Source: Escherichia phage vB_EcoM-Ro157lw. Taken from it: a stretch of DNA of 64,000 bases. A program made the position numbers and the translations under genes. This document shows, one piece after another, positions 1-64,000 of the stretch; within the stretch, counting starts at the first letter, position 1, and each line of letters opens with the position of its first letter. A model generated the notes under the pieces. That model was not told the origin of the DNA. It saw nothing but the letters and a program-made list of their open reading frames with translations, and did not search any database. Where the stretch lies: the sequence record MH051335.1; one strand, written 5' to 3'.

Positions 1-135
1 ATTTTGAATTAATTTAAATTAATTTTTTCTACATCCTCATACTTATGTTAATTTATATATTTAACGTATTATCCGTAAGATATAAGTAAAAACAAAGACT
101 TGCGGCAATACGGATGATACGTCATGATACGCTTC
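1..135. repeat. AT-rich tract plus iteron-like decamer CGGATGATAC (111-120) with partial copies; inverted paralog of the element at 15866-15938
   Basis: Direct reading: 111-135 and flanks match the reverse complement of 15861-15885 (one mismatch over about 25 bp); shared AATTAATTTAAATTA-type AT tract. Confidence 0.5.
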
Positions 136-359
136 AACCAGCCAGCAGCGGCTAAGTCATTGATTTGCATAACACGCGGCGAAAGGGATGGATTTCTTTT
201 ATACGTATCAAACAGTACACCAAGCACCACGGTCCGCTATTCATTAAGCATTGTGATTTATGTACGTTTACAGCCAATTTGAACATCAATCTGCACTTGA
301 ATATAATGTTCAATCATTGTATAATTCACACTATTAATTTGCACTATGGGATTTGCACT

Positions 360-833
360 ATGAGTCAAGATTATGTAGCAATGCCTGAAGACTTTGAAGA
401 CCCGCGATTTGCAGAGCATAATCAGGCATTATTCGATGAGTTCATTGACCTTGTTATTCAGGGCCATGACATGCGCGCAGCTTTTGCACTAGTATTTGGC
501 ATGGAGGTTGCGACCGATAACTACACTGGCCAGCGAATCCTCTGCACGCAACGCAATCCGTACTACAAGATGCGCTACAAAAAGCGTATGGAAGAGATGC
601 CATTGAAGGAATTGTGGAGCGTAAAGAGTTCCATCCACAATTTAGTGAAGCTTGTGCGTGATCCAGAAGTCGCGGCATCAGCCAAGCTTAATGCCATTCG
701 TGAACTGAATATCATCTACGGCATTACGATGATTGATGAAAACGGCAATAGTAAAATGGGCCGTTCCATGGATGATTTCTACAAGGATTTTGGAGAGGCG
801 GCCAAAGAGGGTGAGCAATTCTCCCGCCACTAG
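360..833 (+). CDS. hypothetical protein (start uncertain; frame is open back to a TTG at 165)
   Basis: ORF track 165..833; first ATG-initiated stretch MSQDY at 360; region upstream is occupied by motif copies; no clear SD. Confidence 0.5.
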   Translation: MSQDYVAMPEDFEDPRFAEHNQALFDEFIDLVIQGHDMRAAFALVFGMEVATDNYTGQRILCTQRNPYYKMRYKKRMEEMPLKELWSVKSSIHNLVKLVRDPEVAASAKLNAIRELNIIYGITMIDENGNSKMGRSMDDFYKDFGEAAKEGEQFSRH

Positions 834-852
834 CCAATTTGCACTATAAAAC

Positions 853-886
853 GGCCCTAGAACACATTTTCTCCACTTCTAGGGCC
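853..886 (+). other. stem-loop (10-bp perfect stem GGCCCTAGAA/TTCTAGGGCC, 14-nt loop) downstream of CDS 360..833
   Basis: Inverted repeat read directly; no U-tract, so not a classic terminator. Confidence 0.4.
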
Positions 887-1261
887 ATCGGTAATACGAC
901 GGGGAAGGCTGCAACCATAAACGCGTTAGAAAGTGTATTATTATAAGTCATCTTTTAGTCACTTTACGTAACAATTTACGACCTTCAGCCGTCCAGTCGA
1001 ACGACTCCACCAGCAGATTTGCACTATAACCTAAGACGATGCGCCCTTTCTCGTTATCAACCCGCCAACAAGTCTCGAATAGCATTCGATTTGCACTATT
1101 AACTATCGCCGCAGCGCGCGTTGGGTAAGCGCAATTTGCACTATGGTCGTAAAGGGATAAGGTGCGACCACTTCCGATGGACAACGTAGCGATGAGAATA
1201 AGCGTATTCATAAGCCACCAATTTGCACTATGAAAAGCGACCCCGAAGGGCCGCCATTCGA

Positions 1262-1888
1262 TTAGATGATCTGGAAGGTGTAGGACTTGTTGCCGAACTC
1301 AAAGTTTAAGCGCCCAGCTTCCTTGAGCTTCATACGGAAGCGAATGTGCTTGCTATCCGGTAAGCCCAGCGCGGCGAACGCTACGCGGACTGATTTGAAC
1401 TCGCCTACACCCTCGACCATAACGGCGTTACGCGTGAGACGCTTTTGCGCCACTTCCTTGTTATCCCAACTTTTTGCAATACCTTCGCTATTCGAACGGC
1501 GATGGGAAGGACTGGCAATTTTATCCGCGCCAACCGGAGTATCATTCAGGCCGCTCTTGACGAATGCTTCATACTCTTCGTCGGTCATCGCGTCGAGTTC
1601 TTCCTGAGTCGGCTCGGCCTTTTTAACGACCGCACGCGCCTTATGCGTTTTTACATCGCTGGACACTTCCTCGCACGGCTTCGCGTCTGGAATGGGCGAT
1701 TCGTTGGACGGCTCATCGAGCGCGTTTAAGGACTCGATTAACGCGATGACGCGAGTCTCAGCGGTGCGACGGTCCGCAAACTTCTTAATCGGTTTTGAGC
1801 CGGAGTTAGCGTTATAGAACGCAACGAGGTCGGCGGTCTTAGTTGCGATAACGTCGCCGCTAGTAGAGAAACGATTCAAGCTAACCAT
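1262..1888 (-). CDS. hypothetical protein
   Basis: ORF track; ATG with AGGAG SD on minus strand; CpG-rich, CTG-poor codon usage; followed by a short UUCG-loop hairpin and T-run. Confidence 0.6.
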   Translation of the reverse strand: MVSLNRFSTSGDVIATKTADLVAFYNANSGSKPIKKFADRRTAETRVIALIESLNALDEPSNESPIPDAKPCEEVSSDVKTHKARAVVKKAEPTQEELDAMTDEEYEAFVKSGLNDTPVGADKIASPSHRRSNSEGIAKSWDNKEVAQKRLTRNAVMVEGVGEFKSVRVAFAALGLPDSKHIRFRMKLKEAGRLNFEFGNKSYTFQII

Positions 1889-2029
1889 AATAAACTCCTA
1901 GTTTGGGAGCGGCGTTAACGACCTATTCGCTAACTCATCCCGTCCCGATATGAGTACATTATAATATAGTGTAGAAAAAAGTAAAGCACTTTTTCGATAA
2001 AAATGCGATAAATTATTTTATCTTTTTTC

Positions 2030-2057
2030 TTTACTTCTTCGTACACTCGCGTATACT
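2030..2057 (+). promoter_or_regulatory. sigma70-like promoter TTTACT-N16-TATACT inside a conserved ~45-bp element
   Basis: Element CTTTACTT.TTCGTACACT...GTTTATATCGAGA repeated upstream of 2113 and 2523. Confidence 0.45.
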
Positions 2058-2112
2058 TGTTTATATCGAGACGGGCGATGGCCTTCCTTCTACTAGCATC
2101 GGGAGCTTTATT

Positions 2113-2415
2113 ATGACTACTTTAATCTCTTCCATCCTTACTTACGACGAAGACCGTTTAACCGTTCGCTCTCTTATCGCCGCCGTTAACGCGGAACTAG
2201 AATCCAGCGCCATTAAGGTCCGCGCGGTCGCCTTCGTCGGCCTCTCCTTCGACGAAATTAAATACGCCGAACGTAGCGCCATCCGCTTCGCGAAGACCGA
2301 CGACGAAGCCGTCACCCTTATCGAGACGGTTACGCCGCGCGACGAAGCGTTAATTATCGTCGAGTATATCGACGTAGAAGGCGATAATGCTTATAAATAT
2401 TTTATCGCAAAATAA
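2113..2415 (+). CDS. hypothetical small protein (acidic)
   Basis: ORF track; ATG with GGGAG SD; promoter-like element upstream. Confidence 0.6.
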   Translation: MTTLISSILTYDEDRLTVRSLIAAVNAELESSAIKVRAVAFVGLSFDEIKYAERSAIRFAKTDDEAVTLIETVTPRDEALIIVEYIDVEGDNAYKYFIAK

Positions 2416-2426
2416 CGAAAAAGTGC

Positions 2427-2455
2427 TTTACTTATTCGTACACTAAGACTATAAT
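2427..2455 (+). promoter_or_regulatory. sigma70-like promoter TTTACT-N17-TATAAT (second copy of the conserved element)
   Basis: Consensus -10 hexamer; leader contains an 8-bp stem hairpin at 2478-2498. Confidence 0.5.
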
Positions 2456-2522
2456 GTTTTATATCGAGAGGGGATGAGGTAGCGAATAGGTCGCTACCCT
2501 CCCGACTAACTAGGAGAATATT

Positions 2523-2813
2523 ATGATTACTTTATCCGCTATCCGTTCCGCTCGCGTCGAAACTTCCGAAAACTCTAACGTATTTGGCGAAACCTTAGAG
2601 AGCGTTTATCTCTCTAACGTAGACGCGATTATCGAGTCTATTTATGAGCCGATCAACTTTCTCGACCTTTACAAGTATCGCGACGAGGACATCGTATCCT
2701 ACCGCGTAACGATTAACGGCTTCGTCTATACGATTACCGAAATCGGCGGCGAATATATCGCTGTACCGCAACTCGGCGGCGAAGTAACTTACTTTAAAAT
2801 CGTAAGCCTTTAA
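2523..2813 (+). CDS. hypothetical small protein (acidic)
   Basis: ORF track; ATG with AGGAG SD. Confidence 0.65.
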   Translation: MITLSAIRSARVETSENSNVFGETLESVYLSNVDAIIESIYEPINFLDLYKYRDEDIVSYRVTINGFVYTITEIGGEYIAVPQLGGEVTYFKIVSL

Positions 2814-2824
2814 GGAGAAGAAAG

Positions 2825-3034
2825 ATGACTAATATGAATAACTCTCTTAACGCGCGCGCCCATCGCACCGCCGTAATCGATATGTTTCGCGAGCTTAAGG
2901 AATTATGCGATAATATGAACGCGATGTTATCCATCGGCGGCTGGGGATACGAAGAAGAAGTTAAATACGCGGTTATGCGTCGCCGTCGCGATAACGTCCT
3001 TGGGCAAATTAAACGCGCCGGATTATTCCTTTAA
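2825..3034 (+). CDS. hypothetical small protein
   Basis: ORF track; ATG with AGGAG SD. Confidence 0.6.
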   Translation: MTNMNNSLNARAHRTAVIDMFRELKELCDNMNAMLSIGGWGYEEEVKYAVMRRRRDNVLGQIKRAGLFL

Positions 3035-3060
3035 TTATAATCACCCACCGTTACTAATAG

Positions 3061-3082
3061 GCCGCGCTTAGTCGCGGCTTTT
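3061..3082 (+). terminator. intrinsic terminator (GCCGCG/CGCGGC stem, 6-nt loop, TTTT)
   Basis: Hairpin plus T-run 27 nt after the stop at 3034. Confidence 0.55.
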
Positions 3083-3204
3083 CTTCGTCCCTATCTCGAT
3101 GCGCTTCTCCTCGAAAACTCCTTTATCCTTCCCTTCTTCGTCGCATAATCTTCGTCGAGATGCGCCTTAGTTCGCATAACAGGTATTACGTTAAATGGAG
3201 AACA

Positions 3205-3278
3205 TCGCGTAAGTCGTTGTTTTATATAGACACCTATATCGGAACGTTAAGGCGGGTCGCGTAAGTCGTTGTTTTATA
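3205..3278 (+). repeat. 22-bp perfect direct repeat TCGCGTAAGTCGTTGTTTTATA x2 (3205-3226, 3257-3278)
   Basis: Direct reading, period 52 bp, non-coding region. Confidence 0.85.
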
Positions 3279-3402
3279 AAGGCGCAAAACTTTCCCTTCG
3301 TTCCGAACTAAAACGAGAAATATGCCGACCCTTCGCCCGAAAATAGTACGCATGCGAAATTACCGACATCTAGAATAATCCCCACCGATATTATTCTGCG
3401 CG

Positions 3403-3462
3403 CAATCATTCGCTTTCGAACTATTATGCTTCATATTATTATGCGTCGAATCATTCGCTTTC
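3403..3462 (+). repeat. 15-bp direct repeat (C/G)AATCATTCGCTTTC x2 (3403-3417, 3448-3462); adjacent 8-bp-stem hairpin at 3372-3397
   Basis: Direct reading, period 45 bp. Confidence 0.8.
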
Positions 3463-3555
3463 TAATTGTAACGCTGGAAACTGTAACGGCGATTGATTAT
3501 TGCGTTCGTGTGGTTTTTAGGGCATGGGTCTTTTGGTGCGTTTTGGTACTTGATG

Positions 3556-3668
3556 AAATTTGCAGTACACTAATCAAAATACGACACATTTGGCCCACTA
3601 ACTTTTCAAAGAAAAAGTCCTAGACAGTACCGTACTATTTTGTGCCCACAGTAAATTTGCAGTACACT
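3556..3668 (+). repeat. 16-bp perfect direct repeat AAATTTGCAGTACACT x2 (3556-3571, 3653-3668); shares the ATTTGCA core with the 337-1231 array
   Basis: Direct reading, period 97 bp. Confidence 0.85.
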
Positions 3669-3737
3669 CCTGCGCGGCAGGCAAAATAAAGGGCCGCCAC
3701 AGCGACCCACGATTCACGGTTAAATCAGCAACACCCA

Positions 3738-4133
3738 CTATTCACTCTTATGGGCATCACCAAAGCCATCCGCAATCTGACTGATCAATGATTCAATGGA
3801 CACAGTTTTACCAATTGATCGAGCGGTAATAGCAAGCATATTATCAATCAAACCATGATTAGACGCATATGGTCCAGGTTTTGAATCATCTTCAGGACAA
3901 CCAAAAAGCTGGTCGCGAAGACTTTCAAGAGAACGCTCAATATTTTCCAGCTTCTCTTCTAAATCGGATTGGCGACGTAAAACCCACGTTAAGTCGCGGT
4001 TGCCGACTTCCAATCCATCAGAATCGCAAGATGGAGCGTCAATTTTGATACTTCCACTAAAGGCCATTCCGCTGCCTTTAGTATATGTATTGTGAATAGA
4101 ATCATTTTTATTTGACATATCATTACCTTTCAT
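3738..4133 (-). CDS. hypothetical protein (alternative start at 4118 has the better SD)
   Basis: ORF track. Confidence 0.55.
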   Translation of the reverse strand: MKGNDMSNKNDSIHNTYTKGSGMAFSGSIKIDAPSCDSDGLEVGNRDLTWVLRRQSDLEEKLENIERSLESLRDQLFGCPEDDSKPGPYASNHGLIDNMLAITARSIGKTVSIESLISQIADGFGDAHKSE

Positions 4134-4213
4134 GAGGGTGATTAACTTGAATTATAATAAAGCCGCATAGCGCGACATTCAAATCGGTTTGTTAATTGTA
4201 ACGATTGGATTCA

Positions 4214-4408
4214 TCAATCGATACCAACTGAGCCGATGTGCTGAAAGAACTCTGAATAAACTTCCTTCCAGTATTTACGGGCTGCTTTCTGAGCCTGTCC
4301 TTTGCGCTTGAAGCTTTTACCTTGAAATATGAAGCGGTCTTTTGGTGCGTAATACTCCACCACACCTTCCAGCCATTGTAAGAACGCTACTGATTCATTT
4401 TTATTCAT
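4214..4408 (-). CDS. hypothetical small basic protein
   Basis: ORF track; ATG with GAGGT SD. Confidence 0.55.
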   Translation of the reverse strand: MNKNESVAFLQWLEGVVEYYAPKDRFIFQGKSFKRKGQAQKAARKYWKEVYSEFFQHIGSVGID

Positions 4409-4415
4409 ATTAACC

Positions 4416-4883
4416 TCAATATTTTAATAAGAAAGCGCCCAACCAACTCTCCTCAACCTCGCGGCCAGTAGCCACACGGTCGGTCTTTGCTATGGGCCTG
4501 GATTCGCCGCATGGCAATCCGTCTTGCAGTTGTGTACTATTGCCAATTCTCACCATGACCTTTCCATCAGGGTCGATATAAGCGCGACAACCCATTATTT
4601 CGAGTCGTTGTAGACACTGGCGAATCGTTTTCAGCCTTTCACCGGACCGGATAGAGCGCGGTCGCGACCTCTGACCGTTCTTATTCACTGTACGCTTGAA
4701 GACCGGAATCTCATTGGTGCGTTGCGCTTTCGGTCGGTAGTAGGCTTCCTCGCCAGGAGTCGCACCTGGTGTTAATTCTCGCTTGAGAGCCTTTTCAATA
4801 TCGATGATCATAATTATGCCGCTGCAGCGTAAACAATTGCATAAGCGATTCCAAACAGCGCGGCAATGCATACCGTGCCCCAA
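4416..4883 (-). CDS. hypothetical basic protein (start uncertain; TTG at 4883, ATG at 4871 or 4811)
   Basis: ORF track; no clear SD at any candidate start. Confidence 0.45.
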   Translation of the reverse strand: MGHGMHCRAVWNRLCNCLRCSGIIMIIDIEKALKRELTPGATPGEEAYYRPKAQRTNEIPVFKRTVNKNGQRSRPRSIRSGERLKTIRQCLQRLEIMGCRAYIDPDGKVMVRIGNSTQLQDGLPCGESRPIAKTDRVATGREVEESWLGAFLLKY

Positions 4884-4904
4884 AATGCAAAGCGTCGTGA
4901 CTCT

Positions 4905-5114
4905 TTATCCATTGTCCACCGCTCCAATATCCTTCAAGAACTTGTGCAAGTCGCCCTTCTTGTTAAGCTTTTGCATAGTTTTGATATCATCAAGTGATAT
5001 ACCTTGATCGCTTTGTTGTTTGTCAATGCAGACAATGCCGCCTTTCTTAGCCTTGATTGTCATGCCTTTGGCTTCAATACTTTTTACGAAATCGGACAAT
5101 AATTTAATTTCCAT
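4905..5114 (-). CDS. hypothetical protein
   Basis: ORF track; ATG overlaps upstream stop. Confidence 0.55.
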   Translation of the reverse strand: MEIKLLSDFVKSIEAKGMTIKAKKGGIVCIDKQQSDQGISLDDIKTMQKLNKKGDLHKFLKDIGAVDNG

Positions 5115-5395
5115 TAGAACCTTTCTCCAATATCCATAAAATTAAACACTAATTTGGCCATGTCATCTTGTGAAATCACGTTGTAGTGTTTAGGCAGATT
5201 GCTTTCTGACAATACTTTCTGGGCTTCTTCTGCTGTCTCAAACAAAGGGATACACCAATTAACTGCGTCGCCAGGATCATTGCTATCAACTTGTTTCAAG
5301 AAAACCAAGCGGTTGTCTTCAGGATCAATTCCGCAAATCACATATTTAGGCAGCGCCTTTGCTTTTTTGGCCTTATCGATGTCTTCAAATTTCAT
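5114..5395 (-). CDS. hypothetical protein (ATG at 5395 with GAGGTG SD; track extends to GTG at 5404)
   Basis: ORF track plus RBS inspection. Confidence 0.55.
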   Translation of the reverse strand: MKFEDIDKAKKAKALPKYVICGIDPEDNRLVFLKQVDSNDPGDAVNWCIPLFETAEEAQKVLSESNLPKHYNVISQDDMAKLVFNFMDIGERF

Positions 5396-5451
5396 TTCAT
5401 TCACCTCACTTGTTAACGTATAATGAGTATAACTTAATAGCGCATAAAGTA

Positions 5452-5471
5452 AAGGCGCTTTTCAGCGCCTT
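5452..5471 (-). terminator. hairpin terminator (8-bp stem AAGGCGCT/AGCGCCTT) downstream of the leftward tail-fiber gene
   Basis: Perfect inverted repeat 8 nt after the stop at 5479. Confidence 0.5.
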
Positions 5472-5478
5472 GAGTGAA

Positions 5479-7833
5479 TTATTTTGCTGATTTTAGCGCG
5501 GCTATCTCTGCCTTGAGTTCATCTATCTGATCCATCAATGCAAGAATAGCCTCGTGGTGCAGCGCCGCAGCCACTCCGTAAGTGTCGACTGATTTGATAT
5601 CCTCGACAATTGTGCCATCCTTTAGTTCCGTGTTTGAATATTTCAAAGTCTTTACTGCATCAGGGAATACGCCTTCTACGTCTTGGGCGATAAAGCCAAT
5701 TCCATTCGGTTTTTCTGATTTATCAAGACGCTCCCAAGTCACACCCTTGATCAACCTCATCTTCCCTAACGGGTCTGAAATCCTTTGAATGTTCGTCTTG
5801 ACCCTCTCATCAGACGTGCTAACCCAGTTCCCAGCACTGGCAGTCCCATCAGGGAAAAATCTGAAGTCAGCGGCTTGCCCTGCCCCGTTGTTGATTGATA
5901 TTTGCGCACGCTCTAAGGCTGTGCTGCCGCCGCGAACGCCGCCAAATGTATAGCTGCCATCATACCAATCTCCTGAAAAATATGACACATATCCAGGCGT
6001 TGATTGATTGAAGTTGACCATCCTCATGGCATTTCTTTCATGCGCTGAAACGCCTACTGAGTTCAACGGTTGCGCAACAAGGTCTTTTGGTCTGAGATAT
6101 GCATTAACAGTCAATGCGCCATCACTTCTCTGAGTCTCAATTTGCGTTATTGAGTCCGGGAAAGATAGTGCTCCATATTGGTTGAATGACCACTCTTGCA
6201 CACCATTTGAAACTATTGCTCCACATTCAGACGATGATCCATCAATCTTGCCGTATGCCTGCAAGAATGCTTGATACGCGATGTTCGTGCCAATCTTATA
6301 TTCAGATTTTACACTACCGCCTCTGACAAGCGTTCCGGTTGCAGGTTTTACTGCGTCGCCGTTGATAACGCTCCAAGACGTATTCGCGGCAACAAATCCA
6401 CCCGATGCACGAATCACCCAAACGCCTTCAAAGGCATTAGGTCGAACTTCATTTGCACCATCACGCCCATAAGCGCCATTGGAAAGGCTTGCATCAATGT
6501 TCAATCCGTTCCTATAGTTAAGGTTTGTTGCACCTCCGTCTGGACCAACTCTTAGGCCTGGAATAACAACAGGTGCTGGAACTATTGCCCCTGTCCCTGT
6601 GTTACCTGCCGTGTTATATTGCGTTGATATTGAAGTACCAATTGAACCGGTTATGTTTGGCGCTGCGTTTTGTCTTACGCGACCGTCAGAAGAAGACACT
6701 CCACCATCGCCTCGTCCAAATAAGCCTGGGATGGACCCCGCTTGGACACCGTTTCTGTCTGGTACGCGGAATGTTGTTGTTCCGTTGCCCAAAGAATATT
6801 TGCCGCGTTTTGCTGGGTCGGCAAGCCAGTCAGCATCGGCAATAGGGGAAAGCATTTGCGCATAAGCCCAAAGTTCAGGCCAGTCTGCACGATTTAACAA
6901 TTGTCCGTCAGAAACGACTTCATAAGGTTGAATATAAGCACGGCTGTCCCGTAAGTGGAAATCACCGACGCCATAGTTCATAACACCGTTCATGCTTGGG
7001 CCAACAGTTCCGGTGTTTACTAAGTTCTCAACCCAACGTTTAGTCGCGGCGTCATAATCATTTACAGGGTCGCCAGCAAGCGGAGTTGGGCCTATCGGTC
7101 GGATATTCAGCCATGCCTGCGCGTTATCACCTGATCCTGTGCCTCCCATCGAAGTAGGAACAATATTTTGATCAGCGACTTGCCCGAATCCAAAAGCGGA
7201 CTTCATCCCTTGGATGGTAGTTTGTCCTGTGCCGCCGTTGGCTACTGGGATGACAGATTCGCTGTTGTATATTTGCTCCCATCGACTCCAAACTCCATTT
7301 ACCGCGTTGTAAGTCCTTTGGTATGTAACATTGTTGTAGTATGTTGAGTATCTTTGTACACAACTTTCTATTGATGGTCCAGTTTTTAGAACTTCAAGGA
7401 CTCCTGCTTGTAAAACTGGGTAATTAAGAACAGGCTGAGCATCTGCATTGAAGTCTTGGAAATAATTTCCAAACCAAGAGCCTGTCAGAAAGTTGAGATT
7501 TATCCCAGAAGGAAGTTTGCCATAATTTCTTACAACCCCTGTTAAGGTCGCAGCAGTGTTACGAATGGAAAGCAGATCTCCAGTCGCCCATGCACGCGCT
7601 GCAGTCCCTTCCTGTGCACGCTGCACGGTCAGGACGTTCCCAACCACGGCTGTTACTGTGACGATTTCGAATTGAAGGCCTGTTGCAGCGTCAACGATTG
7701 TCGCCACTACGCTCTCGTTTGCGCCCAAGGTCGGAAAGTCCGACCCTGAGCGAATTGTGATTGTGGTGTCTGAAGTCGTCGTTGGTTGAGCCAGCGCGAC
7801 CTCAAAGTTGTTTTTGAATATTAGCCTTGGCAT
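5479..7833 (-). CDS. tail fiber protein with tail-collar domain and C-terminal intramolecular chaperone (peptidase S74-type)
   Basis: Collar-like motif LLNRADWPELWAYAQ...FRVPDRNG; C-terminal SDERVKTNI...GFIAQDVE plus terminal coiled coil typical of self-cleaving fiber chaperones; GAGGA SD. Confidence 0.75.
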   Translation of the reverse strand: MPRLIFKNNFEVALAQPTTTSDTTITIRSGSDFPTLGANESVVATIVDAATGLQFEIVTVTAVVGNVLTVQRAQEGTAARAWATGDLLSIRNTAATLTGVVRNYGKLPSGINLNFLTGSWFGNYFQDFNADAQPVLNYPVLQAGVLEVLKTGPSIESCVQRYSTYYNNVTYQRTYNAVNGVWSRWEQIYNSESVIPVANGGTGQTTIQGMKSAFGFGQVADQNIVPTSMGGTGSGDNAQAWLNIRPIGPTPLAGDPVNDYDAATKRWVENLVNTGTVGPSMNGVMNYGVGDFHLRDSRAYIQPYEVVSDGQLLNRADWPELWAYAQMLSPIADADWLADPAKRGKYSLGNGTTTFRVPDRNGVQAGSIPGLFGRGDGGVSSSDGRVRQNAAPNITGSIGTSISTQYNTAGNTGTGAIVPAPVVIPGLRVGPDGGATNLNYRNGLNIDASLSNGAYGRDGANEVRPNAFEGVWVIRASGGFVAANTSWSVINGDAVKPATGTLVRGGSVKSEYKIGTNIAYQAFLQAYGKIDGSSSECGAIVSNGVQEWSFNQYGALSFPDSITQIETQRSDGALTVNAYLRPKDLVAQPLNSVGVSAHERNAMRMVNFNQSTPGYVSYFSGDWYDGSYTFGGVRGGSTALERAQISINNGAGQAADFRFFPDGTASAGNWVSTSDERVKTNIQRISDPLGKMRLIKGVTWERLDKSEKPNGIGFIAQDVEGVFPDAVKTLKYSNTELKDGTIVEDIKSVDTYGVAAALHHEAILALMDQIDELKAEIAALKSAK

Positions 7834-7871
7834 TTTACGGTCCTCGTTTTGTCGACAACCGTATTATAACC

Positions 7872-8213
7872 TTAATTTCTTTTGAGAGGAATATGACGGT
7901 TGCTGTCATTATTTGGTTTAATAATGAGCATAAAAACGATTAGAAAGATGATGGCTGATATACTTAATTCAATCAGCGCCGCTTGAGATATGGATTGATC
8001 TTCATGATACTGCTTTTGCATTTCTGCTTTCTTCTGAGCGCAAACTTCAGGTGATATATAATCGCCTTTTGAGTTGCCATAATAAATCTCGCCATTCTCA
8101 GAAATAAGCCTGCCGCAAATATCCGTTTCAGCTTTTGCGCTTGAAATCATAATAACGGTGCCGATGATAGCGGCGATAGTCCAGATTAGCAGTTGTGATA
8201 AAGTATTGTTCAT
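7872..8213 (-). CDS. membrane protein (N- and C-terminal hydrophobic segments)
   Basis: ORF track; AGAGG SD. Confidence 0.55.
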   Translation of the reverse strand: MNNTLSQLLIWTIAAIIGTVIMISSAKAETDICGRLISENGEIYYGNSKGDYISPEVCAQKKAEMQKQYHEDQSISQAALIELSISAIIFLIVFMLIIKPNNDSNRHIPLKRN

Positions 8214-8408
8214 GATAACCTCTTTAATTCCCTTCCCATATCGGGAAGGGCAAATATTATTTTACGCGAAAGAATAGGCGCGTGCCACACAGCGAGTCCC
8301 AACGGCCCTCACCATCCCATATCGACCCAACACCAGCAGCGATTGGTCCAGCAGAATTGGCGGCATTGGCCCAGGCGAGTCGTTTAAGCTTCCAACTGCA
8401 CCAACGAT

Positions 8409-8642
8409 TCACAGTTCGCCTCCAGACTTCAAAATTAATCCCGCATAGATTATTGCCAGAGCTAAAGGCGCACCGTCGCCAGCCTCTCTATTCTCTTTGA
8501 TTTGAAGAGTATCTTTTAGGAATTGAAGCTGAACGTTGAATTCATTTTCAATTCCAAGCACTCCAGCTAATCCTTTTACAGAATCTGCATATGCCTTGTC
8601 TATCACTTCTTTTGGCACCGTTAAGGTTAATTCATTTGCCAT
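8409..8642 (-). CDS. hypothetical protein (ATG at 8642; track extends to TTG at 8660)
   Basis: ORF track. Confidence 0.5.
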   Translation of the reverse strand: MANELTLTVPKEVIDKAYADSVKGLAGVLGIENEFNVQLQFLKDTLQIKENREAGDGAPLALAIIYAGLILKSGGEL

Positions 8643-8853
8643 TTTCTTTCCACTCCACAAATGTACTGCTACTTGTTTCTCTATTTAGCAGGTATCTGCC
8701 GCGCATTCCACGAAGGCTGAATTCAACCGTCGATGGATTAGATTTTGAAAGCCACATCACTTGACCGTCGAACGGTCCGCCAACGCATGTGTATTTGGCC
8801 TTTGGCTCACTCCTTTTGGGCCTCTTTGCCCGCTCTTTGATTGATAGTCTCAT
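8632..8853 (-). CDS. hypothetical basic protein
   Basis: ORF track; AAGGTGA SD. Confidence 0.5.
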   Translation of the reverse strand: MRLSIKERAKRPKRSEPKAKYTCVGGPFDGQVMWLSKSNPSTVEFSLRGMRGRYLLNRETSSSTFVEWKENGK

Positions 8854-9068
8854 CAGTCTTCACCTTGAGATTCAAGACAAGTAAGAACAAGCCACGTCAT
8901 CGGAAGAATCAAAACCAGAGAAATAAGTGACCAAATGGACCAACACAAGATGACAGACTTGAATGTGTGAACGTCGCCAAACGCAGCAGTGAAACAAAAT
9001 CCCATTACGAAAGCAATCGCTGTGGAGTGATTATCAATGGCTTTGATGGCGCGGTCGATGAGTTTCAT
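8853..9068 (-). CDS. small membrane protein with two predicted TM segments (holin candidate, unproven)
   Basis: ORF track; GGAGGT SD; hydrophobic stretches. Confidence 0.5.
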   Translation of the reverse strand: MKLIDRAIKAIDNHSTAIAFVMGFCFTAAFGDVHTFKSVILCWSIWSLISLVLILPMTWLVLTCLESQGED

Positions 9069-9149
9069 ATTACCTCCGGTTTTGAGTTAATATGATTATA
9101 ATGCAGAATTTCAGAAAGGCAAACTTTTTGTGAATTTAAATTAAAAAAA

Positions 9150-9170
9150 TGGCCAGAAATAATCTGGCCA
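9150..9170 (-). terminator. minus-strand-oriented hairpin (7-bp stem, A7 before and A5 after on plus = U-tract on minus)
   Basis: TGGCCAG/CTGGCCA inverted repeat in the divergent region. Confidence 0.4.
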
Positions 9171-9246
9171 AAAAGATCACCCTTTATCCACTACTAAGCT
9201 GGAATCATAATTTTACTTGATATAGCTGTCTCAAGCAAACTATAAT

Positions 9247-10707
9247 ATGAATAAAATATTAACACATAATTGGAAAGTCATGTACCAGTTGAATCCTGCT
9301 TTAAGAGAAGTCTGGAAGACGAAAGCGCGATACAAAGTCATATACGGCGGTCGTGCATCTTCCAAATCGCACGATGCCGCTGGTTTTGCTATTTATTTGG
9401 CGGCAAACTTCAAATTAAAATTCCTTTGCGTTCGACAATTCCAGAACAAGATTTCTGAATCAGTATATACGCTATTAAAAGATAAAATAGAGATTTCTGA
9501 TTTTAAAGACGAGTTCAACTTATTAAAGAACTCTATTGAACACAAAAGAACAAAATCTGAATTTTTATTTTACGGTATCGCACGCAACGTTGACGAAATC
9601 AAATCAACAGAAGGTGTTGATGTTCTTTGGCTTGAAGAAGCGCATGCACTGACTGAAGAGCAATGGGACATCATTGAGCCGACAATTCGTAAGGAAGGGT
9701 CCGAAATATGGATCATATTTAACCCTGATGAAGAGGCTGATTTTGTCTACCAGAACTTTGTCATGCGACCGCCGAAGAATGCCATCGTTAAGAAGATTAA
9801 CTGGCAGGACAACCCATTCTTGTCGCAAACAATGCTGGATGTTATAGCTGGCATGTATGAGCGCGACCCGAAAAAGGCAGAACACGTTTATGGCGGAGTA
9901 CCGAAGACTGGCGGCGACAAGTCGGTCATCAACCGTGCATTTGTCAAGGCCGCGCTAAACCTCCACAAACACCCTACGCTGGGGTGGAGCTTGTCAGGGT
10001 CTAACCGTATAGGCTTCGACGTGGCGGACGACGGCGACGACTTAAACGCCACAGCGTTTGTCACAGGCAACGTATTACGTGGCATCAAGACATGGGAAGG
10101 TCTGGAAGATGAATTGCTTAAGTCCGCAAGCGGAGTTTGGAAAGACGCATTGACATTCGGCGCATCAATCACCTATGACGCCATCGGTGTTGGTGCATTT
10201 GCTGGTTCAAAATTTGATGAGCTTAATGAGTATGCAATCCATGAAAATCCAACATTCCCAAGAATCGAATTTAATGCGTTCAACGCGCAAGGTGCTGTTG
10301 ATGATCCTGATGACGTTTTCCTTGAGTTACCACACGTTGAAATACTCAATAAAGACCATTTCGCAAACATAAAAGCGCAAAAATGGACTGAGATTGCCGA
10401 ACGATTCAGAAAGACATATGAGTATGCGACAGGGCAAGCCGTATATCCGACCGATGAGTTGATTTCCATCGACACAGACGGCATCCCAGAACTTGGTATT
10501 CCCGCTTGGTCTGCCGAAGAAATTGAGACGTTTCTTTTTGAGATGTCAGCACCGCGCAAAGACACGTCTGTTCTTGGTAAGTTCAAAGTTGAATCGAAAA
10601 AAGATATGGCAAAGCGTGGAGTCAAATCGCCTAACAAAGCGGACGCAGCAATCATGGCATTGATGAAACCAATTGTTGCAGCATCCGGCTTCTTCTCTAA
10701 CCTTTAA
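9247..10707 (+). CDS. terL: terminase large subunit
   Basis: Deviant Walker A GGRASSKS, Walker B VDVLWLEEA; position ahead of portal. Confidence 0.8.
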   Translation: MNKILTHNWKVMYQLNPALREVWKTKARYKVIYGGRASSKSHDAAGFAIYLAANFKLKFLCVRQFQNKISESVYTLLKDKIEISDFKDEFNLLKNSIEHKRTKSEFLFYGIARNVDEIKSTEGVDVLWLEEAHALTEEQWDIIEPTIRKEGSEIWIIFNPDEEADFVYQNFVMRPPKNAIVKKINWQDNPFLSQTMLDVIAGMYERDPKKAEHVYGGVPKTGGDKSVINRAFVKAALNLHKHPTLGWSLSGSNRIGFDVADDGDDLNATAFVTGNVLRGIKTWEGLEDELLKSASGVWKDALTFGASITYDAIGVGAFAGSKFDELNEYAIHENPTFPRIEFNAFNAQGAVDDPDDVFLELPHVEILNKDHFANIKAQKWTEIAERFRKTYEYATGQAVYPTDELISIDTDGIPELGIPAWSAEEIETFLFEMSAPRKDTSVLGKFKVESKKDMAKRGVKSPNKADAAIMALMKPIVAASGFFSNL

Positions 10708-10710
10708 CAA

Positions 10711-10950
10711 TTAAAGCATTCCGTGCTGAAGGTCGAGCTTTCTTGCGGCAAACGACCTGGCACGGAATCGCTTACCCGCCCTTACTGCCTGTCGAATTTT
10801 CTTTTGCAAACACTTACGGTCAAAATCGTTGCGGTCGACGGCTTCGAGTAAATCGCGACGCAGTGCACCCAGTGTCGACTTATCGGAGACTTCGACGCCG
10901 AGCGCGGCTGCAACATCTTTCAAAACATCGAGTTCGGTTAAAGTTCTCAT
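10711..10950 (-). CDS. hypothetical protein with Rho-N/SAP-like N-terminus and basic tail
   Basis: ORF track; motif LTELDVLKDVAAALGV; AAGGGG SD. Confidence 0.5.
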   Translation of the reverse strand: MRTLTELDVLKDVAAALGVEVSDKSTLGALRRDLLEAVDRNDFDRKCLQKKIRQAVRAGKRFRARSFAARKLDLQHGML

Positions 10951-11363
10951 TTAATAATCCCCTTGATGTCTGATTCTGCCATGAAGATTGGAGTGCCGCC
11001 GCCAGGAACAATCGAGCGCGTAACTTTGTCAAACATATCGTTTTCTTCAACTTGAATACGATAAAATTTATTTTTGGATGAAGATGGGCACAATCCCATA
11101 AATTTGCCGATTCCGCGAACGCATTCATCTTCAAAGTATACTGTTTCACCTTGAATGGAGTCGATATTGTCTACTGGATAGACTTTGCGACCCAACAACC
11201 ACTCATCCAAAGTCGCCTGCAAGACGTTTCGCGCATCTAAAATCCACGGGTCAATAGTAGCACCTTCGTATCGCGCAGCAGTGGCCTTTGCCAGTTCTTC
11301 ATATTCGCATACGTTAACGACTTCGCCGTTGTGTAGGACGACAAATACAATTGTTGTGCTCAT
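10947..11363 (-). CDS. hypothetical protein
   Basis: ORF track; AGGAG SD; 4-bp overlap with downstream gene. Confidence 0.55.
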   Translation of the reverse strand: MSTTIVFVVLHNGEVVNVCEYEELAKATAARYEGATIDPWILDARNVLQATLDEWLLGRKVYPVDNIDSIQGETVYFEDECVRGIGKFMGLCPSSSKNKFYRIQVEENDMFDKVTRSIVPGGGTPIFMAESDIKGIIK

Positions 11364-11458
11364 TTCAATCTCCTTTCGTTTGGTTAACTAAAATATAACT
11401 CAAAATGATACAAAAGCAAAATATTTTATGAACTATTTATGATCACCATACATATCAT

Positions 11459-11487
11459 TTGCTTACAAACACATGAATATTTATAAT
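11459..11487 (+). promoter_or_regulatory. sigma70-like promoter TTGCTT-N17-TATAAT upstream of portal
   Basis: Hexamers read directly. Confidence 0.4.
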
Positions 11488-11525
11488 ATAGATTGATTCC
11501 CTTTCACTGTCAGGTGGCGTTAACA

Positions 11526-13901
11526 ATGAAAATTCTTGGCATAAAACTCTGGGAGAAGACGCAACCAGAAGCCGAACCAGCGGAGATGCCGCCAGGCGAC
11601 CCATTGGCACCGTTTGAACGCCTTGAAAGGCGCGGCAGCGGTCAACGCTGGGAAAAGACTGAAAGCAATCGACCGACCTTTAAAACGGTTGATGACTTCC
11701 CTTTATATGAGCCTGATATTAATGGCGATGGTGTTGCAATCATAAAAGGTCGTTCAGTCGATTCCGCAACAGTATCCAAAAAGGTTATGGATAATGCCTT
11801 AAAGAACATCAGTTCAGAAGGGCAAGTCAACCCATACACAGTACCTATTCAACTTCAAAACTGGTATTTGTCACAGTCATTCATCGGCTATCAAGCTTGC
11901 GCAATTATAGCGCAGCACTGGCTGGTGAACAAGGCTTGTTCCATGGTAGGCCGCGATGCGGTCCGTAAAGGCTGGGAAGTTAAATCCAGTTCTGAGTCAG
12001 AATTGTCAGTACAAGCCAGCGAACGCCTAAAGCAAATTGATAAAGAATTTAATATCAAAGAGCACTTAGTTGAAGCCGAACGATTCAAAAATATTTTTGG
12101 TATCCGCGTCATCATATTTGATGTGCGTAGCGATGACCCAGAATATTACAGCAAGCCTTTTAACATTGATGGTGTGACAAAGGGGTCTTATAAGGGAATC
12201 ATTCAGGTTGACCCTTATTGGATGATGCCATTTTTGACGTCTGAAAACACCGCCGACCCTGCATCACAGCACTTCTATGATCCAGAATACTGGGTGATCA
12301 GTGGACAACGTTATCATCGAAGTCACCTCATCATCTTGCGCAATGATGAGCCAGCTGATATTCTCAAGCCAACTTATATTTACGGCGGCATTCCTCTGAC
12401 TCAGCAGATTTATGAACGCATCTATGCCGCTGAACGTACCGCTAACGAAGCGCCATTGCTGGCGATGTCCAAGCGTACAACCACGCTGCGGACCGACGTT
12501 GACAAGGCTATTGCCAATGAGCGGTCTTTTGCAGAACGTCTGATGATGTGGATCAAGTACCGCGACAACTATGCAGTCAAAGTGCTTGGCCAAAAAGAAG
12601 AGATGGACCAGTTTGACATCAACTTGTCAGACTTCGACAGCATCATCATGAACCAGTACCAGCTTGTGGCCGCAATCGCAAAAGTTCCGTCGACCAAACT
12701 GCTTGGGACTTCGCCAAAAGGCTTTAACGCCACTGGTGAATTCGAGATGGTCAGCTATCACGAAGAGTTGGAAACGTGCCAGCAGCATGACCTGACAAAA
12801 ATTCTCGACCGCCATTACAAAATCCTTCTCAAATCAGAAGGGGTGGATGTCGATGTTAAGGTTGCATGGGAACCAGTTGGCTCACTTACTGCTACTCAAC
12901 TTGCAGAAATCAATGATAAGCGAGCCAACACTGGCAAAACTCTTATTGATGCTGGCGTCATTTCTCCTGATGAAGAGCGCGACCGCATCAAAGACGACAA
13001 AAACAGCGGCTACAACCGTCTGCCGGAAGACGCAGCAGAAGAAACCCCAGGGATGTCTCCAGAGAATATGGCATTGCTTGGCAAGTCTGCTGGTGAAGTC
13101 CTGCAAGGTAAGGCCGATATTGAACAGGCGAAAGCTGATGTCGTTAAGATGGGCGGCCAGTTCTATAGCGAAACAGGTATTATGCCAGAGGGTGCCGCGC
13201 GTGGTGAGTTGGCGGAAAACCCTGACAAGGCGCCTGTCGAAATCAACATGGACGATACCGATGATGAATCAAGCCATCAGGTTGATGTCCTAACGCAGTT
13301 GAAAGAAGGGCTGGAGGGTATTGCGGATTACTACCTGAAAGAAGGTCAGGATGTGGATTTTGACCCTCAAAAAGATTCACGGTCGGTGCAACCGTCTACC
13401 CTTCCAAGCGTTAAAGGACACGTCGTCAACTTACGCCACAACGTGGGTAAAATGGACGCAGCATCATTACCTAAGATGAAGTTGCACGGAATGATTCTTG
13501 GCATTGAGAATCCGCGAAACAGCATTCGTAGAGGAAACAGCCTTGACGGTGAATGGGCCGTGAAGATGCCGCACCACTACGGATTCATCAAGGGCACCAA
13601 GGGCGCAGACGGTGATGAAGTCGACTGCTTTGTGGGTCCAAATCTGAAGTCGCCGAAAGTCTTTATCGTGAACCAAAACGATAACTACTCTGGCGAGTTT
13701 GATGAACACAAGTGTATGCTTGGATTCGATTCAGCAGAAGAAGCGAAAGAAGCTTATCAAGCATCATTTGGTAACGGTTGGAACGGATTCGACTCAATCC
13801 ACGAATTAGATGTGAACTCATTCAAGGAGTGGTTGAAGGGTGATTGCTCTCAAGCATACGGAGCACTCAATAATCCTACTAATTCACCGAAGCAAGGTTG
13901 A
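11526..13901 (+). CDS. portal protein with ~250-aa C-terminal extension
   Basis: Position between terminase and MuF-like gene; portal-like N-terminal two-thirds; ATG at 11526 with AGGTGG SD (track extends to TTG 11493). Confidence 0.65.
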   Translation: MKILGIKLWEKTQPEAEPAEMPPGDPLAPFERLERRGSGQRWEKTESNRPTFKTVDDFPLYEPDINGDGVAIIKGRSVDSATVSKKVMDNALKNISSEGQVNPYTVPIQLQNWYLSQSFIGYQACAIIAQHWLVNKACSMVGRDAVRKGWEVKSSSESELSVQASERLKQIDKEFNIKEHLVEAERFKNIFGIRVIIFDVRSDDPEYYSKPFNIDGVTKGSYKGIIQVDPYWMMPFLTSENTADPASQHFYDPEYWVISGQRYHRSHLIILRNDEPADILKPTYIYGGIPLTQQIYERIYAAERTANEAPLLAMSKRTTTLRTDVDKAIANERSFAERLMMWIKYRDNYAVKVLGQKEEMDQFDINLSDFDSIIMNQYQLVAAIAKVPSTKLLGTSPKGFNATGEFEMVSYHEELETCQQHDLTKILDRHYKILLKSEGVDVDVKVAWEPVGSLTATQLAEINDKRANTGKTLIDAGVISPDEERDRIKDDKNSGYNRLPEDAAEETPGMSPENMALLGKSAGEVLQGKADIEQAKADVVKMGGQFYSETGIMPEGAARGELAENPDKAPVEINMDDTDDESSHQVDVLTQLKEGLEGIADYYLKEGQDVDFDPQKDSRSVQPSTLPSVKGHVVNLRHNVGKMDAASLPKMKLHGMILGIENPRNSIRRGNSLDGEWAVKMPHHYGFIKGTKGADGDEVDCFVGPNLKSPKVFIVNQNDNYSGEFDEHKCMLGFDSAEEAKEAYQASFGNGWNGFDSIHELDVNSFKEWLKGDCSQAYGALNNPTNSPKQG
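13476..13898 (+). other. inorganic-pyrophosphatase-like segment within the portal C-terminal extension
   Basis: KMPHHYGFIKGTKGADGDEVDCFV matches the family-I pyrophosphatase signature D-[SGDN]-D-[PE]-[LIVMF]-D-[LIVMGAC] and the preceding YPxNYGxI..T pattern (recalled, not searched). Confidence 0.4.
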
Positions 13902-13902
13902 T

Positions 13903-14754
13903 ATGGCTTTTAAAGCTTCGAAAAAACGTGAACGCCGCTCACCCGATAGAATCGGGCGCGGCAGTCCGATAATCCCATCAAACGCTATTGCGATGGCCTA
14001 CCGTCGTGAGATGAAAGGTCTTTGCTATGCGATGATTGATGACTATCAGGCAGGAATTTCAGAGTGGCTTGAAAAGAAGCAGGTGCAGAAGTTCTTTGCG
14101 CAAGACTCTGCTGATTCAACATTCCAAACTCTTATGAAACGTCTGCAGCTGAAATGGGCAAAGGCGTTTGCTCGTGTTGGGTCGAAGATTGCCGCTGATT
14201 TTATCAAGTCGGTTGAAAAGGGTGCTACTTCTGCTACATTCGCCAGCCTTAAGTCCGCAGGCATAGAAGCGCCAAAGGCCACATATAACAAATTCGTTGA
14301 GAACACTCTTAGAACAAGCGAGACGTTTAACACGACTCTAGTGACTAAGGTCGGCGAGGATATTCACAACAGAGTGTACGAAGCAGTCATGCTTTCGCTG
14401 ACTTCGCCCGACCCAGCCCAGCAAGGCACGTCAGGCATTCAGGCGGCGCTGCGAAACGTAAAACACTTCTCTGCAAAGAGAGTCGACTTAATCGCTAAAG
14501 ACCAGACAAGCAAATTGTATTGCGTTCTAAGCGATGAAAGGATGCGCCAGAATGGAGTTGAAGAATTTGAATGGGCGCACTCAGGAGCAGGAAAGGAGCC
14601 GCGAATCTCTCATGAACACGTCGACGGAATGAGATTTAAACTTGATGACAAGCGCCTATGGGAAGTTGGCGGAGAATTGAAGTTCAAAAAGGGTGACATC
14701 GGTCCTCCTGGATGGGCAATACACTGCAAGTGCAGGAAAATACCAATCATTTGA
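13903..14754 (+). CDS. head morphogenesis protein (MuF / SPP1 gp7-like)
   Basis: Position directly after portal; ATG at 13903. Confidence 0.55.
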   Translation: MAFKASKKRERRSPDRIGRGSPIIPSNAIAMAYRREMKGLCYAMIDDYQAGISEWLEKKQVQKFFAQDSADSTFQTLMKRLQLKWAKAFARVGSKIAADFIKSVEKGATSATFASLKSAGIEAPKATYNKFVENTLRTSETFNTTLVTKVGEDIHNRVYEAVMLSLTSPDPAQQGTSGIQAALRNVKHFSAKRVDLIAKDQTSKLYCVLSDERMRQNGVEEFEWAHSGAGKEPRISHEHVDGMRFKLDDKRLWEVGGELKFKKGDIGPPGWAIHCKCRKIPII

Positions 14755-14761
14755 GGTCATT

Positions 14762-15682
14762 ATGACGATACCAATCAGCACGTTTCCTATATCTGGACAA
14801 ACGCCAGTATTACCTGCTGTATATGCGAACGGTTTGGCGATTGTTTCAGAATTTACATCCGATAAAAATTTGATTGTTCCATTGAGTCCGCCATTGGCAT
14901 CTGGATACAATTCAGTCGGCCAATTCTTTATGATCGGTAATGATGGCGATTCTACCAGCAAGCCGAATCTGACACTTTCAGTTCCCAAAATGGACATAAC
15001 AGACGTGCAGACTGGTTTAACTGCATCTACAATCACCATCGCTTTTGGAGAAGCGGTGATTATAGGCATGGAGTCTGGAGGGTCCAAGAATGCTGTCGCC
15101 GTTAAGGTAGTCAAATCCAGCGGCAACCAATACACGTTACCAGCGGCAACGGCTTCTGTTCTCGGCGGCGTCAAGATAGGAAGTGGCATAAGTGTTGCAG
15201 GTGACGGTACAATTAGTGTTACTCAATACTCGTTACCGATTGCATCAGCATCAACCTTGGGTGGCGTAAAAGTAGGAACGACACTATCAATTGATGGTTC
15301 TGGCGTCCTTAATGCTGCTGCAAGCACTGTGCAGAACGCAAGCAACAGCGTAAGCAATCCTCCGACAACTCTGGTGAATCTGGCAACCTTAAACCTGCCT
15401 GCAGGGAAATGGCTTGTGACAGCAAGTCAGTTGACTGTCGCGACAGAAGGAGTTCAAGCGAATACCGGAATTACAGTAAAATTGTCAACAAGTAATTCAG
15501 ATATTACGGATGATGCATTCACGATGTCTGCTGGCATTCGGGCTGCAGGTCGTTTCGGCGGCAATATTCCAACAAAGATAATTACTCTTGCCGCGCCTGG
15601 CAACGTGTATCTAAACTATCAATGCACAGACGCATTGACATCTACCGTTTACGGACAGATCACCGCAATTAAGTTGAACTAA
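14762..15682 (+). CDS. fiber-like protein with tandem ~25-aa repeats
   Basis: Repeats ATASVLGGVKIGSGISVAGDGTISV / ASASTLGGVKVGTTLSIDGSGVL; ATG at 14762 with GAGGT SD. Confidence 0.55.
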   Translation: MTIPISTFPISGQTPVLPAVYANGLAIVSEFTSDKNLIVPLSPPLASGYNSVGQFFMIGNDGDSTSKPNLTLSVPKMDITDVQTGLTASTITIAFGEAVIIGMESGGSKNAVAVKVVKSSGNQYTLPAATASVLGGVKIGSGISVAGDGTISVTQYSLPIASASTLGGVKVGTTLSIDGSGVLNAAASTVQNASNSVSNPPTTLVNLATLNLPAGKWLVTASQLTVATEGVQANTGITVKLSTSNSDITDDAFTMSAGIRAAGRFGGNIPTKIITLAAPGNVYLNYQCTDALTSTVYGQITAIKLN

Positions 15683-15692
15683 AGAGGAAGTT

Positions 15693-15830
15693 ATGCAAAA
15701 GATTATTCAGTCACGTTACGTTAAAGTGCGAAATATTAATTGCAACTCTTTGCTTTCTTGGAAATGGGCTGTTTACGACTCGATGCTGATTGGCGTTTTA
15801 GTTGCTGGAGTGCTTTTTAATATTCACTGA
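15693..15830 (+). CDS. small hypothetical membrane peptide (45 aa); below ORF-track size cutoff
   Basis: ATG with AAGAGGA SD; hydrophobic C-terminus MLIGVLVAGVLF. Confidence 0.4.
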   Translation: MQKIIQSRYVKVRNINCNSLLSWKWAVYDSMLIGVLVAGVLFNIH

Positions 15831-15865
15831 ATCGCCTGGCAATGGATTGCCGCAGGATTTTACGC

Positions 15866-16136
15866 GTATAATGACGTATCATCCGTATCAAGTAAGTAGT
15901 TGTTTTCAAAAGAATCTTACGGATGATACGGATGATACGCGTTGCCGCGATAATTTATAGGAATTCAAATAAATTAATTTAAAATTATATATCTAATTTA
16001 ATTTTATTTTTTTATAAACTCTTATATATGAAAAGTATCCGTATCATCCGTATCATCCGTAGCACACCAGTGATAGCGCGGCTTATACACCGATACGGAT
16101 AAAAATACGCCTCATTTTATCCGTATCATCCGTATC
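15866..16136. repeat. iteron-like region: GTATCATCCG at 15876, 16041, 16050, 16123; inverted tandem CGGATGATAC at 15920 and 15929; ~90-bp AT-rich tract at 15951-16040
   Basis: Direct reading; coordinates anchored to ORF-track boundaries. Confidence 0.85.
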
Positions 16137-16194
16137 ACACTAATTAAGGCGCGGCTATATCGGTTGTTATACATATTCAAACCATAATTATTGT

Positions 16195-16223
16195 TTGCCT
16201 AAGTTTTTTTCATTAGATATAAT
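16195..16223 (+). promoter_or_regulatory. sigma70-like promoter TTGCCT-N17-TATAAT upstream of the scaffold/capsid genes
   Basis: Hexamers read directly, just after the iteron region. Confidence 0.4.
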
Positions 16224-16246
16224 ACACAATACTTATTTGAGGGTGG

Positions 16247-17665
16247 ATGCGAATGCAAACGGCACGCGAAATTGACAAAAATGGATTCTTGACGATTGTG
16301 GGTTGTCCCATTTCGTCATTTGGCATTTTTGATTATTCTGCAGGTCAGGTTGGACTTGATGGTGATCCGAATCGCATCGTAAAAGTTTATCGCCCAGAGT
16401 CAGCGGTGAAAGACCCCGAAGCGATAGATTCATTCAAAAATATCCCTTTCATCGACAATCACGAAATGCTTTCTGGATTCGAAGGTGATGAGGATAACAC
16501 AGCACCCGAAGAGTATGGCGTTGATGGCGTTCTGACTGGCAATGTTTATTATGACAAGCCATGGATGCGCGGCGACCTTAAAGTTTTTAGCCGTCGTCTG
16601 AAGAAGGCCATCGATTCTGGAAAGGTTGACTTGTCTTTGGGCTATGACTGTGAATTCATCATACAGTCTGGAGAGTTTGACGGGCAGCCGTATGAAGTGG
16701 TACAGACAACTCTTCGCGGCAACCACATTGCTCTCGTGGACGTTGGTCGAGTACCAGGTGCACGGGTGCTGGATGGTCGTTGCTTTGACCATCTTTGTTT
16801 GACGACTGTAACACCATCCAACGAGGATTTAGACATGCCAAAACCGTTAAAAGGTAAAGCGCGTGATAATGCTGTTGAACAGCTGAAATCACTGATCCCT
16901 GCGCTCGAACAATTTCTGAATGAAGAGAGCACCGAAGCTGCTCATCAGGACGAAGTTGAAGTGAAAGCAGAAGAGAAGGATTCAACCGAAGAACGTGAAG
17001 AAGTGATGGTTGATCCAGAAGTCAAAGCAGAAGCTGAAGAGACTCCAGAAGGTGAAGAGAAGTTTGAAGTTGAAACTGAATCTCACGCTGGCGGCGAGCT
17101 TCCGCAACTGATCAGCCAAATCGAAGCACTTATTGCAAAACTGAAAGGTGGCGCGGTAGGTGATGAAGAAGAAGTTGAAGCCGAAGTCAAAGACGAAGAA
17201 GTTGAAGTCAAGGCTGAAGATGTATCACCTTGCGACAAAGCTGAAGATGTGGTTAGCGGCCTGCAAAACAGCAACGTAAAGGGGGCTTCGGTCGAAAAAG
17301 ATGACAAACCGACAAAAGCGGCGAAAGCGTCGCCAGGTCCAGCAAAAGGGGAACACTCAATGGCATCTGATTCAGCAGTTGCTGCTTTCTACGCTGATTC
17401 TGCTCGTAAGAATAGCCTCTACCAGCGCCTGTCTAAAGTTGTTGGTGCCTTTGATCATGCAACTATGGACTCCAAGTCCGTAGCGAAATATGGCGCTAAA
17501 AAGTTAGGCTTGAAGTGCGTTGATGGTGCTGAGTTTGACGTGGTGGATAATTATCTGCGCGGCGTTGAACACGGTCAAAAACAGCGTGTAGTCGCAAAAC
17601 AAAAGGCCGCTGCGGATTCTGCAGCAACTGACGAAGCATTTGAAGCTTGGTTGAAAGGGGAATAA
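16247..17665 (+). CDS. capsid scaffolding protein (N-terminal domain possibly prohead-protease-like; acidic central region)
   Basis: Position before capsid gene; E-rich low-complexity centre. Confidence 0.5.
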   Translation: MRMQTAREIDKNGFLTIVGCPISSFGIFDYSAGQVGLDGDPNRIVKVYRPESAVKDPEAIDSFKNIPFIDNHEMLSGFEGDEDNTAPEEYGVDGVLTGNVYYDKPWMRGDLKVFSRRLKKAIDSGKVDLSLGYDCEFIIQSGEFDGQPYEVVQTTLRGNHIALVDVGRVPGARVLDGRCFDHLCLTTVTPSNEDLDMPKPLKGKARDNAVEQLKSLIPALEQFLNEESTEAAHQDEVEVKAEEKDSTEEREEVMVDPEVKAEAEETPEGEEKFEVETESHAGGELPQLISQIEALIAKLKGGAVGDEEEVEAEVKDEEVEVKAEDVSPCDKAEDVVSGLQNSNVKGASVEKDDKPTKAAKASPGPAKGEHSMASDSAVAAFYADSARKNSLYQRLSKVVGAFDHATMDSKSVAKYGAKKLGLKCVDGAEFDVVDNYLRGVEHGQKQRVVAKQKAAADSAATDEAFEAWLKGE

Positions 17666-17667
17666 AC

Positions 17668-18285
17668 ATGACTTTCCAAACTAGTGTAGGCCGTCAATAT
17701 ACAACTGGCTTTCCTGGCGACATCGTTCGCGACGGCCCACAGCGTGGGAAGCCAGGCCGAATTGCCAACGCTAACGAAGGCGCAAACGTAAACGCCATCA
17801 GCCGTGTGTTCGGTTTTAAGACTGACGTATCCTTAATGGGTACTGGTCAAACCAAAACTTTGGGCGCGCAGGACTTTGAAGTTGAGCTGGGCGGCACTAA
17901 CTACTACGGCATCCTCGGCAATAGCAAGCGTTACGCGCTGTATGGCAACTCTACTGGTCCTTTGGGTGCCAGCATGGTTCTGCCTCAATATAGCGAAGGC
18001 GAGTTCTATGATATGTGCACGGGCCTCGTAGTTGAAGTATTCAACCCAAGCACCAGTCCGCAGACGCTTAACTATGGCGACCTGCTTGCTTATGTACCTA
18101 AAGGCATTTCCAGCGGTAACAACCCGAACAACTTGCCTATTGGTGCAATTATCGCCTATACTGGCTCATTGCCAACTGGCATGGTTGCCATCCCAGGCGG
18201 TATTGTGATTGACCCGACGACTATTGCCCTTTCCGGCCCAAGCGTCCAGTCTTCCACTTATACCATTGTACAATTGACTCGTTAA
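17668..18285 (+). CDS. hypothetical head protein (decoration candidate)
   Basis: ATG at 17668 with AAAGGGG SD; between scaffold and capsid genes. Confidence 0.5.
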   Translation: MTFQTSVGRQYTTGFPGDIVRDGPQRGKPGRIANANEGANVNAISRVFGFKTDVSLMGTGQTKTLGAQDFEVELGGTNYYGILGNSKRYALYGNSTGPLGASMVLPQYSEGEFYDMCTGLVVEVFNPSTSPQTLNYGDLLAYVPKGISSGNNPNNLPIGAIIAYTGSLPTGMVAIPGGIVIDPTTIALSGPSVQSSTYTIVQLTR

Positions 18286-18299
18286 TAGGCAGGTGAATA

Positions 18300-19439
18300 A
18301 TGACTCGCATTAGCCAAACACACTCTCGCCTCCCAGCGAGCAAGGTGCGCCCTTTTGATATGCAATCCGTGACCGACGCGGCTGTTTCCCAGCTTGCGCG
18401 TATCGGTATTGTGTTTGATTCCGCGATTGTGCGTGATCAGATTGAGCACTTAAACCGTGCAGGCGCTTTCCGCGTAGGTGACGCCGCATTTACTGCGCCG
18501 CAGACCACGCCATCAATCCCGACCCCGCTGCAGTTCCTGCAACAGTGGCTGCCTGGCTTCGTCAAAATCATGACCGCTGCCCGTAAAATTGACGAGCTGG
18601 TTGGTATTGACACCGTTGGTCAGTGGGAAGATGCAGAAATCGTTCAGGGCATCGTTGAACCAGCTGGCACCGCAGTTGAATATGGTGATTTCACCTCTAT
18701 TCCTCTGGCAAGCTGGAACGTGAACTTTGAACGCCGTTCCATCGTTCGCGGTGAAATGGGCATGGCAGTCGGCATGCTGGAAGAAGGCCGCGCGTCTGCG
18801 ATGCGTCTGAACTCTGCAGAGACCAAGCGCCAGCAGGCTGCTGTATCTCTGGAAATCATGCGTAACGCAATCGGCTTCTATGGTTGGTATAACGGGAACA
18901 ACCGCACGTTCGGCTTCCTGAATGATCCAAACCTGCCAGCGGCAATGACTTCAAACACCACTTCCGGCTGGGCTACTGCGACCTTCCAACAGGTGACTGC
19001 AGACATCCGTTTGATGGTTCGTCAAATCCGTGTCAACTCTCAGGACCAGATTGATCCAGAGAAGGTTGATATGACTCTGGCGCTGCCGACCAACTCTATT
19101 GATTGGCTGTCAAACACCACCGACTTCGGTATTTCTGTACGTGACTGGATCACCCAGACTTATCCGAAGATGAAGATCAAATCCGCACCGGAACTCAACG
19201 GCGCACTTGGCAGTGACCCGACTTTCCTGAACGTGGCATATCTGTACGCTGATCACATCGATTCCTCAATTGATGGCTCAAGCGATGATGGTTCCGTATT
19301 CAGTCAGCTGGTCCAGACTAAGTTTATGACTCTGGGCGTTGAGAAACGCGCTAAGAGCTACGTTGAAGACTACGCAAACGCAACAGCAGGCGTTCTGCTC
19401 AAGCGTCCTTTCGCAGTCGTCCGTATGACTGGTATCTAA
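18300..19439 (+). CDS. major capsid protein
   Basis: Position, size 379 aa, AGGTGA SD, strong hairpin downstream. Confidence 0.55.
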
Positions 19440-19464
19440 TTGCTGTGATTACACAGTAAAACAC

Positions 19465-19494
19465 ATGGGGCGTGGTCGAAAGGCTTCGCCCCAT
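19465..19494 (+). terminator. stem-loop after capsid gene (8-bp stem ATGGGGCG/CGCCCCAT)
   Basis: Inverted repeat 26 nt after stop; weak U-tract. Confidence 0.4.
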
Positions 19495-19554
19495 ATCAAT
19501 AGACCTCAAGGGCTGTAGGGGCTTATCTGAGGCTTATATAAATAGGACTACAAA

Positions 19555-20019
19555 ATGCCAAAATACATCGTTTCAACTATGTCTATGTCAGTCAACTACA
19601 CTTTCTATACGGAAGTGAAAGAAAACCCGAATGCAAAAGCTGGTTCAGGCGCTCTTCCAAATATTCGCAAACAGATTCTGATCAAGGGCGGTGCTGGTCT
19701 TACTTCGGCAACTTCCGGCTTTGGTGAAATGGCAAAAGGCGCTGATGGTGCACCTTTGTGGACTCCTGAAGGAATCGTCACCGTTGTAAGCGATGCTGAT
19801 TTTGAACATTTAAAAGATCATCACGTATTCAAGCAGCACCTTGAAAAAGGTCTGGTTAAAGTGGTTAACCACGACATCGTTGGCAATCATAAAGCTGTCG
19901 CTAAAGAAGTGCGCGGCATGTCAGATGACCCGTTCGCACCTATGACGCGTGAGACGGCTGACAAGCGCATCAAGGTTAAATTGAGCGGCGAACAAGAAGA
20001 TGATTTGTTCCGCGTTTAA
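19555..20019 (+). CDS. hypothetical structural protein
   Basis: ORF track; AGGA SD. Confidence 0.55.
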   Translation: MPKYIVSTMSMSVNYTFYTEVKENPNAKAGSGALPNIRKQILIKGGAGLTSATSGFGEMAKGADGAPLWTPEGIVTVVSDADFEHLKDHHVFKQHLEKGLVKVVNHDIVGNHKAVAKEVRGMSDDPFAPMTRETADKRIKVKLSGEQEDDLFRV

Positions 20020-20033
20020 ATAAGGTGAATGCC

Positions 20034-20489
20034 ATGTCATTAGATTACGAAAAGTTCAGAATAAAATTTCCACAGTTTGCTGATCAGGTAAAATTCCCTG
20101 ACACAATGCTTCAAGTATTCTATGACATGGCATGTGAATTTATTGAATCACAAGACAGTCCTTGTCGTGTTTTAAATGGCAGTAAATTGGAGCTGGCATT
20201 GGAATATATGACGGCTCATCTTTTATGCATAGCCACAGACCAACAGGTGTCTGTGTCTTCTGGTGACGGAGTTGAACAAGGCGGCTTCGTGACTGGTGCA
20301 ACAATCGGTGACATCACCGTGAATAAGGTAGCGCCGCCTGCAAGTGATGGTTGGGAATACTGGCTTTCAAGCACTCCTTATGGCATGGCGCTTTGGGCGC
20401 TTCTGCAAGCACTGGCTGTCGGCGGCTTGTCGTTTGGCGGTCTTCCAGAGCGCGAAGGATTTCGTAAAATTGGTGGGGTATTCTGGTGA
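20034..20489 (+). CDS. hypothetical structural protein (head-tail joining region)
   Basis: ATG at 20034 with AAGGTGA SD. Confidence 0.55.
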   Translation: MSLDYEKFRIKFPQFADQVKFPDTMLQVFYDMACEFIESQDSPCRVLNGSKLELALEYMTAHLLCIATDQQVSVSSGDGVEQGGFVTGATIGDITVNKVAPPASDGWEYWLSSTPYGMALWALLQALAVGGLSFGGLPEREGFRKIGGVFW

Positions 20490-20872
20490 GGATTCCTGGC
20501 GTGAACTTATATCGAGTTGCGACAAAGGTCATCGGTCGCCAACCGATTCAATATTACATGTACAAGGGGCGCACTCTTGATAAAATGCGCAACTACGTTA
20601 CCACTTATGAAGAACCAATCACGCTACTTGCTTCGGTGCAGGCTGTTCTTCGAAATCAATACGTCGAGCTTGGATTGGAGCTTCAAAAGAACTATGTCAA
20701 AATCTGGGTAGACAAAGACATTGTTGACCTTGACCGCGACGCTTCCGGCGACTATTTTGTGTTTGGTGGGAAAACGTATAAAATGGAAGATGAAACGACA
20801 TGGTTTGACCAAGATGGTTGGACGACTTGCCTTGCCGTGGAAATAAAACAAAGCTTTCCAGTGTCTACTTGA
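20486..20872 (+). CDS. hypothetical structural protein
   Basis: ORF track; GTG start overlapping upstream stop. Confidence 0.5.
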   Translation: MRIPGVNLYRVATKVIGRQPIQYYMYKGRTLDKMRNYVTTYEEPITLLASVQAVLRNQYVELGLELQKNYVKIWVDKDIVDLDRDASGDYFVFGGKTYKMEDETTWFDQDGWTTCLAVEIKQSFPVST

Positions 20873-20879
20873 GGTGTAT

Positions 20880-21455
20880 ATGACAGATGTCGACCTGATT
20901 GACATGCTGGCAACGCGAATTGAAGAAGGTCTGGCGGCGTATAGTCGTGCAGACCTTTCTGCTGTTCCGGTCCAGAAAAAGTATCAACCGACTCAACAGG
21001 GTATTCCGACTGGTGACCAAATTTGGTTTAACCTTTTATTCTCAGTTCCGTTTGGATGGTCCATGAGGAAAAGTGAATTTGTCAATGATGAGTCTCAATT
21101 TGTAAACGGAAAATTCAAAGATATTGAAGATCAAATATACGCTACACGTTTTCAAATCAGCGGCTTATTTCCAGAAGTTCCTGGCAATCCAGAAAAGCCT
21201 ACTGCTAATGACGTATTGACTTATTTGGCAAGATTCATAACTCATAAAGCGAATTTGAGGGATTGGTTCAAAAAGCATCAGGCATCAGTATATCGAATCG
21301 ACATGAATAATAATGAAAAGTTTTATGATGACATGTCGCAATTTGAATCATTCCCTTCTTTTGATTTGGTAATACTTCACAGAAACGCAATTTCAATTGA
21401 TACTCCTGCTGTTGCAAGAGCTGTTAATAATGATTTGGGTGATATTCCGGTGTAA
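20880..21455 (+). CDS. hypothetical structural protein
   Basis: ATG at 20880 with GAGGTG SD. Confidence 0.55.
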   Translation: MTDVDLIDMLATRIEEGLAAYSRADLSAVPVQKKYQPTQQGIPTGDQIWFNLLFSVPFGWSMRKSEFVNDESQFVNGKFKDIEDQIYATRFQISGLFPEVPGNPEKPTANDVLTYLARFITHKANLRDWFKKHQASVYRIDMNNNEKFYDDMSQFESFPSFDLVILHRNAISIDTPAVARAVNNDLGDIPV

Positions 21456-21456
21456 T

Positions 21457-21942
21457 ATGACAAAATCAAAAATGATAGAAAAACAGATTAAGGCGCTTCA
21501 GTCTATGAAGGGTCTTACTGTTGAGGCAGGATGGTTTGATTCTACCAGATACCCTTCAGAAACTGGTGGAGAAGGAATACTGGTGTCAGAAGTCGCGCGG
21601 CTTAACGAGTTTGGTCACATAGCCGTTTTGAACTTTGGACAAGGCCCAGTCAGGGTAGAAGTGCCACCCAGACCATTCATGAGATATGCCTATGAATTAT
21701 TCGTTAGTGAGCGCAGTGAAATAGAGAATAAAATTGCTAAAAAGATTTTTTCCGGTAAAATAGACGCTAGACAGGCATTGGGTCAAATTGGGCTTGCGAT
21801 GGAAGCAAAGATTGTCGAATCAATTAAAAACGGACCGTGGCAACCAAATGCCAGATATACTGTACGTGTGAAGGGATTCGACAAGCCTTTGATTCACACT
21901 AGCCTCATGTGGCAATCTGTCAGCAGCCAAGTCATTAAATAA
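21457..21942 (+). CDS. hypothetical structural protein (tail completion candidate)
   Basis: ATG at 21457. Confidence 0.5.
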   Translation: MTKSKMIEKQIKALQSMKGLTVEAGWFDSTRYPSETGGEGILVSEVARLNEFGHIAVLNFGQGPVRVEVPPRPFMRYAYELFVSERSEIENKIAKKIFSGKIDARQALGQIGLAMEAKIVESIKNGPWQPNARYTVRVKGFDKPLIHTSLMWQSVSSQVIK

Positions 21943-21954
21943 GAGGACACCGAC

Positions 21955-23493
21955 GTGATCAGTCAATCTCGTTATATTAAAATTGTATCAGGGGTCGGAG
22001 CAGGCGCGGCTGTTGCAGTTCGCAAACTGTCGCTTCGCGTCATGACTTCTAATACAGTTCTGCCGCCGGGCATTGTAGCAGAATTTTCAACGGCTGATGC
22101 TGTTGGATCATATTTCGGTTATTCTTCCGAAGAATATAAGCGCGCAGCATTATATTTTGGATTCATCAGCAAGCAAATTAACTCGCCTGATTCAATCAGC
22201 TTCTCGCGTATTGTTTCAACTGCGATTCCAGCAATGGTAATCGGTGATACTGAGCCTAAAGTGCTTGCTACGTTTCAAGCATTCACTGGCGCTATTTTAA
22301 GCATCACTTATGATGGCACAGACTACCTGACTGACGCAATTAACCTTTCAGCGGCAACAAGTCTGGCGAATGTGGCTGAACTTCTGGAAACGGCAATCAA
22401 TACTAAATTTGCAGCAGAAGGTGGCACGTCGGTGCCTGCACTTGCTGATGCAGAAGTGTATTGGAACGCTAATACTCAGCAGTTCACGCTGGAAGCAGCG
22501 CCGTCGACCGCTGGCGCAGGCAACCTGTCTATCAACGTCACAGGCCAACCGACCGACCCGTCTCAAGCATTGGGTTGGACCACCACTGGCACCGTAACCG
22601 TTGCAGGCCAGGGCGTTTCAAGTCCGGTAGAAGCAATCGCAGCATCTGTGGAAATCTCCAACAACTTCGGCTCATTCCTTTTTGCTGGGGCTGACCGAAC
22701 TCTGGAAGAAATTACCGCTGTGGCAGCGTGGAATCATTCGCAGAATAATATGTACATGTATTTATTCTCGACTTCGTTCGCTAATATCGGGTCATACTAC
22801 ACCGCTCTGAAAGGGTACTCAGGCGTTGGCATGATGATTCGCGCCACTAACCTTGCAAACGATTACATCGACCAAGCGCCTGCTGAAATCCTCGCGGCGA
22901 CGAACTATAATACTGTGAATGCGACTCAAAACTACATGTATTATCAGTTTGATACTCGCAACGTGACTGTTTCAACTGACTCTCGCGCAGATACTGCTGA
23001 TCAAAATCGTGCTAACTACATCGGTGCAACTCAGCAGGCCGGACAAACCTTGGCATTCTTCCAGCGCGGCGTATTGATGGGCGGGTCTACCGCAGCAGTT
23101 GACATGAATACTTATGCCAACGAGATGTGGCTTAAATCTGCTATCACTTCTCAGCTGTTCAGCATGTTCTTGAATCTTGGTCGCGTGCCTGCAAACGAAG
23201 AAGGTAAAGCGACTGTACAAGCCATGATTCAAGTTGCTGTTGACAATGCGAAGGTTAACGGCACCATCTCTGTTGGCAAGGCGCTGACTGAGATTCAGAA
23301 ACAATACATCACGCAAACTTCCGGTGACAACACTGCTTGGCGGCAGGTTGAAACTATCGGTTACTGGCTGACTGTAGATTTTGATACTGAAACCACTTCC
23401 GATGGGCGCACCGAATACTATGCAACATACACGCTAATCTACTCTAAAGATGATGCTGTGCGTCGCGTTGAAGGTCGTGACGTCCTTATCTAA
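21955..23493 (+). CDS. tail sheath protein
   Basis: 512 aa, directly upstream of tube-like genes; GTG start with AAGAGGA SD. Confidence 0.5.
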   Translation: MISQSRYIKIVSGVGAGAAVAVRKLSLRVMTSNTVLPPGIVAEFSTADAVGSYFGYSSEEYKRAALYFGFISKQINSPDSISFSRIVSTAIPAMVIGDTEPKVLATFQAFTGAILSITYDGTDYLTDAINLSAATSLANVAELLETAINTKFAAEGGTSVPALADAEVYWNANTQQFTLEAAPSTAGAGNLSINVTGQPTDPSQALGWTTTGTVTVAGQGVSSPVEAIAASVEISNNFGSFLFAGADRTLEEITAVAAWNHSQNNMYMYLFSTSFANIGSYYTALKGYSGVGMMIRATNLANDYIDQAPAEILAATNYNTVNATQNYMYYQFDTRNVTVSTDSRADTADQNRANYIGATQQAGQTLAFFQRGVLMGGSTAAVDMNTYANEMWLKSAITSQLFSMFLNLGRVPANEEGKATVQAMIQVAVDNAKVNGTISVGKALTEIQKQYITQTSGDNTAWRQVETIGYWLTVDFDTETTSDGRTEYYATYTLIYSKDDAVRRVEGRDVLI

Positions 23494-23540
23494 ATAATTG
23501 CCGCCGTAACTGGCGGCCATCTCTCTGAGAGGAATCTGTA

Positions 23541-24008
23541 ATGATTAACGTTTCCGGTTTTGGCGCTTCGATTCGTTTAGTGGCATCAAACACTTTTCCA
23601 AATGGTGTAACTCTTTCTGATTTCGCAGATGATGCTGATCCGATTGACGCGCCTGATCTTCAAATCTCTGAAGCCGCAATGGGGTTGAACGGTGACCTGG
23701 TAGTCTGGAACCGTGCCAACCCTCTTGAAGTAGGCGTCAACATCATCCCTACTTCTGAAAGCGATGTAAACTTAGATGTTCTGGCAGCGGCTAACCGTGT
23801 AGGCAAGCGCAAGAACTCTGCGAAAGACGTGATCACCCTTATTCTGACCTACCCTTCTGGCATGGTCATCACACTGAACAAGGGAACTTTGACGACTGGT
23901 TCAGTGATTCCTGGCATCCAGTCTCAGGGTCGTGTAAAAACACGTCAATATCGCTTTAAGTTTGAGAACGTAGTCAAAACTGGCGTGAGCAACCAAGAGA
24001 TTTTATAA
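23541..24008 (+). CDS. tail tube protein
   Basis: 155 aa after sheath; paralog of 24959..25456. Confidence 0.5.
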   Translation: MINVSGFGASIRLVASNTFPNGVTLSDFADDADPIDAPDLQISEAAMGLNGDLVVWNRANPLEVGVNIIPTSESDVNLDVLAAANRVGKRKNSAKDVITLILTYPSGMVITLNKGTLTTGSVIPGIQSQGRVKTRQYRFKFENVVKTGVSNQEIL

Positions 24009-24337
24009 TGTATCAAATACCACTTGACAGCGTACCTAACCAGAATATCAGCTTTAACGTTGACGGTGCTTATTGGCAGCTGCACATATTCGCCGCAATT
24101 GAGCACATGTGCGCAGATGTTTACCGCAATGGCGAATTGTTGATTCAGGGGGTACGTTGTTTTGGTGGTATACCAATGGTGCCTTATAAATATCTCATGA
24201 TTGGGTACGGCAACTTTATTTTTGACAGCGTACCCGATTATGAGCATTTTAACTCTGGCGGCTGTAATTTATATTACATGTCAGAATCTGAGTTGGCTGA
24301 ATTCCAGAAAACTGCTGAAGCGGAGTTTGCAATTTGA
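24008..24337 (+). CDS. hypothetical tail protein
   Basis: ORF track. Confidence 0.5.
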   Translation: MYQIPLDSVPNQNISFNVDGAYWQLHIFAAIEHMCADVYRNGELLIQGVRCFGGIPMVPYKYLMIGYGNFIFDSVPDYEHFNSGGCNLYYMSESELAEFQKTAEAEFAI

Positions 24338-24690
24338 CAACTCTAACGATTGAAGTTAATGATAACAATGACCTGTTTCTGCCTGATGGAAGAAATTTGA
24401 ATATTCTGTCAGGAGAAAAGGCCATGGTACAAGTTATCAAGGCGGCGCATCAAATGCGACTTGGTGAAGACTTGTACGATGTTGAAAACGGAGTCGATTA
24501 TTTAGGCACTGTTTTCAAATCGCCCGTTGATGAAGACGGTGCGAGAAAGTCGATTGCAGATGCTATTCTGAAGAAAGCAGACGTTGCCGGAATCGACTCA
24601 TTGACTGTCACCATCCAAAACGGTATTCTTGGATTCACCGCTGAAGTGGTGACTATTTATGGCGAACGTATAAAGGTGAGTAATCAATAA
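24334..24690 (+). CDS. hypothetical tail protein (TTG start)
   Basis: ORF track. Confidence 0.45.
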   Translation: MTTLTIEVNDNNDLFLPDGRNLNILSGEKAMVQVIKAAHQMRLGEDLYDVENGVDYLGTVFKSPVDEDGARKSIADAILKKADVAGIDSLTVTIQNGILGFTAEVVTIYGERIKVSNQ

Positions 24691-24956
24691 TGGCACAAGT
24701 AATTCATTTTGCTAATGGCGTCATGAAATTTGGCGAAAAATTTGAAGACGCATCGGAATTATTCAAAAAGACTTCAAACCCTGTTGCGGAGAAGAAAGAA
24801 CAGGTTGAAGAGAAGGCAGTAGAATCGAAAGTTGATTTTGATTCAATGAGCGTCTCTGAATTGAAGGCTTATGCAAAGGAACATGAGATTGACATCAAAG
24901 GTCTTTCTTATAAGGATGAAATTCTTGCAGCAGTTAAATCTGCATCTGCGGAGTAA
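24690..24956 (+). CDS. hypothetical small acidic protein
   Basis: ORF track; AAGGTGAG SD. Confidence 0.5.
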   Translation: MAQVIHFANGVMKFGEKFEDASELFKKTSNPVAEKKEQVEEKAVESKVDFDSMSVSELKAYAKEHEIDIKGLSYKDEILAAVKSASAE

Positions 24957-24958
24957 AC

Positions 24959-25456
24959 ATGGTCAATATTAGTGGATTTGGCACAAGCATTAGAATTGTC
25001 GCTCTCCAATCTTTTCCTGTTGGGCTGAATATCAGTTCTTTGTCTGATGACCAGGATTCGCTAATTATTGAGGAAGTTGAATCAGTAGGCTATCAACTTA
25101 CTTATGACGGCGGCATTTGTATTTATGACAAGGCCGCCGTCGTTCGCGTATCCATTGCAGTGATCCCAAACACTGAAGACGACATAAACCTAAAGCTTTT
25201 GCTTTCCGCTCGTAAAGGCGGATTCAAGTGGCTTCCTATACAGGATGTCACATCAATGCTTATTACATATCCTGATGGCGGCAGAGTAGCATTTTCGAAC
25301 GGGACCATAATCAGCGGTCCGCTTGGCGACTCCATTGAGCAATCCGGTCGTCGTAAGACAAACAGATATACATTTGTGTTTGCCAGCTACGGCGGCGCAC
25401 AGAGCACATCACAAATTGCAAAAGGCGTGGTGCAGAGCATATTGGGGTCAATTTAA
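24959..25456 (+). CDS. tail tube protein paralog
   Basis: N-terminus MVNISGFGTSIRIVA versus MINVSGFGASIRLVA in 23541..24008; similar length and conserved blocks. Confidence 0.5.
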   Translation: MVNISGFGTSIRIVALQSFPVGLNISSLSDDQDSLIIEEVESVGYQLTYDGGICIYDKAAVVRVSIAVIPNTEDDINLKLLLSARKGGFKWLPIQDVTSMLITYPDGGRVAFSNGTIISGPLGDSIEQSGRRKTNRYTFVFASYGGAQSTSQIAKGVVQSILGSI

Positions 25457-25989
25457 TGGCTATCGATTTATTGTCATATAGTCTTTCCAACAGAAGCTTC
25501 ACAATAAGAAGCTTCAACCTTGGGGAAGTGTCAACGCTTGGTTGGGCGATTGTTAACGTTAAAATAAGACTCCAAGCAAAGATATTCAAGAACCAAAGGG
25601 AGGATGGAAGCTATATTGTCGATGGCAGGGTCAAAATGCCTAGAATATTGACTGTGACTGTAATAGCACAGACAAAAAGCGCGTCCGAAGCAATCGCAAA
25701 GATGCTGCAAAATAGGTCCACTATATACACAATAAATTCTCGTGGGCTAATATTTGAACGTATGGTGCTGCAAAATAACAATTTCAGCCAAGATGCTGAC
25801 AATATAACTTCACAACCCATACAACTGGTCTTCCACGAGATATTAACACAGCAGGATGTGTCTATTCAAACAGCGCAAGCAGCCGACTCCACTGTCATTG
25901 AGCGCGGCATCGCTTATATAAAAGAGACTACTGCCAGCGTCACTGGCGTTGCAACAAAGGTGATGAATGGCATCAAGGGGATGCTCTGA
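25456..25989 (+). CDS. hypothetical tail protein
   Basis: ORF track. Confidence 0.5.
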   Translation: MAIDLLSYSLSNRSFTIRSFNLGEVSTLGWAIVNVKIRLQAKIFKNQREDGSYIVDGRVKMPRILTVTVIAQTKSASEAIAKMLQNRSTIYTINSRGLIFERMVLQNNNFSQDADNITSQPIQLVFHEILTQQDVSIQTAQAADSTVIERGIAYIKETTASVTGVATKVMNGIKGML

Positions 25990-26549
25990 TGGACTTTGTT
26001 TCGATTCTGCTTTCTGGTCAATCTCTGACCATAACGAATGAGTCGACAGGGCTTCCTGTCTGGACAAGGCTTTCTCCAGTGTCTGCAGAAATAACATCAC
26101 CAGCAGAAACTACTCAATTTCCACTTGCTGGAACGGCGATGCAGGTGGTGGAAGTATCAAGCACATCCTCAGTAAGTAATTTACAGGCGGCAAAAGTAAT
26201 AATGCCAGCGCACATGGCGCTAAACGTAATTTGCAACGACCAATCGACTATTGAAAACATAATTAATACATTCGACAATGATGAAGTCACATTTTCAATA
26301 ACTTCTCGAAGCATAATTGCAAGCAAAATGTCGATGTCTGATGTCGAAATAACTCAGTCAGAAGAAAACCTGAATGGAGTCTCAATTGTAATAACATTTG
26401 AACAGACGTCATTTAGTATTCAAGGAAGCTTTGACCCTAAACAGTCCGCAGATGAATCGTCAAATGGCGTGGCTATTAAAGAGCCAGTCAGTTTGACTAC
26501 AACTGTGAGTTCGTTATATAATAAAATAAAATCAACAGTAGGAATATAA
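25989..26549 (+). CDS. hypothetical tail protein
   Basis: ORF track. Confidence 0.5.
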   Translation: MDFVSILLSGQSLTITNESTGLPVWTRLSPVSAEITSPAETTQFPLAGTAMQVVEVSSTSSVSNLQAAKVIMPAHMALNVICNDQSTIENIINTFDNDEVTFSITSRSIIASKMSMSDVEITQSEENLNGVSIVITFEQTSFSIQGSFDPKQSADESSNGVAIKEPVSLTTTVSSLYNKIKSTVGI

Positions 26550-26550
26550 A

Positions 26551-26967
26551 ATGAAGATCACCAATAAACAAACCGGTCGTAAAGTAGAAATTAAAATCAG
26601 CAAAATGACTGCGATGGAAGGCTGGAACATCCAGCGCCGATTTATCGAATTTGCAATGTCAAAAGACCCTGCATTCCGTTCAGAATACACAATGGAAGTA
26701 TTAAGCTTTGCAAAGGTTGAACTTGATGTCGGGCAAGAAATTCCGCTGAGCACTGGCGCACTTATTGACAACCATCTTGGCGACTGGGAAAACTTGAAAT
26801 TGGTTTTCGAAGCGGTGTTGATGGAAAACGGAATCAACCCAGAGACTCACGCTGAACGTGAAGGATACTGGGAACAAGCCGGCGGCGAAATGGCTGCAGC
26901 ATTTATTGGCGAATCGATGCGATTAATCGCGCCATTCCTCAGCGGCGAGACTCCAAACAAGGGGTAA
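26551..26967 (+). CDS. tail assembly chaperone candidate
   Basis: Immediately upstream of tape measure gene; AGGAA SD. Confidence 0.4.
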   Translation: MKITNKQTGRKVEIKISKMTAMEGWNIQRRFIEFAMSKDPAFRSEYTMEVLSFAKVELDVGQEIPLSTGALIDNHLGDWENLKLVFEAVLMENGINPETHAEREGYWEQAGGEMAAAFIGESMRLIAPFLSGETPNKG

Positions 26968-26970
26968 ACT

Positions 26971-29151
26971 GTGTCTGACTCATTAGAAAAATTTGTTCTT
27001 CAATATACGGTGGACTTGAAAGAGTCCATCAATCGTCTTGAGCAATTGCAAGATAAGGTTGATCAGACAAATAAAAAGGCAAAGGCCGCTGGTAAGGACT
27101 TCACCGGAGCATTCAAAGATGTGTTTGGTGAGCTGAAGCCTCTCACAGCTGAACTGGGGTCCATTGACGGAATCCTTGCGCGGCTTACTTACCGCTTTGC
27201 CGCGCTCGTTCCTGTTGTCGCAGGATTGGCCGTCGTCGTCAAATCCATTGTTGATGTTCGAAAAGAATATGAAGCGCAAAGGAAGCTGGGATTTGAAGCA
27301 GGTCTTTCACCAATTGGCGTGGAGCAATTACAGCGACAATTGAATGAAAGTTCAGGTGGCATTCTTGGTGCGCAGGGGTCAAGGGATTTGATCAGCAAAG
27401 CTTCTAATCTCGCATTCAACGCATACACCAACCCAGATGTGATGAACAAGGACAACTTGTTACTGAACAAGATGGGCACTAGTCCTTTCAACAGTAACGG
27501 CGGCATCAAAGACACAAACCAGCTTCTTGATGAAATTGGCACAAAGCTGAGAAGTGTGAATGAGCAAACCGCTCGTGCTATTGGTGCTCTGGCAGGTTTT
27601 ACCGCCGATGAAGTCCGTGCGCTTCGTGAGCGAAATCAATCAGTCAAAGAAAGCACCCGTATAAGCGACGAAGAAACCGCGAAGCTGCAAAGACAGCAGG
27701 CCGCTCTTGAAACGATACGAAACAGCATGGGCCAAATTCAAGAAGACTGGCGACGCATTGAACTGGTAATCGGTGAGAACGTGATGCCTGCATTCTCGAC
27801 GCTTGTCAGCAAAACCGCCGATACAGTCGAAGGATTCCAGATGATGTTCCAAAGAATGTCTGATGGATGGTCCGAATTTGTCGACAATTTCATTGCTGAC
27901 TTGAAGCACCCGTTTGATAAACAGGCGGCTGTCAACGAGCGCCACGAGCGTGCCGTTGACAGATGGATCACTCAGATGGCTGACGGCGATGTGAAACGCC
28001 AGAGGAATCAGGAGCAAAACGCGGCTGAACAACGTTCTGCGCAAGCACTTTTCACTCGCGATATAAACCTGTTTTCAAGCGCCGTTTCAACCTTTGCTGG
28101 TGTTATTGATGAGCGACAAGCGTGGGCTGCATGGGCTGGTGAGATAGGACGAAGCGCAGGCCAATCCGCAATGCCTGGCACGCCAGCACTAAGCACTGGT
28201 GCGACCGTAGGCAACAACTTGGGGTCAGGAAATCCGACTGCATATGACTCAATCTATGAGGAAGCCTCCAAGCGTTATGGAATCCCTGTTGCGATGATGA
28301 AGGCCGTCACAGAAGTCGAATCTGGATTCAACCCTAATGCCGTAAGCGGAGCAGGCGCGACCGGACTGATGCAAATAATGCCTTCCAACTTCAAGGGACT
28401 TGGTATCACAGACGGTAATGACCCAAGACAAAACATTATGGGCGGCGCTCAACTTCTCAAGGAATATTTAACTGCTGCCAATGGCGATTGGAATCTTGCA
28501 CTGACTATGTATCACGGCGGATATGACCGCAGCGGATGGGGAAAGAACACCCGTGCATACCCTGGCAAGGTGATGGCCGCTCTCGAACGACAGGCGAATG
28601 GAGAATACGCCACGGGAGCGCCGCAAGGTGCACCAGTTACTCCAGTGCTTAGCGGTAGCGGAGTAGAAGCGCCAAAAGGCAGCTACGCTCCAGTACAGGG
28701 CCAATCCCGCCAAACGGTGCAATACAGACAGTTGCAAGAAGCAATTGCAGGATACCTAAACGTGCCAGTTGAGCAGCTGATGCAAGGACAAGTCAACAAA
28801 GGTGATATTGACTTTGCTCAAACTTACCTTAAACTTGGAACGCAAAGGGATTATATTAAAAACATGCAGCTGGCTTCAACTCCAGGTGTAAGGCCGAACA
28901 TTCAGGCCGAAGCCATGAAGAATGCTCGTCTCGCGGCATTCCAGCTTGAAGCATTCCAGAAATACGGCGGCGACCTTTCCGCGAATAGTCGACCTGGTGG
29001 GCGTGATATTACTATGGGTCAGAAAAACGTTGTCATCAACGTCAACGGCGCTCAAGACCCAAGAAGCACGGCGATTGAGACTAAGCGTGTGCTTGAACAA
29101 GATGATATCAACGACATAAACAACCTTACTGCTACACCTTTGAAGTGGTGA
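26971..29151 (+). CDS. tail tape measure protein with C-terminal lytic transglycosylase domain
   Basis: Transglycosylase motifs AMMKAVTEVESGFNPNAVSGAGATGLMQIMPS; coiled-coil N-terminal half; GTG start with AAGGGG SD. Confidence 0.65.
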   Translation: MSDSLEKFVLQYTVDLKESINRLEQLQDKVDQTNKKAKAAGKDFTGAFKDVFGELKPLTAELGSIDGILARLTYRFAALVPVVAGLAVVVKSIVDVRKEYEAQRKLGFEAGLSPIGVEQLQRQLNESSGGILGAQGSRDLISKASNLAFNAYTNPDVMNKDNLLLNKMGTSPFNSNGGIKDTNQLLDEIGTKLRSVNEQTARAIGALAGFTADEVRALRERNQSVKESTRISDEETAKLQRQQAALETIRNSMGQIQEDWRRIELVIGENVMPAFSTLVSKTADTVEGFQMMFQRMSDGWSEFVDNFIADLKHPFDKQAAVNERHERAVDRWITQMADGDVKRQRNQEQNAAEQRSAQALFTRDINLFSSAVSTFAGVIDERQAWAAWAGEIGRSAGQSAMPGTPALSTGATVGNNLGSGNPTAYDSIYEEASKRYGIPVAMMKAVTEVESGFNPNAVSGAGATGLMQIMPSNFKGLGITDGNDPRQNIMGGAQLLKEYLTAANGDWNLALTMYHGGYDRSGWGKNTRAYPGKVMAALERQANGEYATGAPQGAPVTPVLSGSGVEAPKGSYAPVQGQSRQTVQYRQLQEAIAGYLNVPVEQLMQGQVNKGDIDFAQTYLKLGTQRDYIKNMQLASTPGVRPNIQAEAMKNARLAAFQLEAFQKYGGDLSANSRPGGRDITMGQKNVVINVNGAQDPRSTAIETKRVLEQDDINDINNLTATPLKW

Positions 29152-29155
29152 TAAT

Positions 29156-30028
29156 TTGAAAAAGAGAATCCTTAAGGTCACCTTATCTATGCCGGATGGC
29201 ACAAGCCAAGTTCTTGATGAAGGATTGATGCTCAGATGCCGAATCAAAAAGGCAGCACTTTCCGTTCAGAATAAGGCCACGATTGAAGTCGCAGGATTAA
29301 CAGGGTACTTGAGAGAGTACCTGCTTTCCAACTTCACGGCATTCAACAAACGTCTGCGTGATCAAGGTCAGTTGGCGGCGAACTACGTTAATGTGACTAT
29401 TGAAGCTGGATACAGAGAAGGGAGCGTAATCAGCAGCAACTTGGTATACAAGGGACAGGTGACTACGGTGGAGATAACAGCGCCGCCGCCGAATATCGTC
29501 ATCAGAATCACGTGTTATACAAACCAAATAAACAGAACGAAGTTCATAACTCAAGCCGCGCCATCCAACCCGACTTTCAAAGAGTTTGTGGAATGGTCTG
29601 CAAAGCAAATGGACATTGATACTGTTATTTGCGACACGTCGATTAACAATCAGCGCCTTGTAAACCCAGGAAGAACGACATATGTTGCTGCTGCGCTGCT
29701 GCTTGAGATCCAGAACTATCAACGCAACTCCATCGCGGCATACATTGATGACGATACGTTAATTGTTAAGGATAAAGACAAAATTCTAAATCCAGACCAG
29801 ATTACGGTCATTGAGGAATTTGTCGGAATACCGATGTGGAACGAGTGGGGTGCAGACTTCACTTGTATGTATAACGCAGATTTGAAGCTTGCACAAGGTG
29901 TTAAATTCAAATCAGTCTTAAACCCAAGCTTGAACGACACCACATTTGTCATCATGCAACTTGAATATGATTTAGCGAGTCGTGATGACATATTTACGGT
30001 GACGGGCGGCGTTGCACCATCGGCATAA
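29156..30028 (+). CDS. baseplate/distal tail protein
   Basis: Position after tape measure; TTG start (alternative ATG at 29189). Confidence 0.45.
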   Translation: MKKRILKVTLSMPDGTSQVLDEGLMLRCRIKKAALSVQNKATIEVAGLTGYLREYLLSNFTAFNKRLRDQGQLAANYVNVTIEAGYREGSVISSNLVYKGQVTTVEITAPPPNIVIRITCYTNQINRTKFITQAAPSNPTFKEFVEWSAKQMDIDTVICDTSINNQRLVNPGRTTYVAAALLLEIQNYQRNSIAAYIDDDTLIVKDKDKILNPDQITVIEEFVGIPMWNEWGADFTCMYNADLKLAQGVKFKSVLNPSLNDTTFVIMQLEYDLASRDDIFTVTGGVAPSA

Positions 30029-30030
30029 AT

Positions 30031-30552
30031 ATGAGAAAGAATAAAATAATCGACTTGTTTGGCGTAACTTATGAAATTCATCAATTCAGCGCAATAGATG
30101 CATTTGAAATGGTCGATGACATAAGTATATTAACCCCACTTGAATTATTGAGTGAATGTTATGTAATAAAATACGACGGGTCCAAAGTAAGGCTTAATTC
30201 TGAAAAAGTAATTAGTGAAGAAGTGAAAAGTATTCCTAATCACTTGCCGCCTAATCTTGTGTTGAAAGTGTTAATGGAAGCCGTTAAAAAGCACAACTTT
30301 GGATTCCTTAGCGATTGGAAAAGCACCAAAATTCCAAATAGATTCTTGGCGGATGCACCGACAGTAGAGCCTAATTATCTTGAGCCAATGGTTGCAAGTC
30401 TAATAAATAACGGCCTTGCATCTTTAAAGGAGTTGGAAGAATACTATTCACTGCGTGATGCATTTGCTATGTTTGATGGTTTAATAGCAAAATCACTTAA
30501 TGAAGCCTACTCAAACGAAGCTGCCATTAAAGAATCAAAGTCAAATCGCTAA
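30031..30552 (+). CDS. hypothetical baseplate protein
   Basis: ORF track. Confidence 0.5.
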   Translation: MRKNKIIDLFGVTYEIHQFSAIDAFEMVDDISILTPLELLSECYVIKYDGSKVRLNSEKVISEEVKSIPNHLPPNLVLKVLMEAVKKHNFGFLSDWKSTKIPNRFLADAPTVEPNYLEPMVASLINNGLASLKELEEYYSLRDAFAMFDGLIAKSLNEAYSNEAAIKESKSNR

Positions 30553-30556
30553 AATA

Positions 30557-30611
30557 TTGCTTATAGACTCCTTATAGATTATAATTTGTTGATCAGATAT
30601 AAGGAGTCTAT
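30557..30611 (+). promoter_or_regulatory. promoter TTGCTT-N17-TATAAT (30557-30585) overlapped by a 13-bp perfect inverted repeat ATAGACTCCTTAT / ATAAGGAGTCTAT (30563-30575, 30599-30611) whose right arm contains the SD and first A of the ATG
   Basis: Direct reading. Confidence 0.5.
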
Positions 30612-31338
30612 GATGGCAGAAAAGTTAACCCAACTTACAAGCCCCAACCAAACTGACAAATCAAGTATGTTTGCCGCGCTTCAGGGAATGCTGGACCGTG
30701 GCAAGTATACCACTGATGGCATGATTCCTGCGCAAGTAATATCTTATGACCGCAAGAAAAATTTAGCAGTCATAAAACCTGTTATTCATTTCGTAAGTCT
30801 TGATGATAAGCCAGTGGAGCGTCAACCTTTGGTGTCAATTCCGGTACTGGCAATCGGCGGCGGCGGATTCGTGATCAACTTCCCTTTGAAGGAAGGCGAC
30901 TTGGGCTGGATATTCGCTGGCGACCGCGAGTTGTCGACATTCCTTGAAGAATTGAAGCCGACCGCGCCTACCAATGGCCGTGTAAAAACTTTCGCTGATG
31001 GACTGTTCATACCGGATGTATTCCGAAAATACACCATAAGCGGAGAGGATGCAGGGTCAATGGTAATTCAATCCCTCAGCGGCGCTGTGAGAATTGCACT
31101 AAGCGATGACTCAATAAACATAACTGCGTCTTCTGGAGTAAACGTCAAGACCCCGATAACCACTATCGATCAACAACTGATAGTAAATGGAAAGGCAACA
31201 TTCAATGGTGGGATAGAAGGCAAAGAAGGAACGACGGCAACGCTTCCGACTGGCACAACGGTCGGCGGCATTGATGTATCCACTCACGGGCATATCGGTA
31301 ACGGGCCTGGAAACAGAACTGGGAATATGATAGAATGA
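30610..31338 (+). CDS. baseplate central spike protein (gpV/gp5-like)
   Basis: Spike-like size and a C-terminal His-rich tip (VSTHGHIG); ATG at 30610 with AAGGAG SD. Confidence 0.45.
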   Translation: MMAEKLTQLTSPNQTDKSSMFAALQGMLDRGKYTTDGMIPAQVISYDRKKNLAVIKPVIHFVSLDDKPVERQPLVSIPVLAIGGGGFVINFPLKEGDLGWIFAGDRELSTFLEELKPTAPTNGRVKTFADGLFIPDVFRKYTISGEDAGSMVIQSLSGAVRIALSDDSINITASSGVNVKTPITTIDQQLIVNGKATFNGGIEGKEGTTATLPTGTTVGGIDVSTHGHIGNGPGNRTGNMIE

Positions 31339-32606
31339 GTGCACAATATTCTTACATAGTAAGCACTGGTGTGATCACCATTGACACGGCAGATTTATTG
31401 GCTGATGTTCAAGGTGAATGGATTGAGTCTTTAGGGGTCGGGCTTGATGTTGATGCTTCGACGCCGCAAGGCACGCTAATCGCAACAGAGACGTTGGCAA
31501 GAACTTCAGTGATGAAGAATAATGCCGAATTGGGAAGTCTCATCAACCCTAACTACTCATATGGAGTATACCTTGATGCAATCGCGGCGCTTCTTGGCAT
31601 CGAGCGCACAAAGAATGTAAGCACAATGTTGAAAGGTGTGACTGCAGAGGGAACGCCGCTGCTGGAAATTCCTGCTGGAAGTCTTCTTACTGATTCAAAT
31701 GGTACATACTGGTATGTGCTGGAAGACGTTCAAATCACTTCGACTGGCAAGACAAGCAACATGACTCTTGCGTCAAAAGATTATGGCTCATTTACCGTTG
31801 CGCCTGATGAAGAGTTTACAGTGGTGCAAGGTTATGACGTCATCGGATGGTCAAGAACGTATTCAACATCAGCAACGACGACCGTGCCAGGCACCCAATA
31901 CATGGGCGACGGAGCATTAAAGGCCGCTCGCGTTAAGCGTCTTTACCAGCAGGGCATCGCATCACTTGGTGCCATCCGCGCTCGCGCCATGTCTGTCGAC
32001 GGTGTAGAGTCTGTGATGGTCGTGGAGAATGACACAGGAGCGCCTGGAACGGTGCGCGGCATTACCTTCTCAACGCCTAACGGTGTTTGGGTATGCGCAA
32101 GCGGAACATTTGACAAGCAAGTGTTTGCGGAGACGATATTCAAGGCGAAGATGGGTGGTCAACCTTGGGACTTTGGCGCTACTAATCAAGGAAATCCGGT
32201 AAACTCGCCTGATGGAATCGAAGTGGTCGATGCAGAATCACAGTTGTCTTATTTCGTCAAATTTAACACTGCAGTGATATATGATTTGTATGTTGACATA
32301 ACCGTTTCAAGAGGAACGGCGACCGCTGATGCAGAGTCCATTATTGCCGCTGTACTAAATTACGGAAATGGCAATTTTAACGGTGAGCAGGGATATACAG
32401 TAGGCCAATCTCAATCTTCTTTTGAAATTGCTTCGGCAGTATCCTGCGAATATCCAGGACTTTATATCAAAGATTGCAAAATTGCAGCAGTTAAAAGCGG
32501 ACAGGCAGCGCCAACTTATCCTTCCGATTATGGCAGCGAGTGGATTGCCAATCCTTGGGACAAGGCCAATACTATGCGCGGCTTCATCAACGTTAAATTT
32601 GTGTGA
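31335..32606 (+). CDS. baseplate wedge protein (gpJ-like by position)
   Basis: ORF track; ATGA overlap with upstream gene. Confidence 0.4.
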   Translation: MSAQYSYIVSTGVITIDTADLLADVQGEWIESLGVGLDVDASTPQGTLIATETLARTSVMKNNAELGSLINPNYSYGVYLDAIAALLGIERTKNVSTMLKGVTAEGTPLLEIPAGSLLTDSNGTYWYVLEDVQITSTGKTSNMTLASKDYGSFTVAPDEEFTVVQGYDVIGWSRTYSTSATTTVPGTQYMGDGALKAARVKRLYQQGIASLGAIRARAMSVDGVESVMVVENDTGAPGTVRGITFSTPNGVWVCASGTFDKQVFAETIFKAKMGGQPWDFGATNQGNPVNSPDGIEVVDAESQLSYFVKFNTAVIYDLYVDITVSRGTATADAESIIAAVLNYGNGNFNGEQGYTVGQSQSSFEIASAVSCEYPGLYIKDCKIAAVKSGQAAPTYPSDYGSEWIANPWDKANTMRGFINVKFV

Positions 32607-32612
32607 GGAACT

Positions 32613-35351
32613 ATGCAAAAGTTTGACACAAACCTGTTGCAAAACCTTAAGTGGATGCAGAACAACGCGCCAAACATCACATCTTTGGTTCAGAAGAAGA
32701 GTGATTGGTATGAGCGATATCAAGATCAGTTTTGGATTGACTGGTACAAAAACATATTCAACATTGATACTTGTGATGCAATGGGCATCTATATTTGGTG
32801 CGACATCCTATGCATACCAAGAGACTTTGTTGACTTAAGTAACTATGAGCACAACTGGGCATTCGGGCCAACACGCGACAACTTTGAAGGGCCGGACAAT
32901 ATCGGCGGCAACTTCTTTGGTGCTGGCGGAAAGGTTGTGAAAAACATTGAAGAAGCGCGCATCCTTCTGAAGCTTCGTTATCTGACGCTTACAAGTGATG
33001 GCCGCATCGAAAGCATCAACCGTATGCTTAAGTGGATTTTTAACCGTGGGGAAGCTTGGGATTACTCTTCATCCAGATACGCATATGTGACAGACAATAC
33101 TCAAGGCGCGGTGTCTTCTTCTGAATCAACAAACGGTTCATTCCTTCTGTATGACTGGCAGGGGTCGACTGAGATTCAGCACGATTATAAACAAATTCTT
33201 TTGAGTCACGGCAACAACGCAGGACTTACCATAAGTGGGGTGGCAGGGACTGTTTCGCGAATGGCACACCCAGACTGGTATTCATGGGGTAATGGCTCCG
33301 GCGCTGGTATTGTCGGCGGTGATACGCGCCAATATGGCGGCCCTGACTATTACGGCCAACTGTGTGGTGATTACCCAGGAGAGGCCATAGAGAATTTCGC
33401 CAACGCAGTACGGGTCATCAAGACCGCTTCCAGCGGCGAGCCTGTGTATTCTTTGGCCAGTAATCCAAGCGCCCAATCTATTGCGCTTCCTTCTCAGGCT
33501 GGTGTCAATGTTTGCTATAGCTTCTACATAAAAGTGCTTTCTGAAAACGTGGCTTCTGTTTCCGTAACAGAGAACAGTGATGCATCGAGTAATGGAAAAC
33601 TTTTCGACCCAGTGACTGGGCAGTTCAACCTTGACTCTTCTTTGAGTTATTTCATCACAGGCAAGTTCGACGGTGTGAGAAGGGAATCAAACCGTGGTGG
33701 CATCAAGGCAATCGGCGGCGATTGGTACAGAATCTGGATTGTAGAACAAACTGCGAACGCGACAGCTGGGGTAAACACAAGCTTTTCAATTGAGTTGAAA
33801 GCAACTGCCGCTGGATCAACTCAGACTCGCGAATTGCCTGAAGGGTCTGATGCGCTTCTTTTTGGATACTCAATTTGTGTTTGCGACCCTGTTCAGAATC
33901 CTAATGGGCCTGAGCCTTATTTCTATGGGACTCAAAATCCGCCTGCAGATGGCACAGCAATTTTGTCTGTTACGGCAGGAACGCTCAACAACATTTCTTG
34001 CGCAAACGGTCCGTTGACGACAAGAAATGGCGTGGTGGGCGAGTCATTTATGCAGCCTGGGTCATCACTTGCGTACTCTGGTTCAATCGGCGGCTACCCG
34101 TACCCAGGAAACGCCACTCTAATCGCAGAAACAGACGGAATCAGACGCTCATGGAACGTTAGCCGATTGGACGGAGTACCGCCGCCGCCGACCGCTGACT
34201 ATTACATGGAATATGTCATCGGGCCTTATTTCGCCAACAACTTGTCTGATAACTTTAAGACGCTAGTTGGCGACAGGAATGAAGGATTCTTGCCAGCCAA
34301 TGCCGGAATACGTTGGCAGCTTTACCAAGAAGTCGCAGACTTATCCGATATTGATTTGACTGTCAGCAACATAACAGACACGCGAGTAGGATTCGAAACG
34401 GAAGGTGTCGCATGGATTAACACTGACGGGATCATCAGAGTTGGCGGCATAAACGAGTGGCCGTTGAACAACTTTAATGGTGTTATAAGACAGCTTGAAT
34501 CTCTGAAAGGTGTGAACCAAGTCATCGACGGCGCACTTGTCAACGACTATTCAATCTCAAAAGCTTCAAGAGATGACTTTGGTCGTGAAATTCCACGCGC
34601 GGCAATCACTAACTACTGGCGATACACACAGCCCAATGACGGCACATCTTTTGGCAATATCGTCAAGGACGGAGCTAACACGGTAACGGCGACGCCAATC
34701 AGCGGTGTGCCCAACCAGTTCCCATCATTCAAGCTTTCCGCTACAATAGGGACTGTGCCAGCGTCCGGTTATGCACGCGCTGTACTTGCTACTAAATACA
34801 CTGGCACCTTGACTGGTCCTTTGTCATTTATCGCAATAGTTAAAAACAACACGGTAAACGGTCAAAAACTTTTCGTAACCGTACCGGATGGTATGGGCGG
34901 CTATATCCCTAAATTCTACAGCATAGGCGCAGGTGATTTGCAACGTATCGAAATTGACCTTGCTGCTGAGATTGTTGCAGGAACGACTTGGGATGGTTCG
35001 ACAGGTGGAATCAGCATTGGTTTGATATCAGGGAAAGACTTGCCGACCGAAGTTGGTACGACTCTTGAACTTGATATTTTAAGCTTGATGCTTGTTTCTG
35101 GTAATACGATGAATGCGCTTGCGATTTCAACAAGCGAAGACTTTACAAAGAAAACTGCAACTTCTATATACATCAAAAACCCAGGGTCACTGGCGACTGG
35201 AGTTCAATTGATAGCTTCGAATGGGGATGTTGTAGCGACAGTAAACTTTCCAAGAAGTGCTGCTGGCGGTTATGTTTCAAGCATGAATATAACTGACTTA
35301 ACTGGTGATTGGGCATCAACCCTTTTATCAAAAATTAAATACATCGTGTAG
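32613..35351 (+). CDS. large baseplate/tail fiber protein
   Basis: 912 aa; GAGGA SD; position in tail module. Confidence 0.5.
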   Translation: MQKFDTNLLQNLKWMQNNAPNITSLVQKKSDWYERYQDQFWIDWYKNIFNIDTCDAMGIYIWCDILCIPRDFVDLSNYEHNWAFGPTRDNFEGPDNIGGNFFGAGGKVVKNIEEARILLKLRYLTLTSDGRIESINRMLKWIFNRGEAWDYSSSRYAYVTDNTQGAVSSSESTNGSFLLYDWQGSTEIQHDYKQILLSHGNNAGLTISGVAGTVSRMAHPDWYSWGNGSGAGIVGGDTRQYGGPDYYGQLCGDYPGEAIENFANAVRVIKTASSGEPVYSLASNPSAQSIALPSQAGVNVCYSFYIKVLSENVASVSVTENSDASSNGKLFDPVTGQFNLDSSLSYFITGKFDGVRRESNRGGIKAIGGDWYRIWIVEQTANATAGVNTSFSIELKATAAGSTQTRELPEGSDALLFGYSICVCDPVQNPNGPEPYFYGTQNPPADGTAILSVTAGTLNNISCANGPLTTRNGVVGESFMQPGSSLAYSGSIGGYPYPGNATLIAETDGIRRSWNVSRLDGVPPPPTADYYMEYVIGPYFANNLSDNFKTLVGDRNEGFLPANAGIRWQLYQEVADLSDIDLTVSNITDTRVGFETEGVAWINTDGIIRVGGINEWPLNNFNGVIRQLESLKGVNQVIDGALVNDYSISKASRDDFGREIPRAAITNYWRYTQPNDGTSFGNIVKDGANTVTATPISGVPNQFPSFKLSATIGTVPASGYARAVLATKYTGTLTGPLSFIAIVKNNTVNGQKLFVTVPDGMGGYIPKFYSIGAGDLQRIEIDLAAEIVAGTTWDGSTGGISIGLISGKDLPTEVGTTLELDILSLMLVSGNTMNALAISTSEDFTKKTATSIYIKNPGSLATGVQLIASNGDVVATVNFPRSAAGGYVSSMNITDLTGDWASTLLSKIKYIV

Positions 35352-35361
35352 AGGAACGGCA

Positions 35362-37149
35362 ATGCCAACACTTATTAACAGACCTTTCGCGCAAAGCGGT
35401 GATGTATCCGTGGTGCCGGATGCAAGCCCAAGCGGTTATGTAAACTTCCAGCGCGGCTACACCCCTGACTATGCGCTTGCTCTGGAGGCCGGAAACGTCG
35501 CCGCGAAAGCTGTTGAGCGCGAATCGATGAACTGGTTGCTGAATTTGATTACAGACAACCTTATGTTTATTCAAGATCATGGTGCTCAACAATATTTCTC
35601 TTCTGACTTGAAGCCGGATGGATACCCGAAAAATGCCATTGTTGTCAGCAACTCTGGAACGCCTTCAGCGCCTGAGTGGCGCATCTTTCAAAGCGTGGTC
35701 GACGGCAACACAAGCGCCGTACCAGCTAACGGAGAAACGGAATCTTGGCAGGAATTAACGCTGCCCAGCGAAGCGCGAAAATACATTCCGATGCCTGCCG
35801 GAGGCGATGCGCAAAACCCGTACTTCGTTCGCGGATTGATTTCAAGCTTTGTGGACTTCGATAATATTACGACTTCCACAACTATCGTCATTCAATCCGA
35901 TGCCGTCGCCGCTCTGTGCTCTAACATCCCGAATGCGGTTGGCGCGACGAAGGTTGCAGGTCGCCTTCAGGTTTGCGCTTGGCAGGTCGATGCGCAAACC
36001 TTTGCCTTGCAGCAATATACATCAATGAATGGCTATTTGTTTACCCGCTCTTACACTTCTGGTGCTTGGAGTGCTTGGATTCAAAATGCCACTGTTCAAG
36101 ACGTGCAAATTGGAACGCCGAATCTTGCATCAGGTAAAGGAGCGCAAGACATAATCCTTACCGTCCCAGCAGGTTATTCATGGCCTCCGTCAGCAGGTAG
36201 TCGCCTGACAATCGTCAATGATGTAACGACTACCGGACCTGTCACCGTGACCATTGGTGTAAACAAAGTTGCCGTTCTTGGATTCGACGGCGGCGAGTTG
36301 CCAGCTGGCGCTATCGTAGGCTTGCTGCCATTCACCATCATTTATGACGGCACTGTTTGGCGTCTCCTTCAGGCGTTTGGCGCGGCGCAAATCGGCGTTG
36401 ATGCTACTGAGGCGCAACAGTTTGTTACAAAGCGCCAACTCGATGCTTTGGCTGCGAAATTGATCACTATGGGCGACGTATTCGAAGTCGGTGAGACTCG
36501 ATTCCTCACCAACGGAACAGACCCGAATACTAAACTGGGCGCTTACGGCCAGGTATGGACACGACTTCCTGATAACATGGTCATCAGAACATCTGGCACG
36601 GCGCGAAACGGTCTTGCCACTGGCGGCGCGGACTCTGTTACTCTCACCGCTGCAATGCTTCCTCTCCACAATCACAGCGTGAACATTACCACGCGACAAA
36701 GTGGTCCATGGTCTAATACCACTGGAGATGCTGGAAATCACAACCACACAGGTGATACAAGTCAAAACGGTGCTCACGTGCATGGAATGGATACGGCAGG
36801 CAACCATCACCATGACAGCAGCTGGGGTGAAGCCAATACTAGCGATGCGCGGTACGGCGTTTATGATGGGACACACAACAACTTCGGAAGTCGCAAAGGC
36901 GGCGACTGGGATAACTACAAATACAACACTTCGACTAACGGCAACCACGTCCATAATATTCAATCTTCTGGATCACACACCCATGGGTTGAATATAAATT
37001 ACGCTGGCAATCACAGCCACAGTTATACCCTTCCCGCTCACACTCATGATGTGGTCGGTAACACTGGCGATGCAGGACAGTCGGTGCCAACGGCTGTTGC
37101 GACTTTGCCGCGATACGTTGTTTTGAATGGCTGGTACAGAAGCGCATAA
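35362..37149 (+). CDS. tail fiber protein with His-x-His repeat tip domain
   Basis: Repeated HNH/HVH/HTH/HSH motifs in the C-terminal third, as in lambda Stf and T4 gp37-type tips; GAGGAA SD. Confidence 0.6.
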   Translation: MPTLINRPFAQSGDVSVVPDASPSGYVNFQRGYTPDYALALEAGNVAAKAVERESMNWLLNLITDNLMFIQDHGAQQYFSSDLKPDGYPKNAIVVSNSGTPSAPEWRIFQSVVDGNTSAVPANGETESWQELTLPSEARKYIPMPAGGDAQNPYFVRGLISSFVDFDNITTSTTIVIQSDAVAALCSNIPNAVGATKVAGRLQVCAWQVDAQTFALQQYTSMNGYLFTRSYTSGAWSAWIQNATVQDVQIGTPNLASGKGAQDIILTVPAGYSWPPSAGSRLTIVNDVTTTGPVTVTIGVNKVAVLGFDGGELPAGAIVGLLPFTIIYDGTVWRLLQAFGAAQIGVDATEAQQFVTKRQLDALAAKLITMGDVFEVGETRFLTNGTDPNTKLGAYGQVWTRLPDNMVIRTSGTARNGLATGGADSVTLTAAMLPLHNHSVNITTRQSGPWSNTTGDAGNHNHTGDTSQNGAHVHGMDTAGNHHHDSSWGEANTSDARYGVYDGTHNNFGSRKGGDWDNYKYNTSTNGNHVHNIQSSGSHTHGLNINYAGNHSHSYTLPAHTHDVVGNTGDAGQSVPTAVATLPRYVVLNGWYRSA

Positions 37150-37157
37150 GGTGATTT

Positions 37158-37802
37158 ATGATTAACGCAAACGTAATATCTAAAGGGACCGGATGCAGCA
37201 TGGATGTTGCAGAGAAATGGGTGGACCCTTTCAAGCAGGCTTGTGAGCACTACGGAATCAAAAGCAAGAGTGCCATCGCGGCATTCCTTGCAAACGTAGG
37301 AGTAGAGACAGGCAGCTTGAAAACATTTGTGGAAAATCTCAACTACTCTGCACAGGGTCTTGCCAACACGTGGCCTAGTCGTTACAGCGTCAACGGTCGC
37401 TCTGGAAGTTCCCCGAACTCATTGGCCCTGTCGATTGCCCGTAAACCAATGGAAATCGCCAATAATACATATGCAAACCGCATGGGAAATGGTTCGGTAG
37501 CATCTGGCGACGGCTGGAAGTACCGTGGCCGTGGTGCCATTCAGCTGACTGGCAAGGCGAACTATGCGGAATATACGCGCCAATCAGGCTATGATGCGTT
37601 GAACAATCCTGATATTCTGACTGAACCAAAATACATTGCCGACAGCGCGGCATGGTTCTTTAAGAATAGCGGTTGTATCCCTCTTGCGGATGCAGGAAAT
37701 TTTGATTCAACCGTTAAGCGAATTAACGGGGCCGCGCCGAACGCAGCAAACCACGGTGAGTTGCGAAGAAAGCGTTACAAAGATGCACTAGCAGTTATGT
37801 AA
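37158..37802 (+). CDS. endolysin, glycoside hydrolase family 19 (chitinase-like lysozyme)
   Basis: Motif YRGRGAIQLTGKANY typical of GH19 catalytic core. Confidence 0.7.
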   Translation: MINANVISKGTGCSMDVAEKWVDPFKQACEHYGIKSKSAIAAFLANVGVETGSLKTFVENLNYSAQGLANTWPSRYSVNGRSGSSPNSLALSIARKPMEIANNTYANRMGNGSVASGDGWKYRGRGAIQLTGKANYAEYTRQSGYDALNNPDILTEPKYIADSAAWFFKNSGCIPLADAGNFDSTVKRINGAAPNAANHGELRRKRYKDALAVM

Positions 37803-37805
37803 GAA

Positions 37806-37825
37806 AAAGGCCCATATGGGCCTTT
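37806..37825. terminator. bidirectional hairpin terminator (AAAGGCCC/GGGCCTTT, loop ATAT) between convergent genes
   Basis: Perfect 8-bp stem flanked by A-run and T-run. Confidence 0.6.
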
Positions 37826-37827
37826 GT

Positions 37828-38040
37828 TTATTTTACGGCTTCAACTTGGACGGGCGGAGCGGAACTTGTATCAATGTCTGGCAAGTCGAAGTAATACCCC
37901 GCCATACCAATCACACCCACAATCGCGGCCCGTGCCACCTTGCTGCTAATTGACTCCCCAATAAGCTTTACCAACAGGGATAAGATTTGAGACGTCAAAG
38001 CCTTTTTCAGCCTTTTGTTTTCTTCCAAATCTTTCTGCAT
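37828..38040 (-). CDS. small protein with C-terminal TM segment (ATG at 38040; track extends to TTG 38058)
   Basis: ORF track; GGGTGG SD. Confidence 0.45.
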   Translation of the reverse strand: MQKDLEENKRLKKALTSQILSLLVKLIGESISSKVARAAIVGVIGMAGYYFDLPDIDTSSAPPVQVEAVK

Positions 38041-38054
38041 AACTACCACCCATG

Positions 38055-38597
38055 TCAACGCACTTCCTGTGTCTTAACATTACCTGAAGCATCTCTCAAG
38101 GGCAGTGGATAGTAGGCCATTTGGTAGTCTGATACGCCTTCAATGTGATAAAACACGATTACGTCTTTGCTGTTGATGAGCATGTTAACGACATCTGATT
38201 TATCTTCTGGAGTGAGTATTAGTGCGCCGCCTGTCCTGCTGTCTACTGCAACAGGGTATGTCTTGTCGACAAGGCCGCTGTCCAATGTATTATACCTGAC
38301 AACGATTTCAGGGGCATCAACTTTTGCCATTGACATTCCGAACACAAACGACACTACTTGTCGACCGCGATCATTCATTACGCACATCTTTTCTTTGTCA
38401 AATCTTTCTTTTATTACGTCGTATTTGTTCCAGCAGAACTCAAAGGATTGCCCATTGTTGAAATATCTTGTCAAAACTTTTGCACTTCCATTCGGCGGCG
38501 TAAACATATTTTCAGCCGATGCAGTCTTGGTGAAGAATATAACTGTCAGCATAGCCATGATGATGATCAAAACAATCTTTAATTTGTTCGCTTTCAT
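38055..38597 (-). CDS. secreted/periplasmic protein (N-terminal signal peptide)
   Basis: Signal-like N-terminus MKANKLKIVLIIIMAMLTVIFFTKTASA; AAGGTGA SD. Confidence 0.55.
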   Translation of the reverse strand: MKANKLKIVLIIIMAMLTVIFFTKTASAENMFTPPNGSAKVLTRYFNNGQSFEFCWNKYDVIKERFDKEKMCVMNDRGRQVVSFVFGMSMAKVDAPEIVVRYNTLDSGLVDKTYPVAVDSRTGGALILTPEDKSDVVNMLINSKDVIVFYHIEGVSDYQMAYYPLPLRDASGNVKTQEVR

Positions 38598-38678
38598 TAT
38601 AATTCACCTTTTGATTATGAATATTAATAGTATAGGCTCAAGGTTTTGAAAGTAAATACGCCGAAAGTAAATAAAAGA

Positions 38679-38700
38679 AAAGCCGGAAATTTCCGGCTTT
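38679..38700. terminator. 22-bp perfect palindrome AAAGCCGGAAATTTCCGGCTTT, bidirectional terminator-like
   Basis: Direct reading downstream of ligase gene. Confidence 0.55.
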
Positions 38701-38772
38701 ATGTATACACTGTATATTAAATTCTAGAAAACAGCGCGATAGATTATACGCACCAATTATTTATCCAGTGTG

Positions 38773-39747
38773 TTAAAAATACTCCATATCGGTGATATCA
38801 CGGAAGCACTTATACAAGGCAGAGCGCGGCACGTCAACTATGCCAAAGTTAAAGAATTTATATGTCAGATACTTGTTTCGATAATTCTCGCGATTCTCCC
38901 AAAGCATTTTTCTCTCTGCCATAGGCATTGAACCAGCGGAGACGCGGAAGGGAATCATTTCACCTTTCTCATCAACATATTTTGGATTGACAACCACAAA
39001 TGATCCAAGGTATCCTTTTGCAACTAAGCCTTCAGCCTCTTTCGAACGCTTAGTGCGACCCAGCTCATCAATGAATGCTTCGTTGTTGTTCTCCATCATC
39101 TCAACGAAGTCTATGATCAGTCCTTCTTCATCGGTCCACGGCTTGTCCTTCCACACATCACGTGACTTTGGCGTCGCGCGGCCATGCTTGTATTTGCCCG
39201 TCCAAGACTTGCCATACAAGCCTTCATAGCCAAGCTGGTCTGCTTCGATTTGCATCGCCGCGTACTGTTCCATATTTTCGATGTTTCGATATTCGAGAGC
39301 GCGAAGGAATGGGCGTCGACCATGGTTGATGAGGTGCTGATTGACTTCAGCAACTCTAGCGCGATAGTTTGCATAACGTTTTTCAAAAGGCAAATCAGGG
39401 TCGCTGAAGTCATCAAACACCCACCATGTAAAGTTAGTGATTGCATCAGTGTTCATGCATGCAGTATAGGCCTGTTGCATGACGTTCTTGTCGTTCGGAT
39501 TGCCGTCAATTAGCTCTCCATCAAGGCCGTGAATCAATTCACCCAAAAAGAGGAACTCTTTCTTGATTTGAATGTTGCGCAACGCCATGCCGGACGTGCC
39601 CATTGGCAAATTGTCATATGCCATCGCGCGTATGCCATCGACCTTGAATGACAGTCCGCAAGGCAGCGGCACATCTTCGCCGCGCTCGATGATTTGTTTA
39701 CGCTGGCACCCTTTCATTGGTTTTAATGCTTTGATTTCTCCTGCCAT
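38773..39747 (-). CDS. ATP-dependent DNA ligase (small phage type)
   Basis: Motif I KVDGIR, motif III LDGELI, EGLYGK/EGLVAK motifs; ATG at 39747 (track extends to GTG 39750). Confidence 0.65.
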   Translation of the reverse strand: MAGEIKALKPMKGCQRKQIIERGEDVPLPCGLSFKVDGIRAMAYDNLPMGTSGMALRNIQIKKEFLFLGELIHGLDGELIDGNPNDKNVMQQAYTACMNTDAITNFTWWVFDDFSDPDLPFEKRYANYRARVAEVNQHLINHGRRPFLRALEYRNIENMEQYAAMQIEADQLGYEGLYGKSWTGKYKHGRATPKSRDVWKDKPWTDEEGLIIDFVEMMENNNEAFIDELGRTKRSKEAEGLVAKGYLGSFVVVNPKYVDEKGEMIPFRVSAGSMPMAERKMLWENRENYRNKYLTYKFFNFGIVDVPRSALYKCFRDITDMEYF

Positions 39748-40340
39748 CACTCAAACTCCTTATTCATCACTTGTTCCATTGCATAGGCGTAAGCCTGATC
39801 AGTCGATTTGATAAACGTTCCGTTGTACATCACTCCTTTACGGTCCTTGATGTCTTCATAGGCGGCTTGAGCGCAATCAGACAGTCGAAGTCCATAATCA
39901 TGCGCTACGCCGGAAAGATAATCGACTGCGGCCATGATGGTGACATCAATATCCATACTCTGATTTTTAGCAATGGCGTCACCAAGCCGTCCGAGAGTCT
40001 TTGCCAAGCGAAGGATAAACGAGTGAGGGTGGGCACCTTTGTCAGCGCAACCGCCGCCGTTGATGTCTTCGATTTTTGCACCATTTTGCGCGGCAAGAAT
40101 AGTTAACACAACAAGGCAATCGCCGATGTCATCCTTGATTGCGGCTTGTAAATCACAGATGGCCTGCTCTGTATATCCGATTTCAGGGTCAAAGAACACA
40201 AGGTCATGTAATTGATCAATGTGGTCGGTCAACTCCCCAAACTCGCTAATAAGCTTCGGGTATTGGTCCTTAAGGTCGCAGCCTTGGATGATGTTACGGT
40301 CAGAAGCCCACTGGCGAATGTTTGCATAAATCTGGTTCAT
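39747..40340 (-). CDS. MazG-like nucleotide pyrophosphohydrolase (tentative)
   Basis: Acidic helical motifs ISEFGELTD and DDIGDCLVVLTILA; AAAGGA SD. Confidence 0.4.
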   Translation of the reverse strand: MNQIYANIRQWASDRNIIQGCDLKDQYPKLISEFGELTDHIDQLHDLVFFDPEIGYTEQAICDLQAAIKDDIGDCLVVLTILAAQNGAKIEDINGGGCADKGAHPHSFILRLAKTLGRLGDAIAKNQSMDIDVTIMAAVDYLSGVAHDYGLRLSDCAQAAYEDIKDRKGVMYNGTFIKSTDQAYAYAMEQVMNKEFE

Positions 40341-40855
40341 TTATTTTCCTTTGATGCATTGAATTGATCGATTTTAATTTTAGCCTGATTATAAGTATCA
40401 ATCAAGCTATTAACCTTCTCTTTTAATCGGTTTGTTTCTGCGGCGAACTGAACAAGAAAACTGACATCTTCTTCTGATAGTCCACAGTTTCCTTCTGGGA
40501 TAGAGAGGCGTCCAGTGGTCGCAGAGTCGGGCATACTCCTGAGTAATTCACGGGAGCAGCTGAGTTGCTCGCGCAGCTTGATATTCCCAGACTTGTAACG
40601 AGCAATAGTGTCATCAGCAACCAGTTGCGCTTCCTGGCGACCCTTCTCATATGCCGATGCCGATTCAACCTGTAAAGATGCAATTTGCTCTTCGAGTGCA
40701 TTTATCTTGTCCTTACGCTCATTGAGCGATGTCAGATATTGATTATCCTTGGCCAGTGATGCGTTGGTTTGCTGAAGGTCTTCAACGTATGATCCAGCGG
40801 CGAACGCGCCAACAAGGGCCAGAATCTTCAGAAGCGGCACAATTCTTTCTATCAT
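40337..40855 (-). CDS. i-spanin (Rz-like)
   Basis: N-terminal TM then long coiled coil; contains an embedded lipoprotein ORF in another frame. Confidence 0.5.
   Translation of the reverse strand: MIERIVPLLKILALVGAFAAGSYVEDLQQTNASLAKDNQYLTSLNERKDKINALEEQIASLQVESASAYEKGRQEAQLVADDTIARYKSGNIKLREQLSCSRELLRSMPDSATTGRLSIPEGNCGLSEEDVSFLVQFAAETNRLKEKVNSLIDTYNQAKIKIDQFNASKENK
40423..40650 (-). CDS. o-spanin (Rz1-like lipoprotein) embedded in the i-spanin gene
   Basis: Alternate-frame ORF: MRRVARKRNWLLMTLLLVTSLGISS then Cys (lipobox-like ISSC); mature part has Pro and a second Cys. Confidence 0.45.
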   Translation of the reverse strand: MRRVARKRNWLLMTLLLVTSLGISSCASNSAAPVNYSGVCPTLRPLDASLSQKETVDYQKKMSVFLFSSPQKQTD

Positions 40856-40912
40856 GATGCACCAGATAAATAAAAGGCCGCCAATCGGCAGCCTTGTTGA
40901 TTTGATTGTCGA

Positions 40913-41773
40913 TTAAAACTCTTCTGCGTCGGTCGGAGTTTCATTAACAGGGCCAGCGGCACCGCTTGCTTCTTCCTGCTTGCTGCGGTCAATGTTAACG
41001 TTGCCGCCAACTACATCGTTGTGGAATGCTTTGGCGACTTCATACAGACCTTTGTCCTGCACCAGACCTTCCAGCTCAAACTTCAGAACTGACCAGGTGT
41101 TGCCATCTTTAGACTGAGACGCAGTACCCATGCGAACGATGTTCATGAAGGTCGGCGGAGTTTTCAGGCCCTGCGGAGTCTGAACTTTCTTCTGCTGCAG
41201 AGCGGTCATCAGCATGCGAGACGGCTTGATCATGGAAGAAGTCAGAGACAGCATTGCGCTACCAAATTCACCAGTTTCTTCGTTCAACAGGATCACAAAG
41301 TGGTTACGTGTATCTGCGTAGTAAGGTGATTTCTTCTCGTGCACCTTGCCGTTTTCGTCTGGCACAAACACCTTACCGTTGATTTCAACAGCGCGGCCTG
41401 CTGCGACTTCTGCATCAACGTGCTCTTTGGTGAATTCACCTTTAAAGCCTTTATCGTCGGACTCGCGACCGCCCCAAAGGATGAAGGTGCGTTTGAATGC
41501 GCAAGGGATGATCTGCACACCTTTCTTGCCGTCATACAATTCACCAGTAACGGTGTTGTACAACATACCAGCTTTTGCGCCAGGAACGTGTTTTGGATCA
41601 TCTTCGTCGACCATCGGAGACATCTTTTGCAGTACGACGATAAAAGGAATGGCATAAGCGTCGGCATCGGCACCTTCAAAGCCAGCGCCAAAATCGGTCA
41701 TGTCGACAAAATCAGCCATAGCGGACATCTGGGTGTTTTTCACTGCAACTTCGGTAGTTTCTTTCTTAGACAT
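40913..41773 (-). CDS. hypothetical protein with acidic C-terminal tail ending in Phe (SSB-like feature)
   Basis: C-terminus ETPTDAEEF. Confidence 0.4.
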   Translation of the reverse strand: MSKKETTEVAVKNTQMSAMADFVDMTDFGAGFEGADADAYAIPFIVVLQKMSPMVDEDDPKHVPGAKAGMLYNTVTGELYDGKKGVQIIPCAFKRTFILWGGRESDDKGFKGEFTKEHVDAEVAAGRAVEINGKVFVPDENGKVHEKKSPYYADTRNHFVILLNEETGEFGSAMLSLTSSMIKPSRMLMTALQQKKVQTPQGLKTPPTFMNIVRMGTASQSKDGNTWSVLKFELEGLVQDKGLYEVAKAFHNDVVGGNVNIDRSKQEEASGAAGPVNETPTDAEEF

Positions 41774-41832
41774 TTGATGTTTTCCTATAGTATCAAGTTT
41801 CGTGGCAACCTGATTTCAAGATAAAGGTTAAA

Positions 41833-42390
41833 TTACTTTTTGCTTTTAGGCAAGGTTATTTTAGCTTCTTTATACTCAAAAACGCTAATATCTTCACTAA
41901 CTGGATTACCCGCTTCCAGCTGTTCTTTTACAAATGACTTCAGTGTAGCAGAGTGAACGCCTTGTTTCAACGTGGCTTCAACACCATCTTCACGCAGCGC
42001 GGCAACAATCTCTTGCGCTTGCTCGATTTCTTCGCGACCGAACTCAGCCGTGACGCTGGACTTGATCAAGCCGCCGTAACCGTTGTTGACAAGCCAATCG
42101 AATACCTTCAATTCATTTTCTTTCTTGATTGAAGCATTGACTTTTGACTCGACCTTGATTTTGGTCTTGTCTTCAAGCTTGATTTCGGACACGCCAAGCT
42201 CATCCATGACGCCAGGAAGCAGAACAGTTTTGATTTCACTGATGCGCTGCTTTTGCATATCAGCTTCATCTTCAAGCTCTGTCAAAGCTTCTTGGCGCTC
42301 TGCCAATTCCGATACTAAGCGCGCAAGGCGCTCTTGGATGCTCTCAGGAGCGACCTGCGGCAAATCATCTTCCCAATTAATATTGCTCAT
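41833..42390 (-). CDS. hypothetical coiled-coil protein
   Basis: ORF track. Confidence 0.55.
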   Translation of the reverse strand: MSNINWEDDLPQVAPESIQERLARLVSELAERQEALTELEDEADMQKQRISEIKTVLLPGVMDELGVSEIKLEDKTKIKVESKVNASIKKENELKVFDWLVNNGYGGLIKSSVTAEFGREEIEQAQEIVAALREDGVEATLKQGVHSATLKSFVKEQLEAGNPVSEDISVFEYKEAKITLPKSKK

Positions 42391-42650
42391 ATTTTACCTT
42401 CTTGCATTAGCCCTTCAACACGGGTCATTTGATAACGTTCAGGTTTCCAAGCCGCCAAAGCCTTCTCAGCGCCTTTTAAGGTTTTATATGCCTTGATGCC
42501 AGGCATAATAACGGTATTCACCCCAGCACCGTTGCCATAATCAAACTCTTTTACAACGCGGAACATGCCGTCAATTTCTTTGACCAAAAGACGTTTGAAC
42601 GCGATTGCGCCAGTAGCTTCATTTTTGTAACGTTCAAGGATGCGTACCAT
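42387..42650 (-). CDS. hypothetical protein
   Basis: ORF track; AGAGGA SD. Confidence 0.55.
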   Translation of the reverse strand: MVRILERYKNEATGAIAFKRLLVKEIDGMFRVVKEFDYGNGAGVNTVIMPGIKAYKTLKGAEKALAAWKPERYQMTRVEGLMQEGKI

Positions 42651-42724
42651 TTTGTATTCCTCTATTTCGTTTCGATGAAGTAATTATGACTCATCTTCCG
42701 TGACAAGTCAAATTATTTTTGATA

Positions 42725-44248
42725 TTAATTCATCTTTTTGCCGTCGAGGATGTGATCAGCAAGCATTGACTTCATACTGAGTGAACGCTGAATTTCTTCG
42801 TCGATGGTATCAACACCAATAAAATCAACATACAACACGCTTGATTTGGTGCCGATGCGGTGATTTCGGTCTTCGGATTGCTTGCGCAACTCGTTATCGT
42901 AGTTGCAAGAATAATAAATTGCCAAGTCGGCGGCGGTAAGCGTGATGCCGATGCCTGCCGCTGCAGCGTGGCAAACCAAGACTTGCGTTCCGCCGTTCTC
43001 GACTGTATTCTTCTGGAAGTCATCAATTAAGAACTCTCGCTGCTCTTTGGACGTTTCACCATTGTATACACCAGTGACCACGCCTTCAGACTCAAGCCAG
43101 TCCTTAATCTGGTTCATCTCTTCCTTAAAGATGGCCCAAACGATGAATTTGCGCTCTGGGTCGTCTTCCAGCACACCTTCCACATAATCCTTAAAGGCCG
43201 TGAATCGTGGGTTGTCTTCCATGTAGACCATCTCATCATACACCTTAACAAAGCCGGATGTAACCTGCTTCATCTTAGTGCGAGACGCGATCATCTCAAA
43301 CTTGACGTTTTCTTCTTCGCCCTTGTATTCCATCAAATAGTTGTACTCATTCTTGAGTTCATCGTAAACATCACGTTGTTTAGGCGACAACTCGAAGTCG
43401 ATAAACTTGTACACCTTCTCTGGAAGGTCCGGCAAGTATTCCGCTTTTGTCGCACGAAAATAGTGCGGTTCCATCAGCCGGATAAGCTTGTCAAGGTTTT
43501 TGTACATCGGTCGACCAAACTGGTCTTTGCGCGGCACTTGCGGAATCCCATAACCATTGCCGCCGATTTTCTTGAGGATGGCTTGCATCTCTGGGTCGTG
43601 CGCTTCAAGTAGCACTGTAAATTCAGAGTTAAAGGCACGGAATGATTTGGTGCCGAGCAATCCTGCTTCAAGGAAGTGGTATTGCATGTAAATATCCGCA
43701 GGCGAGCGCGGCAACGGCGTGCCAGAAAGGATTCGACGGGCCTTTGCCAGCCGTCCCAATTCCACAACCTTGATGGAGCGTTTGGCTGTGTTATTCTTGA
43801 TGCGCGTTGATTCGTCGATGATCATCAGGCAGCGGTACTTCTTCAAGACCGACTCGATGTGTTGATAACCGACTGGTGTGTTGACAGTATCGATGTTGAA
43901 TGAGAAGATGCGCGCAGGCACTTCGCCTTCGGGGTAGTGATCAGCAAACATCTTCTCCCAAAGCGCCTTGCCCTTTTTAGTTTTCATCTTATCGTTGCCG
44001 CACCAGTAGTGCCCAATCCACTTGATGGAAAGGTGCTCTGGCGCTTCACGACGAATCCAGTTTGAGTGGACCCCGTTTGGAGCGATGACGACCATGGCGT
44101 CGAAAGCGCCAGCGGTGAAGTGCTTTTCAAACTCTGCCAAAGCGGTCCAAGTTTTACCAAGACCCTGTTCCATGAAATAGGCAAAGTATTTTCTGCGGCC
44201 TGCTTTATCAAGCGCCAGAAGCTGGTGGCGCATCCCTTGTGTTTTCAT
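42725..44248 (-). CDS. SNF2-family helicase
   Basis: DExx box MIIDESTRIKN, motif III ILSGTPL, motif VI QSEDRNHRIG. Confidence 0.8.
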   Translation of the reverse strand: MKTQGMRHQLLALDKAGRRKYFAYFMEQGLGKTWTALAEFEKHFTAGAFDAMVVIAPNGVHSNWIRREAPEHLSIKWIGHYWCGNDKMKTKKGKALWEKMFADHYPEGEVPARIFSFNIDTVNTPVGYQHIESVLKKYRCLMIIDESTRIKNNTAKRSIKVVELGRLAKARRILSGTPLPRSPADIYMQYHFLEAGLLGTKSFRAFNSEFTVLLEAHDPEMQAILKKIGGNGYGIPQVPRKDQFGRPMYKNLDKLIRLMEPHYFRATKAEYLPDLPEKVYKFIDFELSPKQRDVYDELKNEYNYLMEYKGEEENVKFEMIASRTKMKQVTSGFVKVYDEMVYMEDNPRFTAFKDYVEGVLEDDPERKFIVWAIFKEEMNQIKDWLESEGVVTGVYNGETSKEQREFLIDDFQKNTVENGGTQVLVCHAAAAGIGITLTAADLAIYYSCNYDNELRKQSEDRNHRIGTKSSVLYVDFIGVDTIDEEIQRSLSMKSMLADHILDGKKMN

Positions 44249-44667
44249 GACAATTCCTCTAAATACTTGATGATGTGATGGATGGACCCGCTCGCGGCGA
44301 CCATATCCAAAATCTCACCCTTAGTATATTCTTTTAATCGCAATGAAGGGTGAACTAAATAATAAGCCTTTTCAGAATCTACCTTCAGCAGCACAAATGA
44401 CGAGAACTTCCAATCATTCCAAGAAGTCAAAAAGCTTTGTTGGCCTTTCTCAAATGCACTTTTAAAAGGAAGAGTGGTGGCCCTTGCAGGCCACGATTCA
44501 AAAAACTTCATTTCAAGCCAAAAGCCGCGCCCTTTCCGGTTGGTGCCGATTACATCCGGCACACCATCACCCGTCATGGATTCGATTCTTTGAAGCTTCA
44601 GTACTGATTCTGAATGCTTCTTCAAAGGAACGAAAATGTATTTTTGTTCACGGTTATTTGTTGCCAT
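44245..44667 (-). CDS. VRR-NUC domain nuclease
   Basis: PD-(D/E)xK-type motif GVPDVIG...WLEMK; paired with SNF2 helicase. Confidence 0.6.
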   Translation of the reverse strand: MATNNREQKYIFVPLKKHSESVLKLQRIESMTGDGVPDVIGTNRKGRGFWLEMKFFESWPARATTLPFKSAFEKGQQSFLTSWNDWKFSSFVLLKVDSEKAYYLVHPSLRLKEYTKGEILDMVAASGSIHHIIKYLEELS

Positions 44668-45310
44668 CTGGATACACCTGTTTGATCACGTCGACTATAA
44701 ACATGTCAATGCCTTCAAGCTTTCGACCTTTCATCAGGAAGAATGCACCGTTCCCGACGTTCTCTGCAATGTATTTCCCGTATTTCTGGAACTTCTCTGG
44801 ACGAATCCTGAAGCGCATTGGCGAGTCGGTCGAGTCGTCCTTGCACATAAGGTCGATGAACTGAGTTTCAAGCTTGTTTCCATACTGATCAAACTCTGCG
44901 TAGCGGCCATCGGCCTGAAGACCCTTTTTAAGCTTGCCGTGCTTTGTATAAATGCCGCGCTCAAGACGTTTACGGATGCGTGTTGCTTCGTTCTCGTCAG
45001 CCAGCACTTTCTTGGTCAACTTGCCGATTACTATTGCACGCTCGTCATCGCCGACTTCCTTCATCTGACGTATTGAAGCACCGGAAGTAACGCCAATCAG
45101 ATAGGGGTCATTATACGCCCAGCCAAACTTGGTGTGCATCTCTGTAAGGTCGCCGTATTTGACTTCAGCATTGGCCAATGCATCCTTTTGTTTTTGCGTT
45201 AAGGTTCCGGCTTCACGTGCTTCGATGTACTTCATCGCTTTCACCATTCCGTACCCTTTAGCGTTCATGATGCCGCCAATTAGCTTTCCGTTAGCGATTG
45301 GCCAATGCAT
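44654..45310 (-). pseudogene. C-terminal fragment of the DnaE-like polymerase, separated from the main ORF by a frameshifting 127-bp tandem duplication
   Basis: N-terminus repeats the last 42 aa of ORF 45291..47678 (IANGKLIGGIMNAKGYGMVKAMKYIEAREAGTLTQKQKDALAN); no usable SD at its ATG. Confidence 0.65.
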
Positions 45311-45424
45311 CCTTTTGTTTTTGCGTTAAGGTTCCGGCTTCACGTGCTTCGATGTACTTCATCGCTTTCACCATTCCGTACCCTTTAGCGTTCATGATGC
45401 CGCCAATTAGCTTTCCGTTAGCGA
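45171..45424. repeat. perfect tandem direct duplication, 2 x 127 bp (45171-45297 and 45298-45424)
   Basis: Identical copies read directly; consistent with the ORF-track break. Confidence 0.9.
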
Positions 45425-47678
45425 TGGTCCAGTTCATTGAAGAGTGATCAGGGTCGATTGGCACATAATCCACGCCTTCCTTTGCAAGTTCACGTAATAT
45501 CGCAATCGTCTGGTCTTCGTCCTTGGCAGCGCGTAAGCAAGCAGCGGCAAATTCCAACGGATAGTGTCGTTTAAGCCACAAGGTCCAGTAGGTCACGACC
45601 GCGTATGATACGGAGTGTGACTTGTTAAATCCCCATGACCCGAACGTCGCCATTGCTTGCCAAAGCTTTCTTGCATCAGCTTCCGGTACGCCGTTATTTA
45701 TTGCGCCTGCAACGAAGTCTTCGCCAAGCTTGTTAAAGTATTCCTCACCCTTACGGCCTGACATCGCCTTACGTACAGCGGATGTCTTCGCCCAGTCAAA
45801 TGAACCAATCTCTTTAACCACGGCCATGATTTGCTCTTGGTAAAGAAACACGCCGTAAGTCTCTTTTAAGTACGGCTCAAGCTGCGGCACGTCGTACTCA
45901 ATCGGCGCACGTCCTGCCGCGCGTTCGATGTATTTCTGGGCCATACCGGATGACAACGGGCCAGGTCGGCCAAGTGCTGTCAGGTTATCGATTTTGTTAA
46001 AGTTATCAACGTGCACAAAGTTGGTTACTGAGCGTACAGCGTCGCCTTCGAACTGGAAGATTCCTGACATCTTATTTTCGTTAAGGATGTCAAGGACGCT
46101 TTGATCATTGAGCTTGATTCCGTACAGTGTTTCAGCATCTATCACGCCAGTATCAGAAATGATGCCGAGGGTACGAAGGCCCAATGCATCAAGCTTCAAA
46201 AGGTTAAGGTATTCGCTGTCAGGCTTATCAATTTGTGCAATCCCTTCCGCCGTTACCGTACAGTAATCAGAGATTGGATCATTACACACGATGATTCCCG
46301 CTGCGTGAACGCCAGTGTGGGAAGGGTGAATTTCAAGGTCACCCATGCATCGCGCGGCATCAGGATATTTAGCCACAAACTCTTGGCCCGTGGTCGTTGT
46401 TGCAAAGGTGTCCTCCAGGCCGTGGCCATAACGGGCGTCACCGGATGAGTATTCAAGCAATGCGTTTTTAATGTTGGCCGTTTCGTGATATCCAATGTTG
46501 AATTTCTTACCAACCTGAGCCATTACTGAGTTGGCCTTAAGCGTGTTGATGTTGCCAAGCTTTGCAACGTTCATTTCGCCGTATTTTTCTTTAAGGTAAT
46601 CAAACACCATATAGCGTTTGGTATCCTCAAAGTCAATATCAATATCAGGAAGGTCTGCGCGGCTTACGTCAATGAATCGGGCAAACAGTAGCTTATACGG
46701 GATTGGGTCAACTTCCGTGATGCCGAGGCAATAACAAACCAGTGAACCAGCCGATGAGCCGCGAGCGGGTCCGACGAGCATTTTTGTTTTTGCGAATCGT
46801 ACAAGGTCCGCTACCACCAGAAAGTATGAGTCGAAATCTTTCAGCTGAATCTGGTGAATCTCTTCGTTGAATCGGTCCTCATATTCCTGAGTCCATTCTT
46901 TGATGTGGCCTGCCTTAAGGCGGTACTCCATCCCCTCACGAGCAAGCTTTACCATGTCACCAGCAAGGTGGATAATCGGTGCCTTGCGCAGCTTCAGGTC
47001 AAGTCCCACGATTCCGTTTGCAATGTCAACTGCATTGGCCGTTGCTTGATTCAACTCATCTTCGGTCAATATTCCTTTAAGCTGTTTGCGCAAGTCTTCC
47101 GCGTCAACGATACAGTGCGGCTTGACCGTGTCGCGCACTTCCCAAGCATAAGCAAAGTCAACGTGCTCAGGTGAAGGCATGTGGTTGTATCCGGTTAAAA
47201 CCAGCGGCCTTCCGTTGCTGCGGTGAGCCAATACCTGGCGCTTGGCCAAAAGGAACGATGATGGGTTGACGTCTATATAATCGTAGTCCTCTGGCCGCAG
47301 CAACTCCACGGCCCCGCCACAGAATTTAACGACGCCATCGAGCGCCCCGAACTCTGCACGGGTCAGTCCGCCGCGCTGTGTTGCAAGCGTGGTCGCGTTG
47401 TAAAAGGATTTCAGGTCAAGCGCCAATATCCAAGCCTTCGGTTTGAATCCCTTTTTCGGGTCCGCATCAGGGTCGATGATTGGAATTTCCATGCCGAACA
47501 TAGGCTTAATATCATTTTTCTGGCACTCCTTTTCCCATCGAACGTGACCCCATGTATTGTTATCAACTAATGCCGCGACTTCGCAGCCCAACTCTTTGAG
47601 CCGTGCTATAATTTCAGGATGCCGTCCATATACTTCTTTGAACGTGTAACCGCTGCGAACTCTCAATTGTGGAAACAT
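45291..47678 (-). CDS. dnaE: DNA polymerase III alpha-like (DnaE, C-family) catalytic subunit, interrupted at its 3' end
   Basis: Motifs GPARGSSAGSLVCYCLGITEVDP, GIFQFEG, FNKSHSVSYA; PHP-like N-terminus. Confidence 0.8.
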   Translation of the reverse strand: MFPQLRVRSGYTFKEVYGRHPEIIARLKELGCEVAALVDNNTWGHVRWEKECQKNDIKPMFGMEIPIIDPDADPKKGFKPKAWILALDLKSFYNATTLATQRGGLTRAEFGALDGVVKFCGGAVELLRPEDYDYIDVNPSSFLLAKRQVLAHRSNGRPLVLTGYNHMPSPEHVDFAYAWEVRDTVKPHCIVDAEDLRKQLKGILTEDELNQATANAVDIANGIVGLDLKLRKAPIIHLAGDMVKLAREGMEYRLKAGHIKEWTQEYEDRFNEEIHQIQLKDFDSYFLVVADLVRFAKTKMLVGPARGSSAGSLVCYCLGITEVDPIPYKLLFARFIDVSRADLPDIDIDFEDTKRYMVFDYLKEKYGEMNVAKLGNINTLKANSVMAQVGKKFNIGYHETANIKNALLEYSSGDARYGHGLEDTFATTTTGQEFVAKYPDAARCMGDLEIHPSHTGVHAAGIIVCNDPISDYCTVTAEGIAQIDKPDSEYLNLLKLDALGLRTLGIISDTGVIDAETLYGIKLNDQSVLDILNENKMSGIFQFEGDAVRSVTNFVHVDNFNKIDNLTALGRPGPLSSGMAQKYIERAAGRAPIEYDVPQLEPYLKETYGVFLYQEQIMAVVKEIGSFDWAKTSAVRKAMSGRKGEEYFNKLGEDFVAGAINNGVPEADARKLWQAMATFGSWGFNKSHSVSYAVVTYWTLWLKRHYPLEFAAACLRAAKDEDQTIAILRELAKEGVDYVPIDPDHSSMNWTIANGKLIGGIMNAKGYGMVKAMKYIEAREAGTLTQKQKDALANR

Positions 47679-48220
47679 TATTTACTCCAGATGTCATATA
47701 CGCCAATTTGTTGGCAGACTTTGTGCAGTAATATTACGTCGTCTAATGCACGGTGCTTCTGTTCATATTTTCCGAAATATAATTCATACAGCTCTTGAAG
47801 CTTAACTCTTCGGCCAAAAATAGGCAAGGTTTGCTCGACTGTACAAATGTTTATTTCTGGAAAATTAACATCACCAAGTGTAAGACCTTCGCGCTGTAAT
47901 GCATAATCAAGGATGTTCTTATCGAATGCATGGTTGTGCGCGATAGTGGCATCAGTCTTCTTGAAGATGTCTTTTAGTTGCGGAACGAAATGAATAAAGG
48001 GTGGATTGCACTCAAGGTCTTCATTGGTTAATCCGGTAATCTTTGTGATGATTTCTTCAATCACAATTTCAGGATTAATTATGAACTCGAACGTTTCAAG
48101 AATCTCTTTGCCGTCCGTCAACAGGCCTGCAAATTCAATAGGGCGCGGCTGCATCCCAAGCGGTGCTTTCGGGTGCACGGTTAATCCGGTTGTTTCGAAG
48201 TCATAAGGGAGAAATAACAC
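47678..48220 (-). CDS. DnaQ-like 3'-5' proofreading exonuclease
   Basis: Exo I YDFETTGL, Exo II AHNHAFD, Exo III HRALDD; GTG start with AGGAGG SD. Confidence 0.8.
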   Translation of the reverse strand: MLFLPYDFETTGLTVHPKAPLGMQPRPIEFAGLLTDGKEILETFEFIINPEIVIEEIITKITGLTNEDLECNPPFIHFVPQLKDIFKKTDATIAHNHAFDKNILDYALQREGLTLGDVNFPEINICTVEQTLPIFGRRVKLQELYELYFGKYEQKHRALDDVILLHKVCQQIGVYDIWSK

Positions 48221-48273
48221 ATTGGCCTCCTACAAAAGGCCGCCCATTAGGACGGCCACAGATTCAAGATTCG

Positions 48274-48825
48274 TTATGCAGTGTACGGAGTACCATCTTG
48301 ATTCAACCGCACGATGAACTTAAGGTCGACGCCGATGATTTCACGCGTATCAAAGATCACATAGTTGTAACGACGCTGACCAGCAATATTTGGGTTGGTG
48401 TGAGAGTCAGTTACAACTTCCTGCGCAACCTGAATGCCTTCTTCTTTAAAGAACTTGCGCCATTCAGCGAGTTCAGCGGCAGTCACGTGCATACCAAGAT
48501 GGCTAACCTGATTGTCGTGTGCATCAATATATTCGATGTTTTCGTTAATCCAGTTGCGACCTTTCGTGTAGTCAAGAATTTCAAGTTCAAGAGGCTTACC
48601 AGCGCCGCCATCGGTGCCGTTGCCAGCTTGATAGTTGAAGCGCAAGTCAGCTTCGTTGGTGCAATCGCCGCGCTGACCTTTAAAGTCATCAGCTTCAAAT
48701 ACGCGACCAGTAGCAACAACATGATCATGGAACCATTCTGTCAGGCCGATTTTAGCCAGAAAATCCTGTGCGCGCTGAGCATCTGGAATTGACAGGGCGA
48801 TTTGTTCAATTTTAAAGTGTGGCAT
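48274..48825 (-). CDS. VOC/glyoxalase-fold protein (tentative)
   Basis: N-terminal pattern KIEQIALSIPDAQRAQDFLAKIGL. Confidence 0.35.
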   Translation of the reverse strand: MPHFKIEQIALSIPDAQRAQDFLAKIGLTEWFHDHVVATGRVFEADDFKGQRGDCTNEADLRFNYQAGNGTDGGAGKPLELEILDYTKGRNWINENIEYIDAHDNQVSHLGMHVTAAELAEWRKFFKEEGIQVAQEVVTDSHTNPNIAGQRRYNYVIFDTREIIGVDLKFIVRLNQDGTPYTA

Positions 48826-48845
48826 TTTGTTTCCTTAATTAAATA

Positions 48846-49016
48846 TTATTGATTAATTACTGTGTTGCCTTCGATGGAATAAGTCTCAATGGAACCGACG
48901 CGCTCGTGGTTAATCTTTGCGTTTTCGATTCTTATTACTTCAAATCCAACGCCTTCTTGATCAATCTTCACTTCTGCCACGTCGCCAATCACTTCTACAA
49001 CAACTTTGATAGTCAT
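48846..49016 (-). CDS. small hypothetical protein (56 aa); below ORF-track size cutoff
   Basis: ATG 3 nt downstream of SDR stop; GGGAAA SD-like. Confidence 0.35.
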   Translation of the reverse strand: MTIKVVVEVIGDVAEVKIDQEGVGFEVIRIENAKINHERVGSIETYSIEGNTVINQ

Positions 49017-49019
49017 GAT

Positions 49020-49703
49020 TTATTTCCCAAATGGAATATCAGTACCAGACATAAAGCGCCATGCGCCCGTAATTAAGATATGGCGAATGAAGTCAGCAAT
49101 TACTTGCGGCTCAGTCTCCAATCCGTTCATCAATGCCTTTTTCTGGTATTCAGCGGCATACTCAGGAGTCCAGCCGCGAGTCGCGCAAACAGCATCTTCA
49201 ATCTGTTTGGACATGCCAGTACCACGTAGCTTGTTAGGACTAATAGAGAATACCGTGATCCCGTATTTAGGCGTAAGCTCGTGAGCCATCTGCTTGCTAA
49301 TCATAAGCGCAGCAGCCTTGGATGCATTATAACACAAGCTGGACGTCATAGGAATATGCGCAGCATTAGAAACGATATTGATCACAAAACCTTTGTTGTC
49401 GATAAGACTTTTCAGCGCGGCCTGAGTCGTGTTGACGAAAGAGAAGGCGTTGGTGTGCATAACGCGATTGAACTCTTCGTAGTTAACATCTTCGAACCAG
49501 TTGTTGGAGTTGACGCCAGCGCAGTTGATCAAGCCTTCTACGTCGTATTGAGAGAGAAGCTCTTTCATCTGTTTCGCGTTACGGATGTCATAGCCGTTCT
49601 CCAAATCAATACCGACAACTTCATGACCGTAAGCGCCAAGGGTGTCAAAAATGGATTTACCAAGACCGGAATTGCAGCCAGTTACAACAATTACTTTTTT
49701 CAT
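49020..49703 (-). CDS. short-chain dehydrogenase/reductase (SDR)
   Basis: TGxxxGxG (VTGCNSGLGKS), NCAG, YNASK catalytic motif. Confidence 0.7.
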   Translation of the reverse strand: MKKVIVVTGCNSGLGKSIFDTLGAYGHEVVGIDLENGYDIRNAKQMKELLSQYDVEGLINCAGVNSNNWFEDVNYEEFNRVMHTNAFSFVNTTQAALKSLIDNKGFVINIVSNAAHIPMTSSLCYNASKAAALMISKQMAHELTPKYGITVFSISPNKLRGTGMSKQIEDAVCATRGWTPEYAAEYQKKALMNGLETEPQVIADFIRHILITGAWRFMSGTDIPFGK

Positions 49704-49724
49704 TTATTTATCCTTTTTGGACTT

Positions 49725-49758
49725 CGTTTCGATGAGATAAATATAACTCATCGAAACG
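49725..49758 (-). promoter_or_regulatory. 12-bp perfect inverted repeat CGTTTCGATGAG / CTCATCGAAACG with 10-bp spacer in the SDR gene leader
   Basis: Direct reading; 13-mer TTCGTTTCGATGA also at 42666-42678. Confidence 0.5.
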
Positions 49759-49768
49759 CACAAGTAAA

Positions 49769-50641
49769 CTATTTATTGAAATTAATATTATGGGTGTTAA
49801 CAAGACGTTCACACATGGCGCTGTAAACACCATCATCGTGTATAGAGTCTTCGTGCTTCAGGCCGCTGATTGCGAAGCGTGTAAGCTTGACAATCTTAAG
49901 CTCGAACAGATGCCACATGTGGTAGTCTTCCGGCGTTTTCAACGTCACGCCATTAGGGAAAAGCACTTGCATAACCTGACCTACCATCACAGCGTTATCG
50001 CCATAGACAGCGTTGCGCTCACGGAAGGTTGCTGCCATTGCATCAAGAATATCGGCGGCAGTTGCCGGAGATTGTTCAACTTCCACAGCCTTAGTCTCTT
50101 CTTGCCCTGTTGCGCTTGGATCAATTGCTAATTGTTGCACCACTTCACCTGCCTTGCAAAGATTAAATGTAAAAGCGATTTTATTTTGAGCAACGGAATT
50201 ATAATACAATGCTTCATCTTGCATCCGCGCGAGTACGTCTTGTCGGTCGTCGAATACATTGATGATTCGATAATCGCCGTGCCGCAATGCGTGCGATAGC
50301 CATGCAGATTTCATAATAGTTGATGGACGTTTGTCGCCATAGTCTCTCATCTTGATTGTAAATTCATCAAAAGGAAAAACATTATCCAGACGTTCAAAAG
50401 TCACTTGTCTGTATTTTTCTGGCCTTGCAGTCCAATATTCAACCGCCTCACCGCGAAGAGATGCCGACTCTACTGCTGATGCAATGTGAGGATAGAACTG
50501 ATCATAACCAATACCGCTGTGATAGTCATCATAGTCTGACGACGGACCTGCCACCTTTATGCGGTCTAAGCGCCAACGGTCATCAAACAGCGTTCCGTCA
50601 AGGTCGAATACATTTAAGATTTCGCTGTTTTTAATGCTCAT
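49769..50641 (-). CDS. HAD-superfamily phosphatase-like protein with extra C-terminal domain
   Basis: Motif I VFDLDGTLFD and later DD motif. Confidence 0.55.
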   Translation of the reverse strand: MSIKNSEILNVFDLDGTLFDDRWRLDRIKVAGPSSDYDDYHSGIGYDQFYPHIASAVESASLRGEAVEYWTARPEKYRQVTFERLDNVFPFDEFTIKMRDYGDKRPSTIMKSAWLSHALRHGDYRIINVFDDRQDVLARMQDEALYYNSVAQNKIAFTFNLCKAGEVVQQLAIDPSATGQEETKAVEVEQSPATAADILDAMAATFRERNAVYGDNAVMVGQVMQVLFPNGVTLKTPEDYHMWHLFELKIVKLTRFAISGLKHEDSIHDDGVYSAMCERLVNTHNINFNK

Positions 50642-51468
50642 CCTTTTGATACTCCATCTTTAGCAACTGGATTGTTGGTGATTGGCATCGCACTCCAAAA
50701 CTGGATGCGCAACTCTTCTTGCTGTGCCGTGGTATCCATCCAATCACGATACCAAGGGCAATGGGCTTTGCCATGACGAGGAAACGCGCATTTACCCATA
50801 CCGATGCATTGCGGCTGTAATAATGGATTTGCCCACGGGTGCACCTTGAGGACTTCCGCAACCATTGCGCGGAATACTTCTTGATACTCGCCTTGAGTGC
50901 GCGTGCACAAGCGGTTTGACGCCATCTGCTGCAGCGTGCGCAAGTTGAACTTTGCCATGATATGCGTTTGCATATTAGAAGGCAACACGGCACGTGCATC
51001 TTGAATCTCTGCGCCAGCCGCGCGAAGCTCTTGATACAAAGCATCGATAGTCGCCATCGCATCATCCCACTTCTCTGCTAAGTATTGCTTTTGAAGTAAA
51101 GATTGGTGCTCTTCATCAGTCCCAAACGCTTCACATTGATCAATCAACTCTGGATTTTGGTGTGAGAATGCCTTCGGACGAATCGCATCAAATGCAGACG
51201 ACTCCTGAGCGCGGCTGGTACGTTCTTGATATGCGCCTGTGCGTGTGCGCACCATCTGATGGGTCATGTTCTTTGAAACATCGGTGATGTCAAAGATATA
51301 GTCCACAAAGTCAAAAGGCGACTTGATTGTATCAAGCATGTAGCGCCAGTGCTCTTGCTTCTCTGATTCCGTCATCTCAGAGACAGGCTTGCCAGTCATG
51401 CGCGTGTTCTTTGTTTCCAGCAAAAGGTCAAGTGCATCTTGGGTGTATCGAATTAATTTAACTTTCAT
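50638..51468 (-). CDS. ThyX-like flavin-dependent thymidylate synthase homolog (divergent RTR in place of RHR)
   Basis: VRTRTGAYQERTSR aligns to the ThyX RHRxxxxxxxS region. Confidence 0.5.
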   Translation of the reverse strand: MKVKLIRYTQDALDLLLETKNTRMTGKPVSEMTESEKQEHWRYMLDTIKSPFDFVDYIFDITDVSKNMTHQMVRTRTGAYQERTSRAQESSAFDAIRPKAFSHQNPELIDQCEAFGTDEEHQSLLQKQYLAEKWDDAMATIDALYQELRAAGAEIQDARAVLPSNMQTHIMAKFNLRTLQQMASNRLCTRTQGEYQEVFRAMVAEVLKVHPWANPLLQPQCIGMGKCAFPRHGKAHCPWYRDWMDTTAQQEELRIQFWSAMPITNNPVAKDGVSKG

Positions 51469-51481
51469 TTTAATTATCCTA

Positions 51482-51928
51482 TTAACGGTAGTTCACTAGT
51501 TGCTGATCACCAGAGAAGGTGCAATGATAAACAAATTGTGCATTATAAAGCAACTGAAAACTTTTCTTTGGTTCACTATTAGCACTCATCGATGTGAATA
51601 CTTCTGCACCGGAACGGTTTTCACCGATTAAGTTGACAAAGCCGCCAGTTGTGCGAGGTTGAACGAAAGTGAAACGTTGCATCCACGGAGTCCGGTTGAC
51701 ACCTTTTCCGGTGAATCCTTGAATCTGAATATTCAGACCTTCTTGCTCATTCACACCGATGTAAGTGGTAATCTTCGCACCAGTCGTTGCTGCGGTCTTA
51801 CCGTCCATCGCTTCGCAATCATAAACAGCGATTGAATCGGAAGTACGGATGGCAGCTTCAGTCGCTTCCATATACATGGTGCCGAGAATAGCAGTTGCGG
51901 CAAGCGCGATTCCAGTGATTCGTTTCAT
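51482..51928 (-). CDS. secreted protein (signal peptide, two Cys)
   Basis: N-terminus MKRITGIALAATAILG. Confidence 0.5.
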   Translation of the reverse strand: MKRITGIALAATAILGTMYMEATEAAIRTSDSIAVYDCEAMDGKTAATTGAKITTYIGVNEQEGLNIQIQGFTGKGVNRTPWMQRFTFVQPRTTGGFVNLIGENRSGAEVFTSMSANSEPKKSFQLLYNAQFVYHCTFSGDQQLVNYR

Positions 51929-51993
51929 TTTCGTTTCCTCTATGAGTTCTGCTTCAATGATTAAAGTATACGCCCATTGAAGCAGAAAGCAAA

Positions 51994-52989
51994 TTATTTA
52001 TTAGCAATATAAGCAAATTTTTGATAGTTATTTGCTTTGATGAGTTTTTCAACTTCAACAAGATCATGAGCGACGTCATCAAGCAAAATGTTTCGCCAGG
52101 TAGCAAATCGACCGACACTAAACACGTTCAAATCCATAGTCAGCTGCAGGAGTAAGGCGTGTCGCAAGTCTTTCGGAATGTCGACAATCTTTCCATATTT
52201 CTGGTCGACCTTTTCAACTTCTTCAAGAGCGATGTCACTCCATGAGAGGCCAAATGCCGTCAGCACCTCGTCGACTTCTGCGCGCAGCTTGATGTCACGG
52301 TAACGAGTGATGCCGCCAGCGGCTTCAACTGCAGCTTCACTTACGCTGACCAAAGGAATTGTTTCAATGATAAGCGTGTCACCAGTAATTGATGCGCGGT
52401 AAGTTCTGACGGAGTAGTCAGGGAAGTAAATTGTCTGATACAAATCACACTTACGTTTAATCTTAAAGCGGTAAACACGAATGTTTGCTTTATCAAATGA
52501 GAAATCAAGCTTTTGATCAATCCCAGCCAGCTTCATCATGACTGGCAGCGGCGACGTGTTGATGATTGGCGTCTCGCTATAGCCGCAAAGAGTATCAACC
52601 GGAGTATTAAAGAATATGCGGTCACCCAGTTTGTCGACAAGCTGATCATAAAAGTCATCAGGCGCAATATAACGCGTTGCAGTCTTAAGATTCATGATTG
52701 AACGGCTGCCAAACTGATTGGTGACCTTCATGGAATACATATTGGCAAGGTTGATTGGGCAATGGTCGTGGTAGTAGTTGCCGCGAAAATACACAGCCTT
52801 GTCAACTGTCACTGCCTTAAAAGGGATTCCGGTAATACGGCTTACTTCTTCGCCACGGAAGCGTAGCAGCGCCTTGTGCTGTTGCGCTCGCTCCCCTGCT
52901 TCGTACACAACAGAGTTCGGGAAGTGACACGCTGTGATAAGTCCTGCCAATCCGCCGCCGATAATCATTACAGGTTGTTTCATGTTCAT
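51994..52989 (-). CDS. FAD/NAD(P)-binding oxidoreductase (possibly UDP-galactopyranose-mutase-like)
   Basis: N-terminal GxGxxG MIIGGGLAGL; C-terminal GRFATW motif. Confidence 0.5.
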   Translation of the reverse strand: MNMKQPVMIIGGGLAGLITACHFPNSVVYEAGERAQQHKALLRFRGEEVSRITGIPFKAVTVDKAVYFRGNYYHDHCPINLANMYSMKVTNQFGSRSIMNLKTATRYIAPDDFYDQLVDKLGDRIFFNTPVDTLCGYSETPIINTSPLPVMMKLAGIDQKLDFSFDKANIRVYRFKIKRKCDLYQTIYFPDYSVRTYRASITGDTLIIETIPLVSVSEAAVEAAGGITRYRDIKLRAEVDEVLTAFGLSWSDIALEEVEKVDQKYGKIVDIPKDLRHALLLQLTMDLNVFSVGRFATWRNILLDDVAHDLVEVEKLIKANNYQKFAYIANK

Positions 52990-53121
52990 TTGTCCTTTGT
53001 GGGTGATATGAGAAGTATAATAGCTAAATTATTTTACAGCAACAAGTCATTTTATTTAGTACAGATGAAAAAAGACCCACAACAAGTGTGGGTCAATTAC
53101 CGCTGCATAACCGTCCTAAGG

Positions 53122-53967
53122 TTATTCCGCTTGATCACCGTCTTCGGCATCTTCGTTGGATTCAACATCGACAAACTCGATGTGGCCCATCTCTTCCAGC
53201 TTGCTCAGGTAGGAGCGAACGGAAGCGCCAAACAGTTGATCTTTAACTTTTTCGCCCAGCTCATCGATAGACTGCGCCACGCCAACTTCGCCTTCTTTGA
53301 TCGCCGCCAGAACGCGTCCACGGGTGGAATGCTCTTGCGGCTGGCTCAGGCCATTGCCAGTGTAGATGAAGTGGGTTGCTTTTGCGCGACGCTGACCGTT
53401 TGCCTTTTTAGCAGCCTTACGTTCTGCGATGGCTTTGCGACGTTCTTCAGCTTCTTTCTTACGCTGTTCTTTCTGCTTTTCTGCAGCTTCTTTAGCCGCA
53501 ATCTTAGCAGCTTCACGCTCTGCCTTGCGTTTCGCTTTAGCTTCTTCTTTGGCCTTCTCTTTTTCGGCCTTCGCTGCAGCACGGGCTTGATCACGCTCTG
53601 CTTTCTTAGCAGCAGCTTGTTCAGCTTTCAGGCGCTTGGCTTCTTCTTTGGCCTTTGCCTTTTCGATTTCTTTTGCTGCTTTAGCGGCTTCACGCTCTGC
53701 TTTCTTAGCAGCTGCTTTTTCTGCACGCTCTTTGGCTTTCTTCGCTGCTTCTTCAGCACGTTTCTGTGCTTTCTCATCAGCGGCCTGCTTGCGTTTCAGT
53801 GCAGCTTCTTCACGCTTGGCTTGTTTTTCCTGCTCACGCTTCTGGCGTTTTTCTTCGGCTTCTTTCTTTTTAGCCAGGCGTTTTTCTTCAGCCACGCGAC
53901 GACGTTCTGCTGCAGCTGCTTGTTTTTCTTCTTTAGATAATACTTTGATTGCTTCGGCCATATTCAC
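53122..53967 (-). CDS. Lys/Glu/Ala-rich charged-helix protein with C-terminal globular domain
   Basis: ~190 aa of KAE-rich low-complexity sequence; AAGGA SD; same strand as all neighbours. Confidence 0.6.
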   Translation of the reverse strand: MNMAEAIKVLSKEEKQAAAAERRRVAEEKRLAKKKEAEEKRQKREQEKQAKREEAALKRKQAADEKAQKRAEEAAKKAKERAEKAAAKKAEREAAKAAKEIEKAKAKEEAKRLKAEQAAAKKAERDQARAAAKAEKEKAKEEAKAKRKAEREAAKIAAKEAAEKQKEQRKKEAEERRKAIAERKAAKKANGQRRAKATHFIYTGNGLSQPQEHSTRGRVLAAIKEGEVGVAQSIDELGEKVKDQLFGASVRSYLSKLEEMGHIEFVDVESNEDAEDGDQAE

Positions 53968-54120
53968 AGTCCTTAAATAAATTAGTTTATTTTATATTCC
54001 CCGTTTGGGATAACTTAATTATGCCTTCAGTCGCCGCCAGTAGCAACTAAAAACTCTGGCGGCAATGCCACTTTAATTAAACTGATTTTCAGTTTTATTT
54101 TTCGTAAATTTACGTCAACA

Positions 54121-55305
54121 TTAACGCGCTTTCAAATCACGGTACACAGTCAGATTCTTCTTAGCGCGGGTAATAGCTGTATACATCATCTTGGCATACG
54201 GAACGCCGCGCAAGATTTCTTCCAGCACGCACACATTGTCCCACTCGCTGCCTTGAGATTTGTGCACCGTTATGACATAGCCATAGTCCATTCCTCCAAC
54301 AGCGCGTTGGGCCTCTTTGCGCACTTCCTGATCAGTAGAGAAGGAAAGAGGATTTATCTTAACCTTTATATCTTTGCCATCGGTAAGCGAGCGCAAATTT
54401 ACATACATTATTTCATTGGACTCATCTTCATCCCTTTCAAAGTCCGGTACTGGCTCATAACTAATAACAATCCCTTGCTCGCCATTACAGAATCCTGGAC
54501 CGTGTTGGTTGAATGTACAAATAACTTTCTCGCCGATTCCTGGCATTGGCGTTATACGTCCGCTCACTTGTCGCAATAATGAATTCCATTTATCTTTAGT
54601 GCTATTATATGAGCAAATAATTTGATCATCTTCGCCCATGAATTTCTTCAGTGCGGTAACGCGCGGCGATTCAGCCAACACCTTTACGTCATCGTATTCA
54701 CGCGGAGGAAGTCGGTTGCCCTGTCGCACGAAGAAGGAAGCGCGGATTATGTTGGACTCTTTTCCCTGCCGCATGATTTCGGTTAACAGTACGTCAACGG
54801 CATCTTCAGTAAAGTAGGCGGCGGCTTTTACCGGAGGGACTTGCCCAATGTCGCCTAATGCCAGCACAGGGATGCGGTGATCAAGAAGGCGCTCTGTGTC
54901 CCACTCGCCAACCATTGAAGCTTCATCAAGGACTACAAGATGCGGCTTTTCGTCCAGCTTTGACTTTCTCGAAAATATTGGCTCATTGTCGTCATTTACG
55001 CCGCGAACGTTATAGATGAACTGGTGAAGGGTCTTCGCGCCACGACACCCTTTCTGCTTCAATCGGCTGGCGGCCTTTCCGGTCGGCGCAATATAAATGG
55101 CACCGTACTCACCGACACAACGGCGCACAATCTCACGCGCAATAGAGGTTTTACCTGTTCCTGCATAGCCAGCGATGAAAAACACGCGCTTCGTCGTTTT
55201 ACCGTCCTGCAATCGCTTGTACCATGCAACGGCCTTTTCGATGGCATCAATCTGTTGCGCGTTAAACTGAATCGCTGGCTCATTATTAAATTCTGGAATG
55301 TTCAT
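54121..55305 (-). CDS. Dda/RecD-like SF1 DNA helicase
   Basis: Walker A GYAGTGKT, Walker B VVLDEASMV, VHKSQGSEWDNV. Confidence 0.75.
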   Translation of the reverse strand: MNIPEFNNEPAIQFNAQQIDAIEKAVAWYKRLQDGKTTKRVFFIAGYAGTGKTSIAREIVRRCVGEYGAIYIAPTGKAASRLKQKGCRGAKTLHQFIYNVRGVNDDNEPIFSRKSKLDEKPHLVVLDEASMVGEWDTERLLDHRIPVLALGDIGQVPPVKAAAYFTEDAVDVLLTEIMRQGKESNIIRASFFVRQGNRLPPREYDDVKVLAESPRVTALKKFMGEDDQIICSYNSTKDKWNSLLRQVSGRITPMPGIGEKVICTFNQHGPGFCNGEQGIVISYEPVPDFERDEDESNEIMYVNLRSLTDGKDIKVKINPLSFSTDQEVRKEAQRAVGGMDYGYVITVHKSQGSEWDNVCVLEEILRGVPYAKMMYTAITRAKKNLTVYRDLKAR

Positions 55306-55631
55306 TATAACTCCACTACGCTTTCAAGGTCCAGATATACTGGAATAAAATGGCAATCTTCTTTTCGTTCAAACATCTCACCGTCAACGTGACTGAAGAA
55401 AACAGTCGTGTTTGGTATCTTCCACCCTTGCTCGTCTCGCACCAGGTACGCCATGGATTCAACAGGGATGTAAAGCGATACCGGATTTGCGGCAAAGATG
55501 AATTTGATTCTGTCTGGTTGACCCAGGAATCGCATAATTGTAAGACTTGAATTCAGTCTTGTATTAAGGAAGGACTCAACGATGCCGACGTGTGTTGCAC
55601 GTTCGCGTTGCTTCGTATCTTTTTCGTTCAT
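55305..55631 (-). CDS. hypothetical protein
   Basis: ORF track. Confidence 0.55.
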   Translation of the reverse strand: MNEKDTKQRERATHVGIVESFLNTRLNSSLTIMRFLGQPDRIKFIFAANPVSLYIPVESMAYLVRDEQGWKIPNTTVFFSHVDGEMFERKEDCHFIPVYLDLESVVEL

Positions 55632-55669
55632 TTCAGGCGACCTTTGTTAGTGCGGAAATATTTTTTGAT

Positions 55670-55698
55670 AGTATAATTGCAGATATAGTATAAAGCAA
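55670..55698 (-). promoter_or_regulatory. leftward sigma70-like promoter TTGCTT-N17-TATACT
   Basis: Hexamers read on the minus strand, ~30 nt upstream of the 55631 start. Confidence 0.4.
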
Positions 55699-55734
55699 AG
55701 TAAATCGAAATTGTGAACTAAATGGTAAATATTG

Positions 55735-55762
55735 TTGACTTTGCATCACTCAATATTATACT
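55735..55762 (+). promoter_or_regulatory. rightward sigma70-like promoter TTGACT-N16-TATACT
   Basis: Near-consensus hexamers upstream of 55792. Confidence 0.5.
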
Positions 55763-55791
55763 GCAGGTATTGATCACCGAAGGAAAGAAAG

Positions 55792-56874
55792 ATGGCTAGT
55801 TTAAGAGAAGAAGCAAAAATAATCGAAGAGTTTTTGACGGAACTCCAAAGAGGCATTCCAGAAGATGAACGCGTCATGACCGTGTTTGCGCCTGAAGCAA
55901 CGGTGCAGACCGACGAGCGCGGCAAAAAGATTAACAGCAGCTTCTGGCCTAAGCCTTGGAAGCTTGGCAAGCCGCTGATGCAACATCAGAACGGTTACGC
56001 CTGCATAAGTTCAATGCGTAAGTCTCCCAACCCAAAGACAGGCGAGATGCGATACTGGCGCACGGAATCGGCTTTCGGTCATGGCATGGCGATGATGGTC
56101 GACGACATCGGACACGGTAAAGGGTCAAAGGGCGATTTAGATTTGGAGTTCTTTTTCGAGCGCCTAAAACCAACCGTCATCGTCGAGACTTCGCCGAACA
56201 ACCATCAGCTGTGGTACTTCTTTAAAGAACCGATTGACCATCTTATTCAGTTCAAAGCATTCCTTGGGTCTTTCGTAAACATGGTACTCAAGAAGGGCGG
56301 CGACAACACGATTAAAGACGTGACGCGCGTGGGCCGTGTTCCTGGGTGCATCAACAACAAGCGTGTGACTCACGACGGCCCCTATAAATATGTCGATGAG
56401 AACGGCGACCCGTTCCGCTGCCGACTTGTCCATGCAGACTATTCCTTGCGCTACACAATCGAAGAGATTTGCCAAGCCTTCGGTTTCCACGTCGTTATGC
56501 CGCAAAAGCGTGAAATTCAAATCGACGTTGACGAATACAAATATGACGCTGTTTGGTATAAGATAGCCCAGCAAATCCTTGCGCGCAATAAGATGGGCGA
56601 AGGGTCAGATGGCGATGTGGTTGAAAACATGTCAGGTAAATGTCGCATCATCTGTCCTTGGGGTGAAGAGCACACCAACGGCGACCCATACGGCGCTTAT
56701 TTTCGCGGCCCAATCCCTGGCGCTGAACATGAATTCGTTTTCGGTTGCGCTCACGACTGTCACCGGAAAGGGGAAGGCAAGAAAGGATGGACCGCTTTTG
56801 TTGAAGCAGTAGTCATGCCTTATATTGAGAATCAACTTGATATGATAAATCGTCGCGCAGGTGGCATAAAATAG
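55792..56874 (+). CDS. primase-polymerase-like replication protein with Cys/His zinc-binding C-terminus (tentative)
   Basis: Acidic VDDIG and SPNNHQLWYF motifs; CPWGEEH...CAHDCH cluster; AAGGAAAG SD. Confidence 0.4.
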   Translation: MASLREEAKIIEEFLTELQRGIPEDERVMTVFAPEATVQTDERGKKINSSFWPKPWKLGKPLMQHQNGYACISSMRKSPNPKTGEMRYWRTESAFGHGMAMMVDDIGHGKGSKGDLDLEFFFERLKPTVIVETSPNNHQLWYFFKEPIDHLIQFKAFLGSFVNMVLKKGGDNTIKDVTRVGRVPGCINNKRVTHDGPYKYVDENGDPFRCRLVHADYSLRYTIEEICQAFGFHVVMPQKREIQIDVDEYKYDAVWYKIAQQILARNKMGEGSDGDVVENMSGKCRIICPWGEEHTNGDPYGAYFRGPIPGAEHEFVFGCAHDCHRKGEGKKGWTAFVEAVVMPYIENQLDMINRRAGGIK

Positions 56875-56875
56875 T

Positions 56876-56903
56876 TTGCTTTTATTTTTCTAGCAACTAT
56901 AAT
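56876..56903 (+). promoter_or_regulatory. sigma70-like promoter TTGCTT-N16-TATAAT
   Basis: Hexamers read directly. Confidence 0.4.
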
Positions 56904-56932
56904 CATTTTATGAACTGAAGCAGAGGTTATTT

Positions 56933-57079
56933 ATGCAAAGCGAAGAATTGAACATCGAGCTTGAAGGTCTGTTAAATTCGTTAGAACCTAAGCACGTAGA
57001 GCTTCCCACCCTTGAAGGTGTCATGGCTCACCACCAATCGGCTGCGGCCAAACAATACTCTGAATTTGTTAAGGAATAA
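56933..57079 (+). CDS. small hypothetical protein (48 aa); below ORF-track size cutoff
   Basis: ATG with AGAGG SD. Confidence 0.35.
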   Translation: MQSEELNIELEGLLNSLEPKHVELPTLEGVMAHHQSAAAKQYSEFVKE

Positions 57080-57081
57080 AA

Positions 57082-57372
57082 ATGAACGAACCAAAAATGA
57101 TGACCACTGAAGAAGCGCAAAAACTTCGCGTGGAGAACGAGCTGAAGCTTGTCAATGAAATTCTTCCTCTGTTTAAAGGCTATGCGGTTGAAGAAGTTGT
57201 TGGCGCAATCCTTAATGTTTCGACTCACGTGGCGATGAATCTGAATGCAGAGCGTTTCAATACTTTGCTGACGATTAACAACTTCACTGTCAGTGCAACG
57301 TTTACCGTTGAGCCAGTGAATTTTGAAGAAGCTGCAGCCGCGATTCAACAACGGCGAGATCAAGAGGTGTAG
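57082..57372 (+). CDS. hypothetical protein
   Basis: ORF track. Confidence 0.55.
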   Translation: MNEPKMMTTEEAQKLRVENELKLVNEILPLFKGYAVEEVVGAILNVSTHVAMNLNAERFNTLLTINNFTVSATFTVEPVNFEEAAAAIQQRRDQEV

Positions 57373-57373
57373 C

Positions 57374-57637
57374 ATGGGTGCTTTCCGCAACGAGTTTGTT
57401 TGGAACGTCACAAGCAGTCTTTCGACTTGTCCTAACTGTGCAAGCGATGTGATCAAGGTGCGGCAGCATCGCAATGCAGAGGAAGGTGCCTGGGAGGACG
57501 GCGACCTTGTAGAGTGCCAGTGTTGCTCTCACGAAGGCGTGGTGGAGCTTTACGCCGGAGAAGGTTGTCCACCAGCAGAACGTACAGCACGCGTTGAATG
57601 GGATGCGACAGACTCCATCGGTGATCCTCAACAGTAA
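57374..57637 (+). CDS. small Cys-rich (zinc-ribbon-like) protein
   Basis: CPNC...CQCC pattern; ATG at 57374 with GAGGTG SD. Confidence 0.5.
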   Translation: MGAFRNEFVWNVTSSLSTCPNCASDVIKVRQHRNAEEGAWEDGDLVECQCCSHEGVVELYAGEGCPPAERTARVEWDATDSIGDPQQ

Positions 57638-57649
57638 ATTTAGGTATAG

Positions 57650-57760
57650 ATGCATATGAAAGCCGTAAAGAAATACACATTAATCATTTCCCTTGTTATC
57701 ATCCTGGGGCTATTATATGTATTGGATATGGCATATTATTTGGCAGGGGTGAGTAAATGA
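57650..57760 (+). CDS. small hydrophobic peptide (36 aa, single TM); holin or membrane modulator candidate
   Basis: AGGT SD; hydrophobic core LIISLVIILGLLYVL; ATGA overlap with next gene. Confidence 0.3.
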   Translation: MHMKAVKKYTLIISLVIILGLLYVLDMAYYLAGVSK

Positions 57761-58047
57761 ATATTGTAATTCTTTATGGTGAGAATATCAGCGATGACGA
57801 CATCGAAGTTGCCGTTGATGTTTACGGTATCGATGAGGTGAAACGTGTTGAAGAAATTAATGGCTCAAATCTTAATGAGATTGCCAAAGAAGCTGGTTGC
57901 CCTTCGGAAGAGATTCTGGTGGTTACTAACGATGACCTGTCTTCTATGGATTGTTTGCGCCGCATCTTCACCGATTGCCAATACCTTCATTCTGTTCAGT
58001 CAGTAAACAAATTGAGAAAGGCATACGCTGACCAATTTCCTTGCTGA
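57757..58047 (+). CDS. hypothetical protein
   Basis: ORF track; GGGGTGAG SD. Confidence 0.55.
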   Translation: MNIVILYGENISDDDIEVAVDVYGIDEVKRVEEINGSNLNEIAKEAGCPSEEILVVTNDDLSSMDCLRRIFTDCQYLHSVQSVNKLRKAYADQFPC

Positions 58048-58097
58048 TAGTTCACCAGTTATATTGCTTTAAACTGAGTTTTACTATATTAATATAC

Positions 58098-58117
58098 AAC
58101 GCCAGATTTCTGGCGTT
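58098..58117 (+). terminator. intrinsic terminator (AACGCCAG/CTGGCGTT, loop ATTT, T-rich tail)
   Basis: Direct reading. Confidence 0.55.
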
Positions 58118-58183
58118 TATTTACCGCACCCTGAAAGGATATATCCATGCAACAATATAACAAAGCCGTATCAGGAGGATTAA

Positions 58184-59854
58184 ATGTCAATTGAACATGA
58201 CAATCTTCCAGAGGATACAGGTGATGAATTTGGTGCAATCTTTGACGAAATTCAAGACGCTGGTGTTTCAGAAGAGATGCAAGCGGCAGAGCAGCAAGGC
58301 ACCAGAGCTAAAATCAGCCTCCAGCATAAGGCTGTTGAGAAAGATGCAGAGCGCATGGAGTGCTACGGTGAAGAAGACTTGGTTGAAAGAGCACGTTTGC
58401 TCGCCTCACTTCAGGTAATCAAGTTCCCTCACTACAAACCGACGAAAGATGATTTTGTTCTTCAGGCGGACCGGACGAGTGACATGAACCGTTATGCGGT
58501 TTTCGACGCGTTGTTTGATAAGGGAAGCGGCATTGTCCCATTCCCTCACAAAGATACTTTTCGTGGACGCTTAGTCGACCATCGCGGCGAAACATTCACC
58601 GACCGGACGTTGGAAGTCACAGAGATAGTTGCCGCTGTAGACGCAGCAGGTCTGTCCAACCCAAACTCACGTCAGGTCGCTCAATCCTATAAGGAATGGG
58701 CTATGCGTTATCAGCGCGACGACCTGATGGACTTCTTCTACAAGAAGCTGCCTGAATGGGACGGTACTGCGCGCATTGAAAAATACCTTATCGAGCTATT
58801 CCGACCGTTCGATACAGAGTTAAACCGACAAATCGGTGTGTATTTTTGGCTATCGCTCTATAACCGCCTGACCAATCCTGGCTGTCAAGCGCCAATCTCC
58901 ATTGCGCTCATCGGCGGCCAGAACGCAGGGAAGAGTTATTTTAGTAAGCTGCTTTGCGAAGCTATTATGAACGACCGCCACGCAACACCGATTCCGTTGA
59001 ACTTGGCCGCGCAGAACTTCAACCCGTTCTTGCGAGCTATTACGGGTCGCTCAATTATCGCGAACGTTGGTGAGATGACAGGCTTTAAAAAGGCCGACAT
59101 CGAAAACATGAAAGCATTCCTGACTAAGACGGAAGATGACCTGGACTTCAAATTTGAAGATACGCAGGTTAAACCACGCCAGTGGATTGCTATCATGGAC
59201 GGCAACGAATACGCAGGCATGCAGCGTGACGATACGGGCAACCGTCGTGTGTATCCTATCTTTGTTGGCCAACTCGCCGACAAGGACGGGCAACCGAACT
59301 GGTCGAAAGACTTCCAAGCTGACCTTTCCACTTTGAAAGAAGACGTTTGGCAACTGATGGCTGAGTGTGCTGCGTGGATGGAGAAGCACGGCGAAGCAGG
59401 TTACAACGCGTTTGTCGGTGAAACATCTCGCATGCTTACTGAGTTCAGCAAGAACGAAATGGAACGCGCTCGCGGCGTTATCCGTGATGAGATGGTCGAC
59501 AACGACCTTGTTGAAGTCGTCATCACCGCGCCTTATGACCGACATCACAGCGGACGCTGGCACATCACCAGTGGTGCAATCGCTATGGGATTCAGAGCTA
59601 AGTGCGGCAAGTCGCCTTTCTCACGTACCCTTGCGCCGCACATGTCGAAGCTTGGATTTGAGCCTGCAACCTATCGCAACCAGCGTGGCTACTTTACGCC
59701 GCTGATTAAGAATGAAGCAGGGGAATACATTTCTGACTTGATGACTATCTTAGCGTATCTTATCCGCGACGAGTCTGACCCTGAAGATATTGAATTCTTG
59801 AAGAAGGTTATTGAACGCAAACGTTCTTTAGGAAGAGATAAGGATGAATTCTGA
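58184..59854 (+). CDS. VirE/D5-like P-loop NTPase (primase-helicase C-terminal type)
   Basis: Walker A GGQNAGKS; AGGAGG SD. Confidence 0.5.
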   Translation: MSIEHDNLPEDTGDEFGAIFDEIQDAGVSEEMQAAEQQGTRAKISLQHKAVEKDAERMECYGEEDLVERARLLASLQVIKFPHYKPTKDDFVLQADRTSDMNRYAVFDALFDKGSGIVPFPHKDTFRGRLVDHRGETFTDRTLEVTEIVAAVDAAGLSNPNSRQVAQSYKEWAMRYQRDDLMDFFYKKLPEWDGTARIEKYLIELFRPFDTELNRQIGVYFWLSLYNRLTNPGCQAPISIALIGGQNAGKSYFSKLLCEAIMNDRHATPIPLNLAAQNFNPFLRAITGRSIIANVGEMTGFKKADIENMKAFLTKTEDDLDFKFEDTQVKPRQWIAIMDGNEYAGMQRDDTGNRRVYPIFVGQLADKDGQPNWSKDFQADLSTLKEDVWQLMAECAAWMEKHGEAGYNAFVGETSRMLTEFSKNEMERARGVIRDEMVDNDLVEVVITAPYDRHHSGRWHITSGAIAMGFRAKCGKSPFSRTLAPHMSKLGFEPATYRNQRGYFTPLIKNEAGEYISDLMTILAYLIRDESDPEDIEFLKKVIERKRSLGRDKDEF

Positions 59855-60501
59855 TGAATAAAGCAATCAACATCGCTAAATTCTTTCAACATCTTGGTGA
59901 ACTGAACAAAGAGAGTGACGTTCACGGAGAAGAAATGAACCGGATGATTTCAACCGTGTTGCGTGGTTTTGGTTACGATAAGGACTCCATCAACTGTAAG
60001 CGCACGAAGCTTGTCGATGAGACATACCTTTACTATGTTGAATTGCGCGTAGGCAAAGATTTGATGATCATCGACCCAAAACTGGAAGGGGCGCACTGCT
60101 TTGGTGCTCACCCTCGTGCGAGTGAATTCAAGGGTCGCGGTCGCAACCGACTCCAGAAGCTTGATGATGCAGGCGACCTGAACATCTCGATGTTCCTCAA
60201 AGAGTTCCTTGCTCTGCCGAAGGTTGCATCTTCAACGGGCCGTGATGACCTGTGCAAGATTGGATTCAGAACTAAAGATTTGCGCAATGCGCTACGCAAG
60301 AAGGGATTTGTGCCTTCTTATGATAACGTCGCCGCGCTGATGGCTTCCATGGAGGAAGCTGAAGCAATGGACAAGGTGCGCGGCTATTTCCTGAATACAG
60401 GCTACACAATGTATGAGTGGCACACCAAAGGATTGACGGTCGCCGACTTCATCTATTCATTAGAGCAGAAGTATGTACGCAATATGCAGGCCACAGGATA
60501 A
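59854..60501 (+). CDS. hypothetical protein
   Basis: ORF track. Confidence 0.55.
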   Translation: MNKAINIAKFFQHLGELNKESDVHGEEMNRMISTVLRGFGYDKDSINCKRTKLVDETYLYYVELRVGKDLMIIDPKLEGAHCFGAHPRASEFKGRGRNRLQKLDDAGDLNISMFLKEFLALPKVASSTGRDDLCKIGFRTKDLRNALRKKGFVPSYDNVAALMASMEEAEAMDKVRGYFLNTGYTMYEWHTKGLTVADFIYSLEQKYVRNMQATG

Positions 60502-60540
60502 TTATCATCAAAATATTTGCTTTTCTGACGAGGTGATATT

Positions 60541-60765
60541 ATGATTAATTTAGACAGGATTGAGTTAGCACTTAGTACCTTAATCAAATATTACCAGTTT
60601 GCTTTTAAGGCTAGTTTGTTTGGCTTGTTCAATCCTCATCAAGCAGCAAAGGCGCGAAGCAATGCAAACCGTCTTCGCTGTGCTGGTATAGTCATCCACG
60701 ACCGGATATTGACAGAGGGTAGATTCAGCCATGAATACACAAGGGAGAATAACAAAGCAACGTAG
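60541..60765 (+). CDS. hypothetical protein
   Basis: ORF track; GAGGTGA SD. Confidence 0.5.
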   Translation: MINLDRIELALSTLIKYYQFAFKASLFGLFNPHQAAKARSNANRLRCAGIVIHDRILTEGRFSHEYTRENNKAT

Positions 60766-60940
60766 AGCTTTACAAGTTCTCATCCACTACCTGACACGCC
60801 TTTATCCAACGGCGCACGAGCAGAATCCATCAACGGGTCACCTGTTTAAGCGCCGTAACCTTTCGTTGAAAACATTCGCTTTAATCCAATACGACCGCTA
60901 CCTGGACGGGCGCTACTGCGGCCCGAAGGACTCACTATGA
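60731..60940 (+). CDS. hypothetical basic protein (overlaps upstream gene by 35 bp)
   Basis: ORF track; ATG with GAGGGT SD. Confidence 0.4.
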   Translation: MNTQGRITKQRRALQVLIHYLTRLYPTAHEQNPSTGHLFKRRNLSLKTFALIQYDRYLDGRYCGPKDSL

Positions 60941-61215
60941 TTACTACATACAAAGTGTTCTTTGTCAAGTGCACGTCATCGATTGATGACCAGTTTACTG
61001 CTGGAAAGAATTATCCCGTGATTTCTGAGTCAAGAATAGATATAATCTTGAACGATCATGAAATCTATGAGCCGATGCCAGCGACTGCGTTTGATGTTAT
61101 CGGTCACGTTCGGATTAAGACGAATGTTGAAACGATGCATGACCCGTTGTTCAAGAAGCAAATTAAGAATGCCATGCAGGACTTTTGCGCGGCTATGTTT
61201 AAATACTATAAGTGA
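60937..61215 (+). CDS. hypothetical protein
   Basis: ORF track. Confidence 0.5.
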   Translation: MITTYKVFFVKCTSSIDDQFTAGKNYPVISESRIDIILNDHEIYEPMPATAFDVIGHVRIKTNVETMHDPLFKKQIKNAMQDFCAAMFKYYK

Positions 61216-61222
61216 GTTGAAG

Positions 61223-61444
61223 ATGAGAAAGAAAACTCTTAAGGCTGGGGACCGCATCCGTTGGATGTCAGGACAGAATATGCGCGCAGGCACCATCCTT
61301 GAGCTGGATCAATACCTTACTGATTCGCGTGGTCGCAATCACTATCGCGTTCGAATCGATACGGTAAAAGAAGATGACAAGTCAATTGTTGGTGAAGTGG
61401 TCATCGTTACTCCACATCAAATTAAGGCGGCTTGTGAAGCATGA
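61223..61444 (+). CDS. hypothetical protein (ATG at 61223; track ORF extends upstream into previous gene)
   Basis: ORF track plus start inspection. Confidence 0.5.
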   Translation: MRKKTLKAGDRIRWMSGQNMRAGTILELDQYLTDSRGRNHYRVRIDTVKEDDKSIVGEVVIVTPHQIKAACEA

Positions 61445-61704
61445 ACAGCAAATTCGGAATCAAAGATAAATGCCAATTACTTTTTGAAATGAGAGTTGCT
61501 GAGAAAGAGCGTTTAGATTTTGAAGCAGAATTGAGAGAAGAGGAAGAGATGAATAAATTTCAGTTCAACGATAAAAAGATCAGTAAAGCAGACGCAATCA
61601 AGCAGCTTCGCCGCGTACTTGAAGCCAGCGGCCATACGAAAGAGCGTGCACGCGTCCTGGCCAAAGAACATTATAAACGTTTTGTGTCACAAATCAGAGG
61701 TTAA
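61441..61704 (+). CDS. hypothetical protein
   Basis: ORF track. Confidence 0.5.
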   Translation: MNSKFGIKDKCQLLFEMRVAEKERLDFEAELREEEEMNKFQFNDKKISKADAIKQLRRVLEASGHTKERARVLAKEHYKRFVSQIRG

Positions 61705-61706
61705 TT

Positions 61707-62198
61707 ATGATCATCCATCGCCCTTTAATGTTAAACAGAGAAGAGTGTGAAGAAATTTTACACGCATTGAGACGTGCAGAGGCAGATGTCAACATTCGTG
61801 TAAAGGTAAGAAACTTTATCATGAATGAGTTTAAAAGTGATGATGTTGGCTATGCCATCGATGAATTACTGAAGCGAAACGTCAAGGGTGCAACAAGACC
61901 TATTCACCATCAATCACGTTGCGTAAGAGTTCCTATTCAAACTTATGTTGATAAAAAGCCGCGCCTTAAGCCAATTGACATATTTGACATCAAGAACGGC
62001 GACTCAATCATAAGCAAGGACGCGGAAGAGGGCGCAATTCCTATTAATGGCCGGGTGATTTACGTGTCGCACGATGCTGACCAGACTTTAATTCAATGGG
62101 TAAGGTTTGATAAAACTGCCGGCGGCAAGTATCGCTACTATGGCGATGAGCGATTCACCACTAAATTCTATAAGGTACTCGATCATGGCTCATGTTAA
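61707..62198 (+). CDS. hypothetical protein
   Basis: ORF track; AGAGG SD. Confidence 0.55.
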   Translation: MIIHRPLMLNREECEEILHALRRAEADVNIRVKVRNFIMNEFKSDDVGYAIDELLKRNVKGATRPIHHQSRCVRVPIQTYVDKKPRLKPIDIFDIKNGDSIISKDAEEGAIPINGRVIYVSHDADQTLIQWVRFDKTAGGKYRYYGDERFTTKFYKVLDHGSC

Positions 62199-62532
62199 AG
62201 ATGAAACGCTGTATGGCGCAGAGATTAAGAAGCGCGTGCGTGAGATGGCTGAAGGCGGTACGTTGATACCGTCGCGAGTCCGTTGCGACCACGTGATTGG
62301 CGTATCCGGTACGAAGGAGATGGGTGTGTTGGTAAAAGACATTCGCGTTGGGGATGTCATGGTCATCGACCGACAAGCGCGAGTCGTTATCCAGGTGCAA
62401 CCGAACGATGATGAAGGATGTGTCCTATTGAAGCTGAAGAAGCTTTCATCCAGCCCAGCAAAAGCCGTCATCAAGAAGGTCTGGCCCGAAGGATTACGCA
62501 AACTCATTCGTCGACCCGTGGAAAATGTATAA
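62185..62532 (+). CDS. hypothetical protein
   Basis: ATG at 62185 with AAGGT SD. Confidence 0.5.
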   Translation: MAHVKDETLYGAEIKKRVREMAEGGTLIPSRVRCDHVIGVSGTKEMGVLVKDIRVGDVMVIDRQARVVIQVQPNDDEGCVLLKLKKLSSSPAKAVIKKVWPEGLRKLIRRPVENV

Positions 62533-62768
62533 TGGAAGATTATATCAATGCGATGTACATGGCATTCTATGTCGTGCAGCTTCCCAATGGCGCGGTATTT
62601 TATGGCGAGTACACCTTTGACGTTCAATATGACGTCTCAGAGCGTACAGTGTTAACAAGGGAGTTGATTGCGGACCTTAAGGACGACATCAAGCGCGTCG
62701 CGCGGCAGCAGTTCAATTTGGATGACACCGTAATTGTTCGCATCACCGGAATAACAGAGGTGCAGTGA
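62532..62768 (+). CDS. hypothetical protein
   Basis: ATG at 62532. Confidence 0.5.
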   Translation: MEDYINAMYMAFYVVQLPNGAVFYGEYTFDVQYDVSERTVLTRELIADLKDDIKRVARQQFNLDDTVIVRITGITEVQ

Positions 62769-63097
62769 TGACCCGTGATCAGATACTCGCCGCGCATGAG
62801 CGTGAAAAGGTTAAAGATATTTGTAAAAGGCACAGATTATTTGCTGACTCTTACGTCTTCTTAAAGTCCTGCATCAAGCAAAACGCAAGGATGGATAACA
62901 CCGTATTGACATTCAACCTTTTGTCTAACGGAGCAAAGCTTGATGCGATATGCGGATGCAGAATTGCCAGCAATAACTTCGCCCAAAGAGAGAGGAAAGA
63001 TGCATTCATCTACCGATTCTCTTACCGGATTGGAGACACAAAGATAACAAGGACAAGGCACGAGATAGAGATTGACCTACTCCACTATGTAAAATGA
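62768..63097 (+). CDS. hypothetical protein
   Basis: ATG at 62768 with AGAGGTG SD. Confidence 0.5.
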   Translation: MTRDQILAAHEREKVKDICKRHRLFADSYVFLKSCIKQNARMDNTVLTFNLLSNGAKLDAICGCRIASNNFAQRERKDAFIYRFSYRIGDTKITRTRHEIEIDLLHYVK

Positions 63098-63182
63098 ATA
63101 TCAAAAAGGTGAGCTAAATGCTTGCCTTTTCTTTTATCAATACTTATACTCTTTTCATCAAGACTGACAAGCGAGGTGAATT

Positions 63183-63500
63183 ATGATTTACTTAGGCATC
63201 GACAAGGAACAAGACGAGCGGTTAGGAAGCGTGTTAAACTTAGACTTGAACACAGCTGTACACACCAAGCCTTGGCCAGAGGCGCACCCCGACGTAGTTG
63301 TACCCGTTGCACCTTGGGCGCGTTACGTTGCCATTGACGATAACGGCCTTGTCCATTGTTATTCAGAAAGGCCAACGTATTTCGAGCTTCACCGCGAATG
63401 GCTGATGACTGGATGGGCAAAGGTGCGCTGCTGCGGCGAAGTCGGTCTGGAAGGATGGGGATTCAAGGCTAGTGAATCGTGTGTCGAGGTGCAATTATGA
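63183..63500 (+). CDS. hypothetical protein
   Basis: ORF track; GAGGTGA SD. Confidence 0.55.
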   Translation: MIYLGIDKEQDERLGSVLNLDLNTAVHTKPWPEAHPDVVVPVAPWARYVAIDDNGLVHCYSERPTYFELHREWLMTGWAKVRCCGEVGLEGWGFKASESCVEVQL

Positions 63501-63715
63501 ATGCCGCGCTGGGTAAGTTGTCTTTTAACAAGCGCAATGAGTTGCGCATGGTGTCTCGTTTTCAGTTTTTATTAAATGCTATGTCAAGCGTTGCCATAAC
63601 AATGCTTCGCGCCGATTGCCCTGCTGAAAAGCGTGAGACTTTATTTGAACGTCATAAACAATTACAAAAGGCTGCGTTTAAGCTGCAGCAATACGCTATG
63701 GAGTATGCAAAATGA
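63497..63715 (+). CDS. hypothetical protein
   Basis: ATG at 63497 with GAGGTG SD. Confidence 0.5.
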   Translation: MNAALGKLSFNKRNELRMVSRFQFLLNAMSSVAITMLRADCPAEKRETLFERHKQLQKAAFKLQQYAMEYAK

Positions 63716-63996
63716 AGGTGCAACGCTGCCCACATTGCTTGTTAACTATGCGACTTCCTGTTGAAGAATATTTACATCACGTTAATGTTTGTGAAGCTAA
63801 TCCTGAAAATTCGACGCGTTACTATTATCACTATCACGCAGAAGCGGAAGATGGATCAGGCGCAACAGGAATCGTTACCACGAAAGAAATGGTTATCACC
63901 AAAAAGGCGTATGAAAGCCTGCTGGATACAATAAAGGAAGTATCTGGAAAAGAAATAATCTGCATCAAATCTTTGTCTTTCTTACACGAGGTGTAA
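63712..63996 (+). CDS. hypothetical Cys/His-containing protein
   Basis: ORF track. Confidence 0.5.
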   Translation: MKVQRCPHCLLTMRLPVEEYLHHVNVCEANPENSTRYYYHYHAEAEDGSGATGIVTTKEMVITKKAYESLLDTIKEVSGKEIICIKSLSFLHEV

Positions 63997-64000
63997 AATG

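What the first reader, a model, noticed from the sequence alone, without database searches (positions are those of the whole stretch)
5479..7833. Leftward tail fiber with self-cleaving chaperone, encoded apart from the tail module; second His-x-His fiber in the tail module
The 784-aa protein has a tail-collar motif and a C-terminal SDERVK-type intramolecular chaperone, yet sits on the opposite strand among accessory genes about 25 kb from the baseplate genes. A second fiber with a His-x-His repeat tip is at 35362..37149. Two receptor-binding proteins with different tip chemistries suggest dual receptor use or a swapped host-range cassette.
Basis: partly seen in the sequence, partly recalled or inferred. 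Interest (0 to 1): 0.4.

Follow-up and report, generated by a model that had tools for sequence, protein, structure and literature searches.

The report
Known two-fibre system of Wifcevirus phages
This is the variable, self-processing side fibre of an E. coli Wifcevirus phage, paired with a conserved His-x-His fibre in the tail module; this two-fibre arrangement was published for the genus in 2025, so the finding is correct but ordinary.

Summary
Window 5479..7833 (-) is an intact 784-aa tail-fibre gene. It ends in a Peptidase_S74 intramolecular chaperone (aa 674-728, E 6.5e-13). Its Ser674/Lys679 pair (SDERVK) is invariant in 54 homologues and aligns with the T5 pb1 motif TSDARLK.

Window 35362..37149 (+) is a second fibre with eight HxH motifs. 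Its N-terminus matches the Pbunavirus baseplate fibre.

The window is a Wifcevirus myophage. The same gene sits at the same place in all relatives examined (nearest is RCIP0363, 98.6% nt).

The BASEL completion paper (PMC11990801) already describes both fibres: a conserved HxH fibre, and a variable "T-shaped" fibre with a gp12-like RBD1, a T5-like RBD2 and the chaperone.

Results added here:
- The fibre has three hypervariable modules that reassort almost independently: a pyocin-type knob, the RBD1 loops, and RBD2 with its chaperone. This copy is a chimera.
- The gene ends a discrete leftward unit between terS and terL. That unit's promoter-like motif recurs before two head genes.
- Pantoea phage Kyle carries an EPS depolymerase in the same slot.

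Pfam Collar is not matched. Cleavage and fibre attachment remain untested. Novelty: already known. Interest: low.

The parts
5479..7833 (-). Variable side ('T-shaped') tail-fibre gene, 784 aa, 83.5 kDa precursor
   Evidence: ORF; phrog_6921 tail fiber E 9e-226; 98.6% nt to RCIP0363 and syntenic in Wifcevirus relatives; 906 homologues, mostly on ~68-kb contigs
7534..7833 (-). aa 1-100: conserved N-terminal anchor domain (presumed baseplate attachment)
   Evidence: Mean pairwise identity 96% among 118 fibres; aa 4-97 align to the N-terminus of the 8jov_1 tail fibre, and tblastn finds Ralstonia GP4, Burkholderia BcepMigl/BcepIL02, Klebsiella and Pantoea phage fibres. The attachment role is inferred.
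7249..7533 (-). aa 101-195: pyocin-type knob domain, variable between relatives
   Evidence: phmmer/hmmsearch to R2 pyocin fibre 6ct8/6cl6 (E 7e-5 single sequence, 2.8e-9 profile). It is the only confidently modelled part (pLDDT 75-90). Foldseek top hit 6cl6_A, E 2.9e-4. 33 sequence types, mean identity 56%.
6964..7248 (-). aa 196-290: conserved shaft/linker
   Evidence: Mean pairwise identity 95%; from aa 234 onward about 80% identical to DT57C LtfA
6334..6963 (-). aa 291-500: RBD1 (gp12/collar-like according to the literature), with a conserved core and hypervariable loops at aa 381-460
   Evidence: Within the aa 234-557 match to DT57C LtfA 540-869, E 2e-120. The core aa 282-400 is shared with T5-like, phiEco32-like, Yersinia and Burkholderia phage fibres. 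Loops: 37 types, mean identity 36%. Pfam Collar not matched.
5815..6333 (-). aa 501-673: RBD2, the distal tip domain served by the chaperone; the most variable module
   Evidence: 23 types, mean identity 28%. 95% identical to P0045 from another phage type. 57-67% to Gordonclarkvirinae (EP335) and T5-like (FFH_1) fibres. The T5 pb1-like fold is taken from PMC11990801 and is not reproduced here.
5482..5814 (-). aa 674-784: Peptidase_S74 intramolecular chaperone. Predicted autocleavage T673|S674 gives a 71.2-kDa mature fibre and a 12.2-kDa fragment.
   Evidence: PF13884 49.2 bits. S674 and K679 invariant in 54 of 54. Aligns to T5 pb1 TSDARLK and S16 gp37 SSDRRIK. Profile hits to 8jov, the MYRF ICA domain 7dc3 and GA-1 3gud. 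Masses, coordinates.
9095..9122 (-). Promoter-like TTGCCT-16-TATAAT at the head of the leftward unit that ends with the fibre gene
   Evidence: The motif TTGCCT-N16-18-TATAMT occurs 4 times in the window against 0.01 expected, twice before head genes. It is conserved at the same place in RCIP0363, Bas98 and Mansfield. Function is inferred.
7872..9068 (-). Four small ORFs (71, 73, 83 and 113 aa) upstream of the fibre in the same leftward unit; function unknown
   Evidence: The 113-aa ORF lies directly upstream of the fibre in RCIP0363, Bas98 and Mansfield.
5452..5471 (-). GC-rich hairpin 8 nt after the fibre stop codon (weak T-tail), immediately followed by a TTTACT-16-TATACT promoter-like site
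35362..37149 (+). Conserved baseplate tail fibre, 595 aa, with an HxH needle-type tip
   Evidence: N-terminal aa 2-372 match Pa193 gp47 tail fibre 9b45_2, E 1.3e-31. phrog_5717 E 3.5e-175. 91-99% identical in 28 Wifcevirus records.
36667..37047 (+). aa 436-562 of the second fibre: eight HxH motifs, arranged 4 + 4 around a His-poor insert
   Evidence: PMC11990801 predicts a T4 gp37-like tip for the 95.8%-identical ManiWeber Gp32.
32613..35351 (+). Baseplate wedge/triplex protein (DUF2612), 912 aa, immediately upstream of the HxH fibre. It has about 340 extra C-terminal residues relative to Pbunavirus. It is a candidate docking partner only; this is speculative.
   Evidence: PF11041. It matches Pa193 gp46 / E217 gp45 only at aa 4-185 and 509-572. 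Orthologue lengths: MyoSmar 251, Pbunavirus 500-504, Kyle 592.

Best explanation
The window is a Wifcevirus myophage of E. coli. Gene 5479..7833 (-) encodes the genus's variable side fibre, presumably a homotrimer.

Modular build of the protein:
- aa 1-100: a conserved N-terminal anchor, which presumably fixes the fibre to the baseplate (inferred).
- aa 101-195: a pyocin-type knob.
- aa 196-290: a conserved shaft.
- aa 291-500: a lateral receptor-binding domain, RBD1, with hypervariable loops.
- aa 501-673: a distal tip domain, RBD2.
- aa 674-784: an S74 intramolecular chaperone.

Proposed maturation. The chaperone trimerises and templates folding of RBD2. It then cuts itself off at T673|S674 using the Ser674/Lys679 pair. 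This step is inferred from motif conservation and from T5 pb1 and endosialidase precedent.

Proposed function. The mature fibre of about 71 kDa binds variable surface glycans, with O-antigen most likely. Host range evolves by recombinational exchange of the knob, the RBD1 loops and the RBD2-chaperone block. These exchanges occur among Wifceviruses and also with T5-like siphoviruses and phiEco32-like podoviruses. The exchange is shown by the sequence data.

Second fibre. The fibre at 35362..37149 is the orthologue of the single Pbunavirus baseplate fibre. It is nearly invariant in the genus. It most likely acts after O-antigen binding, on a conserved inner target or as the mechanical trigger for contraction (inferred; this is the published suggestion).

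Gene placement. The side-fibre gene is the last gene of a discrete leftward unit between terS and terL. Its promoter-like element is of the same type as those before two head genes. That would allow co-expression with morphogenesis genes despite the distance from the tail module (inferred).
For: Identity and synteny.

Chaperone:
- Pfam S74 above threshold.
- S674/K679 invariant in 54 of 54.
- Motif aligns with the T5 pb1 motif TSDARLK and with S16 gp37.
- Profile hits to other ICA-domain structures.
- RBD2 and chaperone distances co-vary at rho 0.64, while other module pairs are at 0.01-0.46.

Knob.

RBD1 homology to DT57C LtfA, whose C-terminal region determines O-antigen specificity; PMC4728585.

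Module shuffling:
- 33, 37 and 23 types giving 77 combinations in 118 fibres, with all-four-combination quartets present.
- Chimeric best matches for this copy.
- Cross-morphotype sharing.

Virion and expression evidence in orthologues: mass-spectrometry detection of vB_Eco4M-7_27 and ECML-117 gp24 (PMC7048862).

O-antigen dependence:
- vB_Eco4M-7 needs the O157 antigen (PMC11074155).
- Bas98-101 need O16 (PMC11990801).

Second fibre.

Transcription-unit features.

Published description of both fibres: PMC11990801.
Against: - No experiment on this phage. Cleavage, trimer state, baseplate attachment and glycan binding are all inferred.
- The AlphaFold monomer model is poor (mean pLDDT 48.7) outside the knob, so neither the T shape nor the T5-like fold of RBD2 could be reproduced.
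- hhalign against T5 pb1 aligns only the cleavage motif, at E 0.064.
- Pfam Collar is not matched.
- The mass-spectrometry preparations in PMC7048862 also contained non-structural proteins, so virion incorporation is likely but not proven.
- A C-terminal HiBiT fusion to the orthologue gp27 is viable. This is compatible with release of the chaperone but does not demonstrate it.
- The promoter assignments are pattern matches only.
Confidence: 0.85

Rival explanations
1. Alternative-use model. The two fibres are independent, interchangeable adhesins that each open a different host set, as with the dual tailspikes of SP6 or K1-5. They do not act in sequence on one host.
For: Two fibres with unrelated tips are present. 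PMC11990801 states that the relationship of the two fibre sets is unclear and reports broad lysis host ranges for Wifceviruses, including some rough strains.
Against: The HxH fibre is 91-99% identical across 28 records from phages isolated on different serotypes. It therefore cannot account for host differences. Bas98-101 depend totally on O16 O-antigen despite carrying it. vB_Eco4M-7 loses infectivity on rfbE mutants.
Confidence: 0.15
2. The protein is an enzymatic tailspike or depolymerase (for example an endosialidase) rather than a non-enzymatic fibre. Some records annotate it this way ('endo-N-acetylneuraminidase' in vB_EcoM_SP13).
For: The S74 chaperone was first described on endosialidases. 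One GenBank record uses that name. The syntenic slot in Pantoea phage Kyle holds an EPS depolymerase.
Against: The only Pfam hit is the chaperone itself. No sialidase, beta-helix or lyase family matches, even at E<=10. All strong PHROG hits are tail-fibre families. The body is homologous to the non-enzymatic fibres DT57C LtfA and the R2 pyocin knob. There is no similarity to the Kyle enzyme.
Confidence: 0.03
3. The gene is a recent, phage-specific insertion (a moron or displaced cassette) at an unusual place. Its position would then tell something particular about this genome.
For: It lies on the opposite strand among small ORFs with no known function, 22-27 kb from the baseplate genes. It is bracketed by hairpins. 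Pbunavirus and Myosmarvirus relatives lack any large gene in this slot.
Against: The same gene occupies the same position, with the same upstream 113-aa ORF and the same promoter-like motif, in every Wifcevirus checked: RCIP0363, Bas98, Mansfield, ECML-117, WFH, WFC and FEC19. The acquisition is therefore ancestral to the genus. Only the internal modules are recent.
Confidence: 0.04

Closest known systems
T-shaped dual-RBD tail fibre of Wifcevirus phages (Gp114 of ManiWeber/Bas99; Bas98-101), PMC11990801
   Same: Orthologous gene at the same genomic position. It has the same conserved N-terminal anchor, the same RBD1-RBD2-chaperone order, and the same partner HxH fibre (Gp32, 95.8% identical).
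   Different: This copy has a different combination of variable modules. Nucleotide similarity to Bas98-101 is confined to roughly the first 1,455-1,472 nt, and the RBD2 type is shared with FEC19/EC150 instead. The variable knob (aa 101-195) is not singled out in that paper. The T shape could not be re-derived here.
LtfA of T5-like phage DT57C (PDB 8HQZ chain d; PMC4728585, PMC10713586)
   Same: aa 234-557 are about 80% identical to LtfA 540-869 (E 2e-120). The profile aligns through to the C-terminal chaperone. LtfA is an O-antigen-specific fibre with a predicted autocleaved S74 domain.
   Different: LtfA is 1076 aa and sits on a siphovirus. It attaches through a T5-type N-terminus to the LtfC collar and carries a second fibre, LtfB. 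The RBD1 loops and RBD2 diverge from this protein. Only the N-terminus of LtfA is resolved in the structure.
Phage T5 L-shaped tail fibre pb1 with its intramolecular chaperone; endosialidase K1F and GA-1 gp12 chaperones (Peptidase_S74)
   Same: A C-terminal S74 domain with the S-D-x-x-x-K motif, aligned as VSTSDERVK to INTSDARLK. A long C-terminal helix is present (H751-783).
   Different: No detectable sequence similarity outside the cleavage motif. pb1 has a single tip domain and no lateral RBD1.
phiEco32-like (Gordonclarkvirinae) lateral fibres, for example EP335 gp13, which binds O157/O26 (PMC8217332)
   Same: RBD2 plus chaperone are 57-67% identical over aa 512-784. The RBD1 core is 65-71% identical.
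   Different: These are podovirus fibres attached through a proximal fibre, and their N-termini are unrelated.
Pbunavirus baseplate tail fibre (Pa193 gp47, PDB 9B45; E217) and the T4 gp37 needle tip: relatives of the second fibre
   Same: N-terminal 370 aa are homologous to gp47 (E 1.3e-31). The gene occupies the same place, after the DUF2612 wedge protein and before the endolysin. The HxH repeats resemble the metal-binding needle of T4 gp37 (established knowledge; predicted for Gp32 in PMC11990801).
   Different: The C-terminal tip is unrelated to that of gp47. There is no sequence hit to solved gp37 structures. Pbunaviruses have no second, side fibre.

Membership tests
Peptidase_S74 / intramolecular chaperone auto-processing domain (endoNF, T5 pb1, GA-1 gp12) | Pfam PF13884 match above the gathering score | tested here: met
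   49.2 bits against a cut-off of 22, E 6.5e-13, aa 674-728. All 54 homologues match.
Peptidase_S74 / intramolecular chaperone auto-processing domain (endoNF, T5 pb1, GA-1 gp12) | Catalytic Ser-Lys pair in an S-D-x-x-x-K motif at the domain's N-terminal edge | tested here: met
   S674 and K679 are invariant in 54 of 54. They align to T5 pb1 TSDARLK and S16 gp37 SSDRRIK.
Peptidase_S74 / intramolecular chaperone auto-processing domain (endoNF, T5 pb1, GA-1 gp12) | Located at the extreme C-terminus of a fibre or spike and ending in a long helix (coiled coil in the trimer) | tested here: met
   The domain is the last 111 aa. The model has helix 751-783 with pLDDT 62-84.
Peptidase_S74 / intramolecular chaperone auto-processing domain (endoNF, T5 pb1, GA-1 gp12) | Autoproteolytic release after trimer folding | not testable with these tools
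   Needs mass spectrometry or SDS-PAGE of virions, or S674A/K679A mutants.
Wifcevirus T-shaped dual-RBD side fibre (PMC11990801) | Orthology and synteny with Gp114 of Bas99 / Bas98_0110 | tested here: met
   Same position and neighbours. Anchor 96% and shaft 95% mean identity.
Wifcevirus T-shaped dual-RBD side fibre (PMC11990801) | Two separately variable receptor-binding regions followed by the chaperone | tested here: met
   Variability peaks at aa 381-460 and aa 501-673, plus a third peak at aa 121-200.
Wifcevirus T-shaped dual-RBD side fibre (PMC11990801) | T-shaped trimer with a T5 pb1-like fold for RBD2 | tested here: inconclusive
   The monomer AF2 model is too poor (pLDDT <50-69 in this region). 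hhalign to pb1 aligns only the cleavage motif.
Phage tail collar / gp12 receptor-binding domain (Pfam PF07484, SSF88874) | Profile match to the Collar domain | tested here: not met
   No PF07484 hit at E<=10 for this protein. Only 3 of 54 homologues match at E<=0.01. No gp12 chain was found by profile search of the PDB. SSF88874 is reported by others for orthologues (note; PMC11990801), so the resemblance is at superfamily or fold level.
Pyocin knob domain (R-type pyocin fibre PA0620) | Sequence and fold similarity to the knob of the R2 pyocin fibre | tested here: met
   6ct8 E 7e-5 with a single sequence and 2.8e-9 with a profile. Foldseek 6cl6_A E 2.9e-4, prob 1.0, on the one confident region. 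NCBI names homologues 'pyocin knob domain-containing S74 family peptidase'.
T4 gp37-type HxH needle tip (second fibre) | Repeated HxH motifs on two antiparallel stretches of the C-terminal tip | tested here: met
   8 HxH in aa 436-562, arranged 4+4. None of 2000 shuffles reached 8.
T4 gp37-type HxH needle tip (second fibre) | Sequence homology to solved gp37 tips; metal-ion coordination | tested here: not met
   There is no PDB sequence hit for the C-terminal part. Metal binding is not testable here.
Pbunavirus-type baseplate tail fibre (Pa193 gp47) | Homologous N-terminal baseplate-binding region and the conserved gene order wedge-fibre-endolysin | tested here: met
   aa 2-372 against gp47 4-368, E 1.3e-31. 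The upstream gene matches gp46 wedge 2. A GH19 endolysin lies downstream.
Endosialidase / depolymerase tailspike | Catalytic sialidase, lyase or beta-helix domain | tested here: not met
   No such Pfam or PDB match.

The most novel reading that the evidence does not exclude
The side fibre may carry three exchangeable specificity modules in one polypeptide, not the two that were published. The pyocin-type knob (aa 101-195) shows 33 sequence types and reassorts independently of RBD1 and RBD2, so it could be a third glycan-contact site.

Two further ideas go with this. First, the leftward unit between terS and terL could be a conserved 'accessory adhesin slot' for this phage lineage. It holds a fibre in Wifcevirus and an EPS depolymerase in Kylevirus, and is empty in Pbunavirus and Myosmarvirus. 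It appears to be driven by a head-gene-type promoter. Second, the roughly 340-aa C-terminal extension of the 912-aa baseplate wedge protein could be the docking site. These two ideas are less likely than the knob idea.
Probability: 0.25. Interest if true: 0.35.

Novelty: already known. Interest (0 to 1): 0.15.

Why it matters
The fibre is the probable host-range determinant of a phage genus that is of practical interest. vB_Eco4M-7 and ECML-117 are used for O157 detection and biocontrol, and the genus replicates very fast.

Knowing the exact module boundaries and the predicted cleavage site (T673|S674) is directly useful for engineering:
- swapping RBDs to retarget the phage;
- placing reporter tags upstream or downstream of the cleavage site.

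It does not change current understanding. The two-fibre layout, the chaperone, the HxH tip and horizontal exchange of the RBDs are all published.

Tried and rejected
- AlphaFold2 monomer of the full fibre with a 54-sequence alignment gave mean pLDDT 48.7, usable only for the knob. Foldseek against the PDB therefore returned only the pyocin fibre; the other hits are noise.
- hhalign of the fibre profile against the T5 pb1 C-terminus aligned only the cleavage motif.
- Pfam at E<=10, NCBIfam, and a PDB profile search were run for Collar/gp12. Nothing matched.
- The Kyle EPS depolymerase was compared with the fibre to look for a shared anchor. There is no similarity.
- PHROG scans of nine neighbouring small ORFs, MyoSmar gp095 and E215 gp71 found nothing related to fibres or assembly.
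- The depolymerase/endosialidase reading and the 'recent displacement' reading were rejected; the reasons are given under the rival explanations.
- The second structure job and further large-database searches were not spent on the HxH tip. A monomer model of an intertwined needle would be uninformative, and the 95.8%-identical Gp32 has a published trimer prediction.
Full report
**Observation**

The ORF at 5479..7833 on the minus strand is real and intact. It is 784 aa with an ATG start and a GAGGA ribosome-binding site 8-12 nt upstream. SDERVK begins at residue 674.

Pfam Peptidase_S74 ('chaperone of endosialidase') matches aa 674-728 at 49.2 bits against a cut-off of 22, E 6.5e-13. PHROGs places the whole protein in tail-fibre family phrog_6921, E 9e-226.

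The second fibre is also real. The ATG at 35362 follows the stop of the upstream gene at 35351 and gives 595 aa. It has eight HxH motifs within aa 436-562. Composition-matched shuffles of the C-terminal region give 1.8 +/- 1.2, and none of 2000 reached 8.

The one soft point is the 'tail-collar motif'. The stretch DGQLLNRADWPELW...TTFRVPDRNG looks collar-like. However, Pfam Collar is not matched even at E<=10, and only 3 of 54 homologues match it at E<=0.01.

**What the window is**

The fibre gene is 98.6% identical over its full length to an unannotated gene of Escherichia phage RCIP0363. It matches partially to FEC19, vB_Eco4M-7, ECML-117, WFH, WFC, Mansfield and Bas98-101. The first 25 kb of the window is 91-97% identical to these Wifcevirus myophages.

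Window position 1 corresponds to position 1 of phage Mansfield, whose first 3,673 bp are annotated as a direct terminal repeat. The gene therefore lies 5.5-7.8 kb from the left physical end. It sits between a small-terminase-like gene (165..833) and the large terminase gene (9247..), on the opposite strand. It is surrounded by small ORFs with no known function.

The same gene, with the same 113-aa membrane-protein ORF directly upstream, occupies this position in RCIP0363, Bas98 and Mansfield. The placement is a fixed feature of the genus, not a displacement in this genome.

**Anatomy of the 784-aa protein**

Sequence searches of solved structures, with a single sequence and with a 54-sequence profile, define five regions.

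| Region | Residues | Evidence |
|---|---|---|
| Anchor | 4-97 | Aligns to the N-terminus of a tail fibre in PDB 8JOV. By tblastn it also matches fibres of Ralstonia GP4, Burkholderia, Klebsiella and Pantoea phages. |
| Knob | 104-191 | Matches the knob of the R2 pyocin fibre. It is the only region AlphaFold models confidently (pLDDT 75-90). Foldseek returns 6cl6_A first, E 2.9e-4. |
| Shaft and RBD1 | 234-557 | About 80% identical to LtfA of the T5-like phage DT57C. LtfA is an O-antigen-specific fibre whose divergent C-terminal region sets host specificity (PMC4728585). |
| RBD2 | 501-673 | No solved relative by sequence. |
| Chaperone | 674-784 | S74 chaperone. |

In the 54-sequence alignment, S674 and K679 are invariant while almost everything around them varies. 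hhalign places VSTSDERVK on T5 pb1 INTSDARLK, and phmmer places it on S16 gp37 SSDRRIK.

By analogy, cleavage at T673|S674 would leave a 71.2-kDa mature fibre and a 12.2-kDa fragment. Cleavage itself was not and cannot be tested here.

**Modularity**

I aligned the query with 120 database homologues, nearly all 755-795 aa long and most on contigs of about 68 kb. Within 118 Wifcevirus-type fibres:

| Module | Mean pairwise identity | Types at 80% |
|---|---|---|
| Anchor | 96% | - |
| Shaft | 95% | - |
| RBD1 core | 91% | - |
| Knob | 56% | 33 |
| RBD1 loops | 36% | 37 |
| RBD2 | 28% | 23 |

These types give 77 distinct combinations. Quartets showing all four combinations of two types exist for every pair of modules. 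Distance matrices of different modules are nearly uncorrelated (rho 0.01-0.25). The exception is RBD2 with its chaperone (rho 0.64), as expected if the chaperone travels with its client domain.

The copy in this window is a chimera:

- Its knob is closest to P0013-16/P0019 (94%).
- Its RBD1 loops are closest to P0036/P0042 (87-89%).
- Its chaperone is closest to the FEC19 group (98%).
- Its RBD2 is closest to P0045 (95%). P0045 is a 936-aa fibre with an unrelated N-terminus, encoded next to a GpA-type terminase in a different kind of phage.

RBD2 plus chaperone is also 57-67% identical to fibres of phiEco32-like podoviruses (including EP335) and of T5-like siphoviruses. The RBD1 core is shared with T5-like, phiEco32-like, Yersinia and Burkholderia phages.

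**The second fibre**

Its N-terminal 370 residues are homologous to the baseplate fibre gp47 of Pbunavirus Pa193, E 1.3e-31. The gene upstream matches the Pbunavirus wedge/triplex protein, and a GH19 endolysin follows.

It is 91-99% identical in 28 Wifcevirus records, from phages isolated on different serotypes. This contrasts with 53-81% for the side fibre. It is therefore the ancestral, conserved baseplate fibre and cannot explain host differences.

**Comparison with what is known**

The BASEL completion paper (PMC11990801) states that Wifceviruses carry two fibres. One is conserved with a T4 gp37-like HxH tip (Gp32 of Bas99). The other is variable and 'T-shaped', with a gp12-like RBD1, a T5-like RBD2 and a C-terminal intramolecular chaperone (Gp114). 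The paper reports that the RBDs are exchanged horizontally with Gordonclarkvirinae and Tequintavirus, and that Bas98-101 depend on O16 O-antigen.

Other published evidence on orthologues:

- The orthologues vB_Eco4M-7_27 and ECML-117 gp24 were detected by mass spectrometry (PMC7048862).
- vB_Eco4M-7 needs the O157 antigen (PMC11074155).
- A C-terminal HiBiT tag on gp27 was viable and gave the brightest signal (PMC11074155). This would be expected if the tagged chaperone is released as a soluble fragment. That link is my inference, not the paper's claim.

The finding is thus correct and already known.

(a) The knob is a third hypervariable, independently reassorting module.

(b) The fibre closes a discrete leftward unit.
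- A hairpin at 9170-9150 precedes the promoter-like TTGCCT-16-TATAAT at 9122-9095.
- Four small ORFs and then the fibre follow.
- A hairpin at 5471-5452 comes next, directly followed by a TTTACT-16-TATACT site.
- TTGCCT-N16-18-TATAMT occurs four times in the window against 0.01 expected. Two of these precede head genes at 16247 and 18300.
- The motif is conserved upstream of the unit in three relatives.
- TTTACT-N16-17-TATAMT occurs five times against 0.03 expected, at other unit starts.
- This hints that the fibre unit shares a promoter class with morphogenesis genes. These are pattern matches only.

(c) In collinear relatives the same slot holds different content. Pantoea phage Kyle has an EPS depolymerase there (phrog_4250, E 1.6e-149), with no similarity to the fibre. 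Pbunavirus E215 and Serratia phage MyoSmar have only small ORFs there.

(d) The wedge protein next to the HxH fibre is 912 aa here. It is 592 aa in Kyle, 500-504 aa in Pbunavirus and 251 aa in MyoSmar. Its extra C-terminal 340 aa or so are a speculative docking site for the extra fibre, whose attachment is unknown (PMC11990801).

**Limits**

The T shape, the pb1-like fold of RBD2, trimerisation, cleavage, attachment and glycan binding were not shown here. The monomer model is poor (mean pLDDT 48.7), and no multimer prediction or experiment was available.

**Verdict**

Novelty: already known. Interest is low, at 0.15.

Noticed in passing
window 1958-1985(-), 2030-2057(+), 2427-2455(+), 5426-5453(-), 38629-38656(-): The motif TTTACT-N16/17-TATAMT occurs 5 times against 0.03 expected. 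The sites lie at the starts of transcription units in the left-end region and at the head of the leftward block at 38.6 kb. This may be a phage-specific class of sigma-70-type (early?) promoters.
   Followed up: partly
window 9095-9122(-), 16195-16223(+), 18133-18162(+), 63122-63150(+): A second motif, TTGCCT-N16-18-TATAMT, occurs 4 times against 0.01 expected. It sits before the fibre unit, before two head genes, and before a small ORF near the right end. It is conserved upstream of the fibre unit in RCIP0363, Bas98 and Mansfield, and before gp095 of Serratia phage MyoSmar.
   Followed up: partly
window 9217-9247(+): The best sigma-70-like match in the region is TTGATA-18-TATAAT (11 of 12). 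Its -10 element ends one base before the ATG of the large terminase ORF, and there is no visible Shine-Dalgarno sequence. Either the mRNA is leaderless, the true start lies downstream (Mansfield annotates 476 aa against 486 here), or the match is a coincidence.
   Followed up: no
window 165-833(+) and 9247-10707(+): The small-terminase-like gene (phrog_4783; Mansfield's annotators report an HHpred match to a small terminase) is separated from the large terminase gene by about 8.4 kb of mostly leftward small ORFs plus the fibre gene. In Mansfield it lies inside the 3.7-kb terminal repeat.
   Followed up: partly
window 32613-35351(+): The baseplate wedge/triplex protein (DUF2612) is 912 aa. It matches Pbunavirus gp46/gp45 (about 500 aa) only at aa 4-185 and 509-572. 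That leaves a divergent middle and about 340 extra C-terminal residues. Orthologue length rises in the order MyoSmar 251, Pbunavirus about 500, Kyle 592, Wifcevirus 912. The protein was detected by mass spectrometry in vB_Eco4M-7 (gp62).
   Followed up: partly
L004 (Pantoea phage Kyle NC_048796.1) 5701-7536(-): The syntenic slot between the terS-like and terL genes holds a 611-aa EPS depolymerase (phrog_4250, E 1.6e-149) instead of a fibre. The two proteins share no sequence similarity. The slot appears to be a recurrent landing site for an accessory glycan-targeting protein.
   Followed up: partly
window 7872-8213(-): A 113-aa ORF with hydrophobic N- and C-terminal segments lies directly upstream of the fibre gene. 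It is conserved in that position in RCIP0363, Bas98 and Mansfield. It matches no Pfam or PHROG family.
   Followed up: no
L007 (GCA_905398065.1 contig CAJPWT010000018.1) 8001-10811(+): A 936-aa fibre (P0045) carries an RBD2 95% identical to the one in this window but has an unrelated N-terminus. It sits beside a 2,390-aa protein, a NUDIX protein and a GpA-type terminase, so it belongs to a different phage type. This is a very recent cross-lineage exchange.
   Followed up: partly
literature, orthologue gp27 of vB_Eco4M-7 (PMC11074155): A HiBiT tag fused to the C-terminus of the orthologous fibre gave the strongest luminescence of 13 viable tag sites. The tag lies downstream of the predicted cleavage site, so the signal may come from the released chaperone fragment rather than from virions. 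The paper does not discuss this.
   Followed up: no

What the first reader, a model, noticed from the sequence alone, without database searches (positions are those of the whole stretch)
10711..11363. Two-gene leftward insertion between terminase and portal
The terminase-portal junction is normally tight and co-directional. Here two translationally coupled minus-strand genes (138 aa, and a 79-aa protein with a Rho-N/SAP-like DNA/RNA-binding N-terminus and basic tail) sit between them with their own SD sequences. This junction is a known insertion hotspot for accessory cargo such as anti-defense or toxin-antitoxin-like pairs.
Basis: partly seen in the sequence, partly recalled or inferred. Interest (0 to 1): 0.45.

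Follow-up and report, generated by a model that had tools for sequence, protein, structure and literature searches.

The report
Conserved two-gene operon, not an insertion
The two small leftward genes between the terminase and portal genes of this E. coli Wifcevirus phage are real. They are not a recent insertion but the trimmed-down remnant of an old, conserved accessory operon found at this spot in the whole PB1-like phage group, and their function is still unknown.

Summary
The window is a Wifcevirus (vB_EcoM_WFH-like E. coli myophage).

**Observation confirmed.** W138 (10947-11363, minus strand) and W79 (10711-10950, minus strand) overlap by ATGA. Each has a Shine-Dalgarno site. They lie between TerL (9280-10707) and portal (11526-13901).

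**The "insertion / toxin-antitoxin cargo" reading is not supported.**
- The pair is present in all 28 Wifcevirus records.
- It is under purifying selection (dN/dS 0.06-0.08), with dS and GC like its neighbours.
- Its relatives sit at the same place in sister lineages. Pantoea phage Kyle and three metagenomic phages carry W138-like, a trypsin-like lipoprotein, W79-like and a DUF2786 protein, in that order. About 298 Pseudomonas PB1-like phages have a W138 homologue (ORF16, phrog_5124) as the first gene of a 14-gene leftward block.
- Wifcevirus therefore holds the minimal, deletion-reduced version, and the adjacency of the two genes is derived.

**Anatomy.** The unit looks self-contained. It has a cross-genus conserved sigma70-like promoter, divergent from the portal promoter, inside an almost invariant intergenic region. 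It also has a terminator-like hairpin inside the 3' end of W79.

**Proteins.** Neither protein was detected in published virion/lysate mass spectrometry. W138 is predicted as a small alpha/beta domain plus an SH3-like barrel. W79 is predicted as a weakly SAP-like helical protein with a basic tail.

**Most likely role.** Intracellular regulatory or host-takeover proteins. This is an inference.

The parts
11392..11419 (-). Proposed leftward promoter PL of the two-gene unit: -35 TTGCTT (11419->11414), 16-nt spacer, -10 TATATT (11397->11392); predicted start near 11385
   Evidence: Read from the sequence. Both hexamers are kept in Kyle (TTGCTT / TATATT) and L008 (TTGACT / TATAAT) in the intergenic alignment, and the -10 is kept in Hera. 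The consensus scan missed it because its -35 matches only 3/6. The scan's own candidates on this strand (11432->11405 and 11513->11485) are not conserved in Kyle or L008. No transcript data; inferred.
11370..11375 (-). Shine-Dalgarno AAGGAG of W138, 6 nt before the ATG (AGGAG core 7 nt before)
   Evidence: annotated as a ribosome binding site in phage Mansfield
10947..11363 (-). W138: 138 aa, 15.4 kDa, pI 4.7. Member of the PB1 ORF16 / phrog_5124 family. Predicted N-terminal beta-beta-alpha-beta domain plus a C-terminal SH3-like barrel.
10958..10964 (-). Shine-Dalgarno AAGGGGA of W79, lying inside the 3' end of W138
   Evidence: annotated as a ribosome binding site in Mansfield
10711..10950 (-). 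W79: 79 aa, 9.0 kDa, pI 10.3. Acidic helical N-terminal part (weakly SAP-like), conserved D..DF..KC.QK motif, basic C-terminal tail.
10704..10771 (-). Terminator-like element of the leftward unit: interrupted hairpin (arms 10754-10771 and 10716-10734) inside the last codons of W79, followed on the minus strand by UUUAAUUGUU, which spans the W79 stop codon and the 3-nt gap to the TerL stop
   Evidence: Folds. The arms are invariant in 11 genomes (0/37 sites) while the loop has 4/19 variable sites. Only 1.7% of same-shaped coding windows are invariant. The scan tool did not call it because the loop exceeds 8 nt. Function inferred. A predicted minus-strand terminator sits at the equivalent place in LMA2 and phiKT28.
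11364..11525 (.). Divergent-promoter intergenic region shared with portal: 28% GC, almost invariant. It is part of a ~290-bp block (11337-11623) with only 4 variable sites in 11 genomes.
   Evidence: 3 variable sites in the intergenic region against 12-16% in the flanking coding sequence; invariant runs; 75% column identity to the Kyle and L008 intergenic regions although the adjacent W138 proteins are only 25-33% identical
11459..11487 (+). Rightward portal promoter PR: TTGCTT, 17 nt, TATAAT. Context, not part of the unit.
   Evidence: Sequence. The TATAAT is invariant in Wifcevirus, Kyle, L008, LMA2 and Hera. LMA2 is annotated with predicted sigma70 promoters at this place.

Best explanation
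The two genes form a small, self-contained leftward transcription unit. It is the Wifcevirus version of an ancestral accessory operon that lies between the isolated TerL gene and the portal gene in the whole PB1-like myophage clade (Pbunavirus, Kylevirus, Myosmarvirus, Wifcevirus and uncultured relatives).

In the enterobacterial sister lineages the gene order is W138-like, trypsin-like lipoprotein, (optional small genes), W79-like, (optional genes), DUF2786/DUF7168. Wifcevirus lacks everything except W138 and W79. That brought the two genes together and produced the ATGA overlap.

The unit is probably transcribed by host sigma70 RNA polymerase from a conserved promoter placed back-to-back with the portal promoter. 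It probably ends at a hairpin inside the 3' end of W79. Both steps are inferred.

The products are non-virion, intracellular proteins under strong purifying selection. W138 is an acidic two-domain protein with an SH3-like barrel and most likely acts as a protein- or nucleic-acid-binding adaptor. W79 is a helical, weakly SAP-like protein with a very basic tail and most likely binds DNA or RNA. The most likely role is regulation or host takeover during infection, by analogy with the homologous block of Pbunavirus, which is treated as early and contains the RNA polymerase alpha-binding gp12 of phage 14-1.

Shown: existence, coupling, conservation, synteny, selection, predicted folds, and absence from one virion/lysate proteome study. 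Inferred: promoter and terminator use, timing, and binding activities.
For: **Identity and presence.** The window is 97.9% identical to WFH over 9000-12500. The pair is in 28/28 Wifcevirus records.

**Selection and history.** dN/dS is 0.057 (W79) and 0.076 (W138). dS is 0.22-0.25 against 0.31 for TerL. GC is unremarkable.

**Synteny.**
- Kyle g26 ~ W138 and g24 ~ W79, with a protease between them.
- L008, L019 and L020 have the same order. The L019 79-aa protein matches W79 at E 2e-34.
- LMA2 ORF16 ~ W138 is the first of 14 leftward genes between TerL and portal. This family is in 298 Pseudomonas phage records and equals phrog_5124.
- No homologue of the protease, DUF2786, Kyle g23 or 14-1 gp12 is found in the window.

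**Regulatory anatomy.** The intergenic region is almost invariant and its promoter hexamers are conserved across genera. The hairpin arms are invariant.

**Not TerS.** The E217-type TerS is at about 363-833 (hit to 7UXE, E 9e-33).

**Not virion proteins.** vB_Eco4M-7 gp34 and gp35 are absent from the 33 proteins detected, and the ECML-117 list of 28 skips the two genes before its 88.6-kDa portal (PI34_gp34) (PMC7048862; locus tags).

**Structures.**

**Early-region analogy.** 14-1 gp12 binds RNA polymerase alpha (cited in PMC10914365). LMA2 gp01 (PIT2), in the leftward block on the other side of TerL, is treated as an early host-interacting protein (PMC10509696).
Against: - There is no direct evidence for timing, promoter use or termination in any Wifcevirus.
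- The portal and TerL genes also have sigma70-like promoters, so promoter type does not mark the unit as early. Leftward orientation does not either, since a tail fibre gene is also leftward.
- No HMM links either protein to a characterised family.
- Myosmarvirus Hera has neither gene, although it has the same TerL/portal architecture, so neither is universally required.
- The mass spectrometry absence is negative evidence from one study of crude particles.
Confidence: 0.6

Rival explanations
1. Anti-defence cargo. One or both proteins (for example the acidic W138, made first from the leftward promoter) inhibit a host immunity system. This would contribute to the broad insensitivity of Wifceviruses to tested defence systems.
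For: [quoted passage not shown] W138 is acidic (pI 4.7) and first in its operon. The block it belongs to has variable content between genera, as counter-defence regions often do.
Against: W138 and W79 are the conserved members of that block, not the variable ones. W138 is kept in about 298 Pseudomonas phages and several enterobacterial lineages with very different hosts and immune repertoires. dN/dS is low, with no sign of arms-race evolution. No similarity to any characterised inhibitor was found. No anti-defence HMM library was available.
Confidence: 0.15
2. Non-virion packaging or head-assembly helpers. Their fixed position between TerL and portal would reflect a role in portal or procapsid assembly or in packaging initiation, for example W79 as a DNA-binding helper of a TerS that binds DNA poorly.
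For: W138-like genes are always directly next to, and divergent from, the portal gene in Wifcevirus, Kyle, L008, L019, L020 and Pbunavirus. The shared intergenic region is extremely conserved. E217 TerS showed no appreciable DNA binding in vitro (review PMC9611059). W79 has a basic tail.
Against: The genes are on the opposite strand from all head genes. In Pbunavirus, W138's homologue appears to be co-transcribed with host-interaction genes such as the gp12 type. W79 is absent from Pbunavirus, including E217-type phages. Hera has neither gene but the same TerL and portal. Neither was detected in particles. A bona fide TerS exists elsewhere in the window.
Confidence: 0.12
3. A toxin-antitoxin-like, or otherwise mutually dependent, two-gene cassette acquired by horizontal transfer.
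For: Two small overlapping genes with their own SD sites, one of them basic and helical.
Against: The genes are not adjacent in any sister lineage; a protease, sometimes with a further small gene, lies between them. W138 occurs without W79 in about 298 Pseudomonas phages. There are no toxin, antitoxin or defence HMM hits. No homologue was found in one genome per species of 185,579 bacteria and archaea (pattern-limited). Divergence and GC match the flanks. Chains of ATGA-type overlaps are the rule throughout this operon in relatives.
Confidence: 0.03

Closest known systems
Pbunavirus (PB1-like) ORF16 family, phrog_5124 (e.g. LMA2 gp16, YP_002154250)
   Same: Homologous to W138: phmmer E 4e-6 against a small local database, profile search E 1e-21 to 1e-31, and 11 of 13 family members hit phrog_5124. 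Same length (133 against 138 aa) and same acidity (pI 4.7). Same position: the first gene of the leftward operon that diverges from the portal gene.
   Different: About 25% identity. In Pbunavirus it heads a 14-gene, 6.3-kb block. In Wifcevirus it is followed only by W79, which Pbunavirus lacks. Function is unknown in both.
TerL-portal leftward block of Pantoea phage Kyle (g26-g22) and uncultured relatives (L008, L019, L020)
   Same: Contains homologues of both W138 and W79 in the same order and orientation, behind a recognisably homologous divergent promoter region.
   Different: Those blocks also encode a lipoprotein-type Trypsin_2 protease between the two genes and a DUF2786/DUF7168 protein at the end, with one to three further small genes in L008, L020 and Kyle. 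None of these is present in the window.
SAP / Rho-N-type helix-extended-loop-helix DNA/RNA-binding modules (Siz1 and PIAS1 SAP domains, Rho N-terminal domain)
Early host-takeover ORFans of Pbunavirus (14-1 gp12, which binds RNA polymerase alpha; LMA2 gp01/PIT2, which binds LasR)
   Same: 14-1 gp12 lies in the block homologous to the one that holds W138; PIT2 lies in the leftward block on the other side of TerL. All are small, lineage-restricted and non-structural.
   Different: No sequence similarity to W138 or W79. No gp12 homologue is present in the window. Targets of W138 and W79 are unknown.

Membership tests
phrog_5124 / PB1 ORF16-like family (for W138) | Significant HMM or profile match to the family | tested here: met
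   W138 against phrog_5124: E 2.9e-4. 11 of 13 aligned relatives match it, best E 2.9e-88. A profile search with the family alignment recovers Pbunavirus members at E 1e-25 to 1e-31. phmmer of W138 against LMA2 ORF16: E 4e-6 in a small database.
phrog_5124 / PB1 ORF16-like family (for W138) | Conserved genomic position: first gene of the leftward operon divergent from portal | tested here: met
   LMA2, Kyle, L008, L019 and L020, and the window.
SAP domain (PF02037) / Rho_N (PF07498) (for the W79 N-terminus) | Pfam HMM match at or near the gathering score | tested here: not met
   No SAP, Rho_N or HeH hit at E up to 1 for W79 or any of 5 relatives. No PDB sequence hit with the family profile.
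SAP domain (PF02037) / Rho_N (PF07498) (for the W79 N-terminus) | Helix-extended-loop-helix fold superposable on solved SAP or Rho-N domains | tested here: inconclusive
SAP domain (PF02037) / Rho_N (PF07498) (for the W79 N-terminus) | Nucleic-acid binding | not testable with these tools
   Needs a gel-shift assay or similar with purified W79.
Type II toxin-antitoxin pair | Obligate adjacency and co-occurrence of the two genes across relatives | tested here: not met
   One or two genes separate them in Kyle, L008, L019 and L020. W138 homologues occur without W79 in about 298 Pseudomonas phages.
Type II toxin-antitoxin pair | Recognisable toxin or antitoxin domain | tested here: not met
   No Pfam, NCBIfam or PADLOC hit.
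Type II toxin-antitoxin pair | Toxicity of one partner neutralised by the other | not testable with these tools
   Needs expression experiments.
Small terminase (TerS) | Homology to the TerS of the clade (E217 TerS, PDB 7UXE) | tested here: not met
   The 7UXE homologue is a different gene at window ~363-833 (E 9e-33). W138 and W79 profiles give no PDB sequence hit.
Recently inserted moron or accessory cargo | Presence/absence polymorphism among close relatives, or atypical composition or divergence | tested here: not met
   Present in 28/28 records. GC is 43.6% and 51.2% against 46.1% for the window. dS is similar to that of TerL. The polymorphic site of the genus lies upstream of TerL instead.
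CarD/TRCF RID (Tudor-like RNA polymerase-interacting domain) (for the W138 C-terminus) | Pfam PF02559 match above the gathering score | tested here: not met
Virion structural protein | Detection in purified particles | tested here: not met
   The orthologues vB_Eco4M-7_34 and _35 are not among the 33 proteins found by mass spectrometry, and the two genes before the ECML-117 portal are not among its 28 (PMC7048862; tags). This is literature evidence and it is negative.

The most novel reading that the evidence does not exclude
W138 and W79 are the only two genes that Wifcevirus kept from an ancestral multi-gene operon, and they sit behind one of the most conserved non-coding stretches of the genome. 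They could be key early factors behind two unexplained traits of these phages: insensitivity to nearly all tested defence systems, and a reported extremely short latent period. For example, W79 could be a SAP-like DNA/RNA binder and W138 an SH3-like adaptor that together redirect or protect host transcription or phage DNA. That would define a new family of takeover or anti-defence proteins shared with the therapeutic Pseudomonas PB1-like phages.
Probability: 0.1. Interest if true: 0.6.

Novelty: new member of a known kind. Interest (0 to 1): 0.22.

Why it matters
As first described (an insertion of cargo at a hotspot), the finding would not hold up. What remains is a pair of uncharacterised but clearly functional phage genes.

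W138 belongs to a family that is core in roughly 300 sequenced PB1-like Pseudomonas phages, many of them used therapeutically, and in their enterobacterial relatives. It is always the first gene next to the portal promoter, and nobody knows what it does. Wifcevirus offers the simplest genetic background for finding out: an E. coli host, only two genes in the operon, and BASEL isolates Bas98-101 available.

The almost invariant divergent promoter region is a concrete handle for studying how these phages, which lack their own RNA polymerase, coordinate leftward accessory transcription with rightward head-gene transcription.

Tried and rejected
**Family searches with no meaningful hit.** Pfam, NCBIfam, PADLOC and PDB-sequence searches of both proteins and of their family profiles gave nothing. 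Weak Pfam hits (CarD_TRCF_RID at 0.058, WGR, JIP_LZII, Ubiquitin_TPR1) were rejected as below threshold.

**Database searches.**
- The first word-indexed searches found only Wifcevirus-level relatives.
- P0008 (74% identity, 156 aa) is a frameshifted copy, not a divergent homologue.
- P0014 (1410-aa repeat protein, E 1e-8 over 5 stretches) was judged spurious.
- The IMG/VR and metagenome scans for W79 found only Wifcevirus and Kyle.
- The genome-contig scan for W138 found nothing.
- The broad alignments A9 and A3 were too divergent for pattern scans.

**Structure steps.** afdb50 was unavailable. BFVD gave only the family itself.

**RNA and repeats.** Rfam gave nothing around the locus. The inverted repeat AAATGATA/TATCATTT in the intergenic region was rejected as a candidate operator because its complementarity is not kept in Kyle or L008. 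The scan tool's own leftward promoter candidates were rejected for the same reason.

**Data problems.** My first portal dN/dS was in the wrong frame (start 11527 instead of 11526) and is disregarded. No supplementary transcript tables for phage 14-1 were available. Literature searches for gene-deletion studies of vB_Eco4M-7 found nothing relevant.

Full report
**What the window is.** Bases 9000-12500 are 92-98% identical to 28 phage records of the genus Wifcevirus, with vB_EcoM_WFH at 97.9%. These are E. coli/Shigella myoviruses of 66-72 kb. The BASEL paper describes them as distant relatives of the Pseudomonas Pbunavirus (PB1-like) phages (PMC11990801).

- ORF listing gives W138 at 10947..11363 (minus strand, 138 aa) and W79 at 10711..10950 (minus strand, 79 aa).
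- The W79 ATG overlaps the W138 TGA, giving ATGA. Both genes are preceded by good Shine-Dalgarno sequences.
- The neighbours are TerL (Terminase_3; annotated start 9280, stop 10707) and portal (Phage_portal_3 plus a C-terminal InPase domain; 11526-13901), both rightward.
- Only 3 nt separate the TerL stop from the W79 stop.
- Across 11 Wifcevirus genomes, dN/dS is 0.057 (W79) and 0.076 (W138), against 0.014 for TerL. Synonymous divergence is comparable: dS 0.22, 0.25 and 0.31.
- GC content is unremarkable: 51.2% and 43.6% against 46.1% for the window.
- These are therefore real, constrained protein genes that have diverged together with their neighbours.

**It is not an insertion.**
- All 28 Wifcevirus records carry both genes at 94-100% amino-acid identity.
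- Both genes also have homologues at the same junction in sister lineages.
  - In Pantoea phage Kyle (TerL 75% identical), five leftward genes lie between TerL and portal. g26 is homologous to W138. g24 is homologous to W79 (33% identity, pairwise E 3e-10). A 'protease' lies between them.
  - Three uncultured phages found through the protein searches show the same plan. L019 is the closest outgroup, with W138 at 56% identity and a 79-aa W79 orthologue at E 2e-34. It has W138-like, a Trypsin_2 lipoprotein, W79-like and DUF2786/DUF7168.
  - L008 and L020 add two or three more small genes.
- In Pbunavirus LMA2 and phiKT28, TerL is followed by 14 leftward genes (ORF05-ORF16) before portal. The gene next to portal, ORF16 (133 aa, pI 4.7), is a W138 homologue. 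This family is phrog_5124. tblastn finds it in 298 Pseudomonas phage records.
- Serratia phage Hera has seven leftward genes at the junction, none similar to W138 or W79. Hera gp9 and gp6 appear by eye to resemble Kyle g22 and g23.
- The window has no homologue of the protease, the DUF2786 protein, Kyle g23 or the 14-1 gp12 type.
- The parsimonious reading is that a leftward block between an isolated TerL and portal is ancestral to the clade. Its content turns over, and Wifcevirus carries a minimal derivative left by deletions. The adjacency and ATGA overlap of W138 and W79 are therefore derived. ATGA-type overlaps link most genes of this operon in the relatives as well.
- The site that really is polymorphic within the genus lies upstream of TerL. 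There, Mansfield, ECML-117, TH32, TH35 and vB_Eco4M-7 carry an extra 76-aa gene on a 260-bp indel that this window lacks.

**Anatomy of the unit.**
- The 162-bp intergenic region (11364-11525, 28% GC) has three variable sites in 11 genomes, against 12-16% variable sites in the flanking coding sequence. With the first codons of both genes it forms a ~290-bp block (11337-11623) with four variable sites.
- The region aligns at 75% column identity with the equivalent regions of Kyle and L008, although the adjacent W138 proteins are only 25-33% identical.
- The conserved columns include two back-to-back sigma70-like promoters. PR for portal is TTGCTT-17-TATAAT (11459-11487), and its TATAAT is invariant even in LMA2 and Hera. 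PL for W138 is TTGCTT-16-TATATT on the minus strand (11419->11392).
- The consensus scanner missed both because their -35 hexamers match only 3/6. Its own leftward candidates are not conserved between genera.
- At the other end, the last codons of W79 contain an interrupted hairpin (arms 10716-10734 and 10754-10771). On the minus strand it is followed by UUUAAUUGUU.
- The hairpin arms are invariant in 11 genomes (0 of 37 sites), while the 19-nt loop has four variable sites. Only 1.7% of same-shaped coding windows are fully invariant.
- A predicted minus-strand terminator is annotated at the equivalent place in LMA2 and phiKT28.
- I therefore read the locus as a self-contained transcript of about 680 nt. 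Promoter and terminator use are inferred, not shown.

**The proteins.**
- *W138.* With a 13-sequence alignment, AF2 gives pLDDT 84.6 and pTM 0.72. The model has an N-terminal beta-beta-alpha-beta unit, then a short helix and strand, then a C-terminal five-stranded barrel.
  - BFVD returns only the family itself.
  - The weak Pfam hit to the CarD/TRCF RNA polymerase-interacting domain (E 0.058) is below threshold and is seen in only 2 of 13 members.
- *W79.* AF2 gives pLDDT 76 from a shallow alignment and predicts four helices.
- No SAP, Rho_N or HeH HMM matches any of six family members.
  - The family conserves a D..DF..KC.QK motif and a basic tail. Residues 46-79 of W79 have pI 12.
- *Excluded roles.* Neither protein is the small terminase. 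The homologue of E217 TerS (PDB 7UXE) is at about 363-833 (E 9e-33), which fits the report that TerS and TerL are far apart in E217 (PMC9611059).
  - Mass spectrometry of vB_Eco4M-7 and ECML-117 preparations detected 33 and 28 proteins, including portal. It did not detect the orthologues gp34 and gp35, nor the two genes before the ECML-117 portal (PMC7048862; locus tags).

**Most likely function.**
- Homologous or neighbouring leftward blocks in Pbunavirus are treated as early, host-interacting genes. 14-1 gp12 binds the RNA polymerase alpha subunit (cited in PMC10914365). LMA2 gp01 (PIT2) binds LasR (PMC10509696).
- By this analogy, and from the predicted folds, I consider W138 and W79 most likely to be intracellular regulatory or host-takeover proteins: an acidic SH3-like adaptor and a basic nucleic-acid binder.
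- This step is inference. Promoter type does not separate the pair from the head genes, and no expression data exist for Wifcevirus.
- Rivals:
  - An anti-defence role is attractive because Wifceviruses resist almost all tested defence systems without a known mechanism. It sits poorly with deep conservation and low dN/dS.
  - A packaging or assembly helper role is suggested by the fixed synteny with portal. Strand, operon partners, absence of both genes from Hera and absence of W79 from Pbunavirus argue against it.
  - A toxin-antitoxin pair is effectively excluded by non-adjacency in relatives, independent occurrence of W138, and lack of any toxin or antitoxin signature.

**Verdict.** The sequence observation is correct. 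The interpretation as inserted cargo is not. The locus is an ordinary but well-conserved ORFan operon of a known genomic kind. Its interest is modest: it contains the Wifcevirus member of a family that is core in PB1-like phages and has no known function, next to an unusually conserved divergent promoter region.

Noticed in passing
window ~9069-9246 (between the leftward gene 8853-9068 and TerL): This is the real presence/absence site of the genus. Mansfield, ECML-117, TH32, TH35 and vB_Eco4M-7 have 260 extra bp here, encoding a 76-aa leftward gene (CPT_Mansfield_020 / vB_Eco4M-7_32, 7.8 kDa). This window, WFH and others lack it. That small protein was detected by mass spectrometry with a high score in vB_Eco4M-7, and a 7.7-kDa protein (PI34_gp30), probably the same one, was detected in ECML-117.
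   Followed up: partly
window 11337-11623: A ~290-bp block covers the first codons of W138, the whole intergenic region and the first ~33 codons of portal. It has only 4 variable sites in 11 genomes that differ at 12-16% of sites elsewhere. The intergenic part is still 75% identical to Pantoea phage Kyle and a metagenomic relative. This is more constraint than two promoters alone would need, and the cause is unknown.
   Followed up: partly
window 10704-10771: The hairpin inside the 3' end of W79 has invariant arms and a variable loop. The W79 stop codon is TAA, TAG or TGA in different isolates, while the surrounding U-rich tract is kept. It may act as a leftward terminator that shields the convergent TerL gene from antisense transcription.
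   Followed up: partly
window ~363-833 (+): This 157-aa ORF is the homologue of the E217 small terminase (PDB 7UXE, E 9e-33). It lies 8.4 kb from TerL and is separated from it by leftward genes that include a tail fibre. It is annotated only as 'hypothetical protein' in Bas98.
   Followed up: yes
window 11526-13901 (portal), residues ~660-782: The portal protein carries a C-terminal InPase domain (PF18823, E 3e-46). The same domain matches PHROGs annotated as DarB-like antirestriction, endolysin and virion proteins, which are mostly very long. The fusion is shared with the relatives L008, L019 and L020.
   Followed up: no
window 9217-9280 and 9150-9170: TerL has its own strong sigma70-like promoter (TTGATA-18-TATAAT, 11/12) ending at 9246. 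The long ORF start at 9247 is therefore unlikely, and the annotated ATG at 9280 fits better. A canonical minus-strand terminator (stem 9170->9150, then a T run) lies just upstream of TerL and is annotated in WFH.
   Followed up: partly
L019 5411-6019; L020 6444-7004; L008 6426-6998; L004 (Kyle) 5876-6421: Sister lineages encode a trypsin-like (Trypsin_2) protein with a lipoprotein-type signal (LAGCS), translationally coupled to the W138-like gene. A secreted lipoprotein protease in a virulent myophage is unusual. It is absent from Wifcevirus and Pbunavirus.
   Followed up: partly
L007 1286-1609 (LMA2 ORF15) and L003 10365-10553 (Hera gp5): In LMA2, the gene following the ORF16 homologue has a hydrophobic N-terminus followed by conserved cysteines, and so does the portal-proximal gene of Hera. 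By eye they look related. This suggests that a small exported protein often occupies the second or first slot of this operon.
   Followed up: no
protein hits P0008 and P0014: P0008 (156 aa, Logan assembly) is W138 with a frameshift into the alternative frame seen at window 10880-11149. P0014 (1410 aa, many tandem ~70-aa beta repeats) scored E 1e-8 against W138 over five stretches; I took this to be a repeat artefact.
   Followed up: partly

Follow-up and report, generated by a model that had tools for sequence, protein, structure and literature searches.

The window analysed here is the 64,000-nucleotide stretch of the Escherichia phage vB_EcoM-Ro157lw (MH051335.1), a Wifcevirus that is 99% identical to vB_EcoM_WFH. 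Its head-gene region codes for the large subunit of the terminase, a portal protein with a long C-terminal extension, a MuF-like head morphogenesis protein, whose gene begins 1 nt past the portal stop codon, and a DUF2213 head maturation protease whose C-terminal half is acidic (Table 1). The portal ORF opens with an ATG at 11526, with an AGGTGG 8 nt upstream, and closes with a TGA at 13899-13901; its length of 791 aa is the one annotated in phage Bas99, and an alternative TTG start at 11493 would extend it to 802 aa. Nearly the entire protein (aa 16-777) is matched by PHROG 4660 (E=0), and it recovers the solved portal chains of the Pbunavirus phages E217 and Pa193 with 636-838 bits, the highest of these scores being that of aa 14-779 against Pa193 gp19 (9b41_L). 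The sequence-only reading had held this portal to exceed the typical length by about 250 aa, which is borne out by the Pfam portal match stopping at aa 468 and by the E217 and Pa193 gp19 proteins being modelled up to residue 528 of 765.

Table 1. Features of the portal locus, with positions given along the window
Feature	Position	Strand	Basis
Terminase large subunit	9247..10707	+	PF04466, E 3e-37
Portal-InPase fusion gene	11526..13901	+	791 aa + stop; ORF list, sequence
Variable N-terminal region, aa 1-106	11526..11843	+	21-31% identity to homologs, indels
Portal core, Pfam Phage_portal_3 (PF06381), aa 122-468	11889..12929	+	E 3.3e-88
Stretch aligning with the E217/Pa193 C-terminal barrel helix, aa 499-541	13020..13148	+	
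Acidic linker, aa 542-639	13149..13442	+	19-25% identity to homologs, many indels
InPase domain, aa 640-771 (Pfam match aa 649-771)	13443..13838	+	PF18823, 157-160 bits
DGDEVDC, aa 695-701 (D695, D697, D700)	13608..13628	+	Exact PROSITE PS00387 signature
Variable C-terminal tail, aa 772-791	13839..13898	+	Low pLDDT; 0-32% identity to homologs
MuF-like head morphogenesis gene	13903..14754	+	PF04233, 31.1 bits (cut-off 29.6); PHROG 324, E 8e-67
DUF2213 head maturation protease	16247..17665	+	PF09979, E 5e-35; PHROG 3778, E 9e-173

The extension starts beyond a region that aligns up to residues ~528-538 of the solved E217 and Pa193 portals, and conservation alternates along the protein. Identity to homologs is 48-65% in the terminal domain, a level like that of the portal core (57-67% to five homologs across aa 107-498), both being almost devoid of indels, and the two are separated by a poorly conserved linker; the net charge of the linker region (aa 542-648) is -12. 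A likeness of the tail to inorganic pyrophosphatases had been proposed from the string KMPHHYGFIKGTKGADGDEVDCFV and from AKEAYQASF, which we located at aa 680-703 and aa 740-748, respectively. Profile searches against Pfam bear this out with a significant match to the InPase family (PF18823), far over its cut-off of 26.8 bits and covering model positions 12-135 of 135 (E 3e-46). The model of the classical family-I enzymes (PF00719) scores 18.0-21.4 bits against a cut-off of 23.5, with just 25 residues aligning, and hhalign against a family-I profile gives a probability of 94% (E 1.3e-7), with 24-27 confidently aligned columns in profile-against-single-sequence and profile-against-profile comparisons. 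The segment DGDEVDC, likewise singled out earlier as the family-I metal-binding signature, is an exact match to the PS00387 pattern, D-[SGDN]-D-[PE]-[LIVMF]-D-[LIVMGAC]; it is the single match in the portal protein and the sole one across the six reading frames of the window. As the chance expectation is 1.1e-3 per protein of the same composition, this match is not attributable to chance.

Structure prediction points the same way. The AlphaFold model of the isolated domain has a pLDDT of 90.9, and its top structural matches are family-I pyrophosphatases with the OB-fold, such that the predicted fold is independently assigned to the very family suggested by the motif; the full-length model, built from a 6-sequence alignment, has a mean pLDDT of 36 and is uninformative. 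A chance or convergent origin of the motif, within an otherwise ordinary extension of the portal, could be argued from the fact that only ~25 residues align confidently with classical pyrophosphatases at the sequence level, but it is refuted by the match over the length of the curated InPase model, the independent fold assignment, and the rarity of the signature, and we regard it as having a negligible probability. Nor does the domain appear to be degenerate, as its shortness had led the sequence-only reading to suspect: the compact form is the normal one in a very large family, of which our search recovered 11,272 cluster representatives at E<=1e-3, and the present copy keeps the complete set of family-conserved positions (see below). 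The clade has been characterized by the absence of an extra β-hairpin that the family-I enzymes of solved structure possess (Iyer et al., 2017, PMC5512222); in the AlphaFold model of the present domain, however, a hairpin is visible at domain residues 29-42. Judging by sequence and predicted fold, the portal C-terminus is a compact domain of the InPase clade, resembling family-I pyrophosphatases and borne on a flexible acidic linker of ~100 residues. We also considered its separate translation from an internal start and dropped this option, as no convincing Shine-Dalgarno sequence precedes Met643, Met651, or Met656.

This fusion is already known, being catalogued in PF18823, in PHROG 4660, and in the study that defined the InPase clade, which names the portal-InPase fusion BcepF1.124 of a Burkholderia phage (Iyer et al., 2017, PMC5512222); the sequence-only reading, which knew of no described portal-pyrophosphatase fusion, is corrected on this point. 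BcepF1 gp124 is an ortholog of the present protein and has received the same interpretation on computational grounds. Its GenBank label is 'minor head protein'. The same portal tail occurs in ~300 Pseudomonas phage records of the phage collection, including those of PB1 and E217. Elsewhere, InPase domains are mostly lodged within giant phage polyvalent proteins: lengths of at least 2000 aa are seen in 47 of 147 representatives, a portal core is present in only 5 of the 147 top representatives, standalone versions of 130-250 aa also occur, and the position of the domain varies in the giant proteins. In syntenic metagenomic relatives, we observed an ADP-ribosyltransferase or a topoisomerase IB domain added after the InPase domain; these extensions are a new observation of this study. 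A literature match in the Shigella phage DSF2 was set aside as an unrelated NTP pyrophosphatase.

All 19 positions that reach a conservation of at least 90% among 173 diverse InPase family members are present in the portal ORF, namely E661, R668, G670, W677, Y685, G686, D695, D697, D700, G704, Q717, D726, E727, H728, K729, G733, A740, Y744, and W769. The three aspartates of the signature, D695, D697, and D700, are placed by hhalign on D65, D67, and D70 of the E. coli pyrophosphatase Ppa, whose active site we take to comprise about 14 residues (E20, K29, E31, R43, Y51, Y55, D65, D67, D70, D97, D102, K104, Y141, and K142). Equivalents of Y55, D65, D67, and D70 are confidently placed. For E20, K29 (here Arg), D102, and K104, putative equivalents were assigned from a low-confidence hhalign alignment, the order of secondary-structure elements, and the known E. 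coli structure, and Y141 probably has a counterpart, as judged from the order of the elements only. Under the same inferred mapping, E31 and Y51 appear to be lost, with Gly and Met in their stead; R43 corresponds to a non-conserved Lys, and the equivalents of D97 and K142 are uncertain. As the sequences listed by a database search with E. coli Ppa were all close to the query (82% identity or more), the M. tuberculosis and yeast enzymes were added to the profile, their sequences having been checked against the PDB; the greedy and global alignments, being of low confidence, were used for the N-terminal Glu only, with their C-terminal half treated as unreliable. Given the retention of an acidic metal-binding cluster together with conserved Glu, Lys, and Tyr residues, the domain is likely to be catalytically active, a prediction that we hold with reasonable though not high confidence. 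It would then be a divalent-metal-dependent hydrolase acting on the pyrophosphate bond of PPi or of a nucleotide-like compound; with E31 and Y51 apparently absent and D97 and K142 uncertain, PPi may therefore not be its substrate.

The presence of the tail in virions can be read from published mass-spectrometry tables of CsCl-purified particles of the Wifcevirus phages ECML-117 and vB_Eco4M-7, which are 97-98% identical to the window in the portal region; the tables hold fully tryptic peptides only, and the preparation included a few non-structural proteins, i.e., it was not perfectly clean. The 22 ECML-117 peptides that map exactly onto the portal-InPase protein are spread continuously over the core, the linker, and the rest of the chain up to its C-terminus, covering 74% of the linker region (aa 513-648) and 54% of the InPase domain, and include the last tryptic peptide, GDCSQAYGALNNPTNSPK (aa 772-789). 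The same portal-InPase peptides were found in vB_Eco4M-7 virions. The expectation that the module is packaged in the virion is thus supported by peptides from linker, InPase domain, and extreme C-terminus alike; this evidence is a new reading of the published tables. Peptides from the N-terminus (aa 12-32 and 45-53) are also present in the ECML-117 virions, in contrast to Pa193, where the first 93 portal residues were unseen by mass spectrometry.

The papers on the E217 and Pa193 portals describe a barrel of ~30 residues projecting into the head, with only residues 94/97-528 modelled in the maps; the N-terminus is likewise unmodelled, and residues 529-765 are part of the protein sequence without cryo-EM density. 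In E217, the barrel is unfolded after ejection, and the tail is invisible in both the pre- and post-ejection maps. Neither of these two structure papers mentions the equivalent tail, and the portal InPase tail is likewise passed over in all the Wifcevirus and Pbunavirus papers that we examined, be they on genomes, proteomics, the BASEL collection, or cryo-EM. Because the portal is a dodecamer, and the barrel preceding the linker points inward in E217 and Pa193, 12 InPase copies would be situated inside the capsid near the portal axis. In the published virion structures, a calculated ~27 kDa per portal subunit, or ~320 kDa per virion, is unaccounted for.

Such a location is also compatible with a non-catalytic internal capsid module, wherein 12 tethered OB-folds around the portal barrel would serve as a plug or spacer or would sense the DNA end or the headful state, with the acidic cluster binding Mg2+ or DNA phosphates without hydrolysis; alternatively, the domain might be an unvarying 'handle' to which additional cargo domains are attached. 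The tail would lie at the portal crown, the site of the last-packaged DNA end, the E217 barrel unfolds after ejection, the InPase domain is the constant element of the portal-InPase, portal-InPase-ADP-ribosyltransferase, and portal-InPase-topoisomerase IB proteins, and one relative (P0029) has a Gln where the Asp aligned with D697 is expected. Nevertheless, the active-site-like charged residues are retained at 94-100% across the 173 diverse proteins, among which portal fusions are a minority, and a role specific to the portal sits poorly with the standalone and variously placed copies of the same domain. We consequently rate a non-catalytic role as quite improbable.

Taking the above together, we propose that the domain is a portal-borne InPase, probably an active hydrolase, that functions as a virion-packaged effector; we assign this reading as a whole a probability of about 0.5. 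It is supported by the giant polyvalent InPase proteins and by the syntenic relatives whose portal tail continues into a topoisomerase IB or an ADP-ribosyltransferase toxin domain, and injection has been proposed for portal-InPase fusions (Iyer et al., 2017, PMC5512222). Under this proposal, the domain would be freed from its tether, probably by the head protease, leave with the DNA, and act at the very start of infection, possibly by removing inhibitory PPi or by breaking down a nucleotide signal of the host. The step of release and delivery into the host is the more tentative part, to which we give somewhat less than an even chance: as long as it is covalently joined to the portal, the domain has no way out of the capsid, neither a cleavage site nor a semi-tryptic peptide has been documented for the tail, the tables being confined to fully tryptic peptides, and the continuous peptide coverage fits an uncleaved portal-InPase protein equally well. 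The portal-InPase gene itself codes for no protease domain; the DUF2213 head maturation protease encoded nearby is a candidate for the processing of the tail. A survey of the literature turned up no experiment on an InPase domain, be it enzymatic, genetic, or concerned with ejection.

The same uncleaved state would suit an active enzyme that works in the producing cell, where the late-made portal would hydrolyze PPi or a nucleotide to the benefit of DNA replication, late transcription, or assembly, and its presence in the virion would merely follow from its fusion to a structural protein. The conserved active-site-like residues and the fold fit this role equally, a tethered domain cannot be injected, and the clearance of PPi as an aid to replication and transcription has also been listed among the possible functions (Iyer et al., 2017, PMC5512222). 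Against this stand the fusion to the capsid interior, the packaged polyvalent InPase proteins, and the co-fusion with an ADP-ribosyltransferase toxin domain in a syntenic relative, all of which suggest cargo rather than housekeeping. Moreover, the few hundred to few thousand portal copies would add little to the bulk activity of the host, as the essential pyrophosphatase of E. coli is already abundant. Hence, a role in the producing cell seems unlikely to us.

A broader and rather speculative extension of the effector proposal, which we consider doubtful at present, is that the C-terminus of the PB1-like and Wifcevirus portals is a general cargo dock with InPase as its constant element, the latter being either an anti-defence enzyme or a tethered worker at the portal crown. 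The variants seen to date carry InPase alone, InPase with an ADP-ribosyltransferase, or InPase with a topoisomerase IB. In the anti-defence version, a pyrophosphate-containing host signal or nucleotide would be destroyed in the first seconds of infection. If true, either role would be a so far hypothetical mechanism in a phage group that includes therapeutic Pseudomonas phages; E217 itself is part of an experimental therapeutic cocktail, according to the E217 paper. On the Wifcevirus side, an engineered E. coli K-12 strain can be infected by the BASEL isolates Bas98-101 and might be a practical host in which to study the function of a capsid-borne pyrophosphatase-like enzyme.

Compared with E. 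coli Ppa, the domain shares the OB-fold barrel, the inferred order of strands and helices, and the exact PS00387 signature, but is ~50 aa smaller (~125 versus ~175 aa) and has shorter loops. It also departs from the classical family-I enzymes in having invariant residues of its own (W677, Q717, H728, and W769) and in being a tethered domain, the classical enzymes being free hexamers or dimers. Among its closer relatives, BcepF1 gp124 (YP_001039808.1) shows 53% identity over 800 aa, inclusive of the InPase tail, and the same gene order (terminase, small genes, portal-InPase, MuF, and then the protease), but it is longer (862 aa), has a longer C-terminal tail, and comes from a phage of another host genus. 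The gp19 proteins of the Pbunavirus phages E217 and Pa193 (PDB: 8fvh, 9b41) share the layout of core, barrel, linker, and InPase, with the latter ~59% identical (tblastn). In most members of PF18823, the domain is embedded in a protein of 1000-6000 aa alongside numerous other effector domains; the present protein, which shares their phage, virion-associated context, represents a minimal two-domain version. As in T4 Alt and other injected capsid enzymes (Iyer et al., 2017, PMC5512222), an enzyme-like module is located within the head, and a syntenic relative carries on the same portal tail an ADP-ribosyltransferase domain. However, T4 Alt is a separate protein that is targeted to the head and injected, whereas the InPase domain described here is part of the portal polypeptide.

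In Pfam searches, residues 122-468 of the portal ORF match Phage_portal_3 (E 3e-88). The C-terminal extension, which the sequence-only reading had likened to a pyrophosphatase, contains PF18823 (InPase, Inorganic Pyrophosphatase); this match spans aa 649-771 with E 3e-46 and 157 bits, the cut-off being 26.8. PF00719, the model for classical family-I pyrophosphatases, stays at 18-21 bits, below its cut-off of 23.5, across 25 residues only. Both strings quoted by that reading, KMPHHYGFIKGTKGADGDEVDCFV (aa 680-703) and AKEAYQASF (aa 740-748), are present, and DGDEVDC (aa 695-701; window 13608-13628) fits the PROSITE signature of family-I pyrophosphatases exactly, the sole match across the six frames of the window. 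With a chance expectation of 1.1e-3 for this pattern per protein of the same composition, and given the PF18823 E-value, a chance motif is excluded. A profile of 173 InPase domains also aligns with a family-I profile, built from the E. coli, M. tuberculosis, and yeast enzymes (sequences checked against PDB), at 94% probability (E 1.3e-7), over 27 columns only, around the signature. Moreover, PHROG 4660 spans the whole protein (E=0), so that portal and InPase in one chain already make up a recognized family of phage proteins.

The strand and helix order of the AlphaFold model of InPase appears to match one-to-one that of the E. coli family-I enzyme Ppa, with shorter loops in InPase. All 19 positions conserved in at least 90% of the 173 diverse members are kept in the window protein, and W677, Q717, H728, and W769 are invariant residues peculiar to the InPase family. 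Read against the E. coli enzyme, the residue correspondences (Table) suggest that InPase keeps the metal site and the attacked-phosphate site, and that the leaving-group site has diverged. A diverged leaving-group site would be consistent with a substrate different from PPi itself; Iyer et al. (PMC5512222) likewise suggested a nucleotide-like one. D697 is conserved in 94%, not 100%, of the family: P0029, a metagenomic relative, has GADGQDVD versus GADGDEVD (alignment A2, at the column of window aa 697), so that Gln aligns with D67, the general base of the E. coli enzyme, and an Asp comes one residue further on.

Table. Features of the portal region (nucleotide positions in the window unless marked aa), with E. 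coli Ppa residues and their window equivalents
Feature	Position	Strand	Remarks
Terminase large subunit	9247-10707		first in gene order
Two small genes	10711-11363	-	between terminase and portal genes
Portal fusion ORF	11526 (ATG) to TGA 13899-13901	+	791 aa; AGGTGG 8 nt upstream of start
Portal core	aa 107-498		57-67% identity to homologs; almost no indels
Linker region, peptides	aa 513-648		74% coverage (ECML-117)
Linker, identity	aa 542-639		19-25% to homologs; many indels
InPase, identity	aa 640-771		48-65% to homologs; almost no indels
InPase, peptides	aa 649-771		54% coverage; 215/288 spectra (ECML-117)
C-terminal tail	aa 772-791		90% coverage via GDCSQAYGALNNPTNSPK (aa 772-789)
MuF-like head morphogenesis gene	13903-14754		starts directly after portal fusion gene
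Head-fibre-like gene	14762-15682		between MuF and protease; weak PF11133 match, 30.7 bits
DUF2213 head maturation protease	16247-17665		after head-fibre-like gene
Virion structural protein, major head protein	further downstream		Bas99 annotation
Ppa Y55	Y685		confident hhalign block
Ppa D65, D67, D70	D695, D697, D700		confident hhalign block
Ppa E20	E661		low-confidence alignment, order of structural elements
Ppa K29	R668		putative; same basis as E20
Ppa D102	E727 (or D726)		putative; same basis as E20
Ppa K104	K729		putative; same basis as E20
Ppa Y141	Y744		possible; order of structural elements only
Ppa E31	G670		putatively lost
Ppa Y51	M681		lost; confident hhalign block
Ppa R43	K680		putative; not family-conserved
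Ppa D97, K142			left unplaced

The window ORF is homologous to the gp19 portals of the Pseudomonas phages Pa193 (9b41; 838 bits) and E217 (8fvh; 636 bits), whose cryo-EM papers model residues 94/97-528 of 765, describe a short C-terminal barrel pointing into the head, and make no mention of a pyrophosphatase. As the barrel points into the head and residues 529-765 are without density in Pa193, the linker and InPase must lie inside the capsid, in 12 copies per virion, disordered relative to the imposed symmetry. At the sequence level, regional identities to five homologs (Table) show an enzyme-like module that is conserved and a tether that varies.

Virion proteomics, proposed by the sequence-only reading, exists in published form: Necel et al. 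2020 (PMC7048862) analyzed the CsCl-purified Wifcevirus phages vB_Eco4M-7 and ECML-117 by LC-MS/MS, in preparations with traces of non-structural proteins. The supplementary ECML-117 tables contain 22 portal peptides, 22/22 exact on the window protein, and the vB_Eco4M-7 table has the same ones. Since linker, InPase, and tail peptides are all found in virions, the extension is retained there; the peptides are fully tryptic only and do not distinguish a joined from a cleaved tail. The ECML-117 spectra are strongly skewed to the tail (InPase 215 versus portal core 14; supplementary file 4, PMC7048862), with MPHHYGFIK alone contributing 179; a flexible tail may be digested more easily than the portal ring. 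Wifcevirus virions likewise contain portal N-terminal peptides (aa 12-32, 45-53; window 11559-11684); for Pa193, the first 93 residues are reported as undetected and possibly cleaved. Among the proteins listed for ECML-117 virions, the highest score is that of the DUF2213 protease (852 spectra), whose C-terminal half is long and acidic; its peptides come from both the protease and the acidic part, so that it seems to remain in mature virions.

The pyrophosphatase-like portal tail is thus confirmed as an observation, and its interpretation is supported by PF18823, the exact PROSITE signature, and the virion peptides. In the best-supported reading, it is a metal-dependent hydrolase of pyrophosphate bonds (predicted, and probably active), tethered to the portal inside the capsid and packaged as an effector for early infection. 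A fully extended linker of ~100 residues would span an estimated 350-400 Å versus a phage tail of ~1300 Å, and hence could not carry InPase into the cell; as a portal-fixed domain is not injectable, the effector reading requires cleavage. We propose that InPase would travel in the capsid on its portal tether, be cut from it, with the DUF2213 protease as a candidate, and act once freed, early in infection. Alternatively, InPase might act in the producing cell, or serve without catalysis as an internal component or an anchor.

The packaged-cargo reading is favored by longer-tailed versions on two metagenomic contigs with the gene order of the window. P0025 (L002 6001-9576; 1191 aa) is a portal-InPase-ADP-ribosyltransferase exoenzyme fusion (PF03496, aa 1021-1184, E 3e-17), and P0029 (1106 aa) a portal-InPase-topoisomerase IB fusion of bacterial type (PF21338 and PF01028, E 2e-20 for the latter), followed by a separate 552-aa ADP-ribosyltransferase protein (the two genes together at L003 6001-10976) and then MuF. 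The portal tail therefore behaves as a site where effector-type domains accumulate. Just after InPase, P0025 (DFKEGDHPRAKNGQFG) and P0029 (DFKESEHPRAPNGKFG) share a short motif (A2 columns ~855-875), absent from the window protein, which might mark a junction or a processing site; we found no description of it.

The region shares 99.1% identity with Escherichia phage vB_EcoM_WFH and 90-99% with 27 other Wifcevirus records, in which the portal fusion gene is labeled 'minor head protein', 'portal protein', or 'hypothetical protein'. The terminase-portal gap is a variable cassette of reverse-strand genes: two in the window, with no informative family match, nine in L003 (2969-5986), Thy1 and DUF3846 among them, and DUF2786/DUF7168 and DUF6011 in L002 (3953-5795). 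The head-fibre-like gene is a 'tail fiber protein' in the annotation of the Wifcevirus isolate Bas99, a label that may be wrong; in vB_Eco4M-7 virions, peptides cover 73% of the ortholog. Over the whole window (1-64000), ARAGORN detects neither tRNA nor tmRNA genes.

InPase occurs in 11,272 cluster representatives (E<=1e-3), the best 147 of which have a median length of 1095 aa (47/147 at least 2000 aa) and include only five with a portal core; the best-scoring, P0023 (1116 aa), has two tandem InPase domains (308 bits) and no portal core. The domain is present in 470 records of isolated phages, 294 of them from Pseudomonas phages (e.g., PB1 and E217, ~59% identity), the remainder including Wifcevirus, Serratia MyoSmar, Xanthomonas XcP1, Burkholderia, and Achromobacter phages. 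A pyrophosphatase annotation is found in 0/60 of the records listed. The portal-InPase phages include therapeutic ones.

The sequence-only reading knew of no described portal-pyrophosphatase fusion; however, Iyer, Burroughs, Anand, de Souza, and Aravind (J Bacteriol 2017; PMC5512222) had already set apart the InPase domains of phage polyvalent proteins as one compact, monophyletic clade within the type-I pyrophosphatases. They named BcepF1.124 as a version fused to a portal, and proposed that InPase is injected and degrades infection-induced nucleotides or clears PPi. Our literature search found no later paper testing the domain; the present analysis adds the re-read virion proteomics and the relatives with extended portal tails. 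The fusion is thus already known, a conserved and ordinary part of this phage lineage: in an 800-aa alignment that takes in the tail, BcepF1.124 is 53% identical to the window ORF, and it lies in the same gene order.
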